DNA of 63,640 bases, the filler included, from Octopus bimaculoides (taxonomy: Eukaryota): assembly GCF_001194135.2 (NCBI RefSeq). It is 5 parts of 4 records of this genome, joined end to end, with 100 filler letters (N's around TTAATTAATTAA, not from the genome) between each part and the next. Parts side by side here need not be neighbours in the genome. Positions count along the whole stretch, not along the records: positions 1 to 15,979 come from NC_069004.1; 4 more parts are not named here. One strand, given 5' to 3'. A model generated the notes under the pieces. It ran no database searches. It was not told the origin of the DNA and saw only the letters and a list, made by a program, of their open reading frames with translations. The stretch's first letter is position 1. Every line of letters starts with the position of its first letter. Positions 1 through 63,640 of the stretch are shown one piece after another. The translations under genes were made by a program, and so were the position numbers.

Positions 1-20
1 ATAATAATAATAATAATAAT

Positions 21-218
21 ATTACAAATATATATAACATACAGAAAATTGCACTACTGGGTACTGCACACATTCTACGCAAAACACTTTCAATACAGTA
101 AACATAAGAGCACCACAGCAAACCACAGCACATACCCAAGGCGCACAGAGCTGCGCTCGGTAGTGAAGTGAAAGCACGTTATAAAAATAAAACTACTGAA
201 CAATAATAATAATAATAA
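21..218 (+). mobile_element. 5'-truncated 3' end of an R4/Dong-clade (RLE) non-LTR retrotransposon embedded in (AAT)n
   Basis: 21-101 translates ITNIYNIQKIALLGTAHILRKTLSIQ*, matching the QK.xLLGTAxILRKxL C-terminus typical of R4/Dong ORFs. A short 3' UTR follows and (AAT)n flanks both sides. The same UTR recurs inverted at 12960-13052. Confidence 0.8.
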
Positions 219-219
219 T

Positions 220-480
220 CTGACCAGGCTTCGAAAACCGGATATTGTTGTGGATAATAAAAAAGAAAGAACATGTATGATAATGGACAGAGCACGCTGC
301 GGTGACATCAGAATCAATGTGAAAGAAGAAGAAATAAACAACTATGACGATTTGAAATGAGAAATACGAAGGTTGTGTGGTAAATGAGGAGAGTAGACGT
401 GATGCCAATAGTAATTGGTGCCCTTGGAAGTATCAGCGCTGAACTACCAATATGGCTAAAAACGATTGGGGCAAGAATTC
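220..480 (+). mobile_element. Second, diverged R4/Dong-type fragment (restriction-like endonuclease domain), pseudogenised
   Basis: Reads KPDIVVDNKKERTCMIMDRARCGDIRINVKEEEINNYDDLK*EIRRLCG, then after a frameshift VDVMPIVIGALGSISAELPIWLKTIG. This fits the PD..D..K RLE motif and the P(I/V)V(I/V)GALG motif. Confidence 0.75.
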
Positions 481-603
481 TTCGCCAATTAGATAGATCC
501 CAGTACGCAACTGATACTTAATTTAATGGCCCCCGAAAGGATGATAAATTAAGTATCGGTCCCAAAATAATGATAATAACGATTCCACCAGATCACCGCT
601 CTA

Positions 604-659
<56 letters not shown>

Positions 660-690
660 CATAATCATAATAATAATAATAATAATCATG

Positions 691-722
<32 letters not shown>

Positions 723-726
723 CATC

Positions 727-757
<31 letters not shown>
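604..757. repeat. (AAT)n microsatellite with CAT interruptions, running into an assembly gap
   Basis: Direct reading; explains the poly-N and poly-I ORFs. Confidence 0.95.
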
Positions 758-1654
758 NNNNNNNNNNNNNNNNNNNNNNNNNNNNNNNNNNNNNNNNNNN
801 NNNNNNNNNNNNNNNNNNNNNNNNNNNNNNNNNNNNNNNNNNNNNNNNNNNNNNNNNNNNNNNNNNNNNNNNNNNNNNNNNNNNNNNNNNNNNNNNNNNN
901 NNNNNNNNNNNNNNNNNNNNNNNNNNNNNNNNNNNNNNNNNNNNNNNNNNNNNNNNNNNNNNNNNNNNNNNNNNNNNNNNNNNNNNNNNNNNNNNNNNNN
1001 NNNNNNNNNNNNNNNNNNNNNNNNNNNNNNNNNNNNNNNNNNNNNNNNNNNNNNNNNNNNNNNNNNNNNNNNNNNNNNNNNNNNNNNNNNNNNNNNNNNN
1101 NNNNNNNNNNNNNNNNNNNNNNNNNNNNNNNNNNNNNNNNNNNNNNNNNNNNNNNNNNNNNNNNNNNNNNNNNNNNNNNNNNNNNNNNNNNNNNNNNNNN
1201 NNNNNNNNNNNNNNNNNNNNNNNNNNNNNNNNNNNNNNNNNNNNNNNNNNNNNNNNNNNNNNNNNNNNNNNNNNNNNNNNNNNNNNNNNNNNNNNNNNNN
1301 NNNNNNNNNNNNNNNNNNNNNNNNNNNNNNNNNNNNNNNNNNNNNNNNNNNNNNNNNNNNNNNNNNNNNNNNNNNNNNNNNNNNNNNNNNNNNNNNNNNN
1401 NNNNNNNNNNNNNNNNNNNNNNNNNNNNNNNNNNNNNNNNNNNNNNNNNNNNNNNNNNNNNNNNNNNNNNNNNNNNNNNNNNNNNNNNNNNNNNNNNNNN
1501 NNNNNNNNNNNNNNNNNNNNNNNNNNNNNNNNNNNNNNNNNNNNNNNNNNNNNNNNNNNNNNNNNNNNNNNNNNNNNNNNNNNNNNNNNNNNNNNNNNNN
1601 NNNNNNNNNNNNNNNNNNNTATATGTATGTAAAGGAAAATAATATTATTGGATT

Positions 1655-1693
<39 letters not shown>

Positions 1694-1719
1694 GTATATG
1701 TATATATTCTAATCTTGTA

Positions 1720-1990
1720 TTCTTATGCTTGTTTCATTCATTGGATTGCGGCCATGCTGAGGATATCGCCTGGAAGTGTTAAGCCGAGCAACTGAAGCCT
1801 CGTACTTGTGTATTCTTTTATTCGCTTTTTTTCTGGTACTTCAATAGGTTTCTTTTGCCGAGAGACAAACGCAAAGCAATCCACACATCCTTACACGTAC
1901 GCACGACGGGTTTCTGTACACTTATCCGTTTAGAAGATTCTCACACAAGGTATTAGTGGGCCCGAGTTCCCTAAGGTGTCACGGAATGGG
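1720..1990 (-). mobile_element. Degenerate SINE fragment (family B)
   Basis: Shares gcggccatgctg...tattcta...tttgccga...cttacacaagg blocks with the better copies at 38220-38580 and 44290-44680. Confidence 0.6.
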
Positions 1991-2722
1991 ACTAAACCAT
2001 ACAAATTTTCCTACCCCTTCATTTTATGGTATCTTTTTACGTAATAATAATTTCATAGGGTTAATAAACCTACTACGAATACTAGTATATTATGAAAGTT
2101 TATATTATCAGATACATAAAACAGATAAAAGAAAAGCGTTGTTTCCTTCGTCGGTTGACCATTTCTCTTTCACAAGAAACATTGTAGAAATCTCTCAAAC
2201 TAAAAGAAACCATTTCCACAGAAGTCACCTCTGTATATTATTGTCGTTTGTATTGTTTTTATCATTGTTGTTATTGTTATTGTAGTTCAGAGCCAGGACA
2301 GTCTTAATTGAACTATGCTGTTTCAATAAACAAAAGCGTTCGAGTCGTGACAATCAGGTTTTTATTGAGACATAGTGTATCCGCAGCTACGACATAAACC
2401 TGTCGATCACGATTTTATCATGTCATATCGTGTCTACGACTACATTATCAGACCTCACCTTCCTATTTTTAAAGCTATAACGTATAATATAAGGAGGATT
2501 TGGTTGTATTTTCTAGCAGATCACGTGAACACATATGGTCATTATGAGAGTCAAACTCCACACGTTACTGCTGCTGCTGTTGTTCTTTAATCCCAGGTCA
2601 GACCTGATCAACCGCACAACCACAAATATTTGAAAACCCTACAAGAATAGGTGCAACATATGATATATTAATAAAAATCTGTAAATGTACAACCATCCAG
2701 ATATCTGCATACCTTATTATTT

Positions 2723-2761
<39 letters not shown>

Positions 2762-3369
2762 CACACATACNNNNNNNNNNACATACATAAACACACATAC
2801 GCGCACACACACGTATATGACACTGAAATCCCTAACTCCAATATTTCTCCCTTAAATTGTTTCACCCATTAGAAAGTACCTACTGCGTATCCCGAGAATC
2901 ACCCATTATACCATTCTATATCAATAACAACAGATTATTCTATAATTAAATTAATAACAATGATTAAAATCTAAGAAGAACTAATGAATAATGATTCCTG
3001 TCGGCCAAAATTGCTTCTTTTGGTAAATTCGAAAGGCTTTTGTATTCGTGTATGGTTGACAGAAGAATTTCCCATATGCTTCTGCGTTCGCAATGATCTT
3101 AGGGGAGGAAGATAAATAAAAGAAAAAATTCGTTTCTCTTTTCTCAAAGACGAGCTTGTTTCGAAATGTTGGAATTAGAAACAACAGCAAAAACAACAAC
3201 CAATTTAGACTATGTTTACTATATGTGACAATCGGATGCAAAGAATGAATGTTTGGTTGTATTTTTAAATGGTGGTGCCAACGCTTAAATAATCTATTGG
3301 ATGAATGCAGATTGGGAAAAAACAAATTGAAAGGATTCTATTGAAATCGAAATGTAGTAAGATATATCC

Positions 3370-3985
3370 ATGTCGGAAATGATGACGGTGTTGCAAAGTG
3401 GGAGGAGAAGCACAGGAGGGAAGGTTAACACGGATGATGATGATGGCGATGGTGAGTGCAATGAAAGTGGCGACGGATGCTGCTGCTGCTGATGATGATG
3501 GTGATGAGGATGGTGATGATGGTGATGGTGATGATCATGTTGACGATGATGACAACGACAATGACAATGATGGTCTTGATAAGGATGATGATGATAGTGA
3601 TGATCATGATGGCGATGAGGACGGTGAAGTTGATGATCATCATAGGGATGATGATGATGATGATGATGACAATGAAGACGATGATAACGGTTAGAATAAC
3701 ATCGACCACAACGACGACGATGACGATGATGATGATGAAGATGTCGATGACGATGATGACGAAGGTAACGATGAGGATAATGATGATGATAAGGATTATG
3801 TTGATGATGACAGCTACGACGATGACGATGACGACAACACGGTGATGACGTCGAGGATGAGGATGACAATGATGATGATGATTATGACGTCGATGTTGAC
3901 AATGATAACGATGGCAATGATGATGATGATGACGAGGATGAAAAGGAGGAGGAAAAGGAAAAGGACGAAGATGATGATCCAATAT
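3370..3985. repeat. Degenerate (GAT/GAC)n trinucleotide low-complexity tract
   Basis: Direct reading; generates the Asp-, Met-, His- and Ile-rich ORFs in several frames. Confidence 0.9.
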
Positions 3986-4129
3986 AGGAATCAAGACAAT
4001 GGTAGAAGGAAGGAAGTTAAGGTACAAAAAATGATCAGAATATCTACGGAAGACATTTTGTTTTACAAGATTTTATTATCGGATGCTGTTTATCTCTCAA
4101 AGAAATGGGAAGCACCTCACCCCCACTCA

Positions 4130-4990
4130 CTCACTTTCGGGTAACAGCGAGCACTGAACAGTGTTTATATGGGGCATTCGCGGAAATAAAATACGAACAG
4201 TACAACCGGCATTTCGTGTCCCCTATAGAACTACTGATACACGTATATGCGTGCCTTCGGTGTTCCATTAATAATTTCTGTCCGTTTTCATTTCTAAAGG
4301 TGTTTAGACAGCGATGAAGCGTTTTCAAGGTATCGGTTGTGGAACAGTCTGCTCAGTTTGCGCAGATATTACTACATAGGTTCAGTAGCCTTGTTCTTTA
4401 TGAGACCAATGAAACTGTTGGAAGTGTTGTTAGAAGAACTATAGGCAGGATATGATGTTACTTGTGATACATTTCATTTTCATTGCCCGTCGATACTTTT
4501 TTCTGATGCAAACGTAGGACACTCATACTTTGGTTCATTATGATGGTGGACGTGTTCTACGTGCAATACAAGCTAAGCACTAGTTCTGATAAAACAGCTT
4601 GGTGAATTGTTTGCTCCTCAGAAATTTCTTGCTGACAGGAGAAAGAAATATTTTCCCTAGACTTCCTACTGTTAACATTCCATGGTGGATTAAACCATAC
4701 AAAACTACAAAAAACGTGCAGGTGGAGTGCTTTTTGTTTGTTCCTGACAAGAACTAGATTTCGACTGTCAAATTACATTACGTCGGATATTATCAGCAGG
4801 AAGTCAATTATGTTAGCCCCCTCGTATTTTCAAAGCGATCTAAGTGGCAAGAACCTCTATATCACAGAGATAATTCGCAACAGTCACTAAACCTACCCAA
4901 CTCTCTAGAAAAGACGAAAAGTGTTCATGTTTATATAAAGATATTGGGGTGTGGAAAAGTTACAGCGGATTACGTTAAAAGAAACCCCAC
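4130..4990 (-). mobile_element. Decayed Penelope-like retroelement (RT thumb to GIY-YIG endonuclease region)
   Basis: Minus-strand pieces YLYINMN, VWFNPPWNVN, FIGLIKNK, LENASSLSKHL and RHAYTC..KCRL occur in the expected order. They resemble the PLE motifs LYIN..SNHPP, WFNPP, YIG.T, ST.LSK..W and C.LC. Many stops and frameshifts. Confidence 0.75.
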
Positions 4991-5619
4991 CGCTTATTTA
5001 TTAAGAAAAAAATTATGTACACGTGCAGTTATACACATACATCGATATATATTCTATTACTACTATGCTCGTTGAAACTGCATGTATATAATATATGAAG
5101 TGTGCATAATGTATAAACTATTTCATATATGTCGGCTCGTGTATGAAAGAACGCGATTATTTATATACAAAAAAAGCATGCACACGTGTCTACCAACGGC
5201 CAAACATGACTTCACTACATCTCTAATGGTATGCATGACAAGGCAGGGTCTGCAAATCGGTGCAGAGTAAATATTATTAAGGGCCTTGTTCGCAAATGCC
5301 CAATTCTTTGAGTTTTTCTCCTTTACTCCTTTTTTCTTTACTCACTGGCCAAATCCCTAATCATGTACTTAAGTATGTATATGCGTATATATATCTATGC
5401 GCATATATATATGTATAATATATATATAATATATATACATACATAAGTATGCATATATATATATATATATATATACATTTAATTCACTCACATACATGTA
5501 TAATCATACACACGAAAATATATATCACGATATATTTATTGTACTTATGTGTTAGTATATACAATTACATATATGTAGAATTAATAGTGTGTATAATTAG
5601 TTACGCTCAATACATAATT

Positions 5620-5900
5620 CGTTGCTATGTCTTCTTATATGTTTTTCATCTTGGGATAACTACACTTCGGACACATCTCATTTGGCTGTGACACAACATC
5701 CTCTTATAATATAAGCTCGTTTAGTTGTTCTTATTGACGTGGTCGTTGTGGCTATTGATTCCAAACTCGGCTGTCATGGAGCCATAACCAACGACATTCC
5801 AAATGTGACCACTTACGCTTTCTGTTTCTTTTTTCTTTCTTTTTCAGGAGTAGTGTAATCACAGCATTGATAGCATCCTCCGATGCAATGTTTAGCAGTT
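5620..5900 (-). mobile_element. Possible decayed 5' part of a PIF/Harbinger-type transposase
   Basis: AINAVITLLLKKKEKRNRKRKW...W followed in frame, through stops, by QLNELIL*ED...EMCPKC and IATNYVLS. This resembles the hydrophobic helix-basic run-W, LLxELRxED, RMSxE and xDTxMR pattern of Harbinger transposase N-termini. Weak similarity, judged by eye. Confidence 0.35.
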
Positions 5901-5992
5901 CCAGTGGCTTTGGGAGCACCGAAATATGACAGCTGTACACAGATACTCCAGTCTATCGTTCAATCAAATTTTTACATTTCTATGTGCGTATA

Positions 5993-6043
<51 letters not shown>

Positions 6044-6081
6044 NNNNNNNNNNNNNNNNNNNNNNNNNNNNNNNNNNNNNN

Positions 6082-6129
<48 letters not shown>

Positions 6130-6545
6130 CATACATATATATATATTTATATCTAAACATATATATATATACACATCTACATATGATATATGATGAGTGC
6201 AATATTTTGTGCGTATTTGAATATCTACAGAAATACACGAATATATATACATGTAATTTATAAGGTATGTATGTATGTACTAGCAATTTTCTATTTATTA
6301 CTACTCTGCTTTTCAGATATAAGTGAAGAACATTATATAAAACATATATACACATACAGACTCTTATATATTTTTTTCTCCTCTCATGTGCTTCCAAGCG
6401 TGCACACACACACACACCCATATATATATATATAATTATACATACATATATATATATGCTTAATTCTTAATTAAGTTTTTTCTTCTTATACATTTGTTGT
6501 ATATGCGTATGATATTATTCATATATATGCATTACAAATACATAC

Positions 6546-6590
<45 letters not shown>

Positions 6591-6803
6591 CTACACACAA
6601 GCACAATTACACATATATATACGATGGTAGCTATGTATGTATAAATGCACAAATATTGTTGCGTGTGTATATAAAGAAATCTAAGCTACGCAGATTACAG
6701 CAAGAATAAAAGAGATCAATAATTAGACATACGTCCCCTGTCATTAACATCTAGCGCCATAGTTTATCACGTCAGCCATATCAATATATATATATATATA
6801 CAC

Positions 6804-6889
<86 letters not shown>

Positions 6890-7298
6890 GCATATATACA
6901 CCTACCCACACACATATATGTATGTATGCCTTTCTAACTATACATATATTCGAATTATCATCTCTACCAATGCAGCACCAACGCACACTATGTCGTGTTT
7001 GGCGGACATTTTCTCTTTCTCTCATGAATATCAATTTTGTCGTTTATCCGATATTATTGTAATTTTAGTAATCGTGGTTTTATGGCGTTTCTTTTCACTG
7101 CACAATCGAAAGCACTTCTGTGTACCTGGGATACTTAACTGTTATTTTGTTTTTAGTTTTTTTGCATTTTTATTTTTCTATTATACCGAATGTTCTAGTA
7201 AATAACATACGTTGACATACACATTCGTATATATATCTATTCATATATACATATATCTATATATTTATACGTGCATATATATATATATATTCATGCCA

Positions 7299-7330
<32 letters not shown>

Positions 7331-7475
7331 CATAGTAAGTATCTAGTGGTGTAATATTCTTACTGTATGTGCTTTTACGTGCACAAATCCTGATATTTTG
7401 GTCTATTTATCTGTCTATCTATCAATCTATCTATATGTATATATATATCTGCTGTAGCTTTCTTTAACATTTATT

Positions 7476-7565
<90 letters not shown>

Positions 7566-8084
7566 NNNNNNNNNNNNNNNNNNNNNNNNNNNNNNNNNNN
7601 NNNNNNNNNNNNNNNNNNNNNNNNNNNNNNNNNNNNNNNNNNNNNNNNNNNNNNNNNNNNNNNNNNNNNNNNNNNNNNNNNNNNNNNNNNNNNNNNNNNN
7701 NNNNNNNNNNNNNNNNNNNNNNNNNNNNNNNNNNNNNNNNNNNNNNNNNNNNNNNNNNNNNNNNNNNNNNNNNNNNNNNNNNNNNNNNNNNNNNNNNNNN
7801 NNNNNNNNNNNNNNNNNNNNNNNNNNNNNNNNNNNNNNNNNNNNNNNNNNNNNNNNNNNNNNNNNNNNNNNNNNNNNNNNNNNNNNNNNNNNNNNNNNNN
7901 NNNNNNNNNNNNNNNNNNNNNNNNNNNNNNNNNNNNNNNNNNNNNNNNNNNNNNNNNNNNNNNNNNNNNNNNNNNTCTTTACATTATCTCAAGACTCCCA
8001 TTTTCATGTGGGTATTGCTTCTGTTTCTAACCCACCCATACTCAGTCGCACCTACCTGTATTTCCAGGTTATTTTATCATAATC

Positions 8085-8170
8085 CTCACCATCATTATTA
8101 TCAATATTGTTATTATTATTATTTATTATTATTATTATCACTATCATTACTATTATCACCATTGTTGTTG

Positions 8171-8234
<64 letters not shown>

Positions 8235-8250
8235 CATTATTATTATTATT
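8085..8250. repeat. (ATT)n/(GTT)n microsatellite
   Basis: Direct reading. Confidence 0.95.
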
Positions 8251-8338
8251 AACAAGCGTATTATTGTTTCTTTTCGCTTCTAAATTTTGCATTTTATTCA
8301 TGAAACTTTTTTTCGATGAACACTTTCATTAACAGTGT

Positions 8339-10041
8339 CATGACCAAAGAAAAAAAAGTACCGTCCACATATATGTATTCAAAGTTTTATTTCTGTACTC
8401 CAATACGTTGTCCCTTTCCATCCGTTCCCCGCCCCACCACTTTATCAACATCAAACCCTCCAAATCTCTGGATGTTGCTCATTTACAGCTTAAAAAAAAT
8501 TCATAAAGAACCAAAACAAATTTTATTCTTTTTACCCCAATATCTTGTCCCATTTTCCCCTCCATCAACATTACCATATTTTCTTATTTATAGCCAAGAA
8601 AAATATAAACACACATAACCAGAGATATATTTCTTATTCCAAACCGTTGTTCGATCCCCCTACTTTCTCTTTATCAGCATATCAGGGCTCCCGGCTTTGC
8701 CCATTGGTAGATAAAAAGAAGATAAAATGCGTGACTAGTTTAATTTTTACTCCAAAATGTTTTCCCATTTTTTCCCCGTTTTCTCAACATCAACAGTGAA
8801 GTGTAAAATTCTTTGCCCACTTATAATTAAAAAGAAGACGACACACGAGACAAAAGATTCCTTTTTACCCCAAAACGTTGCTCCATTTCTCAGTTCCTTT
8901 TGACCCTTTTTCTCATTCCTAAAAACTCATCATTATCCCTGCTATTCCTATTTATAGTTAAAAACAAGATAAACAAACATGGCCAAAGTTATATTCCTCA
9001 TTCCAAAATGTTGCCCCATTATCTTCCCTTTTCTTTACCTCAACATATCAAAGTTCCCGGCTTTTCCAGCCCCAAAACTCCGACCCATTTTTTTTCCTTT
9101 TTATCATCAACACATAAGAGTCACCATCTTTGCCCATTTATAGTTAAAAATGAAAACAACNNNNNNNNNNNNNNNNNNNNNNNNNNNNNNNNNNNNNNNN
9201 NNNNNNNNNNNNNNNNNNNNNNNNNNNNNNNNNNNNNNNNNNNNNNNCATGAACAAAGTTTTATTGCTCTTTCTAAAACGTTGTCCTATTTTGCCCTCTT
9301 TTCTCGGTATCAATGCATCAAAATCTCTTCCAAAACACCGTCTCGTTTTTCTATTTTCAACAAGTCTCCATTATGAATGGGTTTTCTCATTTATAACTAA
9401 AAGGAATTTAAGCACATAACAAAGTTTATTTCTCACTCCAAAATGTTGTCCCATTTTGCCCCTTTTAATCATTGACACGCAAGAATCTCTGCCTTTTCCC
9501 CACTGAAAGCTAAAAAGAATATGAACACACACGAGCAAAGATTAATTTCTCATTCCAAAACGTTGTCCCATTTTACCCCCTTTCTCAATATCAACACATC
9601 AGGAGCTCTAATTTTGCTCACTCCAAAGCACTGTCCCCTTTTCTTTCCCTTTCTCAACATCAATTCAACATTATTCACAGCTTTACTCATTTATAGCTAA
9701 AAACAATATAAAAACACATGAGCAAAGACGTATTTCATATTCCAAAACGTTGTCCCATTTTATCACCTTTTCTCGATATCAACACATCAGAAATTCTTCT
9801 AATTTTTCTCATTCCAAAACGCCGTCCCGCTTTTTTCTTTTTCAACATCAAATCACCATTATCTATGGTTTTTTTTTCTCATTTATAGCTAAAAATATTA
9901 TAAACACACATGACCTAAGGTTTATTTCTCATTCGAAAACGTTGTCCCATTTTTTCCCCCACCTTTTCTTAACATCAACCTATCAGTATCCCTGGCTTTG
10001 CTCGTTTATAGCTAAAAAGAAGATTACACACATGACCAAAG
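8339..10041 (-). repeat. Degenerate tandem array (~105-135 bp units plus half-units) whose first unit is the end of the CD225 CDS
   Basis: Recurring plus-strand block CATGACCAAAG-TTTATTTCTCATTCCAAAACGTTGTCCCATTTT...ATCAACA...CATTTATAGCTAAAAAGAATATAAACACA. Unit anchors lie near 10041, 9919, 9727, 9540, 9424, 9258, 8988, 8856, 8737, 8624, 8520 and 8384/8349. Confidence 0.9.
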
Positions 10042-10765
10042 CGGCTGTGGTAGCAATGCCGAGCAGACTGATGACCATCGATGTTCGTGAGTGACATTTG
10101 GCTTTCTTTTTCTTACCCTCCTTGAACGCCGATCCTGCCATTAATGAGAACATAGTAGCCAGCAGACCAAACGGCAGATTGAAACAGAAGAGCACAAAAA
10201 GGGAGAGCACCAGGTTAGTGTCACGAATTTCCGGTTCTCTGGAATTTTTGCGACCTTTCTTGGTGCTCACGTCCTTCGTCGGTTGGACGATGGTGACTTT
10301 GTAGTTTTTGTTTTTTGTAGTCTTCTTCTTCTTCTTTGATTTTTTATTATCACAGTCATTATTATTTTGGCCTACCCCTGCCATGTCGACACTAATGCCG
10401 GAAATACCACCAACGTTGTCGTCACTATCTTCACACCCACCACATCCGCCACCACCACTGCAACCACTGCAGCCACCACTGCCACCACCACCACCACCTC
10501 CTCCTCCTCCTCCTCCTCCACTTCCGCTTCCACCAGCACCTCCATCTCCGATTCTACCACTTCCTCCGCCCCCGCCGCATCCACCTCTCAGTTCACATTC
10601 CTCTCCGACACATTCCTCTCCACAGTCCGCAATCACTAAGTTACACTCGTAGTCGTCCGGAAGTAGCTTCTCACATTTATCATCCAATGGTATACTAGAA
10701 AAAGATATGACGTCATAATCGCTTTCTGACAATGGCTTTTTCTCTGGACTTAGTTCTTGATCCAT
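9983..10765 (-). CDS. CD225/dispanin-family membrane protein (SYNDIG1/PRRT1/TMEM91/TRARG1-like), 260 aa from the in-exon ATG
   Basis: Intact, GC-rich 260-codon ORF. The C-terminus RDTNLVLSLFVLFCFNLPFGLLATMFSLMAGSAFKEGKKKKAKCHSRTSMVISLLGIATTAALVMCVIFF fits the CD225 pattern (LSxF..C...PxG..A...S......G....A...S followed by a TM helix). There is a splice acceptor at 10808-10810 and AATAAA at 9921-9926. Confidence 0.88.
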   Translation of the reverse strand: MDQELSPEKKPLSESDYDVISFSSIPLDDKCEKLLPDDYECNLVIADCGEECVGEECELRGGCGGGGGSGRIGDGGAGGSGSGGGGGGGGGGGGGSGGCSGCSGGGGCGGCEDSDDNVGGISGISVDMAGVGQNNNDCDNKKSKKKKKTTKNKNYKVTIVQPTKDVSTKKGRKNSREPEIRDTNLVLSLFVLFCFNLPFGLLATMFSLMAGSAFKEGKKKKAKCHSRTSMVISLLGIATTAALVMCVIFFLAINEQSQGY

Positions 10766-11049
10766 CTTTGTCGAGATTCGAACCTGTGAAACCTTCTTTC
10801 ACCTCAACTGAAATTTAGAAAGCTAATGCATTCAACTCTTGCTGATGATAAAATAATCAGGTCTCTCTGGTTTATTACTGGTCTCTCTCTATAATCCATA
10901 TATGTATATATATATATGCATATAGCATATATTATCGCATCCGAACAATTAAACGTATTTTATACATCCGTGAAATGCAGACGGAAATAAAGAAGACCTA
11001 AATGAAAGGGCTAATATAAATACATACATAGGTACGTATTTATATTGAT

Positions 11050-11117
<68 letters not shown>

Positions 11118-11207
11118 TCTGTCTTTTTATAAATTCTCGTTATTAGCGTTTATGTTGCCAATATTCTTCATAAATTGCGATCTTCAAGCTTCACTTCTTT
11201 TCTTTAC

Positions 11208-11227
11208 CTTCATCTGGTCCGCCATTT
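11208..11227 (-). other. Candidate 20-nt micro-exon of the CD225 gene (contains ATG GCG GAC CAG ATG AAG)
   Basis: Minus strand reads GTGTTTTTTTTTTATATTTTCAG|AAATGGCGGACCAGATGAAG|GTAAAG: a strong polypyrimidine acceptor, a GT donor, and a GC-richer exon 400 bp upstream of the main exon. Confidence 0.55.
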
Positions 11228-11400
11228 CTGAAAATATAAAAAAAAAACACGTAAATAATACTGCATATAGACATATACCAAAAAGAAGGACAAACAAAAG
11301 ACATTAAGTCCAACAATTTAGTGGCGGGTGGGCGGATGGGTAACGTTGGTTACATCGTGCTCGTTTCTCGTCATGGTACTTGTTTTGCTGAACCTCAGAG

Positions 11401-11458
11401 GTCTGGGAATCGAAACCGCGAGTCCGCTGCCTTAACCACTGGGCCATTGCGCCTCCAC
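11401..11458 (-). mobile_element. tRNA-derived head of SINE family C (truncated, internal deletion)
   Basis: Reverse complement GGAGGCGCAATGGCCCAGTGGTTAAGGCAGCGGACTCGCGGTTTCGATTCCCAGAC contains Pol III A and B boxes and matches the head of 11948-12334. Confidence 0.85.
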
Positions 11459-11947
11459 TCATTTAACCGAGACTTACATCATAACCATCCAACAGTATCT
11501 AGTATCTATGTATAAATCAGTGACTCATCTGAAGTCTCTTGTTAATCTCCTCACTCGCCATTATTATAAAACAAGGGAATGTTTAATTAGACAACATTTA
11601 AATAAATCATTGAACTCTTACGCAATATTGTCAGCAATAAGTTTAATAAATAGCGAGCTTATACTCGTGATGAAGTTGCTGATCTTATGCAACGATAATT
11701 ATCCACAATAGATACAACGGACGTACACGCTGATAGGAACTTCTTATAAAAATAATTAGTTACATAGTTAATTAATTAAATATTTAATTAATTTCATACA
11801 TACATAAAGAGAGTGACATCCAGTTTCATGTTTTCTTACACCTTGGCCAGATGTTTCGACTCCCGTTTCACAGAGAGGAGAAATGAGTGTTAGAACATCT
11901 AGCCGTGTCATCGGCAACAATAAATCGAATGTGCCTACTCTGTATGT

Positions 11948-12334
11948 GTGGAGGCGCAACAGCCCAGTGGTTAGGGCAGCGGACTCGCGGTCATAGGATC
12001 GCGGCTTCGATTCTCAGACCGGGCGTTGTGAGTGTGTATTGAGCGAAAACACCTAAAGCCCCACGAGGCTCCGGCAGGAGATGGTGGCGAACCCTGCTGT
12101 ACTCTTCCACCACAACTTTCTCTCACTCTTACTTCCTGTTCCTGTTGTGCCTGTAATTCAACGGGTCAGCCTTGTCACACTGTGTCACGCTGAATATCAC
12201 CAAGAACTACGTTAAGGGTACACGTGTCTGTGGAGTGCGCAGCCACTTGCACGTTAATTTCACGAGCAGGCTGTTCCGTTGATCGGATCAACTGGAACCC
12301 TCGACGTCGTAAGCGACGGAGTGCTAACAACAAC
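11948..12334 (+). mobile_element. Full-length tRNA-derived SINE (family C) with (AAC)n tail
   Basis: tRNA-like head with A/B boxes, body, and 3' end ...GACGGAGTGCTAACAACAAC. A close copy lies inverted at 34901-35280 and a 3' part at 22671-22824. Confidence 0.9.
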
Positions 12335-12625
12335 TCTGTATGTAACCTTAATTTCTATTGCTTTTATTGATCAAGAACATGATCAATCAATTGGAAATTC
12401 TCATTCCCTTTTCTCTCTATCGATCTATTATCTCATGCTTTCTCTAACTTCCTTTCTAAAGCTGCCGTGATAAAGGCCTTCATCTAAAGGAATTGTAATG
12501 TTCTCAAACATCGGTGACATAAAGGATCGTAGGAGCATCTTATGAAAATAATTAATCATTTACGGTTGAGTGCTTTATTGATTAACAGATCCCATGGTTA
12601 ATATGAAGAACATTGTGGCTCATTC

Positions 12626-12712
<87 letters not shown>

Positions 12713-12730
12713 CACTGTTGTTGTTGTTAT

Positions 12731-12950
12731 TAAGGCGGTGAGCTGGCAGATTTGTTAGCTCTCTGGACGCAATGCTTAGCAGTATTTCGCCCGTCGCTAC
12801 GTTCTGAGTTCAAATTCCGTCGAGGTCAACTTTGCCTTTCATGCTTTCGGAGTCGATAAATTAAATACCAGTGATTCACTGGAGTCGATGTAATTGACTA
12901 GTCCTCTCACCTCAAATTTCAGGCCTTGAGCCTTTAGTAGAAAGAGGATT
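12731..12950 (+). mobile_element. SINE family A (head AAGGCGGYGAGCTGGCAGA..., B-box GAGTTCAAATTCC), flanked by (ATT)n
   Basis: Most abundant repeat in the window. Other approximate copies: + 14461-14690, 14710-14900, 16380-16590, 17228-17420, 22190-22340, 37090-37230, 37490-37670, 50745-50900; - 21340-21480, 21940-22150, 28295-28470, 37865-38075, 39550-39720, 54970-55100, 61985-62370. Confidence 0.85.
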
Positions 12951-12959
12951 GTTATTATT

Positions 12960-13052
12960 ATTATTATTATAAGTATTATTCAATAGTTTTATTTTTATAA
13001 CGTGCTTTCACTTCACTACCGAGCGCAGCTCTGTGTGCCTTGGTCAAAATAA
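12960..13052 (-). mobile_element. 3' UTR end of the same R4/Dong-type element as at 21-218, adjacent to (ATT)n
   Basis: ttcaatagttttatttttataacgtgctttcacttcactaccgagcgcagctctgtgtgccttgg is the near-exact reverse complement of about 137-200. Confidence 0.85.
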
Positions 13053-13241
13053 CTCACGGATGTGATGACATCAACACAAATCTATCCACTCAGATTAATC
13101 GTTGGAAATCAAAAATCGGGGGCATATAACGTGCAAAACTCGGACTGGTCAATAGTTCAGTAAGCAGTGGACTGATCCCTGAGGAATCTACCCCCGCGGT
13201 CCTCCAAGATAAAGCTAGTGGAGGAAATAGATGGATGGAAT

Positions 13242-13380
13242 TCAAACCAGTTCTGACCGGGTTTTGAATCCACTGTAAAGATCAAATCAGTTCTGACTGG
13301 GTTTTGATTCTATTGTAAAGATCAAGCTAGTCCTGACTGTAAAGATCAAACCAGTTCATGACCAGGTTTCAATTCCTGTA
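13242..13380. repeat. 40-bp tandem repeat, ~3.5 copies
   Basis: TCAAACCAGTTCTGACCGGGTTTTGAATCCACTGTAAAGA at 13242-13281, a diverged copy at 13282-13321, a deleted copy at 13322-13345 and a partial copy at 13346-13380. Confidence 0.9.
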
Positions 13381-15979
13381 CAAACGTCGCAAATACTTAA
13401 GGACTCTCATAATTTCATTCAAGTCTATGATCTATTTATAAGAGATACCAGTAATTCAACCATTTTCTAAAACATTTGCTCTCTGATTTTCACAGCAACA
13501 AAAAAAAAAAAATGCTTTTCTTATTCACTTGTTTTTGTTTTTTTTTCTTATCTACACACGCAATACTCTCACACGCAGACGCACGCAGGCACATACAGTC
13601 ACGCGCAACTACACACACACAAATCTGTAAAGAGATAAATACCTAAATAAGAGGAGAAAGACATCTCAAATGAGAATTGCCTGTCTGTTCGACGTAGTTT
13701 TAAATCCAATTATACGGTGTAATCACTTTTTAAAATAAAATCCTCTATTTGCTGATTTATTTTGAAAACATTGTAAATATTTTAGAAGCATTCATTTCTA
13801 CAACTTCTACCGCTATTTAGATAAAAATAATATTTCTGTTAGATAATAACTATAATAATGACGTTGGGAAAATATAAATGAAGATAATAAAATCACAATT
13901 TTCTTTTTCGTGCGTTCAAACTCTGAAAATAGTCGTAGTAAGTTAACAATCTTACTTAAAAGTGAACAAAAAATGTTTCTCCTGAAAATATAAACCTAAT
14001 TACAATTGTTAAATATGCGTGTCTTCCATAATATTTTCTACTCTCTGGAGGTGGAAATTGTACTTTAAAAATAGTACAGTTCTTCTGTTTTGTTTTTTGA
14101 TTTTATATATTTGTTTATAATGACATACACAACCCAATAATTCACTACTGCAGAATGCCAAGATATACGCCATCACGAGATTGACCGCTATTTTTGTTCA
14201 CGTGGTTGTATAGCGTTCTAATCTCCTCTAATAGCGCCCTCTATTCATGTCTGTCTTTGCATAAACAGCTTGATGTTAAGTTAAACAGTAGGATCAGAGG
14301 GAATTAGTGTGACGTTGAAATACCAATTAATGAGTAATTAAACATTCCAGTTTATTGCGTTTGAACGCCTTAAAGTTGTTCCAACAGTAGTTTTCACTAT
14401 TTATGTATGTAATTTCGGTCCTTAGGGGCCAAATAAAGAAATGGTTATTTATGTATGTAAATGCGGCGAGCTGGCAGAATCGTCAGAAGGCCGGAGAAAT
14501 TACTTAGCGGCATGTCAGTGGCCCTTTACGTTCTGGGTTCAAATACAGTCGCTGTCGACTATGTTTTTCATCGTTTAGGGGTCGGTAAAATAAATATCAG
14601 TTGAACACTTGAGTCGATGTAATCGACTGGCACCCCCCCGCCACCGCCGCCGCCGCAAGCTTTCAAGCCTTGTGTCTATAGAAAAAAAAATGTTTATGTA
14701 TGCACAGGTGAGAAGCTGGCAGAATCGTTAGTACGCCAGACAAAGTGGTTAGCGGTGATTTCCGTTCTGAGTTCAAATAACGCCGATGTCGACTTAGCCT
14801 TTCATCTTGTTAGGATCGATAAAATTAGTACCTGTTGGAAATGGGATCAAGGTAATCGATAAGCACCTTCTTCCAAGCTTTCAGGTCTTACGTCTACAGC
14901 AGAAACATTTATCGATGTATGCAAGGGCTGTTGATTGGCNNNNNNNNNNNNNNNNNNNNNNNNNNNNNNNNNNNNNNNNNTATATATATATATATATATA
15001 TATATATGCATATATGGGTACAGGACGTCACCAACAGTACACAACATGTAATACGAAAACGAGTTCAATGCACAAACAACGAGAGAAACAGATGGAAAAC
15101 AGGACAAGTAACATAAAGAACGACTCTTCATCAGTTGTTGGCTGTCCATCTATTCCTCATTTATAGCATTTAACGACAAATATATGTGTGTGTGTGTGTG
15201 TCTTTATGCCTGTGTTGTCCCGAGCCACCGCTTGACAACCCATTGTAATGTGCTTACGTACCTGTAACTTTGTGGTTCGGCAAAATTGACCGACAGAATA
15301 AATACCAGGTTTAATAAAAAGAATGAATACCGAGGTCGATTTGGTTGACTAAAATACTTCAAAGCGGTGCTCCAGCATAGATGCAGTCAAGTGAGGAAAA
15401 CAAGTAAAAGATATATACACAGGGAGCGCTTCTTTGAGGTTCCGTCTCAGGAAACCGCTCACATGGCTTTGCTCAGTCGGGGCTATAATTGAAAAGACAA
15501 GGGACTGGTGCCACACGGAGAACCTGCAGCTAAGACCACGTGTTGGGTAGTAAGCTCCTACTTCACACCAACCAGACCTGCACCTAATATCGAGATTTCA
15601 AAATTAACAATTAAACTAATTATTAATTAGAAACTTGTGCGTGTGCAACATTTTGCCAAAGGCTGCAACCGTCTCAAGATCTGAATCTCATAAACTTTGT
15701 ACAGTTTCACAAATCTATGAGAAATTATATGAACGGGTAAACATTACATTTATGATAGGAAATGTTAGCGCCGTGTTGTTCGGCTGCAACATTTTTCAAG
15801 AGGTCTGTTGAGAACATCGCAAATATTTCACGTCATCCGTTTGCAGACTTGTCTTCGTGGTTTGCATACAGAACAACACTTTTTCCGAACTTTCTCCTCT
15901 CAACCTCATGTCTCCAGCTTATATGGACATATCAATGCATCTGAATACATACATACATACATACATGTATATATATATA

Positions 15980-16079
15980 NNNNNNNNNNNNNNNNNNNNN
16001 NNNNNNNNNNNNNNNNNNNNNNNTTAATTAATTAANNNNNNNNNNNNNNNNNNNNNNNNNNNNNNNNNNNNNNNNNNNN
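15980..16079. other. Assembly placeholder N44-TTAATTAATTAA-N44 (same 12-mer between N runs at 42051-42062, 51887-51898, 58590-58601)
   Basis: The identical 12-mer has stops in all six frames and sits between N runs four times; not biological sequence. Confidence 0.95.
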
Positions 16080-17635
16080 GCTAAAAAATTATCCATAAGC
16101 ATTTACCAACAATAAAAGCTCATGTATGCATATAAATAAGGGATACATGAATAACAGAATTTTCTAAAACTTAAATATTTCGACACATTATGCTAAAACC
16201 TTTTGCCATGATCGTTGAACGACAGCACCCACTGGTTTGTACCTTCTATATGACAAATTCAGTTAATTTATTACTGAAATACACCACTCCACAGCCAGTT
16301 CATTTTACAACAAATGGACTTTCTAGTCAGCAACTATCCTAGGCAATAAGAGAGCCTGTACCTTGTAGCTGTTTCTACTAAGGCGATGAGCTGGTAGAAA
16401 TGCTAGCTTGCAGGATAAAATGCTTAGCAGCACTTCTTCCGGCTACGTTCTGTGTTGAAAATCCTCCATTATTAACTTTGCCTTTTGTCCTTTCGGGGTC
16501 GATGAATAAGTACCAGTTGACCACTGGAGATGATGTAATTGACTATCCTTCTCACCGAAAATTTTAGGCCTCTTGCTTATAGTAGAAAAAAGAGATACTT
16601 GATAATTTAGTCTGCTGTTAAAACTAAAAGACAAGACGAAATGGTCAAAACTGGAACGCTTTGCTCATAATTCTGTTTGATCTGGGCTAACTTGTGGATG
16701 ATGAGGACGAGAACGAGAAGCGCAATTGATGAGTTTTTCGTTAACTGGCAGCATTAAGTTATACTCTTGAAGCCAACAAATAAGAAATAACAACGTCAGA
16801 AATAACAGCCAAAATTATCTTACCCTACTGTCTTTAACAGTAACAAGTAGGAGCTGCTTAATTGTAGTTCTGAATATATATCTGATTACGGCTGGGACAC
16901 ATTTGATTATTAATCTTCTTAATCAAAACTTAATGTAATTCTTAAGTACATTCGGCGTTAGAAGGCTAGACTTTTAAATTACAAGTGCAATAAATCAGGC
17001 GGGATTCTGCGTAATTTCCTCCAACCAAATTCCATTCAAAAGAATCCTATCAATCCGTGGCTAAGGTTACTCAGATGCCAAATAGTCGGATTGATTTTGG
17101 AGCAGAATTCTTAACCGTTTCGTCAAATTACTGTTGACATGTGAAAATTAACTTATGAATAACTGTGATTAAAGTGAAACTGAAAATTATTTTATCATAA
17201 CTATTAAGCTTTATTTCAAGCTTATGTTGGCAGAACCGTTTGAGCCTCGGGCAGACTGCCTTGTGGTAGTTAGCTTTGTGTTCTGGGTTTAGTATAATCT
17301 GCGTAGGTCAACTTTGCTTTCGTCTCTCCATAGTCGACAAAGCTAACTACCAGTGAAAAAGTGGGGTTGATTTAATCGACTAACTTCAGCATCTCAATAT
17401 TTATGACTTTGTGCCTATTTTACAAATAATTATATTTGACTTGTTTCAGTCATTGGACTGTGGAAATACTGAGACACATTTTTGAAATGCTTCAGCCGAA
17501 GAAATGGACGCAAGTATTTATTTTTATGACTGTTAAAATTCGAAGACGTAAAACAAGCGGTGGTGGGGATTAGATAAACACACATGTGTATATATACATA
17601 TGCATATATGCATACATACATGTATATAAACATAT

Positions 17636-17677
<42 letters not shown>

Positions 17678-17725
17678 CATTTATGTATGTGCGTGCGTGT
17701 ATATGTGTGTGTATGTATGTGTGTG

Positions 17726-17756
<31 letters not shown>

Positions 17757-17759
17757 TTG

Positions 17760-17890
17760 TACGACAGGGTGTTGAAAAGTTTCTGGCTTTGAGTAAAAGA
17801 AAATACAGAAGGACCAGTTAATTATGATTTTATTCAACATGTTTCCCTCTCAGATTCACACACTAATTGCAGCAGACCTTCAGTTTCTTT
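17760..17890 (+). mobile_element. Mariner-type element 5' end/TIR remnant
   Basis: TACGACAGGGTGTTGAAAAGTTTCTGGCTTT resembles mariner TACGAGGGxxxxTGAAAAGT termini. No ORF is retained. Confidence 0.55.
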
Positions 17891-18959
17891 AGGCCCTGTC
17901 TTTGTGTGTATGTGTGCATGAGTGCGTGTGTATGTTGGGTGTCCACGCTGTTTCCATCAACCAAATTCACGCACAAAGCTTTGGTCGGCCCGGGACTATA
18001 TTAGACGCCACTTGTTCAAGGTATTGCGCACTGGGATTGACCACCCGAACTCACATACTTGCAAAGCAAACCTCTTAAACACTCAGCCGTATGTGCACGT
18101 TTAATTGCTTTCGCTTTCTTCACAAGTCTTAAAAAATAAACAGCGCCCATGCTGGAGCTCCAACATTTTGATTCTCAATTGTTTTCTTGGTCTTTGTTTA
18201 CGTAGTTATTTCTCATTTTTCTTTCCTGTGCCGCATACTTTGTAATCTCAGCCTTTAGGTGTAAATATACAGAAAAGAAAAAACAAACGAAAGATTTGCC
18301 TTGCGCTTGTAGGTGAAACCATAGTTAGTTGAAATAATTGAATATAATACAGTACTGAAGGACATTTCCTTCCTTCAGGTGATACAACAATTGTCAACAG
18401 ATAGACATATTCTTTTAGTAGAGATTATTGTCCTCTACTGGCACTTCTCCCTCACCCTCTGCGTACAAACATAAATATATCCATATGTGTGTTTAGGTTT
18501 CTATATATATCTATACTTGTGTGTATGTGCATGCGTGTGTGTGTGTGTGCATGTGTTTGTGCATGTGTGTGCGTGTGTGTGTGTGTGAGTGTGTGTGTAT
18601 GTGTGTATGTGTGTGTGTCTGAATATTTTTTTTCTTTCTGGTGCTGCTGTAATGGCGGTGTTGGTTAAATTGTTGTCTTGACAGCAAGATGAATCGTCCT
18701 TTCAGTTCCTTGTTAATGATGTTGTTCTGTGGTCTTGGCAACTGCCTTGAAAATAACAAAATTTAAAGGAAGAATGAACAAACGTCTATTCCCTCATATA
18801 ACAGTAGAACTAGTAAGAATTTCTGCTAATCTTATTTGTAAATGTTGTTGTTTTAGTTTAGACTAAAGTCAGCTCTGATTCAGAAGACATGAGAAATGAT
18901 GTTGCAAACTCTATCATTCTGTCTTTCACAGATACCAAGGGTTACGTCACCCAGTTTCC

Positions 18960-19233
18960 TGCTTTGTCTCTCTCTCACTCTATATATCTATTTATCTATC
19001 TATCTATCTATCTATCTCTGTTTCTCTTTATTCTTCTTTTCTTTCTTTTCCTTTTGTCTTTTCTCACTTCTTTCTCTTCTCTTTCTCTTTCTCTCTATCT
19101 TTCTCCCTCTGTTTCTATCACTTCTATTTACTTTTATTTTCTTTATTTCTTTTTTCTTTCTCTCTACTTCCTCTTCTATATCTCTTTCCATTTCTCTTTC
19201 CTCTCCTCTTTCTTTTCCACTTTATTTCTCGCT

Positions 19234-19270
<37 letters not shown>

Positions 19271-19350
19271 ACCTCCTCTCTTTCTATTTCTCTCACTTCT
19301 CTTTCTTCTTCTTTTTATTCTATTCCTTTCTTCTTCCTTCTCTATTTCTT
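18960..19350. repeat. Polypyrimidine (CT/TCTT/TCTA) low-complexity tract
   Basis: Direct reading; source of the S/L/F-rich ORFs. Confidence 0.9.
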
Positions 19351-22300
19351 TCTTGGCGAGCAAAGTGTGATATGAAGGAGATTTTGCAGGTGTTTCTAAC
19401 CGACCGAACAACACCGTAGATTCTCATTCTTTGGCTTTAGTTATTGTTTTAATACTTTGTCATTTCTGATTGACCTAACAGAGGGACTGCACTTTGCAAT
19501 TTCAGACCATGTCATTGCTAATCCGCCAGGTGAATGATCAACGACAGTCCATCCGTAATCACCTGGCTTTTCGTATAATACCGAATGTATATTTCCATTG
19601 TGTAACGCAGAAGCACTATCGTCTGGGAGAAATTTGGTTATTGTTTCTTACACATCAAGCCACCTCATAAAGGGTCAGTCATGTAATGGCGAGTAATACC
19701 CCGGGATAGTAAATACAATAAAGAGCAGATTTTCTCACAGGGAGCAAACCCCAAATGGAATGGGCTGTTTGTTTTGATAAATGGGTGACAAACTGCCATG
19801 TTTAAGTTCTATTCTGTTTTCTTTTTCATTAATAAAGAAATGAGTGTCTATTTGGGTGGTGAGAAAGCTGTTATCTTTATTCTTCTTTTCTTTTCCTTTC
19901 TTGGTGGCAGTGGTTGTGCATTTGTCAATTTTCAGACGCTTTGGTATAGCATTCATTAAATGAATAACAATAAAATGACGAATAATGTAGTGCTTAAAAC
20001 ATATCGAACTGTAACTGTGTATGAGGGCATTATATTTCTAAATGCCCAATATGACTTTCCTTTCTCAAGGCAATATAGTGAGATTTGAAATAATTTGGCT
20101 ACTATACTTTAGAGGATCGAGTCACTATGTAAAGTTTCCAGAGTTGGTTTAACAGGCGGTATGTATAGTGATGATGGCAGCGGTGGTTATATACTGGAGA
20201 TGTGGGCAGGTATTGTTTGGTGAATAGTGGTGACAAATGCCATAAAGTTGTCGGTGGCGGTCATCGTGTTCGTGATAGCTTTAGAAAATGAAGACAGATA
20301 GAAGCATGTGCTGTAGTAGTGAAAATATCTTTAATTTGTGAACGCCAATTTGTAGACTTATCTATCATTGAATTTGGATACAAAAGAAATACGTTTGTGA
20401 ATTATGAGTATTTTGGAAATATCCTTTTCTTGGGACATATGTCTTTGGCAGGTTGACAGCATCTGAAATTAGAATATATCATAGAAATAACCTTTTCTCG
20501 AGACATACCACTTTGGCGGTATGACAACATCTGATAGCTGAAGATAATTGAAGATTTTTTGTTGATACTTGTCTTTTTGGCTGAATGACAACATTTGATA
20601 TCCGAAAAGAGAGTTTCTGTTTGTACACAATCAATATGTTTTCTCAATACAATTCAATACTGAAGCTTTTTAAAAGAGAAATGGCCACGGAGACATATCA
20701 TTGTTAAATATATGGTGTTGATGATGTTTAGAATTTTACTAACGTAATAACCAAGCTACAAATTTTATTTGTAGTTTTATTTACGACTGGTAAGTGCTTC
20801 GCGGATTTAACACGCCAAAATATCAATCGACTTACATTAAAATAAGTTAATAAAAAAATACTAACCAAGACAATCGATTAACATAATAATTAGAGCACTT
20901 TACAAAATATCTGCAATATGTAGTTACGATCACTAAGTTCTAAGTTCAAATCTCGCTGGAGGTAACTTACAGTAGCAGTCATGAACTAGATACGATTTCA
21001 TTTCTGAATAACACATCCTATATCAATGGAATTGTACTGCAATAATAAAACTAATATATATTAGTATTATAATATATATATATTCTTTTATTCCTTTATT
21101 CTCTTACTTGTTTCAGTCATTTGACTCGACTAAAGGCTGGAGCACCGCCTTTAGTCGAGAAAATCGACCCCAGGGCTTATCCTTTGTAAGCTTAGTACTT
21201 ATTCTATCACCCCNNNNNNNNNNNNNNNNNNNNNNNNNNNNNNNNNNNNNNNNNNNNNNNNNNNNNNNNNNNNNNNNNNNNNNNNNNNNNNNNNNNNNNN
21301 NACACACACACACACACACATATATATACAGATACGACGGGCTTCTTTCATCCCGAAAGAATGAAAGACAAAGTTGACATCGGCGGAATTTCAAATCAGA
21401 ACGTACAGACGGTCGAAATGGTGCTAGGCATTTTGTCCGGCGTGCTAACGATTCTGCTAGCTCGCTGATTTTTTGAGAGTTTAATGATCCCAACTAGTGC
21501 CACGTGAAAAATATAAATATTGCCTTACTTACATTAAGCTAGTAAAAAGTAACATGTACTATCCAATATGTTCGTAAAATTCAATGGTGAGAGAGAAATC
21601 ATATATGTAAATATATATATACATCAATAATGTAAATGTTTGTTCGAGAAAAATAAAGTAAATGTTTGTTCGTGTAAATACAATAAGAGAACGTGATTTT
21701 TTGTGTCCGCAGCTGACGTTCAAATTTAATTTGTTCGTTATGAATTCATTGAGAAATTGTAAGCATTTAATGAAATTGAAATGACAAATACGTCATCGTC
21801 TCGAAACTCAATTAAGGTAAATATTGGCTTCTTTTGTATGAAAATATTTTGAGGTGAAAAACTAAATCTACAATGCAGGTTCTATTCCACATTAAACCAC
21901 TTCATTTACTTTTCATTTGTGTATTCTTCAAATATTGGCTTCAAATTTTGGCACAAGACTTGAAGACCGGAGAAATGGTAAGTCCATTACATCGACCCCA
22001 GTAATCAACTGGTACTTATTTTATCGATCACCAAAACGATGAGAGGTAATCTGGGCCTCGGCGGAACTTGAATATAGAAGGTAAAAACGGACGAAATGCC
22101 ACTAAACATTTTTCCCGAAACGCTAACGATTCTGCCAGCTCGCTGCTTTAATTATTCTAGTGTATCCTTCAGCATTTCTCGGATAACTAAGGTGCCGATC
22201 TGGCAGAATCGTTACGCGCCGCACAAAATGCTTGGCGGCATTTCATCTGGATTTTTATGTTTTAGTTAAAATTCTGCCAAGATCAATTTTTGTCCTTCGT

Positions 22301-22670
22301 CTTTTGGGGATCGATAAATTAAGTATCAGTTGTGTACTGGGATCAGGCCCTGTTCCTACAAGAAGTATAGAAAAATATATTAGAGTAATTGCTTACGCCT
22401 TTTTATTAACTCTGAGCAAATGTCGGGTTTAAATTTGTCAGTCCTGATTCAGTAAGAAGCCTTCAAAACCATGGGAATCGATTCAGTTGAACTTACTTAT
22501 CTCTCTGAAATAATTGTCATAGTAAGTAAATCTTAACCGTTATTTTATCGATTTTATTCCAAACAACACTTGATCCCACTATAGTCAAAGGGACTACAAA
22601 AAAAAAAAGAAAAGGCTTAAAAGCTTCAAAATATGTCGATTGACAGAAACATTCAAGGACACAATATCAT

Positions 22671-22824
22671 TTGTTGTTGGCACTCCGTGGGTTGCGACGA
22701 CGTGGGTTCCAGTTGATACGATCAACGGAACAGCCTTCTCGTGAAATTAACGTGCAAGTGGCTGAGCACTCCACAAACATGTGTACCCTTAGCGTAGTTC
22801 TCGGGGAGATTCAGCGTGACACAG
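22671..22824 (-). mobile_element. 3' half of SINE family C
   Basis: Reverse complement of about 12180-12334 including the (AAC)n tail. Confidence 0.85.
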
Positions 22825-23387
22825 ATAGTACACGTTACTTTTTACTAACTCAATGTAAGTAAGGCAATATTTATAGTTTTCACTTGGCGCTAGTTAGGAT
22901 CATTAAACTCTCAAAAGAGTAGCGAACTAGCAGAATCTTTAGCACGCCGGACAAAATGCCTAGCACCATTTCGTCCGTCTGTATGTTACTGATTCTGCCA
23001 GCTCACCGCCTTAAACCCACTAGAAATATTATGAACTATTTCCAGGTGAAAGCAAGCCTACATTCTAGAAGTCACGGTGGTCAGTATTGCTTTCAAGATG
23101 ATAATATTATTATATATTTTCTGTTGCACAATGGTCATGCTGGAGCACATCTTTGTCGGTTTCGTGGAACAGATCTTACCCAGTACTTTAAAGTCTGATA
23201 CCTATTTCTATCGGTCTGTTTTACAGAATTGCTAGGTTACAGAGATGTAAAGAAGCCAAACACCGGCTGACAAGCAATATAGAAACAAACACAAACACAC
23301 ACACGCACACACACACATATGTATGTATATTTATATGTATATACACACACGGAAACACAGACACACACAGGCACACACACACACAGG

Positions 23388-23418
<31 letters not shown>

Positions 23419-25689
23419 GTATATTTATATGTCTACACACACACACAAACACAGACACACCGACACTGACACACATACACACACACACACACGCGCGTAC
23501 ACACACACGCGCGTACACACACACACACACACACACATACGATGGGTTTCCACTCTGTTTAGTAGAGTCACTTGCTCAAGGTACAGCGCAGAGAAACCGA
23601 ACCTGAAGCTACGTCGTTATATATCGTCCTTCTTCACCACGCCGGTCATGTTGACTAAGAGACTAAGGAATATATTATATGTACCAACATAATTTTAATT
23701 ATTCAAGCAGGTACAAGCGTGGCTGTGTGGTATGCAGCTTGCTTCCCAACCACATGGTTCCGCAGTCTAATGACTGAAAAAAAAAAGGCAAAAATATAAA
23801 CCGTAATAACGTAAATAAAGGATGAAAATAGGCCAATGATGCAAAATTCATTCATTGAAAACGAAGCTGATTATTCTGCAGCCATCAGGGACCAGAATAG
23901 AGAAAGACACTTGTATTATTGCAGTTCTGAATAAACCAATGAAGCTATTCAATGGCGGGTGTGTTGAAACTCAGAGAAATGTTTTAACTTACGTATTAAT
24001 TAATCATACAACTTTGGCTAAAAAAAGCCAATCTGTGAAAACTACATCGCTGAGACTGAGCAAATATAAAGAGCGCCGTAAATGTTAAATTACATGTGTG
24101 TTGACACATTATAGTGTGTCTATGTAAATAAATTAGAAGCAAGATAGAGACAACTGAAGGGATATGAGGCAAAGGTAAATATCAACCGTTCCTTTGAACA
24201 AACAGACTAAAGAAAGGATATTTTTACACGAATATTTGCACCTGTTTCTATGATTAGACTCTCCGACTTACCAGCTCATCTCACTGTTTGTCTTCCCCAA
24301 TGAAGATATATTTTTATAATAGTCTAAGCTATTTTGAAGCACGGTGTTATGTTTAAATTCATGTTGTTACATGTCTGTTGTACAAGTGCGTGTCAGTCTG
24401 ATGCTGTTAATCCATATGTTAAGTACTCTGAGTTAGATCTTCTGAGACACCATTTACATAGTAATCACCATATGGCGACGAACTTTAGATAGAAAACCGT
24501 TGTTAATGAATCGGTGTTTGTATTCCTGTTATTCAGTTCGTTTGAAATGATGACTCATCGTGTTGCAAGTACTTTGAACCTGTGTATGGTTAGAAGTATG
24601 TTCGGCATAACTATGGCAATTTGACATTTTCAATGTTGTTGGAATCCGAAAACTAGATTGTAAGGTTATTTCAACATCTTATTGAAAGAACCCCCGCCTC
24701 CAACCCTACACAGTTTTCTTCTTCCGTAGATTGCTGGGCCTCTACATCCCCGTCTCTGTTTACATCTTTCTTGCAAGGGGAATTTTGATGACATCCGTCC
24801 GACCAGTCACAGAAGTCATGGGCAATATCTCTTCCTCTTGACCAAAACCCAGCAAGTAAATATAAAATATCGACAAAATCTTACATTACTCCGATCCTTT
24901 AGCCTTGGATCTAGTCAAGGAAAATTTCCTATAAATAAAAATAAAATGTGTTTATATAATTATTTACAATGATATGATGTAACTCTGATATGTTTTGAAA
25001 TTTAAATCGAAATGAAAAAGGCAAAACAATTACAACGCATTCTAGATATTTAATACAGATTAAATATATCAAAATTAGAAAGATTTATAAGCGAAATGGC
25101 TACTCAGATGGTGACGTTCTTCGGAAGAAAGTTAAAAGTAAAAGACACACCCATGATTGTTAATGGATAGATAAATCGAAAGATATGTCTATTATTTATT
25201 GCAGAATATTAAGTTTCAGCAAATTTTCATTATGTTATCCTCATCTTCGATTAAATCATTGTCGTAGAAGAGATTTTTATTTCGTAGATAATTGAAAAAG
25301 AAAATTAAACTGTAATTCTATTTAATTTCCTACAAGTGATTGATTACCTAGAAAAGCACATAAAAAACTATTATTTTGATTGCGTATAACGTTTAGAAAC
25401 AAGAAATTTATTACTTGTGTTCTTACGAAAATGTTAAGCTAAATAATTCTCTTTGGCGTGATTATTGCGCAGAGAGCAGTTAAATAGTTTTATCTGTTTC
25501 AGACGTCATGACAAAATATATTCTATGGAATGTTTACTTTGTATTGTGAAATGGCAACCTCATTGATAACATTTTATTATTGATAAACACATAAATTATA
25601 GATTCTCTTTTTTGGCTAGGCACACAAGTTGTTTAAAATAAAGAGAAAGTTGCATGAGAAGCGGTCGTTCATAAGATTTTTCACAGAAA

Positions 25690-26090
25690 TATAATCCCAG
25701 TGTATTCCAGAGTTCGGTTTTGTCCCCACTCTCTTCCTTCCATACATTAATGACCTACTTGCTGTTACGTCCAACATCAGCCACTTTGAGGGCGATGACA
25801 CACCCTGCATTCTTCTCAAGCTTTTCTGAATTATGCAACATCCATATTTCACGTAGACACAATGAGCTGCATCAATCGGGTTCAGTAAACAGAAGCCATC
25901 AGCCATCCACAATCTTTGTTAAAGCAACAACAAAATTTATATAGATACCACATTAAGAGAACATCACCGTAACCTCTCCCTCTTAAACCTGCTCGTCACG
26001 CAACCTGAGACCTCATGAAAATGCCAAATGCTGGACTGAAATAGTGACAGCACATCATTAACCTAGCTAGCACTGCATCTCAAAGACTAG
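25690..26090 (+). mobile_element. Decayed non-LTR retrotransposon reverse transcriptase fragment (CR1/Jockey group)
   Basis: ..SVFQSSVLSP, then after a frameshift PTLFLPYINDLLAVTSNISHFEGDDTPC. This corresponds to GVPQGSVLxPxLFxxYINDL...(F/Y)ADD. Confidence 0.75.
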
Positions 26091-26127
26091 TCCTTCAGCC
26101 CTTCTCTCCTCTTATATGTATATATAA

Positions 26128-26256
<129 letters not shown>

Positions 26257-26901
26257 TGTGTGTGTGTATAAATATATACATAAATATATATGTATGCATA
26301 TATATATTTATATTTTTATATACGTATTTACATATAGGTGTGTATACACAGACACATGCGAGCTTACTCTTACAGACACAAACACATTGAATCACGTATA
26401 CACAAGCGTGCATACCCATGCGTCTGCTGCATGAGAAAGGTCAATTTTAGATTCGTTATCCAGGGACAGCAACACTGAAAAATACAAATATATTCCCAAA
26501 ATTGCCATGAAAACATTTACACACTTATAAGAAAGGCCTGGAGAGAAAATGCGAATCTGGGTCTCGAAAATACTTCTCATTTATACATAATTTATAAACG
26601 CTACGCAGCAGTTGCTTATCAGCAAATTTACGCCACTAGTTGGAGTAGTATGCATATAGACTTTAATATATACTGCCTGACTTTTAAATTAGGCGTTGTT
26701 GTAGGGAAACTAGCTAGGTGGATTTTCATCCCTAAAGTTTTCATTTAATCGAGAAAATAGTTTTCTTTTTCCTTCATTTTTTAAATTTTTATACACTGTT
26801 TTGCGTTTCTACTATATAACGACAAGGGTATGCAAGTTAAATATTTTAATATTCATGTTAAGACTCTCTTTGTTCACCCTCTCTCTCCCCCTCTCTCTTT
26901 C

Positions 26902-26936
<35 letters not shown>

Positions 26937-27647
26937 CTATATATGTGTGTGTGCAAGTATGTATCTATGTATATATGCACATATAGATATATAAATGTAA
27001 ATATATATACATATTTATTATATATATATATANNNNNNNNNNNNNNNNNNNNNNNNNNNNNNNNNNNNNNNNNNNNNNNNNNNNNNNNNNNNNNNNNNNN
27101 NNNNNNNNNNNNNNNNNNNNNNNNNNNNNNNNNNNNNNNNNNNNNNNNNNNNNNNNNNNNNNNNNNNNNNNNNNNNNNNNNNNNNNNNNNNNNNNNNNNN
27201 NNNNNNNNNNNNNNNNNNNNNNNNNNNNNNNNNNNNNNNNNNNNNNNNNNNNNNNNNNNNNNNNNNNNNNNNNNNNNNNNNNNNNNNNNNNNNNNNNNNN
27301 NNNNNNNNNNNNNNNNNNNNNNNNNNNNNNNNNNNNNNNNNNNNNNNNNNNNNNNNNNNNNNNNNNNNNNNNNNNNNNNNNNNNNNNNNNNNNNNNNNNN
27401 NNNNNNNNNNNNNCTGGTGGTCTATTCACCTACGATTCGTTTCTTGTGCATAATGTTGATAAGCCACGCAATTGGCGAATTGGATTTGAATGGGATTTGG
27501 GCTGAGTTGTCTCACCTCTCCACGGTTTTCAGGTGTGTTGAAAAGTCGGCGCGTGGCAGCCTATGGACAAATATACGGGACATGTACCTTAAGTATGTGT
27601 GGTCGGTAAAGTTTATTGCACTAGTGGTGCTTCTATTTCATAATTGA

Positions 27648-27691
<44 letters not shown>

Positions 27692-29565
27692 GAGTGAGTC
27701 TGTGTTTGTCCCCCCACCAACACTTGACAACCGATGTCGGTGTGTTTACGTTCCGTAACTTAGCGGTTCGGCAGAATGAGTACTAGGCTTACAAAGAAAA
27801 GGTTTTGGGATCGATTTGTGCGACTAAAGGCGGTGCTCCAGCATCGCCGCTCTCAAATGACTGACACAAGTAAAGGAATAAAACAATAGAATACATATGT
27901 ATATATCTATACATATATATATATACATATGAGAGATGGAGAGAAACGGGCAGAGAGAGGAAGACAGAGAGAGAAACAAACCAATTAGTACCTTGCTGTA
28001 AAATCAACTTCTTCGTAAGGCTTTGTCGCCCATTACACAATGATTTACCGGTGTCTTCCTACATTAATTAAGCTAGGTCCCTATTAACAGCCAAGTGGAC
28101 TAAACATGACAGCTACTGTATACATTAGGTCACGTCACACAAACGGTTTTCTTTTTCCACATTGCGGTTTCTTAAACCAAATTTCATGAAGTTCTGTGTA
28201 GGGGGATTTCCAACCGGCACCACTTGGTTGTGAAACAAACTTCTTTTATACGTCAAGGAATAATATTGGTTTCGAAGTTTGGAACAATGCCATCAATTTC
28301 AGGTAGGGATAAGTTGATTACATCTACCCCAGTGCTGGACCGGTACTTATTCTATCGACTCCGAGAAGATGAAAGGCAAAGTCAACCTCGTCAGAATTTG
28401 AACTCAGAACGTAAAGGCACACTTAATTTTTGCTGGGCATGCTAACGATTCTGCCAGCTCGTCCTACCCGCACGGTATAAAATATATTTGTTTCATANNN
28501 NNNNNNNNNNNNNNNNNNNNNNNNNNNNNNNNNNNNNNNNNNNNNNNNNNNNNNNNNNNNNNNNNNNNNNNNNNNNNNNNNNNNNNNNNNNNNNNNNNNN
28601 NNNNNNNNNNNNNNNNNNNNNNNNNNNNNNNNNNNNNNNNNNNNNNNNNNNNNNNNNNNNNNNNNNNNNNNNNNNNNNNNNNNNNNNNNNNNNNNNNNNN
28701 NNNNNNNNNNNNNNNNNNNNNNNNNNNNNNNNNNNNNNNNNNNNNNNNNNNNNNNNNNNNNNNNNNNNNNNNNNNNNNNNNNNNNNNNNNNNNNNNNNNN
28801 NNNNNNNNNNNNNNNNNNNNNNNNNNNNNNNNNNNNNNNNNNNNNNNNNNNNNNNNNNNNNNNNNNNNNNNNNNNNNNNNNNNNNNNNNNNNNNNNNNNN
28901 NNNNNNNNNNNNNNNNNNNNNNNNNNNNNNNNNNNNNNNNNNNNNNNNNNNNNNNNNNNNNNNNNNNNNNNNNNNNNNNNNNNNNNNNNNNNNNNNNNNN
29001 NNNNNNNNNNNNNNNNNNNNNNNNNNNNNNNNNNNNNNNNNNNNNNNNNNNNNNNNNNNNNNNNNNNNNNNNNNNNNNNNNNNNNNNNNNNNNNNNNNNN
29101 NNNNNNNNNNNNNNNNNNNNNNNNNNNNNNNNNNNNNNNNNNNNNNNNNNNNNNNNNNNNNNNNNNNNNNNNNNNNNNNNNNNNNNNNNNNNNNNNNNTA
29201 TGTATGTATGTATCTATGTATGTATGCATGCATAAATACATACACACACGTATGGAAGAATATATTTTATTGGCAAACGTTTTGCAATCCGCGTAAAATT
29301 CACTGCTGATTAAAACTTCGTTAGAGTATTATGATAACGTATGTATGTGTGTGCTTGTGTGCCTATGTGTGTGCTTGTGTGCATGTGTGTGTGTGTGTGT
29401 ATGTGTGTGTGTGTGCGTGTGTGTGTGTGTGCGCGCGCGCGTGCTTGCCAGCAATGGCAGTGACGGGTGCTGCATATCTATTATCTGAACTAACAAGCCT
29501 CTGAACTTCCTGTTAAATAGGATATAAAATAATAGGAGATTATGGAAATATCTCATTTAACGCTT

Positions 29566-29610
29566 CGACCTTTCAGTGATCTTTCCCTGACCTATGCATG
29601 ACCTTGCCCC
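29566..29610 (-). promoter_or_regulatory. Array of nuclear-receptor half-sites in DR5 register
   Basis: CGACCT (29566), TGATCT (29577), TGACCT (29588) and TGACCT (29599), each separated by exactly 5 nt, then TGCCCC (29605). Function untested. Confidence 0.3.
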
Positions 29611-30932
29611 TGTTTAATCTCTTTTCGGACTTAAATAGTTGGCATGAAGTCCAGCTTGAACTCCATTAAATATACTGTTAACCACCTGCCGTTCACATTT
29701 ACGCCTACACACATATGAAGTTTGAAGACGGCTGCATGCAGAAACATAAATATTCAAACATGTACTTAGGCTGACAGAAAACTGTAAATCACGTGAAAGG
29801 CACTGTTCTTTCTGCTGAATAGTGACTATTTAGCTCGTGATGTGCAAGATCAAATAGACTAATGATCCACTCGTGACCACCATGTCATAATTCACTTGTA
29901 GCCACCATGTCTTTTTATCCAGTTTGTGTAGAAACTACAGAAGCTATAGTTAAATAAAGCTATAATTAAATGAATTGTAACTATTTAATGGAAACAGTAA
30001 AAGTTTTATTCAACTGAAAGAAAGTACATAAGTATTAATGACCAGTGTTTTCAATAAAGGCAAGGGAAAGAACTCTGCTATTTTAACTGATCAAAACGGT
30101 TAAATGGAAACATGCAGGGAGGGGATTACCTATTCGTGTATTTGTTTCAAATGAGTGCAGTGCTTGAATTGAAGGACATTGGTTTGTTATTCGTTTTAGT
30201 ATATTGGACAACTACATAGAGGTTTACCTGTTGTGTGGGTGTTTTACCATTTGTTTCCCCACCACGCGTCTCTCTTTCACTTTCTTCCACTCTGTCTTTC
30301 CCTCACTATTTCTTACCCCCCCCCACACACACACACACTTTCATTATATTCTCCATACTCGAGGATTGACAATGCGGGATACTCCAACATGCCATGATGA
30401 ATTGTATGGGTCCATTGTGTCAGATGGTGCACGATGCTCCATCCACGGGCTTTGCAATAGCCTAGAACGCACGCCGAGTAATGCAAAATAAGAGAGGGGC
30501 CATGCACTAATATTCGGTAGCGTATTCTGGATAGTATATTATATATTATAAGACATCGTATATTATATATTATATATTACACGTAGCATATTATATATAT
30601 AAAACGTCGTACAGCCTGAGTCTGGATCCTTATGGTCTATTTGCCCAGCAAAGCATATAAACGAATTTGAAATTTCATCACAAACGCTGCCACAGTGTTT
30701 TATATAATTGGTACGTGTCGCCAACGATGAAGCTGTTATCCAAAGTAGTAAAATCGGTACCTCTTAATTATAGAATTTTCCATAACTATCTACAAGCCTG
30801 CCTCTCTCTCTTTTTCTCTTTCTGTCTCTCTTTCATACACACACTTTCTATTTATCTACCTTTCTCTCTCTCCCTCCTCTCTCTCTCTCTATCCTCTCTC
30901 TCTCTCTATCCTCTGTACCATGAATGAAGGAG

Positions 30933-30977
30933 AGTCTCTTGATGAGCCGGTAATATACATTCGAAACGAGTCGAGGT
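30933..30977 (+). ncRNA. Degenerate minimal type I hammerhead ribozyme-like motif
   Basis: gtctc-TTGATGA-g...c-GAAA-CGAG-TC-gaggt. Core has C3>U, stem III is short, stem I ctc/gag is extended by wobble pairs, and stem II is largely lost. Confidence 0.4.
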
Positions 30978-31252
30978 GACTTTGATATGTTCGGCAAATA
31001 GACAAATAGACACGGCGTTGTTTAACCACAGGTTTTATTCGCAGAGCGATGGCAAATACCTGATGTTTATTAAATGTACACATGCAAAATTACAATGTCT
31101 ACAAGTGTGTGTGTGCTTCTGTTTGCGTGTATGTATGCTTGCGTGGTTCTATCTGTGTATATGTGTGTGTTTCTATCTATCTTTCTCTTTCTTCACCCTC
31201 TTTCTTTCTATATATGTATGCATATATTCATATACGTTCATACATATATGCA

Positions 31253-31338
<86 letters not shown>

Positions 31339-31357
31339 TACGAATATATATATACAT

Positions 31358-31405
<48 letters not shown>

Positions 31406-31423
31406 ATATACATACACACACAC

Positions 31424-31478
<55 letters not shown>

Positions 31479-31683
31479 CGTATGTATATTTTTATTAATA
31501 TTTAGCAGAAGCAACAGAGATCCAAGAGTTTTGTGCGTTGGTACTTATCAACATGCGAATATCTCCGACATTGTGTCCCACTTCTGCAAAATATTAACAA
31601 AAAAATATATATATTTTGAGTTCTATTTTTCATGTTTGCATCACCATACCTGTATACATATATGTATAAATAGGGTATGTGTT

Positions 31684-31737
<54 letters not shown>

Positions 31738-33379
31738 TGTGTGTGTGTGCATGTAGAAACATAGGGTGGATTAGTAACCACGGCAGCTCCAGTGACCATT
31801 AAGCTTTAAAAAGAATTTTATAGGGGTTCGAACCTGTGTTTTGCCGTTTCTGCAGAAATCAATACTACAAGATGAATTCATAAATAATAAGAAATGAGAG
31901 CAACCAGGAAAATACTTGTGGAATCTGACATATTAGAAAGGAAAACTAAGATTTATGGGTACTGTTCAAAGGGATTTTCGATATTGGAGAAAAAAGAGCG
32001 AAAGAAATACAGAAAATGAAAAAGAAAGAACAAAATATATATTGATAGAAATAAAGAATGCTTTAAACAAGTTTTGTTATATTTCTTTTCCAAACCAATT
32101 GTTTCGATGGAAACTGTTTTTGATTCATGTTGCTTTTGGTATCTGCATTATAAAGAGAATTGATTCTTCCTTGGGTCAAAGTCTTTGATGGTACCGCTCT
32201 CCACGTTGAAACTAATGCAGTGTTCAAGAGAAGACATGTATGTTTATTGACAGTGCTTTTGTAATATAACTTACAGAGATGAGGTATATATATTATTAGG
32301 TTAAAATCAGTGTTGAAATAGCGTATAATGAAATTCATGCTACGATGTCACGACATACTCTAAACTAGTTATTGTTATATAAAGATGTATTGTAAACAAA
32401 AGCAATGCAATGGCAATAACAGCTAAGACTACAATAACAGCAATAGCTGCTGCTATAATATGGAAAAAAACCCAGCTTTCCAAACAACAAGAAAACAAGA
32501 AAAATAAGCAATAAAGGAAAGAGAGAGGGGGAGAGAGAGATTTATACAGGTTTGAACATCAAAATATGACTGCAACAAACATTATCGGCAATAAACAAGA
32601 TTAACCGAAATAAAAATAATGAAGTGCAGAAGCCACAACAATGACAAAATAACAACAGCAACAATACAGACTGACATAAACGAAAGTAATTCGAGGCTAT
32701 GAAAATTGAAATGGTTGTTATACAGTTGTACAAATAGAGTTAAAGTTATATTTGATAATAAATACAGAGAGTATTGGACAACGAAGCATTAATATGAATA
32801 TTTATCAATGTAGCAATGCAGGCATCGGATTGACAGATTTAGTAGTTGTAGTGATGGTGGGGGGGCGAGGTTGAGCGAAACCTAGTACTGAAATTTGCAG
32901 TGTAGAATTTCATGCTAAGAGTTCAAATCATAACTGGGTCGGCTTTGGCTTCCATGCTTTCGAAATTGAAAAATAATAGACTGCGAATGAGCTTGTTCAC
33001 GTAATACGAATTGAATAGTGAAAAGCGATTGCGGATTTGTCAGACAGTTTTAATTGTGGCCTTTAATTTATATGATTCTACGTTCCGAGATCAAATCTTC
33101 TTGAAGGCGACTCTGGTTCTTATTTTCCTGAAACCGATAAGATAAAATACCTGCCAAGTATTGTGGCCAATTTAACCGACGCTACGCAAACTGAGAATGA
33201 ACATATAAACACACACATATACATATACATAAGAAGAATTTCTTTCAGTTTCAATCTTCCAAATGCACTCACAAGGCTTTAGTCTTCCGATGCTATAGTA
33301 GACGTCATTCGGACTGAACCTGGAGCCATGTGGTTGCGAAGCAAACATCTTACCACGCAGCAACGCGTGAACATATTAT

Positions 33380-33830
33380 GTACAGGACCGCCAATTACCA
33401 ATCCTCAACGTTTACCAATCTCCAACGCTAACAATTCCCAACGCTTACCAACGTGCTACACTTGATACGCACATGTCCATTCAGATATATATGTGGTGGG
33501 GAATGTGCGTGCGCGCCCACGTACAGATGCGCACGCTCGCATCAATACAGACATGCACGGAAAACCATATGAGCGCGTCCACACACCCACATATACAACT
33601 ATATACTTGCGCATACCACGTCTTCCTACCTCCCCTCCAACAATATGACCGATTTCCTGTCCACCACGCGGTCGATTTCCTGTTCACCATGTAGTGTTTT
33701 CCATCTAAATGTCGTCACTGATATACGGTTATACCAACATCGAACCACGATACCACGTGGGTCGCAGCCCACTTTACGATAATAACAATCAACTTCTTTC
33801 ATTCAAATTCAAAATGGCTGAAGATTAACA
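33380..33830 (+). promoter_or_regulatory. CpG-rich promoter-like segment
   Basis: Three CCAAT (33391, 33398, 33415), a duplicated ETS-like CGATTTCCTGT (33650, 33673), CACGTG (33754), Inr-like TCATTC (33799) and YY1-like CAAAATGGC (33810). No transcript evidence. Confidence 0.3.
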
Positions 33831-33871
33831 TCACGCTGGAATGAAGCTACTTTGATCCATATGTGTGTGCG

Positions 33872-33985
<114 letters not shown>

Positions 33986-34900
33986 TGTGTTCTGTTGAAT
34001 GCTAATAAACTGTTTCGATATAACTTGGACTGTATCAAGCATTGAAATTACACCACGAAATTGTCGATAATTATAAAATGATGCGAAATGGAAGGATGAT
34101 TAAATGATGGATGGAGGGGAATAGAAGATGAATACAAGTCAATTATGGTCCATACATGGAGAGTGAAAAACTTAAATAGGGTGAATAAATTAAATGTAAT
34201 ATTTAAGAGGTGACGCTTTACAAAATGGTCGTGGATTTGGATTATCATGTAAAAGAAAACTTCTTGACTAATTTCAGTTAAGATGGTAGAGGGAATATTC
34301 TTTTGTTCAGTGATGCGTTTCAGCCCAAAGGCCATGCGGGAGAACCGCCAGTACGTTCTTACTTAAAGGAGAACAAATATGTTACTCAATCGTTGATAGT
34401 TATATGTTAGTGGAAAGATATTCAAATTTAAATGAGGTCTTATTGAAAATATTTAGCTATCAGACTGCATAGAAAAGACATTGAGTAAGAAAATAAGACG
34501 TGTAAAAAGGAATTATTCAGTAGATTAGGCACGAGTGTGGTAAAAAGTTTGCTTCTCAACCATATGGTTTCGGGTTCAGCCTTACTACGTGGCACATTTG
34601 GCGAGTGTTTTCTACCATAGCTCCGGGTGGATTTGGCAGACAGAAACTGAAGGAATCCCGTCGTATATATACACACACTCACATATGTGCGTATGCCTTT
34701 GTGTTTATGTTTGTCGTCTTCCACCGCTTGACAAATGGTGTTGATGTGTTTGCGTCCTCGTAAGCTAGTGGTTCGACAAAACTAAACCGATAGAATAAGT
34801 ACCAGGCTTAAAATAAAAAAAACAAGTAGCGAGGGCGGTTCATTCGACTAAAAATTCTTCAAGGTGGTGCCCCAATATGACCGCCGTCTAATGACTGAAA

Positions 34901-35280
34901 TTGTTGTTGTTGTTGGCACTCCGTCGCTTACGACGTCGAGGGTTCCAGTTGATCCAATCAACGGAACAGCTGCTCGTGAAATTAACGTGCAAGTGACTGA
35001 GCAATCCACACACACGTGTACCCTTAACGTAGTTCTCGGGGATATTCAGCATGACACAGTGACAAGTCTGACCCTTTGAATTACAGGTACAACAGGAAGT
35101 AAGAGTGAGAGAAAGTTGTGGTGGAAGAATACAGCAGGGTTCGCCACCATCTCCTGTCGGAGCCTCGTGGAGCTTTAGGTGTTTTCGCTCAATAAACACT
35201 CACAACGCCTGCTCTGGGAATCGAAACCGCAATCTATGACCGCGAGTCCGCTGCCCTAACCACTAGGCCATTGCGCCTCA
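34901..35280 (-). mobile_element. Full-length SINE family C nested in the tail of a family B SINE (34520-34900), with 10-bp TSD
   Basis: Reverse complement of 11948-12334. TGACTGAAAT occurs at 34892-34901 and 35283-35292. Confidence 0.9.
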
Positions 35281-35838
35281 ATTGACTGAAATAAGTAAGA
35301 AATGAAAGATAAAAGTTGTAAATACGTATTGCACTATTCCATTCTTAACATTACGGTTTCAATTCTTTTGTCCACGACAAAGAAAACTAATTGTTATTTC
35401 AAAATTTCTCTACCTACTTACCGAATTGCCAAATTGTCTATGTAAATTTTCATTCTCCATTATTGAAACATAACTGCCTTCAGTCAAGCTATAGCAAACT
35501 CCCGTCCACGTTTCACCTCTTCTTCCTTCTCGCTTACATTTGTGTTTATTCATAATATTTTGCCTTTATCTCAAAACAATTGAACCGAAAGAATTGTCAG
35601 TCTGTAGTATTCAACTTCATAAATATTTTCACTCACCGCAAAACGCTTTGGCTGCTACTCTGTGATGGAGAACTAATTAGCTCTTTCAAACAATATTTTC
35701 GACCCTCTTTCTTTCTCCCCTCTCTTCCCCCACACTCTATATGTATGTGTGTGTTCTGTGCGTGCGTGAACATACACACACACACACATACATACATAAT
35801 TAATTACATATACGCATATATGTATGTATATATGCATG

Positions 35839-35906
<68 letters not shown>

Positions 35907-38219
35907 CATCTGTATGTATATATGTATAGACATATGAATATATATGAATATATTTATGAATAAATATATTCTCACAAATTCATATGTATGCACACACACA
36001 TACACGCAAACATATACGTATGTATGCTTCCATACTTATGGGCCCAAAATTTACATACGTAATAATGTGATATATACCGTTAGGTTAAATGTTTTCCACC
36101 TTATGTCACAAGTTTAGATTGCAAACTCCTGAATAATCGCGTGTTTAGACATAGTATATTGTATTTTCCATTGCAAAACTACTTCGTTTTCGATTGCTTT
36201 TCCTGTTGGAGTCGCTGGGGGTTTTAGTTTTATTGCAGTAACACTCAATCATAACAGCGTAGACTTTCTCTCTCAAATAAAATATTCAAATAGATTTATA
36301 AATTTGTTCTTCGTATACTTTACAAACACAATGTGGAAATCAGTGATAAAAAATAGTATTTGCATATAAAACCTAATGTTGTTTCGATACACACAGCAAA
36401 TTATATATGCACACATATACATAACCATACATCTTTACATTATATACACACACACATTCACACGTATATATGCGTATATATATATACACACACACACATA
36501 TANNNNNNNNNNNNNNNNNNNNNNNNNNNNNNNNNNNNNNNNNNNNNNNNNNNNNNNNNNNNNNNNNNNNNNNNNNNNNNNNNNNNNNNNNNNNNNNNNN
36601 NNNNNNNNNNNNNNNNNNNNNNNNNNNNNNNNNNNNNNNNNNNNNNNNNNNNNNNNNNNNNNNNNNNNNNNNNNNNNNNNNNNNNNNNNNNNNNNNNNNN
36701 NNNNNNNNNNNNNNNNNNNNNNNNNNNNNNNNNNNNNNNNNNNNNNNNNNNNNNNNNNNNNNNNNNNNNNNNNNNNNNNNNNNNNNNNNNNNNNNNNNNN
36801 NNNNNNNNNNNNNNNNNNNNNNNNNNNNNNNNNNNNNNNNNNNNNNNNNNNNNNNNNNNNNNNNNNNNNNNNNNNNNNNNNNNNNNNNNNNNNNNNNNNN
36901 NNNNNNNNNNNNNNNNNNNNNNNNNNNNNNNNNNNNNNNNNNNNNNNNNNNNNNNNNNNNNNNNNNNNNNNNNNNNNNNNNNNNNNNNNNNNNNNNNNNN
37001 NNNNNNNNNNNNNNNNNNNNNNNNNNNNNNNNNNNNNNNNNNNNNNNNNNNNNNNNNNNNNNNNNNNNNNNNNNNNNNNNNNNNNNNNATTCCGCCGGTT
37101 TCAACTTTGATTTTTATCCTTTCGGGGTCGATAAAATAAGTATTACTAGATCACTTGGGTCGATGTAGTCGGGTTAGCCTCTCCCACGAAATTCATAACA
37201 TTGTGCCCAAATATAAAACCAATGTTTAGTTAAGTACCGAGTTCAAATCCCACCGATGGCAGTTTTAAGCTATTAAATTAAGTAGCAGTTAATTACTTAG
37301 TTATTGTTTTTTTCAGTGTATTTTATCGTAGCTAGTGTAAGATGTATGTATTACTTTGAGTGATGGGAAAATGTCAACGATATTCCCAGCGCTAAATGTC
37401 TACAGCCCACTGTTAGCATACTTAAAACTGGCCACTCTCTGTTTTATCCCCCTATTTCGTCTAGCATTATTACAACCGTCCCATAAGCCAACGAAGAGAC
37501 AGAATCGTTAGCACGCCGGTTAAAATGCTTCACGACCTTTAGACCGTCTTTACATTCTGAATTCAAATTCCGACGTGGTTGACTTTGTCTTTCATCCTTT
37601 CGGGGTCGATAAAATAAGTAACAGTTCAACACTGACTCGATGTAATCGACTTAACATCTTCCCCCAAGGCCAACATTTGAAACCTTCATTACGGCCGTTT
37701 TTACTTTGCAGAACTCGCTAAAGGCAATCACATCCTTGGTCATCATCCACTTTATTTCACTTGCAGCCTCGCAACTACCTGATTAATGATTTATTTAATG
37801 ATTTAATTACTTTAATTGATGTTAACATTATCTGAACTCCGACCAAAATCGATGGGATACAAAACGGGTTTCAAATTTTGCTACAAGGGCAGCCGTTTGT
37901 GAGGCGAGGATGTGTCGATTACATCAACCCGTCTCAACTGGTACTTATTTTATCGACTCGGAAAGGATGAAAGGCAAAGTCCACCTCAGCGGAATTCGAA
38001 CTCAGCACGTAGCAGCAGACGAAATACCGCTAAGAATTTCGCCCGCCGTGCTATCGATTCTGCCAGCTCGTTGCTTTTCGTGGGTTTACAATAATACTTC
38101 AACAAATGAATGATTTAAAACTATGTTTGAAAACTGGAACAGCATTTCCAACTTCTGTTACATTTCTATTTCATCTTAAGAAGATCAACTGACACAACAA
38201 ATGAAACATCTACAGCATA

Positions 38220-38580
38220 TTTTATCTTTTACTAGTTTTAGTCATTAGACTACGGCCATGCTGGAGCACATCCTTGAATCTTTAGTCGAATGAAGAGACC
38301 ACAGTGATTTTTTTTTAAAGCGTGGTACTTATTCTATCGGTTTCTTTTGTCGAACTGCTTGGTTATGAAATCGTAAACAGATCAACACAGGTTATCAAGT
38401 GGTAATGGAGGACAAACACATACGCGCGCGCGTGATGGGCTTCTTTCAAGTTTCCTCTACCAAATCCACTCACAAAGATTTGATCGGCAACAGACTATAG
38501 TGGAAGACACTTGCCCAAGGTGTCACGCAGTGAGACCATGTGGTTACGAATCTACCTTCTTACCACACAGCCAGTCCTGC
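38220..38580 (-). mobile_element. SINE family B (tRNA-like head, CORE-like ACCTTGGGCAAGTGTC block)
   Basis: Head TGGCTGTGTGG...GGTTC box. Other approximate copies or pieces: 15180-15590, 17940-18100, 21090-21340, 23100-23620, 27690-27880, 33240-33360, 34520-34900, 44290-44680, 63120-63200. Confidence 0.8.
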
Positions 38581-38628
38581 ATTTATTTATTTACATGTCT
38601 GGGCTGCAATGATCTACCTTAGACTTAC

Positions 38629-38806
38629 CAGTGGTTATAGCGCTAGCACTGAACTCGTTGCCATAGAGAGAATTCAGTAGCTGTCATACGCTGACCAATA
38701 TTATCATCAAGGCTTCTCCTCCGAGAGGACGATGTCGGAAAGGACGCTATTGATTTCACGTTTGACGGTGGATGACGAAAGCAATATAGTGCTGGTCGCA
38801 GCGACT
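38629..38806 (-). other. Candidate non-coding exon
   Basis: Perfect donor CTG|GTAAGT at 38629. Acceptors AATTTCCTTTAG| (38806) or GTCTTCAG| (38952). CpG-rich unique sequence with stops in all frames. Confidence 0.3.
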
Positions 38807-41610
38807 CTAAAGGAAATTCTATTTTAATTTGGTGACACTGTGCTATGACCTTTTCCCCGTCTCTTTTTGTCCTCAAGGTCAACCTTGATATTCCTGAACC
38901 GGTAGTCAGACTGGTGAATATGTGGCCAAGACTTGCTTCTAATCGTAGAGGCCTGAAGACATTTATGGAGCATATATTTATATACAAAATTATGAACAGA
39001 TCGAAATGATCATTTATTTCATTTAATTTCTCATCGAAATTTTCAGATTTGCTGCATCATTTTGATTATTCTAAATTGCTTCAGAATATGGTACATGTTC
39101 CCTATCGGTAATAGGTAACATATTCTCTGGGAAAGTTAATTTCAATTTATGCAAAATGAAAATTTGCTCTCAGTTGCTTCACATCATAAAACTGAAACGT
39201 AGCAAATGTTGCCAAAACCGTTTTTGTGTTGGACGACATCAACGTAATTTTACATCTTATAACATCATATTAGTGAAGCTGAAGCAATATGAATTGGATA
39301 CCTGGTTTAGGGATATTGTACTGTGCTAATATTGAATGACCACAAACGCTTGATCTATTCGTGAATAGTTTTACCTTTTATTTAAAGCATGATTTAAATA
39401 CATGGGTTCGGGTTACTGTATTCAACTAAAATTGAAATAATCCAAACACTTTTTCAAGTCGATAATTGAAATAATTGTGTATCTAAATCAGTTAATTCAT
39501 GGTCTTCATACCGGGGTTAGGTAATGTGCAGTGTGCTAAGACTGATTTCAAATTTCAAATTTTGGCACAAGGCCAGCAATTTCGGTAGCGCGTGGTGGGT
39601 GGGGGAGGGATTCTATTACATCGACTTCAGTGCTGAAATGATGAAAGGCAAAGTCAACCTCGATTAGAATGTGAAGGAAGATGTAATGCCGCTAAACTTT
39701 TCGCCCGGCACAGAGTGCTAATATTGTGAGAATGCGTACACTTGGCATTAGTCGATGTATTTAAATCTTTTATTTAAAGAACGACTTAAATATCTTGGTC
39801 AGGGAGAGAAGGAACTTTGCTAATAAAAACAGTTGGTGCTATTAGATGCAACTTACTGAAGCTTGAAGAAACCGAATTTACAAATCAATCATCGGTATTA
39901 CGTTTTAGCATTTAGGAAAATCATACTAATAGCCGACTCTGTGATTGATAATGGAACACTCAATCACTTGGGTAATCTTCAAGTGTATTCGATTAGAACT
40001 AAAATAAATAAATGTTTGCCTTTAGAACGAAACATGATGTAACGTATTTATTCAACTAAATAAGTCTTCTGTGGCAATTTCTCTTGCCATGTTGTTCGAG
40101 CAGAATACTCAACTGATTTCAATAACTATGTTTTATTTTTGTATTTTGCTTTCTTCTCGTTAATATTTAAGTTATATGCAAGAACTGCAGTATTTCAATA
40201 TTAAAATAAACAATAAAATAATTCGTACAAGATATATACGCGCTTAAAATGAAAGAATATAAAACATGGAAGATATAGATTCCTTCAAGCTTGAAGAAAC
40301 GTGAAGGATTGTCGTACGAACAGTTCTGATTTGATGAATATATGTTACTTTACGGAACATTTAGCATTTGGTAACATGTCGTTGCGTAAACTGTCCAACA
40401 AATTTGCAGAATTGTTGTTATTAGATGCAATAAAGTTACGTATTTCAGCCACCTGTGGGGCACAAGGAAAAACCAATATTATCTCATATTTAGTGTCATG
40501 GCTAACACACTCGCTGCCGCACATCTACTGAGATGCCCCTGCAGACATTCTCATATAAATGTAAATCTTGATGCATATTTGTGTAATATAAACATGAATG
40601 CATGCATCTTTGTATGTAAGAATGTATATATATATATNNNNNNNNNNNNNNNNNNNNNNNNNNNNNNNNNNNNNNNNNNNNNNNNNNNNNNNNNNNNNNN
40701 NNNNNNNNNNNNNNNNNNNNNNNNNNNNNNNNNNNNNNNNNNNNNNNNNNNNNNNNNNNNNNNNNNNNNNNNNNNNNNNNNNNNNNNNNNNNNNNNNNNN
40801 NNNNNNNNNNNNNNNNNNNNNNNNNNNNNNNNNNNNNNNNNNNNNNNNNNNNNNNNNNNNNNNNNNNNNNNNNNNNNNNNNNNNNNNNNNNNNNNNNNNN
40901 NNNNNNNNNNNNNNNNNNNNNNNNNNNNNNNNNNNNNNNNNNNNNNNNNNNNNNNNNNNNNNNNNNNNNNNNNNNNNNNNNNNNNNNNNNNNNNNNNNNN
41001 NNNNNNNNNNNNNNNNNNNNNNNNNNNNNNNNNNNNNNNNNNNNNNNNNNNNNNNNNNNNNNNNNNNNNNNNNNNNNNNNNNATATGACTGTCTGTATAT
41101 ATATATATATATATACAAAGAGGGGGAGAGAGAAAGAGAGAGAGGGAGTGTGAGAGAAATGGAGGTTGGAGATATATCACTAACGACAGTCAAGAATGTT
41201 TAGCGTTACGAAACCGTAAATAAGCCTGAACGAACACAAAGATGACTGTCTGTCAACATACAAATGTAGACAAATGATTTCCACGGTCGGTGAATTGTGA
41301 TAAATGTGTGTATATAGATATGCACAACAGAAACGCTCACAATAAGCTATGGTATTGCAGTATTCCGGTGACTTAATATTTACAGATTTAGTTTATATAC
41401 GTATACTATGTAAAAATTGCGGAACACAGTTTTTCTGATAAAGAGAGTGATTTGGCAGTGTCCAATATAGAGAAGCACAAATAATGCAAGGGATTCGTTC
41501 GAGAATCACAGGGTTTCTCGCTATTGATTGTATTATTTCCCTAAATACGCTTGCAAAAATGAATTTACACGCACACGCGCGCGCACATACACATTTACGC
41601 ACGCGCGCAC

Positions 41611-41657
<47 letters not shown>

Positions 41658-41952
41658 ACACACACAGGCACGCACGCACACTCAAAGACACACAAAACCC
41701 TGCCTGGCTGACGCCAACATAGACGCACAAATACAGTTCCATGGTTTCCTATATTCGTACATGCATACATACATACATACATACATACATGCATACATGT
41801 GTGTGTGTGTGTGCGTGTGTATGTGTGTGATTGAGTGTATATGTATTCAGACACACACATATACATGTGTATATGCACACACACCTATATATATATATGT
41901 GTATACATATAAATATATGCGTGGGTGTCTTTGTGTGTGCGTGTGTATGTGA

Positions 41953-42006
<54 letters not shown>

Positions 42007-42719
42007 NNNNNNNNNNNNNNNNNNNNNNNNNNNNNNNNNNNNNNNNNNNNTTAATTAATTAANNNNNNNNNNNNNNNNNNNNNNNNNNNNNNNNNNNNNN
42101 NNNNNNTATATATATACACATATATTACATAAATATATATAGAGAGAGAGAGATAGATAGAGAGAGAGAGCGAGTGAGAGAGAGAAAGAGGTAGGGAGCG
42201 AAAGAGAGAGGGAGAAATAGATAGAGACATAGATAGCTGTATGTATATGTATATATATTCATATAGATATATAAATAAACATGTATATGAATATAAGCGT
42301 ATAACGTCTACGTCTGTGTAGATCTATGCATGCATGTACTTTTATCAACATGTCCGTGTGCAACCGTGTGTGTGTGTGCGCGCGCGCGCGTGTGTCATTA
42401 TAACATTTAGTATAGTCACACTAAATACTATCATACATTGATTTGCCGCGAGCTCGCAGCTGAAGACTACGCAGACGTGATGTGTTTATTTATTTATTTA
42501 CTATTAGTTTATTTATTTATCTGTTTGTTAGCGTGTTTTACTTATTCGATATATTTATTTGATTCTACCAAAGTTGTGGCTACGTAATCTGCACAGTGTG
42601 TAGAAAGCATGCTGAAGGCAGAATATATACGTGTATATGTGAATGTGTATGTGTATACATACACACAAAAATGTACATACACATTGACTTATATGCAGGC
42701 ATACCTATCTATCTATCTT

Positions 42720-42774
<55 letters not shown>

Positions 42775-42938
42775 GTGTCTGTATAAATAATTCAACATTA
42801 ATCTGAAGGATTACTCAATACTTTTAAGTACATATTAAGTTTTACAAGGAAAAACTTGCCAGTTTCTTTGTCGTTTTGCCTTTCTCACCTTCATCATTCA
42901 AACACAACGTCAAGGCTTACCTTGAAAAAGTTTATATT

Positions 42939-43006
<68 letters not shown>

Positions 43007-43007
43007 T

Positions 43008-43185
43008 AGGGACAATTCACGAAAAAACAACAGACGAAGACATGTAGTGTAAACAACAAATGGATGTATTAGTATAACGCTCGGGAATAGAGGGAGTCTT
43101 TAACATTTCGAGCCTACGCTCTTCAAAAGAAAGGAACACAGAAAGAAACAAGGAGAGAAAAAATATATGTGTAGTGGTCAGCGAT
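43008..43185 (-). mobile_element. Short non-autonomous repeat carrying a decayed hammerhead-like core (43098-43134), between (GATA)n tracts
   Basis: Minus strand CTTT-CTTTTGAA-GAGC-GTAG-GCTC-GAAA-TG-TT-AAAG. Downstream CCCGAGCGT and TTGTTGTTT blocks are shared with 44685-44850. Confidence 0.55.
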
Positions 43186-43237
<52 letters not shown>

Positions 43238-43463
43238 CGTACGTACATACATACATACATACATACATACATACATACATACATACATACATACATCTTA
43301 AGTTATGTTAGGGCTTAAAGGTAGGATATTTCCAGGGAAACACGCAAGCCAAATTCTGGGCTATCAATAGCGTCAGATTCTAGACTAATACCGAAATTCT
43401 TCAAGTGTAGAAAAACCGGGTTTTGCGACTGTAAAACCGTGGAGGTAATGTTGCGAAGAGTAA

Positions 43464-43738
43464 ACTATAATCCAATTAATAAGGAGACCAACAAATCCTT
43501 TAATACATGTTTGATTATTCATTACAGTTGTTTCTGCGCCAACTCTGCTTGAAACGCCAGTTTACACAAAAATTCGAAGTGAAAAAGTGGTACAATGTAA
43601 GAGCGCAAGTCTGATGAAGTGCCACTCTCATGTCTAAAACCGCAAACATCAAGTAAATTTTCATTTCGAATTTTTGCATCAACGAATCATTAAAGATGTG
43701 TTAAAGGATTTGTTTGTTTTATTATTATTTGGACTATA
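43464..43738. mobile_element. Foldback/MITE-like element with imperfect inverted arms (second copy 59357-59530)
   Basis: 43464-43585 and 43657-43738 are reverse-complementary (right arm internally deleted). The spacer GCAAGTCTGATGAAGT.CCACTCT.ATGTCTAAAAC.GCAAAC and the full right arm recur at 59357-59530. Confidence 0.75.
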
Positions 43739-43896
43739 TTTATGTGTGTGTATGCGTGTGTGTGTGTGTGCGTGTGTGTATGCGTGTGTGTGTGTGTGCG
43801 TGTGTGTATGCGTGTGTGTGTGTGTGTATACACATATACACAACATACAAGAACAGAATGAGATAAGTGGAGCAAGAGCATACATAGAGACGAAAA

Positions 43897-43943
43897 GTGT
43901 CGCTGAAGAGGTCACAGATGTGTGACGAGAGATTTCCGGACAA
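43897..43943 (+). ncRNA. Minimal type I hammerhead ribozyme-like motif (best preserved in the window)
   Basis: TGTCG-CTGAAGA-G-GTCACA-GATG-TGTGAC-GAGA-GATTT-C-CG(G)ACA: intact CUGANGA, perfect 6-bp stem II, GAAA>GAGA, a UC cleavage triplet end and a 5-bp stem I with one bulge. Confidence 0.6.
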
Positions 43944-44109
43944 TAGACTTCAGTTAAAATAAATATAGTAATAAACGAGTGAAGAACGAATATATAGTGC
44001 GTGTGTTTATTTGGCAAAGAAAAGAAAATGACCATATTACAATATCTGTTACAACACACGATTTCACATCAGGAATCTTGCAACACAAATCCGTAAACGT
44101 ATATATATG

Positions 44110-44184
<75 letters not shown>

Positions 44185-44208
44185 ATATATGTATATATNN
44201 NNNNNNNN

Positions 44209-44251
<43 letters not shown>

Positions 44252-44684
44252 ATATATGTATATATATATATATGTATATATATATTCTTTTATTGTTTTA
44301 TTTGTTTCAGTCATTTGACTGCGGTTGTGCTTCAAAGGGTTTTTTAGTCGAAGAAATTAACCCCAGGATTATTATTTTTAAGCCTAATACGTATTCTATC
44401 GGTATCTTTCACCGAACCGCTAAGTTACAGGGACATCAAGATCGGTTGTGAAGCCATGGTGGGGCAGGGGAACAAACACAAACACAAAGACACACACAGA
44501 CATATATATATATTTATACGACGAGCTTCTTTCAGTTTCCGTCTATCGAATCCACTCAGAGGGCTTTGGTTGGCCCGAGGCTATAGTAGAAGACACTTAC
44601 CCAAGGTGCCACGCAGTGGGACTGAACCCGGAACCATGTGGTCGTGAAGCAAGTTTCTTACCACACAGCCACGCCTGCCGTCTT

Positions 44685-44850
44685 CCTTTTCTCTTGGACT
44701 TTCCCCTGTCTTCTGTTTCTGAAGAAGAGCTTTGCTCGAAGCATATCACACCCTTCCTTTCCTTCCCTGAGCGTCTTTTAATTCTTTGCATGTAACCACG
44801 TCCTCGCGTTGTTGTTTTTTCTTGTTTTTTCTTCGTTTTCTTTTATTAAT
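44685..44850 (+). mobile_element. Short repeat with hammerhead-like core (44714-44750), related to 43008-43185
   Basis: GTTT-CTGAAGA-A-GAGC-TTT-GCTC-GAAG-CAT: intact core and stem II; stems I and III decayed. Confidence 0.55.
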
Positions 44851-45578
44851 TATATGTGTGTGTGTGTGGGGGTGTGTATGCGTGTACGTAAGTATGTATA
44901 TTTATGGATATATAGATAGCTATAGCTATAGATATATAGGTTTATGCATATGTGTGTGTGTGCGTGTGTGAATGCATCTATACGCAACATATATGAGCAG
45001 TTATCTATACCTTACTGTGTATGTGAATGTGTGTACAAGGGTTAATACTCACGTGCATTTATTCTTTTATTCCTTTATTTGTTTCAGTCACTTGACTGGG
45101 GCCATACATATACATACATACATACATACNNNNNNNNNNNNNNNNNNNNNNNNNNNNNNNNNNNNNNNNNNNNNNNNNNNNNNNNNNNNNNNNNNNNNNN
45201 NNNNNNNNNNNNNNNNNNNNNNNNNNNNNNNNNNNNNNNNNNNNNNNNNNNNNNNNNNNNNNNNNNNNNNNNNNNNNNNNNNNNNNNNNNNNNNNNNNNN
45301 NNNNNNNNNNNNNNNNNNNNNNNNNNNNNNNNNNNNNNNNNNNNNNNNNNNNNNNNNCCGTTATGGCCCCCATACTAATTTAAGTTTTTATCCCCACTCT
45401 GTCCCTCAATTTAATGCTTCTAGAGAAGTAAAAAGCAACATTGAAATTTGTAGTTTTGCATCAGATATCCACCCCACTTGTAAATTAAAAAAATAGCTGA
45501 ATAAATATTTCATTTAAATAAATTTATTTACATTTACAAAGAAAAAAATATAACAATTTCAGTTTATATTGCCTGATT

Positions 45579-47306
45579 TCAATGAGATCCCTGTGACTGA
45601 TGCAGGGTTACCAACTTGTCAATGTTTGGTTTCAAAGCCGTCAGTGAGAGGCGTAAATCTCCTCTTCTTTCTATGTCAAGGCGATTTCAAGTCTTTGACA
45701 GCAGACACATCACCCGACTGAAACCTGACTCAACTAAATAAGATATAGGATAAGCGAGTAAAAGCAACTTAAGGTTTTTCCAGAGTAAGGAGTACTTTTT
45801 ATAGATCTCTTCATTCATCCACAGCTTCTGGTATCCTCCATACTTGAACCTTGCTAGAGCTGCTGTGGTATTTTGAAGTTCAATGAAGCTTTCTTGCATG
45901 TCAGTATTGACTCTAGATGGATCAACAACAAATGGATCCACAAACCACTGCGGCACCATCATTTGGAGTAGATCAGAGAAGCGAATTTTCATATCATTAT
46001 GTAACTGCTTCAAATGGTCAACATAAACTGTTAAGTCATCATCAGGCAGCCCGGTGGATATGCTTGCTAAGGAAGGAAACTGTGTAAATTCCCGTCTTCC
46101 AAGATTCAACCAGAATAACTTTTGTTTCCCATTGAAGGTTTTAATTTTCTCTTTTCAAGAAAACAGCATGGAGTTATTTCCTTGAAGTTCTTTGTTAAGG
46201 ACATTTAGCTTTTCAAGTATGTCAGACAAGTAAAAAATATCACTCTTTGCATCAACAAGTTTCTCTCCAAGTTCTGTTTCACTCAAAAAAGGGATAAGTG
46301 TCCCCAAGTGCAACCAAGCGATGCAGGCAATTACCCTTGGATAGCCATCTGACTTCAGTATGCAACACAAATCGTTCAAATTCCTCGTCTTTATTTTCAC
46401 ATAATTGCTTAAAGAGGCGATCTTGCAGTGCATTCTTTGTTATCAAGTAGACAGCTTTGATAATATAAGTGCATCATTCAAATGTCCTGCTACTTGTTTG
46501 GCAACCGGATGCTGTCGATGAAGAACACAGTACACACAAAGCACATTAGGGGCAGCTTTTTTTAAGTAAGCACTGAATCCCCGATATCTTCCGATCGTAG
46601 CAGCAGCGCCATCTGTTGCACAAGCCACAATGTTCTTCAATGGAATGTTGTTCTCTTCAAAATAGGCCAGTTTTTTGAAGATGGATTCCCTTTTTGTGTC
46701 AGTCATTAATTTCAAAGCAAAAAGCAATTCTTGACATATATCATTAACTTTAAGAAACCTAACAAATGCCATTAAAAAAAGTAGAATTATCAGGTAGAGT
46801 TGATTCATCTATTTGAAGTGAGAACTCATTTACACAAGTTTTGAAGCTAATTGGCTTTCAACATCAGTTGCCATTTCATCAATCCGTCATGTTACTGATG
46901 AGTTGCTCAGAGGAATAACGCTAGTAACCTCTTGTGGACTCTGATCCATGACTGTTGAAAGATTCACCAATGGTGTGAGGCTTACCAGCTTTTGCAATTA
47001 AATTTGCTATCTTGTGAGAAGCCAACATTCCTTTATCTACTTTTGCTGCTTTTAGAGTGAACTGTCATCCTTCCTTGAAACTCATCACGTTAACTTTTGA
47101 AGAAATCTAGTGGCTTGTCTTCCTAATCTCTATGTGCAGTGTCCAGATGTTTTTTTTTAGTTTGAAGGGACGCAAACTTCCATTTGAGAATGAAGTCTTG
47201 CATAGCAGACACATAGACATGGTAGAATTTTGTGGAGATTTAATGAATCCATAAGTAAGATATTCAACAGAATATTGTCTACACTTTTATTAAACGCACT
47301 TGCCAT
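45579..47306 (-). pseudogene. hAT-superfamily (Charlie/SPIN-like, ZBED8/SCAND3/GTF2IRD2-type) transposase, near full length, frameshifted
   Basis: BED-like N-terminus CRQYSVEYLTYGF..MCLLCK..FSN..LRPFKLKKHLDTAH, plus CATDGAA, YCVLHRQH, WLHLG, PISYLVESGFS and the terminal RNRLDI..RGDLRLSLT.LKPNIDKLV.LHQSQGSH*. Split over several frames; element ends fall in N gaps. Confidence 0.9.
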
Positions 47307-48475
47307 TTTTATCTGAAATAATAAACAAATATTTTCAAAAAAGTTGAATAAACAAGAGGTTAGTTTCTAGCGTTTTCGTCAAGGGTGAATACAGAATAAG
47401 GTAAACTGATATATCTTTTTTAGCCAAGAATAAAATTAGATCTAAAACCAAGTTTATAAAGTTAATACATTACGCAGTTAACTAAATCAAAGGCTATATT
47501 AATCAGGAAAAGCGGATTAATATTTATGCTTATAAAATGATAAAAATAACAAGACAAAAATGCATCATTCCCTTTTCAGTTGACAATCCAGAAAGAAAAT
47601 TAATTTGATGAAAAGAAACTAAATTTTAAAAATGATAGCTAAAGCGAGCGAGCTGGTAAACTTATGGCTGATTNNNNNNNNNNNNNNNNNNNNNNNNNNN
47701 NNNNNNNNNNNNNNNNNNNNNNNNNNNNNNNNNNNNNNNNNNNNNNNNNNNNNNNNNNNNNNNNNNNNNNNNNNNNNNNNNNNNNNNNNNNNNNNNNNNN
47801 NNNNNNNNNNNNNNNNNNNNNNNNNNNNNNNNNNNNNNNNNNNNNNNNNNNNNNNNNNNNNNNNNNNNNNNNNNNNNNNNNNNNNNNNNNNNNNNNNNNN
47901 NNNNNNNNNNNNNNNNNNNNNNNNNNNNNNNNNNNNNNNNNNNNNNNNNNNNNNNNNNNNNNNNNNNNNNNNNNNNNNNNNNNNNNNNNNNNNNNNNNNN
48001 NNNNNNNNNNNNNNNNNNNNNNNNNNNNNNNNNNNNNNNNNNNNNNNNNNNNNNNNNNNNNNNNNNNNNNNNNNNNNNNNNNNNNNNNNNNNNNNNNNNN
48101 NNNNNNNNNNNNNNNNNNNNNNNNNNNNNNNNNNNNNNNNNNNNNNNNNNNNNNNNNNNNNNNNNNNNNNNNNNNNNNNNNNNNNNNNNNNNNNNNNNNN
48201 NNNNNNNNNNNNNNNNNNNNNNNNNNNNNNNNNNNNNNNNNNNNNNNNNNNNNNNNNNNNNNNNNNNNNNNNNNNNNNNNNNNNNNNNNNNNNNNNNNNN
48301 NNNNNNNNNNNNNNNNNNNNNNNNNNNNNNNNNNNNNNNNNNNNNNNNNNNNNNNNNNNNNNNNNNNNNNNNNNNNNNNNNNNNNNNNNNNNNNNNNNNN
48401 NNNNNNNNNNNNNNNNNNNNNNNNNNNNNNNNNNNNNNNNNNNNNNNNNNNNNNNNNNNNNNNNNNNNNNNNNNN

Positions 48476-48873
48476 TCGAAGAGCTTGGTTGGGAAAAAAT
48501 TCCTCACCCATCTTATTCTCCCGACCTTGCCCCTTCAGACTACCATTTGTTTCGTAGTTTACAGAATCATTTGGGGGACATAACTTTCGCAAGCCAGGAA
48601 GAGGTCGAAACTGACAGTTCAGATTTCTTCGCTGTGAAACCAAAAGAGTTTTATATTGATGGGATGAAAAACCTTGTAAATAGATGGAAGGAAGTCATAG
48701 ATAATCAGGGAAAGTACATTGATGATTAAATTTCAATCAAATATAACATTTGATTACTTGTTTTCTTTATCAAAATTTTATAATATATTTTGTTATATTC
48801 TATTAAACATAGTTCAATATTAAATTTTACACTAATTAAATTAAGTATATAATACTTTTTCGGTGGCCAATTA
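48476..48873 (+). mobile_element. Mariner (DD34D) transposase C-terminus and right end; remainder in gap
   Basis: ELGWEKIPHPSYSPDLAPSDYHLFRSLQNHL...RWKEVIDNQGKYIDD* (stop at 48729) carries the YSPDLAPxDY motif. A TIR-like ACTTTTTCGGTGGCCAATTA lies near 48854-48873. Confidence 0.9.
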
Positions 48874-49308
48874 TTGAATTATTAAATTGATTAATAATTT
48901 AATAGTTGTATAAAAGTGCATATAAGAATGATTTTATCTAATTTTCTAATGAACTGTTTGTTTGTTTTCAGGGTACCCTCAGCCTCTCACCCCACTCTTG
49001 ATTCCACATCTTAGTTTGAATACTTCTTATTAATTATAGTTTTATTGAAAATAAATTCTATACTTGTATGTAAAGAAACAGTTTTTCTGATGGCTTGGGT
49101 CCAGTTTGAATGATTGATCAATGATTTAACTTGGTGGATCGACCTTTCCACCCGCGCCTCTGACGCTATGGACCTAGACGGAATATTTATGATAATTAAA
49201 AAACTTAGGTAAAATGAAATAAAAAGAAGTAGATACTTACTAAGGATACAGAAAAATATAATTAGACAAGAAAGTACGGAATCAAGAGCAGAAGTAGGAT
49301 GAGATAAG

Positions 49309-49688
49309 CAGAGTTCCCTCATCGACTTTTTCAAGTTTCAATTGAAAACCAAAGTGAGAGTAGAGGGTGAACTGCCGTCCTCGAATGAATTTACGAAAAG
49401 ATGGGTAAAAGTTGCGAAAATGGCAAGAGTGGATGGTAGCACTGTCAGTGTAGACCTGTGAGTCGGAAGAAGGGAGTTGGAGAGGGCTCTTGTCCTTGGT
49501 ATTCAGGGTAATCTTGGATGATGGAGCTCTTTCATCATCCCTAGAGGTCTTCCTGTATCGGAGGGACTCAATCACTATCACTTATTTCCCTCTTCTAGTG
49601 TCGTATACTATGTACACTTCCCTTCTACTAGTGTATACCATGTATACTTTTTTTTGCTTTTTTATCATTCCATTATATGTAAACCGGT
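49309..49688 (+). mobile_element. L1/Tx1-like retrotransposon extreme 3' fragment (copy A)
   Basis: QSSLIDFFKFQLKTKVRVEGELPSSNEFTKRWVKVAKMARVDGSTVSVDL* is homologous to the C-terminus of copy B. The UTR ends in TGTAAACC. Confidence 0.75.
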
Positions 49689-49689
49689 G

Positions 49690-50735
49690 ACAGGTGTGGT
49701 CGCCGTTCACCAGACACGTTTTTCCGCAGCTAGATTCTCTAACGGAGCTGCAGTCCTGGGTAAAACAGAGACCGACGGGAACAATTGGAAAAGGAAATGT
49801 CTTCAAGCGCTCACAGCCCACAGCCAATCGGACACTTTAGCTTTTATAGAGGATTAGCGGAGGAAAAGTGCGACGACGTTCTTGGGGAGATTTTCGGCGT
49901 CGAAGAAGATCTACTAACCGCTTATTTCTGGAGTATATTCGGCCCGGGACCGATAGATATTTTCCCAAAATCTCTTGCCTAGCAGTGCTACCGGAGAGCT
50001 TTGCCTGTTCGAGATAAACTTTACAGGCACGGAAGTGCCGTCAGCCGGGCATTTCCAAGATGCGCGCAGGATGACGAGACAATCCTGCATGTACTCGTCC
50101 AGTGCCCAAACATTGCTGACCTGTAGATTTATGTCGAACACCTGCTGTCGCGTGTGGGACGGATCTAGCTGTCAATTGAATCCACCGTGAAGATCGCTCC
50201 ACCGCCTTCCTTTAACCGAAAAGGAAAAGCTGTTTTTATATGCCTGGTGGCCATGGCGAAAGAGGTTGTCTGGTGGACGAGATTGAAGGGACTGAACACA
50301 AAGACTTTTCTCTTTGGCCAATCCTTGATGGACTTCTTCAAGTTTCACTTGAAAAGGAACATAAGGGTAAAGAGGAAAGTGTTGTCTTCTAACCAGTTTG
50401 CTGAAAGGTGGATGAAAGTGGCGAGAATGGTGCGGGTGATCGGGCCTGCCCTGAGCATATGCCTGTTATTGAAAACAAGGAAAGGAAAAAAAGGCACCTG
50501 CCGCAAAAGTCAAGGTACCCATGGCTTTTCTATGGGGTTTTTCCATGAGCAACCCTCGAACATCTCCTTCCTATTGAGGATCACACATTGTTGATTTTTA
50601 AAAATTGTGTTGGTCTTGTTTACTCGCAAAATCCTAACAACATACACTCTCACGCATGCACGCACATATTCTTTGTTTTGTTCTGAACTGTCCGTAATGT
50701 TTTTCGTAATGTAAACCTTTATGGTTAATAAATAA
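49690..50735 (+). mobile_element. L1/Tx1-like retrotransposon ORF2 C-terminal fragment with zinc knuckle (copy B)
   Basis: RALPVRDKLYRHG...FPRCAQDDETILHVLVQC (zf-RVT/CCHC-like) and LVAMAKEVVWWTR...DFFKFHLK...RWMKVA, with in-frame stops. The 3' end reads TGTAAACC...AATAAA. Confidence 0.85.
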
Positions 50736-50897
50736 ATCATCATTATTATTATTGCATTTCATCCGTCTTTACGTCCTAAGATCAATTTCTGCCTGGGTCG
50801 AATTTATCTTTCACCCTTTCGGGCTCGATAAAATAAAGTACTGGTTGAACACTAGGGTCGATGTAATCGATTTAACTCCTCCATCGAAAATTGAAAC

Positions 50898-50948
<51 letters not shown>

Positions 50949-51589
50949 CATCGTCGTCGTTGTTGTTGTTGTTGTTGTTGTGATTATTATTATTATCATC
51001 ATTATTATTATTATTATCATTAGTATATTCAGCTTGTTCCTGCTTTACTTCCTGATTCACCCATGTGTCACGCTTACGTCAACAAAGGAAGCTATATCTC
51101 GAAATTAAAATTATATATACAGGAGAGGATGGGAGAAAGAAAGAAACGAAACGAAACGGGCATAATTGAATCAGTGAATAGAAGGGAAAACACGCAAGAG
51201 AGAGAGGGGGAGAGAGAGGGGGAGTTCTATTTTATCAGAGAGAGTGAGGGAAAGGGAGGAGATCTATATTATTCTGCATTTGCGTGTTAAAATCGCCGGC
51301 ACAATCGAAATATTTGACATAATGAAACAATGTCATTAAGATCTATAACTTTACATTTTAACAGATATATCGATGGATAGTTGAATTAAAATAAAATAAC
51401 CTTAGTAAATAGCTTTGGAAGTTACACTCTTATCTTTTACGTCAACCAAAGCAAAATATGTGGCCATTCAGGGGCACTGCTAATATTAATTCTTTTTGTT
51501 TTGCTTTGTTATTAGGTTTAAGCGCTTGTCGGTACTATCAAAGTGAACACATTGGCAAAAAGGAAAGTAGATACGATATTTAGAAAGAC

Positions 51590-51842
51590 AAACAGGCAGA
51601 CAGGCAGGCAAGCAGGCAGGCTGGCTGGCAAACTGTCAGGCAGGCAAGCAGAGAAGCGGGTAGGCAGGCTGGCAGGCAGGTAAGCAAGCAGGTAGTCAGG
51701 TTACCAGGCTGGCAGGTAGTCAGACAGGCAGGCAGACAGGCAGGCAAGCAGGCAGGCTGGCTGGCAAACTGTCAGGCAGGCAAGCAGAGAAGCGGGTAGG
51801 CAGGCTGGCAGGCAGGTAAGCAAGCAGGTAGTCAGGTTACCA
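51590..51842. repeat. Degenerate (CAGG)n/(CCTG)n array with a 136-bp higher-order duplication
   Basis: CTGGCTGGCAAACTG... starts at both 51621 and 51757; the array abuts a gap. Confidence 0.9.
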
Positions 51843-52320
51843 NNNNNNNNNNNNNNNNNNNNNNNNNNNNNNNNNNNNNNNNNNNNTTAATTAATTAANN
51901 NNNNNNNNNNNNNNNNNNNNNNNNNNNNNNNNNNNNNNNNNNATATATATATATATATATATAGTATCATATATATCAATACATCCAAGTACATAGAGTT
52001 GTAAATGAAAGCACGCACACACATACACACAGAAACGGATTTTAACTGCTGTCTTTTATTATACTGCTGATTATGTTAATTATATTAAAACCGAATTCTT
52101 AATACATCGATGCTACACATGCTTATAGGAAAATAGTTACTTTCAAATATATGCATTTCCATGTGAATATATGCATTCACTTACAATCACTTATTCCTTG
52201 GTGCATAGATCCCTATGAGTATGCATGTTAAGTGTGTTTATAGACATAGTTTGTATATGTATATGTATGCATGTGTGTATGTGTATATATTCAGTTATTT
52301 CTCTATATGTTACCTACGCA

Positions 52321-52368
<48 letters not shown>

Positions 52369-53074
52369 CTAAACATAAATTTGCCTGTGTACGCGCCAAC
52401 ACATACACACGCGTATCCGGTGACAGATAAAGATAGATTTATTGATATCTAGGTAGCTACATCGATATATAGACAGTTAAACATCAATATGTACAGCGAT
52501 GGGTAGGTAGATATATAGTGAGATACATAGCTTGACAGATATACAGGCAGATAATAACATAAATATACACATTGATATGGAGATATATGCTTACATAGAA
52601 AGACAGATAAAAATAGATAAACTTATAGGTAGATAAATTAATAGATTGGTAGAAAAATACACAGAAAGATTGATACATAGATAGAGAGAAAGAAATATAT
52701 GCGCATATTATCGATAACAGAATTTAGTTATGCTATTCATAGTTATATATATTTCCATATTCAAAACCGACTCATATGAATTTCATAGCACACTATTAAC
52801 ACATTCTGGTGAAGAGTAATTTAATGTATATTTAATGAAGGAATTTCCTAAACACATTCATACATACATGCATACATACGTACATATCGATACATACACT
52901 TGTAGACATACATAATTTCATACTCACTCGCAAGCTCGCGCACACACACTTATACACTCGCATACAGAAAAAAATATATTCTTATGTAAAATGCATTGAT
53001 AAATACATACACATAAAAACACACAGATATATACATAGGCTTATATGATAGATACATATGTTTCTCTCTGTCTC

Positions 53075-53107
<33 letters not shown>

Positions 53108-54027
53108 GTATGCGTGTGCGTGCACGCGCTCATATACATACATACAAGCGTACATGCATGTATATGTTTGTGTGTGTGTGTGTGTGTGTATATGTGTAGA
53201 TATATATATATGTATATATATATAATGTATGTATATATGGGTGTGTGTGTGGATGTATAAATTGATAGGTAGATAAGTAAATGTATTTATATAATTACAC
53301 ACACATACAGACACATATACGAAGAGAAATAGAGTAAAATATATAATCAGAGACAGAGAGAGTGAGAGAGGGAGAGAAAGTGAGATAGTGTGACTGAGGG
53401 AGAGAGAGTGATAAGGATGGAGAGTGACATGAAATTAATATTCAAAAAGATAGTAAGAAAATCAGTAAAAAAAAATACTGACAGAGATGCATAGATGTCT
53501 TTCATAAAGAGACAGCAAGACAGACATAAATAGATTGGCGATTAATTCCTGAACACACAAGCGTATGCAATTATGAAGTCTCCGACTATCTCATCAGACC
53601 TGAAACGATCCATTATTTGTCCGTCTCCGAAAGTTTGCTCTTTAATAAACCACTCCTAGTAACTTCAAAGCCGATACTGAGACAGTACACAACAACTTTA
53701 TCAGCTATTTAATGCTCATATTAAAAGCACGACTTATTATCTTTCATCATTTAATTTTCTTTCAAACTTCTTCGGACACATTTCTAATATAATTTGCAAT
53801 TTCAATCGCGTTTTCTTGTTTGACGTATGTCAGGGGAATGTTTACGCTAAATTCTCCATTGACCTAAACTCGATATTTCATAAACGTATTTTTGTTTTTG
53901 CTAGCTGGCGATTTCAGATTGTCTTCTTGAAGTAAAGTACGACACACCTATCCTCCTTCTGTCATAATAACCAATAAGCCATGAATTTCGCTGACTTAAA
54001 TTCAACTTAGACTCACATACATACATG

Positions 54028-54123
<96 letters not shown>

Positions 54124-55788
54124 TACAGATTGATAAAGAAGGAAGGGGAGAGACTGAGAGAGAGTAGGTGCAGAGAAAAAGAGCTATTGTGCATAATGTA
54201 GAATATAAAATATTTATTTTTGGTACTGGAACAAATTGTATAATAAAAAACTTGACCTTTCCCTGGTCGGTGAAATCCATCACCGTGCATTCAGCCGTAC
54301 TGAGATTGTAGTGAAATGTATGAGAGTTGTTATCTAGTATCTCAAATCAGCAAAAAGCAGTAGTGAAAAAGTGATCCATGTGTGTTCATAGACACTCAAG
54401 ATTTCTCGGTTTGCCAGTATATAACATGAAAATATTCGCATCGTAATTACGAACAATAATTAGCTCTGGAGGAAAAGCGTTTTTCTGGGAGTTTCGTAAG
54501 CGTTCCGGGTACTCTGAGGCTGACCCCACTAGCGTCCTGCTGAAAAGCTTGCCACTGTGTGATATAAGAAAACACATGTGTCTACAAGAAATTTCTTAAG
54601 ACCCAATATTTGAAATGAAAGACTGAACATGTTGCTTATTCTGATTCCCATGGCTAAGGCACGATATCGGTTATAAGAAGTGAATTTTAAATGAATAATT
54701 TCAAAGGGGATGTGGCTCTAGACAAGCTTCGTTGAAACAGTAGATACTAGCAAATTAGAACAAGTAAAACACAGATATATAGATACAGGAATAGATAGAA
54801 GCAAGGAAACAGAATGGAAGTATGTATTGTATTTCTAACTGTAAAAGATTTCATTCTTATCAGATTTGATGAGGTTCTGAAGATCGGTCTCTACGGTACC
54901 AACTTAGATATAGGAGAAGCAAGCCATTCCTTTGTAAGGAGTTTAATACTTTTCAACTGAATTTTGGTGAGTTAGTTGATTACCTTAAACCCGAAAAGAA
55001 GATATGCAAAGTAGACCATGGCGGATTTTGATGTCAGAATTTAAAGACCGACGAAATGATTTTGTCCCGCATGCTATTAATTCCGCCACCTCGCCGTCTA
55101 GAGCTTGCTTTTAATAACATATGAATTTGGTTGTTGATCTGAAAGTCGGATAGCGATTGACATTTTAAGGGAATAAACATTCCCTTACAATGTATGTTAA
55201 CTCAAAAAGGAAAAGACCATATAAGCTTCATGAATTAAATTTTCAGTCTAGATTTATCCCATGCAGCCAAAAGCGTGACATTGATGTATATCTATAATTT
55301 TCTTGTTTCTCTTGGAAGCTTTTGGTTTTTCTTAAAGTGTAGCAAAGATTAGAGATTTCTGATTTGACATGATTATTTATGATGGGAGAAATTAATTGTT
55401 TTTGTTAAATATATTCTGATAAAACGTTTAGTGATCACCTTATTCCATGTAAGACAGTAATTATTTCTGGAATCATTACATACTAATCGCGACTACGTTC
55501 ATTACCTTCGGAAATGAGTGGCTTCACAAGATCAGACAGTCTTTTCCACACGTTTTATTTTGTCTCAGTCACAGAACATACGCAGTAATTCTTGGACATG
55601 ACGTTAAATTTATCAATTGTATAAATTTACAACTGATAAAAAGAAAAAAAAAAGAAAAATTCAATCAGCTTTTAATTGCACAACTAACTAATCAAACCAT
55701 CCTAAATTATGAAAACAATTTAAAATACTTTAGAAATATAGCTTTGAGCTTATATGCTATTTATGTTAACTATCTCATTTGTGCGTGC

Positions 55789-55827
<39 letters not shown>

Positions 55828-56423
55828 TCTGAATGTATGTATGCTTAAACATACTCTATTAAAATATTCTACGGTTGATTGTAAGGGGTAAGTAATATTC
55901 TATATATTAAGAGAGTTGAATGGATACACACAATAAGTAATTAGTGTTGATACATTATATATGTGTGTTTGTGTGTATGTGTGTGCGTGTAAAATTAAAA
56001 CATATTTTACAAGTAGCGATAGTGTGGACATAGTTGTCAAAAGATATAAATTTAGATAGCATGAGGATAATTACTATAGACGATGGGAACACAATCTAAT
56101 TGTACCTTCTGTATACAAGAAGGAACACGAAGATAGATATTTTCTGTTATGTATTTCAAGACTAAGAGAACTGGAGAAGGTATTTATATTCTCTGGAATT
56201 TGAATAACTATAGGCTTTAGTAAATAGTGCATACATTTCAAAATTATACTGGAGTTTTGTTTATTAAGATGATGTAAGTGTGTGTTATAGATATACATAC
56301 ATGCATACATATATACAAACATATATGCATGTATATATGCATGTAATGTAATATAAAATTTGATATTATTTTATTTATATGTGCGTATATATATATATAT
56401 ATGTGTGTGTATGTATGTATTTA

Positions 56424-56457
<34 letters not shown>

Positions 56458-56964
56458 NNNNNNNNNNNNNNNNNNNNNNNNNNNNNNNNNNNNNNNNNNN
56501 NNNNNNNNNNNNNNNNNNNNNNNNNNNNNNNNNNNNNNNNNNNNNNNNNNNNNNNNNNNNNNNNNNNNNNNNNNNNNNNNNNNNNNNNNNNNNNNNNNNN
56601 NNNNNNNNNNNNNNNNNNNNNNNNNNNNNNNNNNNNNNNNNNNNNNNNNNNNNNNNNNNNNNNNNNNNNNNNNNNNNNNNNNNNNATATATATATATATA
56701 TAAGTATTAAGATAACTGCTCTAAGTTTTGAATGTAATCCAACAAATTTTAAGGCCAAAATTTCTTAAGAAAGTCCAGAATGCCCTTAGGTGAACAAAGT
56801 TTCTATTTGAGCAGTGGAAAATAAAAGAATTAATGAAGCCAGCTTAGTGTTAGATTATTTAGCATTCCTTTAAGGAATACATAAAAATACTCGTTTTTAT
56901 CCTAGTTCGTCATTACAAACGTAGTGCGAATCTGCTTCGTGATCTGGAAGCTACTATGATACTC

Positions 56965-57140
56965 TCGCCTCCGTACCTGGCAGATTGTCGAGGGCAATAT
57001 GAAAGAAAAATATCCTTCCATCAACTCATGTATTCGAACATACTGTAGCGAAATTAGCCAACATCATAACAGACTGTGTCATTTATTCTAAAATAGACGC
57101 AAAATATTTCCCATGTAGAAATCTCGCTGGAAACAGCCTA
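56965..57140 (+). mobile_element. Short decayed Ty3/Gypsy-like reverse transcriptase fragment
   Basis: Pieces LRT.xD, LSRAI, EKYP, EHTVAKLA and VIYSKIDAK occur in order, resembling LRxCxD..LNxAI.RExYP.P...xLAxL...xFSKLDAK. Frameshifts are needed. Confidence 0.45.
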
Positions 57141-57657
57141 ACCATAGAGAAAACCAACAAACCTGGAACATGTAAGGTGAAAATTTAATATTTCATATAT
57201 AAATTTAGGAGTTTAATTTTCTTTTTTGCTGCTAACAAGCACCCAAGGAATTGACCAACCGATTTTCTTAACGGTACTTGTCATCTTAAATAGCTAAAGA
57301 ATACGTAGTATAATACCGTTCGGTATACATAGTCCTTAAAAGATGTGAGGACCAAGGTCAGAACAATTTCAGAAACGAGCAATGCATGCATAGCTTAGCC
57401 GTGAATAACAATAAGAACAACCACAACCACAACAAAAACAACAATGACTATAATACATAAAGAACAAGAAGAAATTCATCAAAATATTCTCTTACAATCT
57501 CGTCCCGATTTCAATGATCTTCTTTGTATACACACTCTCTCTTTCTATCTCTCTCTCACTATCTCTGTCTCTCTCAACCTCTCTTTTTCTCTCACTCTCT
57601 CTCATACACACACAAACATGCACACGTTTGTGTGAGTGTATGTTTACATAAAAATCC

Positions 57658-57699
<42 letters not shown>

Positions 57700-59713
57700 T
57701 AGAAGGAGAGAGACACAGTTTATTACAAAAATATACGCAACTTAGACTATACATCAACAGAATAGCAATGGTGATAGTAGCAACGACAAGAACAATTACG
57801 AAAATGGAAATTTTAATATAATTGAAATTAAGTCACAAACAATCGAGCAAAGATAAAAGGGTTCATTGCAAAGAAAGTGACCTACACACCGATACCAATG
57901 TATATATATATATATATATATATACAAATATACATACATATATACATACATACACAGAGATAGATAGATAGATAGATAAAAACACACGCACACACATATA
58001 TGTTTGTACTTATGTATAGGACCGCTTACATACCATACCTATATACGTAGAAATGTTATTCTCAATATATACTAGTGAATTTCAAAAGTTATTGTTTATA
58101 GCAGCGGTCTATTGTTTTCGCCTACAATAAAACTAATTGTTTTAGTTGCAGTCGTATCAAATACACCAGGAAAAATTGTATTTGAATATATAGTTCATTC
58201 AGTGACAATCAACACACAATGTTGGCTCTTTATGTCTTTTATTATATCTTTGTTTTATAATTTCGTTACTCTTTTTGTATTTTGCTTTCGTATCCGTTCA
58301 ATATTAATTTGCTTTTATTTTGTATTTCATTTTTTATGTTCACCTTAATATACTGTTCTTTTTTTCTTCACTCTTTGTAGAATATACATTATTGGTAAGT
58401 AGGTTTGTTATATATATAAAAGTGTATATAGAGACTCATTATCATTATACACGTTTGTGTGTTTGTGTGTGTCACTGTGTGTATACATACATATATACAC
58501 ACACATGTATATATATATGTATGTATATATATATATACATATATANNNNNNNNNNNNNNNNNNNNNNNNNNNNNNNNNNNNNNNNNNNNTTAATTAATTA
58601 ANNNNNNNNNNNNNNNNNNNNNNNNNNNNNNNNNNNNNNNNNNNNGTGAGAGGCCCTTTGTCACCAGCAGAGGTAAGAGCTCTCTAAACTTTGCCTGTGT
58701 TTAATATATTATAATAATGAAACTGAACTTATTTTTTTCAGTTAACATTAAACGGTATCACTATAATAAGACACTCAAGCTGTAACCATAATAACCCTTC
58801 AGGGTGAAGTGAATCCTCTTTCTACTGGCACTTCTTTTTATATATAGCACTGCACTGCATGCTATGGTGCAATATCTTATTTGTTTATTAAAGAAATTTT
58901 ATATGATTTATTAATAGAAAATAATTGCTTAAATATCTAATACATAAAATATCATTTTGAACTCACAATTCTAAGTTTAATTGAAAAATTATTTATAAAA
59001 ATCTGTGGCATTATATTGGGGTTGAAAGAATGAAGCGTACAATATTGAATATGCTAAGACTACATCTGTATTGAAAATCTGAAAATAATAGTAACTTTTA
59101 AACATTTACCAGTTTTTAGGAAACTTTTGAGTTAACAGAAGTTAAATGTAACAGAAGTTAATTAGTCCAGTAATGAATTCCAAAATTAAATTAAAAGTTA
59201 AATCGTTAACAAAAATGTTAAATTTGTTAATTAACAATTAATGGATTAATTGTTTGTTGCCCAGGTTTGAAAACAACTGTGTGTGTATGTGTGCAATATA
59301 TATANNNNNNNNNNGTGTGTGTGTGTGTGTAGATAATATATACGTACATATATACATGCAAGTCTGATGAAGTACCACTCTAATGTCTAAAACTGCAAAC
59401 ATTATGTAAATTTTCCCTTTGAACTTTTGTGTAAGCTGGTGTTGCAAACAGAGTTGGCACAGAAACAATTGTCATGAATCATTAAAAAATATATTAAAGA
59501 ATTTCTTTGCGTTATTGTTTGGATTACATACATAGATACATGATGATGGCTGTCCACTCGTGACCGAGGAAGACCATTGTCAACCTTCAGGAACATTGTG
59601 CGCTCTAGGACTAACTTATATTTTGCATTTNNNNNNNNNNGAACATTGTGCGCTCTAGGACTAACTTATATTTTGCATTTGTGGCTCCATACATACATAC
59701 ATACATACATACA

Positions 59714-59895
59714 TATGTTATGATTTAGAACAAATAGTAAAAGATTGTTATTATAGTACTCAGAGTTTCGAATGTTGGAGTGAAGAGCTACAATGCATTA
59801 GTTTACAAGAATGTATTGTAGCTCTTCGCTCTGGCATTTGAAACTCTGAGTACTATCAGGATAACCTTTTAATGTTTGTTCTAATTTATAACATA
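59714..59895. repeat. 182-bp inverted repeat (86-bp arms, 10-nt loop)
   Basis: Inner arms 59753-59799 and 59810-59856 pair over 47 bp; the outer arms pair imperfectly. Confidence 0.95.
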
Positions 59896-60059
59896 AATAA
59901 TCCTGTATTTCTCTAATATCAAGGTCTCATTCTTTTGTTGTTACATTTTTTATTATTATTATATATTAATATATGTATTTATATTTATGTATGTGTATGT
60001 GTGTGAGTGTATGTCTATGTGTATGTTTATAACTGTGTGAGCATAGATGTGTTTTTGTC

Positions 60060-60310
60060 TCCTAGGTTTGAGATTGCACAGTAGTTGTAAATGAGTGTCC
60101 CTGTCATACAAACAGTGTCCTTCATTCCCAGTTGTCTGGGAGAACATATCCAGCCATGGGGAAATATTATCTTGCTTTGAAACAGGTAAGGGTTGGTGAC
60201 AGGAAGAGCATCCAGCTGCAGCAAATCAGCAAATCTTTCTCAGATAATTCTGTCTGACCCACACAAGCTAGGAAAAATGTATATTGAAATGATGATGATG
60301 ATGATGGTAA
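60060..60310 (+). mobile_element. Retroposon 3' fragment with GGTTGG.GACAGGAAG.GCATCC motif (inverted related piece at 60770-60960)
   Basis: The motif is shared in inverted form with ggatgcccttcctaatgcc at about 60880. It resembles RTE-type LINE/SINE tails; family assignment is by recall. Confidence 0.5.
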
Positions 60311-62499
60311 TGAGCTTACAAGATTGTGTGATTAAGGAGCTTGTTTTGCAATCTCATGGCCCCAATTTCAGGGGCAAAGAACTCAGAAAAGTCATGAGTT
60401 TCATTCATCATTTTGATACGTAGCTTCCTACAGAAAAAACCCCAATGGAATGAGTTTTTTCCTTCTCTTACCCCAGTTTTTGAAAGTCACTAATACTGCT
60501 TTTTCTATTAAACCTTTTAATATTTGCCTGTGTGAAACTGTTACTTGTCTTGTGACATAAAATTCCTCTTTTAAAGTGATTAAGACTCTTCATCAAAACT
60601 TGAAACCAATTCCTATTTCACGTATCTGTTTAACAATGACACAAAAATAAAAACAAAACCTTTGTTGGCTTTTAGTCACATGTATTGGAATAGAAATAAT
60701 TAGAATTGCGAAGAATTTGTATTGCTTATCATTAGATATACACCATCACACCACCACAATCATCATCGTTGTTTAATGCCAGTTTCCCATGTTGGCATGG
60801 GTTGGATAGTTTGACAAGAGGTGGCAAGGCCAGGAGTTGTATAAGGCTCCATTGTCTGTTTTGGTTGGTTTCTACAGCTGGATGCCCTTCCTAATGCCTA
60901 CCATTTTACATAGTGTACCTCATGCTTTTTTATGCGGCACCATCATGGGTACTTCTCACATGGTACCAACACTAACAGTGTCACCAAGTACCTTGCAAAA
61001 CAAAGAAAAAGAAAAGAAATATATTATCTTTCCTTTGCCTCAGCCTTTGAATTTTTAGTCAAATGAATTTTTTAAAACCTGGTACTTATTCTATCGATCT
61101 CTTTTGCTGAACCACTATGTTGTAACTATAGAAGATGTTTGGACTGGATTAAAATGATGATGATGATGATGATAATGACAATGACGATGATGGTGATGGT
61201 GGTGGTGATAGTGGTGGAAGTGGTGGTGATGATGATGGTTGTAATGATGGTTGTGATGATGATGATGATGATNNNNNNNNNNNNNNNNNNNNNNNNNNNN
61301 NNNNNNNNNNNNNNNNNNNNNNNNNNNNNNNNNNNNNNNNNNNNNNNNNNNNNNNNNNNNNNNNNNNNNNNNNNNNNNNNNNNNNNNNNNNNNNNNNNNN
61401 NNNNNNCACCATGCAATTGTTGTTAATGATTGTCATCATGACACAAGTGGTGTTCTGAGTATCATATCATAGAAGACAATGACCTCATTGAAGGAGGATG
61501 AAAGGGGATTTATGCTCTTGATTCAGGAGCTGATATAATTGTACCTAATCATCATCATCGTTTAANNNNNNNNNNNNNNNNNNNNNNNNNNNNNNNNNNN
61601 NNNNNNNNNNNNNNNNNNNNNNNNNNNNNNNNNNNNNNNNNNNNNNNNNNNNNNNNNNNNNNNNNNNNNNNNNNNNNNNNNNNNNNNNNNNNNNNNNNNN
61701 NNNNNNNNNNNNNNNNNNNNNNNNNNNNNNNNNNNNNNNNNNNNNNNNNNNNNNNNNNNNNNNNNNNNNNNCAGGCAGTACTGGCAACGGCCACGCTCAA
61801 AATGGTGTATTTTACGTGCCATCTGCAGAGGAGCCAGTCCAGTGGCACTGGCAACGACCTCGCTCGAATGCTTTTTTTTTTNNNNNNNNNNTTTTTTTTT
61901 TGCTGTTACAAAGAACAACTTGAATTTCAGTATAATGAATGATCACATTCAACTGAAGCTTTGACCATTTATTGCAGTACACCCAATATTATTTTCTACT
62001 CTAGGCACAGGGCCTGAAATTGTTGTGGAGAGGGCCAGTCGATTAGAACGACCCCACTATGCAACTGGTACTTAATTTATTGACCCCAAAATGATGAAAG
62101 GCAAAGTNNNNNNNNNNNNNNNNNNNNNNNNNNNNNNNNNNNNNNNNNNNNNNNNNNNNNNNNNNNNNNNNNNNNNNNNNNNNNNNNNNNNNNNNNNNNN
62201 NNNNNNNNNNNNNNNNNNNNNNNNNNNNNNNNNNNNNNNNNNNNNNNNNNNNNNNNNNNNNNNNNNNNNNNNNNNNNNNNNNNNNNNNNNNNNNNNNNNN
62301 NNNNNNAATTTGAACTCAGAACGTAGCGGCAGACGAAATACCGCTAAGCATTTCACACAGCGTGCTAACGTTTCACTTTTGACATGTAATACTGAAATAG
62401 TGTAAGAGATAAGAGATTGNNNNNNNNNNTTTCACTTTTGACATGTAATACTGAAATAGTGTAAGAGATAAGAGATTGCCATAGGCTTGCATTAGGTAA

Positions 62500-63140
62500 G
62501 AAGCTGAAAATTTTTTGGCCCATGACGCTGCNNNNNNNNNNAGGCTTGCATTAGGTAAGAAGCTGAAAATTTTTTGGCCCATGACGCTGCATGGACCCTA
62601 AGTAAGGCATGTGTGAAATTTGAATGAAATTGGTTGTGGAGTTCTTGAGTTGTAGGGATTCCCACAGACAGAGACACACATTCTCATTTTCATATATACA
62701 AGTTACCGCCCCTTGTCCGACGTGTTTGTTTATATTTGCGAGTTCCTGTTTTCCGTGTTTTATTTTTTAGTATAAATTTCTTAAAAATAGATGAATCTTC
62801 CTAATGTTTTGCATACTNNNNNNNNNNNNNNNNNNNNNNNNNNNNNNNNNNNNNNTTTTTTAAAATTAGGCATCATTTTCTTGGAGAAGTATGCTTCTAA
62901 AGAAGTGGCGAAAATTGTATGCATACTGTTGCACAGATGTGGTGGGTTCAAATCCTAGGCGAATTGAGAGTAATCTGTTTATGTTGGGGGTGTGGAATTT
63001 TGAGGAAAAAATTGTAAGCAAAAGCATCTTAAGTCAAAGAGAGCACACATCAAATTTGGTGTAATTCAGTTGAAAATTGTAGGAGTAGAAGTGGTTCACA
63101 CAACGCACAGACAACTTGCCTTTTAATATATAAAATAGAT
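62500..63140 (+). mobile_element. Two Helitron-like non-autonomous 3' ends
   Basis: Both end with AAATTTG...AATT(C)xGTTG...GAGT...ACAGACA...TTTxATATATA (about 62610-62700 and 63050-63140), a layout resembling invertebrate Helitron/Helentron non-autonomous ends. Tentative. Confidence 0.4.
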
Positions 63141-63640
63141 ACATATTGCATTGAGTGGATTTGGTAGACGGAAACTGAAAGAAACCTGTTGTATATATNN
63201 NNNNNNNNNNNNNNNNNNNNNNNNNNNNNNNNNNNNNNNNNNNNNNNNNNNNNNNNNNNNNNNNNNNNNNNNNNNNNNNNNNNNNNNNNNNNNNNNNNNN
63301 NNNNNNNNNNNNNNNNNNNNNNNNNNNNNNNNNNNNNNNNNNNNNNNNNNNNNNNNNNNNNNNNNNNNNNNNNNNNNNNNNNNNNNNNNNNNNNNNNNNN
63401 NNNNNNNNNNNNNNNNNNNNNNNNNNNNNNNATGGTACAACAATGCACTATAATAAAAACAATTATAGCAGCGACTCCATCAATTCCTAAGGATATCTGA
63501 GAAAGGAATTTTATTCCGAAATATTATCAGACTATGGATGTTTAAATTGCAACAGGTATATAGCTCATTGTTTGTATTATAGCGCATTGTTGTACCATTC
63601 GAAACATTTTATTCTTTACAAACAATACACAATGCTTCAA

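What the first reader, a model, noticed from the sequence alone, without database searches (positions are those of the whole stretch)
8339..10041. A gene whose own C-terminus, stop codon and poly(A) signal are tandemly amplified about a dozen times
Seen: the array's first unit (10041-9920) is the CD225 gene's last 19 codons (LVMCVIFFLAINEQSQGY*) plus the 3' UTR through AATAAA. About 12 diverged units and several half-units follow. AATAAA persists at 9921, 9425, 9260, 8522 and 8386 (minus strand). Downstream of each signal lies the next unit's CTTTGGTCATGTGTGTTTATATTCTTTTT, a GU/U-rich tract like a cleavage downstream element. Each unit also holds TTCTTTTTAG, an acceptor-like site. The copies I checked are 1 nt longer than the CDS copy in the GTGTGT..TTCTTTTTAGC block. 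Inference: either the gene end was amplified into a ladder of alternative poly(A) sites and 3' ends, or a satellite unit was recruited to build the TM helix and stop.
Basis: partly seen in the sequence, partly recalled or inferred. Interest (0 to 1): 0.75.

Follow-up and report, generated by a model that had tools for sequence, protein, structure and literature searches.

The report
Old minisatellite copied from a gene's end
In octopus, the last 18 codons, stop codon and first poly(A) signal of a small membrane-protein gene were copied head to tail about a dozen times just downstream of the gene, and the copies have since drifted like junk DNA, so this is an unusual origin for an ordinary repeat.

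Summary
The window is Octopus bimaculoides chromosome CM046624.1. A single-exon CD225-family gene (10765-9983, minus strand, 260 aa) is followed by 12-13 full and 4-5 half units of about 120 nt (10041 to about 8339). Unit 1 is the gene's own last 18 codons, stop and proximal 3' UTR through AATAAA.

Direction of origin is settled. Argonauta hians and the cuttlefish Sepia pharaonis keep the same C-terminus (LVMCVIFFLAI[N/K]EQSQGY*) with no array. The coding copy is therefore ancestral, and the "recruited satellite" reading is refuted. Unit 10 still reads LVTHFIFFLSTNGQSREP* in the old frame.

The array is real and old. O. vulgaris has it unit for unit (88-97% identity between orthologous units, at most 84% between paralogues), with one extra unit.

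It shows no constraint. Divergence between the two species is 8.0% in the array, against 7.3-10.1% in intergenic DNA and 4.4% in the CDS. The conserved motif cores diverge as fast as the rest.

The N gap lies deep in the non-coding array and corresponds to about 183 nt (one super-unit) in O. vulgaris.

A selected poly(A) ladder is unsupported but untested, because no transcript data were available. Modest interest.

The parts
9983..10765 (-). Single-exon CD225/dispanin-family gene, 260 aa; the stop codon TGA is at 9985-9983
   Evidence: ORF. Pfam CD225 above the gathering score. Orthologues in O. vulgaris, Argonauta and Sepia.
9920..10041 (-). Unit 1, the source copy: last 18 codons + stop + 57-nt proximal 3' UTR with AATAAA at 9926-9921
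   Evidence: (HMM 1-115, E=8e-31).
9728..9919 (-). Unit 2, a super-unit A-B'-B (full unit 9919-9803 plus half unit 9802-9728). The Leu codon homologue is now TAG, there is a 1-nt insertion, and there is no AATAAA
   Evidence: Orthologue is V2 at 94%.
9541..9727 (-). Unit 3, a super-unit A-B'-B; its end reads AATTAA
   Evidence: Orthologue is V3 at 93%.
9424..9540 (-). Unit 4 (A-B), with AATAAA at 9430-9425 and an exact TTCTTTTTAG
   Evidence: Orthologue is V4 at 91%.
9259..9423 (-). Unit 5, a super-unit A-B'-B, with AATAAA at 9265-9260
   Evidence: Orthologue is V5 at 92%.
9248..9258 (-). First 11 nt of unit 6 (CTTTGTTCATG), cut off by the gap
   Evidence: Matches the start of O. vulgaris unit V6.
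9161..9247 (.). Assembly gap (87 N). The O. vulgaris counterpart is 183 nt, one super-unit
8988..9160 (-). Unit 7 (its start is lost in the gap) plus a half unit; its end reads AATATA
   Evidence: Orthologue is V7 at 93%.
8856..8987 (-). Unit 8, strongly diverged, with no poly(A) hexamer
   Evidence: Orthologue is V8 at 89%.
8738..8855 (-). Unit 9, without the 1-nt insertion; it has ATTAAA at 8744-8739, where O. vulgaris has AATAAA
8625..8737 (-). Unit 10, a fossil of the coding end. In the CDS frame it reads LVTHFIFFLSTNGQSREP*, with the stop at the homologous position
   Evidence: HMM E=2e-29.
8522..8624 (-). Unit 11, with AATAAA at 8527-8522
   Evidence: Orthologue is V11 at 94%.
8385..8521 (-). 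Unit 12, the last and most diverged unit, with AATAAA at 8391-8386. Its G-rich part and tail align weakly with the Argonauta 3' flank
8339..8384 (-). Array tail, ending in an exact copy of the unit's first 11 nt (CTTTGGTCATG, 8349-8339). This may be the distal duplication junction
   Evidence: only two exact copies in the window, at either end of the array. Conserved in O. vulgaris.

Best explanation
The array is a locus-specific, old and now decaying minisatellite. It arose by tandem duplication of the last ~120 bp of transcription-unit sequence of a CD225-family gene. Each unit covers half of the second hydrophobic helix, the stop codon, and the proximal 3' UTR up to and including the poly(A) signal.

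**Shown**
- The coding copy is the ancestral one.
- The array is present in both Octopus species examined, O. bimaculoides and O. vulgaris. It is absent from Argonauta and Sepia.
- It was already complete, unit by unit, before O. bimaculoides and O. vulgaris split.
- Since then it has changed only by point substitutions at the neutral rate and by gain or loss of one or two units.

**Inferred**
- The first duplication was an unequal exchange or replication slippage between the CTTTGGTCATG(TGTGT) stretch inside the CDS and a similar stretch just past the poly(A) site.
- Every duplicated segment starts inside the CDS but runs past the stop. The extra copies therefore lie downstream of an intact gene end, and the protein is unchanged.
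- Later rounds added units. One subfamily carries a 1-nt insertion, and ~70-nt half units were added.
- The copies that still pair AATAAA with the next unit's GU-rich start are probably competent cryptic poly(A) sites for any read-through transcript. Nothing indicates that they are maintained by selection.
For: **Direction of origin**
- Argonauta hians has an identical C-terminus, with only (TGA)n downstream.
- Sepia pharaonis ends ...LVMCVIFFLAIKEQSQGY* and has a unique 3' flank.
- The unit HMM hits each outgroup once, at the CDS end only.

**Fossil coding frames**
- Units 9 and 10 keep the CDS frame, and the other units are frameshifted.

**Real, not an assembly artefact**
- The independent O. 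vulgaris assembly carries the orthologous array.

**Old, with no homogenisation**
- Each unit's best match is its positional orthologue (88-97%). Paralogues reach at most 84% in pairwise alignment, or 48-81% over multiple-alignment columns.

**Neutral evolution**
- Divergence is 8.0% in the array, 7.3-10.1% in four intergenic blocks and 4.4% in the CDS.
- The B core diverges by 7.1%, the A core by 9.0% and the rest by 8.0%; Fisher p is about 0.6.

**Locus-specific as far as visible**
- There are no copies elsewhere in the 16 kb window, the 47 kb O. vulgaris locus or the 20 kb Argonauta locus.

**Junction signature**
- The exact 11-mer occurs only at the two ends of the array.
Against: - No transcript or 3'-end data could be reached, so real use of the downstream poly(A) signals is unknown.
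- All five canonical AATAAA hexamers are conserved in O. vulgaris. Under 8% neutral divergence this has a probability of about 0.08 (my calculation), a weak hint of constraint.
- The terminal 11-mer is intact although other unit starts have decayed. Neutrality does not predict this.
- Only 83 kb of cephalopod sequence was searched for dispersed copies.
- Unit-to-CDS distances (20-40%) are large compared with the 8% species divergence. The array could therefore predate the Argonauta split and have been lost there.
Confidence: 0.8

Rival explanations
1. Selected ladder of alternative poly(A) sites. The array is transcribed, and the repeated AATAAA + GU-rich junctions are maintained to give graded 3' UTR lengths or fail-safe termination.
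For: - There are five canonical AATAAA, one ATTAAA and two AATATA hexamers, each followed by CA and a TGTGTGTTT-like tract.
- All five AATAAA are kept in O. vulgaris.
Against: - Most unit ends have lost the hexamer.
- The array diverges at the intergenic rate, and the motif cores diverge no more slowly than the spacers.
- Unit number differs between the species.
- The first signal lies 57 nt after the stop and is canonical.
Confidence: 0.1
2. A pre-existing satellite unit was recruited to supply the end of the second TM helix and the stop codon (exaptation).
For: None beyond the shared sequence between the CDS end and the array.
Against: - Argonauta and Sepia have the same C-terminus, at both DNA and protein level, and no array.
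- The CD225 Pfam match runs to residue 244, into the repeated part.
Confidence: 0.02
3. Assembly artefact: a collapsed or mis-joined repeat in a gap-rich short-read assembly.
For: - An N gap sits inside the array, and six N gaps lie within the piece.
Against: - The independent O. vulgaris chromosome assembly has the same units in the same order, with no gap.
- The units are 20-50% diverged from one another, so they assemble unambiguously.
Confidence: 0.01
4. Cassette of alternative 3'-terminal exons. Each unit's TTTTTAG acceptor would allow a different C-terminal tail.
For: - Acceptor-like TTCTTTTTAG/TTGTTTTTAG is present in units 1-5.
- A GTGAGC donor after ...PTKD is used by the O. vulgaris gene model.
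Against: - The motif is simply the inherited codons I-F-F-L-A.
- Splicing from the phase-0 donor to these acceptors reads L-stop at once (CTA TAA).
- Distal units have lost the AG.
- Indels between the species break every frame.
- The gene is a single ORF in four species.
Confidence: 0.02
5. Source of antisense or small RNAs that regulate the parent gene, by analogy with gene-derived repeat clusters that silence their source gene.
For: The array is gene-derived and tandem. There is no direct evidence.
Against: - Units are only 60-79% identical to the gene copy, too diverged for small-RNA targeting.
- There is no constraint.
- No Rfam family matched apart from AT-microsatellite noise.
Confidence: 0.03

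Closest known systems
Minisatellites / VNTRs in or next to 3' UTRs (for example the 40-bp VNTR in the human SLC6A3 3' UTR; from my own knowledge)
   Same: - Head-to-tail array of units tens to about 200 bp long at one locus downstream of a stop codon.
- Unit number differs between related genomes.
- Most plausibly generated by unequal exchange or slippage.
   Different: - The unit here starts inside the coding sequence and contains the stop codon and the poly(A) signal.
- The units are long (about 120 nt, with 70-nt half units).
- The array is ancient and no longer homogenised (48-81% identity between units).
Partial or internal tandem duplications of gene segments (for example FLT3-ITD type events; from my own knowledge)
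   Same: Tandem duplication with one breakpoint inside an exon, probably mediated by microhomology.
   Different: - The duplicated segment runs past the stop codon, so the protein is unchanged and the copies are non-coding.
- It was amplified to about 13 copies.
- It is fixed and shared by the two Octopus species examined, not somatic.
D4Z4 macrosatellite with DUX4, where use of a poly(A) signal at the array edge decides expression (reviewed in PMC9334676, listed)
   Same: A tandem array derived from gene sequence, in which the position of poly(A) signals relative to the units matters for what can be expressed.
   Different: - D4Z4 units are 3.3 kb and each holds a whole ORF, while the poly(A) signal lies outside the array.
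- Here each unit holds only the last 18 codons and carries its own poly(A) signal, and the intact gene sits at the proximal edge.
Satellite DNAs seeded by short tandem arrays inside transposable elements (PMC12692304, section 4.1)
   Same: A short internal segment of a transcribed element becomes a tandem array.
   Different: - The source here is a conserved host gene, not a transposable element.
- No dispersal was seen, and there is no concerted evolution.

Membership tests
Minisatellite (locus-specific tandem array) | Head-to-tail copies of a unit of about 10 to a few hundred bp | tested here: met
   15 HMM matches in one orientation, contiguous, with a period of 103-192 nt.
Minisatellite (locus-specific tandem array) | Confined to one locus rather than dispersed | tested here: inconclusive
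   No copy outside the array in 16 kb + 47 kb + 20 kb of sequence. No whole Octopus genome could be searched.
Minisatellite (locus-specific tandem array) | Copy number changes between genomes | tested here: met
   O. vulgaris has an extra unit VX. It is 90% identical to V2 and 92% to W2. It may also have one more super-unit at the window's gap.
Classical satellite DNA | Concerted evolution: units within a species more alike than orthologous units between species | tested here: not met
   Every unit is closest to its positional orthologue (88-97%) and at most 84% identical to any paralogue.
Classical satellite DNA | Long arrays, high genomic abundance | not testable with these tools
   The array is only about 1.7-2.0 kb here. 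Genome-wide abundance cannot be measured.
Tandem alternative polyadenylation sites | Several AAUAAA-type hexamers, each with a downstream GU/U-rich element, on the gene strand | tested here: met
   Five AATAAA, one ATTAAA and two AATATA at unit ends, each followed by a (C)ATGTGTGTTT-like unit start.
Tandem alternative polyadenylation sites | Cleavage and polyadenylation observed at more than one site | not testable with these tools
   No transcript data were available. Exact-protein look-ups returned only the genome record.
Tandem alternative polyadenylation sites | Signals conserved above the neutral background | tested here: not met
   The B core, including the hexamer, diverges by 7.1% against 8.0% for spacers (p = 0.65). 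The array as a whole matches the intergenic rate.
CD225 / dispanin protein family (the gene itself) | Pfam PF04505 match above the gathering score | tested here: met
   35.3 bits against a cut-off of 27.1, residues 182-244. 110 relatives at E <= 1e-3.
CD225 / dispanin protein family (the gene itself) | Two hydrophobic segments separated by a conserved basic loop | tested here: met
   Read directly from the sequence: LVLSLFVLFCFNLPFGLLATMFSL, then the loop AGSAFKEGKKKKAKCHSR, then MVISLLGIATTAALVMCVIFFLAI. No topology prediction was run.

The most novel reading that the evidence does not exclude
The array lies inside long 3' UTR isoforms of the CD225 gene. The five AATAAA + GU-rich junctions shared by O. 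bimaculoides and O. vulgaris would then work as a regulated ladder of poly(A) sites. Alternatively they would act as a fail-safe terminator or as repeated protein or microRNA binding modules. On this reading a gene built its own 3'-end regulatory cassette by copying its terminus.
Probability: 0.08. Interest if true: 0.7.

Novelty: new member of a known kind. Interest (0 to 1): 0.28.

Why it matters
It is a clean, datable example of how a minisatellite can be born from a gene's own terminus without harming the gene. The duplicated segment spans the stop codon, so every extra copy lands in non-coding territory. It also shows how such an array then freezes and decays.

There is a practical side for annotation. 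The repeat carries pseudo-coding frames, acceptor-like sites and poly(A) signals that can mislead gene models. The O. vulgaris model at this locus skips the CD225 domain altogether. The O. bimaculoides assembly has a gap inside the array.

If the poly(A) sites turned out to be used in a regulated way, it would be an unusual route to alternative 3' ends. Present evidence favours neutrality.

Tried and rejected
1. **N-terminal homologue search.** The search with the N-terminal 63 aa found nothing. A cleaner CD225-only query found only Argonauta again. No further octopod loci could be obtained that way.
3. **Spurious array ORFs as handles.** Look-ups of two spurious ORFs inside the array, as handles for transcript contigs, found nothing.
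4. **Logan contigs for the Sepia orthologue.** They end in microsatellites and repeats and say nothing about poly(A) sites.
5. **Rfam scan of 7976-11200.** It gave only sub-threshold microRNA-like hits on an (AT)n tract.
6. **Literature searches.** Searches for octopus 3'-UTR repeats or for repeats carrying poly(A) signals gave no direct precedent.
7. **Argonauta flank alignment.** The Argonauta flank beyond its (TGA)n tract aligns best to the last unit plus tail. Scores were 52-58 against 37 ± 6 for shuffles, with 2-6 of 500 shuffles reaching the observed score. The sequence is G-rich, so I treat this as suggestive only.
8. **Alternative terminal exon idea.** Rejected, because the phase-0 donor joined to the unit acceptor gives an immediate stop.

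Full report
**Source and gene**

The piece is identical over all 15,979 bases to Octopus bimaculoides GCA_001194135.2, chromosome CM046624.1, including the 87-N gap. On the minus strand, a single ORF at 10765-9983 encodes a 260-aa protein. It has a long Gly/Cys-rich low-complexity middle and a C-terminal CD225 (dispanin) domain. The Pfam PF04505 match is E=1.3e-8, 35.3 bits against a cut-off of 27.1. A full HMMER scan of 1.84 billion representatives found 110 relatives at E <= 1e-3, and two of them are close.

**The observation**

Reading the minus strand from 10041, the sequence CTTTGGTCATGTGTG...TTTTTAGCTATAAA.GAG...GATGTTGA...AAAATGGGACAACGTTTTGGAATGAGAAATAAA recurs head to tail.

- A profile built from four clean units finds 15 significant matches between 10040 and 8386, all on the gene strand, with E from 1e-5 to 1e-31.
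- These are eleven full or nearly full units and four ~70-nt half units. The half units repeat only the stop-codon-to-AATAAA part, which gives 165-192-nt super-units.
- An 11-nt unit start sits at 9258-9248, at the edge of the gap.
- TRF reports only the youngest part, with period 192. The repeat finder gives 13 copies of the 42-nt core.
- Unit 1 (10041-9920) is the gene's last 18 codons, the TGA stop, and 57 nt of 3' UTR ending in AATAAAC.

Two details need correcting.

- TTCTTTTTAG is exact only in units 1 and 4. The AG survives only in the first five units.
- The 1-nt insertion relative to the CDS copy is present in units 2, 3, 4 and 11 but not in units 9 and 10.

**The gap**

The N run at 9161-9247 lies about 740 nt beyond the stop codon, so no reading frame depends on it.

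- The left flank stops at unit position 11, and the right flank resumes at about position 16-18.
- In O. vulgaris the two flanks are separated by 183 nt (L002 11333-11515). That interval is exactly one A-B'-B super-unit, V6 plus its half unit, and it has no counterpart in the window.
- The gap therefore hides either about 5 nt or about 185 nt. The nominal 87 fits neither.
- The array has 12 or 13 full units accordingly.

**Which came first**

The orthologue in Argonauta hians ends ...AALVMCVIFFLAINEQSQGY*, identical to Octopus. It was annotated as a 114-aa partial protein, but a complete 331-aa ORF exists at L001 9350-10345. It is followed not by the array but by about 1 kb of (TGA)n.

The cuttlefish Sepia (Acanthosepion) pharaonis orthologue ends ...AALVMCVIFFLAIKEQSQGY* and has a unique, non-repetitive 3' flank.

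A profile of all units hits each of these loci exactly once, at the CDS end. The coding copy is therefore ancestral in coleoid cephalopods, and the array derives from it.

The units also carry fossils of the reading frame. Unit 10 translates in the old frame as LVTHFIFFLSTNGQSREP*, with the stop at the homologous place. Unit 9 reads FVSCVVFFLIISGQ.... Units with the 1-nt insertion show ...FLAINE... in a shifted frame.

**Age and reality**

The O. vulgaris chromosome assembly (L002) has an intact 260-aa ORF with the same C-terminus at 9623-10405. It is followed by 13 full and 6 half units. Two independent assemblies agree, so an artefact is excluded.

- Every window unit is most similar to the O. 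vulgaris unit at the same rank (88-97%). No paralogue exceeds about 84% in pairwise alignment, and paralogues are 48-81% identical over multiple-alignment columns.
- There has been no concerted evolution since the species split.
- O. vulgaris has one extra super-unit, VX, a copy of unit 2.
- The units are 60-79% identical to the CDS copy, and the tree is star-like with the CDS copy on the shortest branch. This is expected if only that copy is held by selection.
- By neutral distance the amplification is several-fold older than the split between the two species.
- Whether it followed the Argonauta split, or preceded it and was lost in Argonauta, cannot be decided with four species.

**Constraint**

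| Region compared between the two Octopus species | Substitution divergence |
|---|---|
| Array, 1,471 aligned sites | 8.0% |
| Four intergenic blocks of the same window | 7.3-10.1% |
| 5' flank | 6.0% |
| CDS | 4.4% |
| B core (ATGGGACAACGTTTTGGAATGAGAAATAAA) | 7.1% |
| A core | 9.0% |
| Spacers between the cores | 8.0% |

The first four rows come and the last three. The A and B cores are the most recognisable parts of the unit, yet neither differs significantly from the spacers (Fisher p about 0.6).

All five AATAAA are conserved in O. vulgaris. At 8% divergence this has a probability of roughly 0.08 by chance (my calculation). Most unit ends have already lost the hexamer. The array therefore behaves as neutral DNA.

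**Mechanism**

The exact 11-mer CTTTGGTCATG occurs only twice in the window, at the first base of unit 1 and just after the last unit (8349-8339). It is conserved at both places in O. vulgaris.

I read this as the signature of the tandem duplication junction, and possibly of the microhomology that seeded it. This is an inference. Its perfect preservation is not explained.

Each duplicated segment runs past the stop codon and the poly(A) signal. Amplification therefore left the protein and the proximal mRNA end untouched, which is probably why it was tolerated.

Each B-end/A-start junction recreates AATAAA, then about 10 nt, then CA-TGTGTGTTT. Read-through transcripts may well be cleaved there. 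No transcript data could be reached.

**Comparison and verdict**

The feature meets the definition of a minisatellite by unit size, tandem order and copy-number change. It fails the concerted-evolution criterion of classical satellites. It meets only the sequence-level criterion for tandem poly(A) sites.

Its unusual point is its origin: a unit that begins inside a transmembrane helix codon run and contains the stop and the poly(A) signal. I found no direct precedent in the searched literature. The mechanisms involved are ordinary.

I rate it a new member of a known kind with modest interest. A small residual probability remains that the poly(A) ladder is functional.

Noticed in passing
L002 10001-37208 (O. 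vulgaris OX597837.1), against the intact ORF at L002 9623-10405: The public O. vulgaris gene model (P0002, 133 aa) starts at an internal Met and uses the GTGAGC donor after ...PTKD. It then joins exons 15-27 kb downstream, and the rest of the product is low-complexity. It skips the CD225 domain and treats the array as an intron, although an intact 260-aa ORF is present. This is probably a chimeric mis-annotation.
   Followed up: partly
window 10380-10580 (-), residues about 62-130 of the protein: The middle of the protein is a Gly/Cys/Ser-rich low-complexity tract encoded by GGN/TGC microsatellite-like DNA. It differs by an indel from O. vulgaris. In Argonauta (331 aa) and Sepia (250 aa) its length and sequence are quite different.
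   Followed up: partly
L001 10356-11359 (Argonauta hians): About 1 kb of degenerate (TGA)n begins 10 nt after the stop codon of the Argonauta orthologue. It appears to have grown out of the GTTGATG motif, which Octopus also has right after its stop. A similar 450-bp (TGA)n lies in the window at 3490-3941.
   Followed up: no
window 8339-8349 and 10031-10041 (-): The exact 11-mer CTTTGGTCATG brackets the whole array and is intact at both ends in both Octopus species, while internal unit starts carry mismatches. Its perfect preservation at the distal end is unexplained.
   Followed up: partly
window 8094-8265: A long (AAT)n/(ATT)n microsatellite lies immediately distal to the array and is present at the same place in O. 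vulgaris (L002 about 12390-12620).
   Followed up: no
window 11968-12136 and 12802-12998: Short segments match second places in the O. vulgaris locus (L002 19007-19180 and 23362-23552) at 77-84% identity. They are probably dispersed repeats or transposon fragments unrelated to the array.
   Followed up: no
window 13242-13339: A 40-nt tandem repeat, 2.5 copies, 84% matches. Not examined.
   Followed up: no
L004 8575-9150 (Sepia pharaonis): A 26-nt tandem repeat of 22 copies lies about 1.8 kb downstream of the Sepia orthologue. It is unrelated in sequence to the Octopus unit.
   Followed up: no
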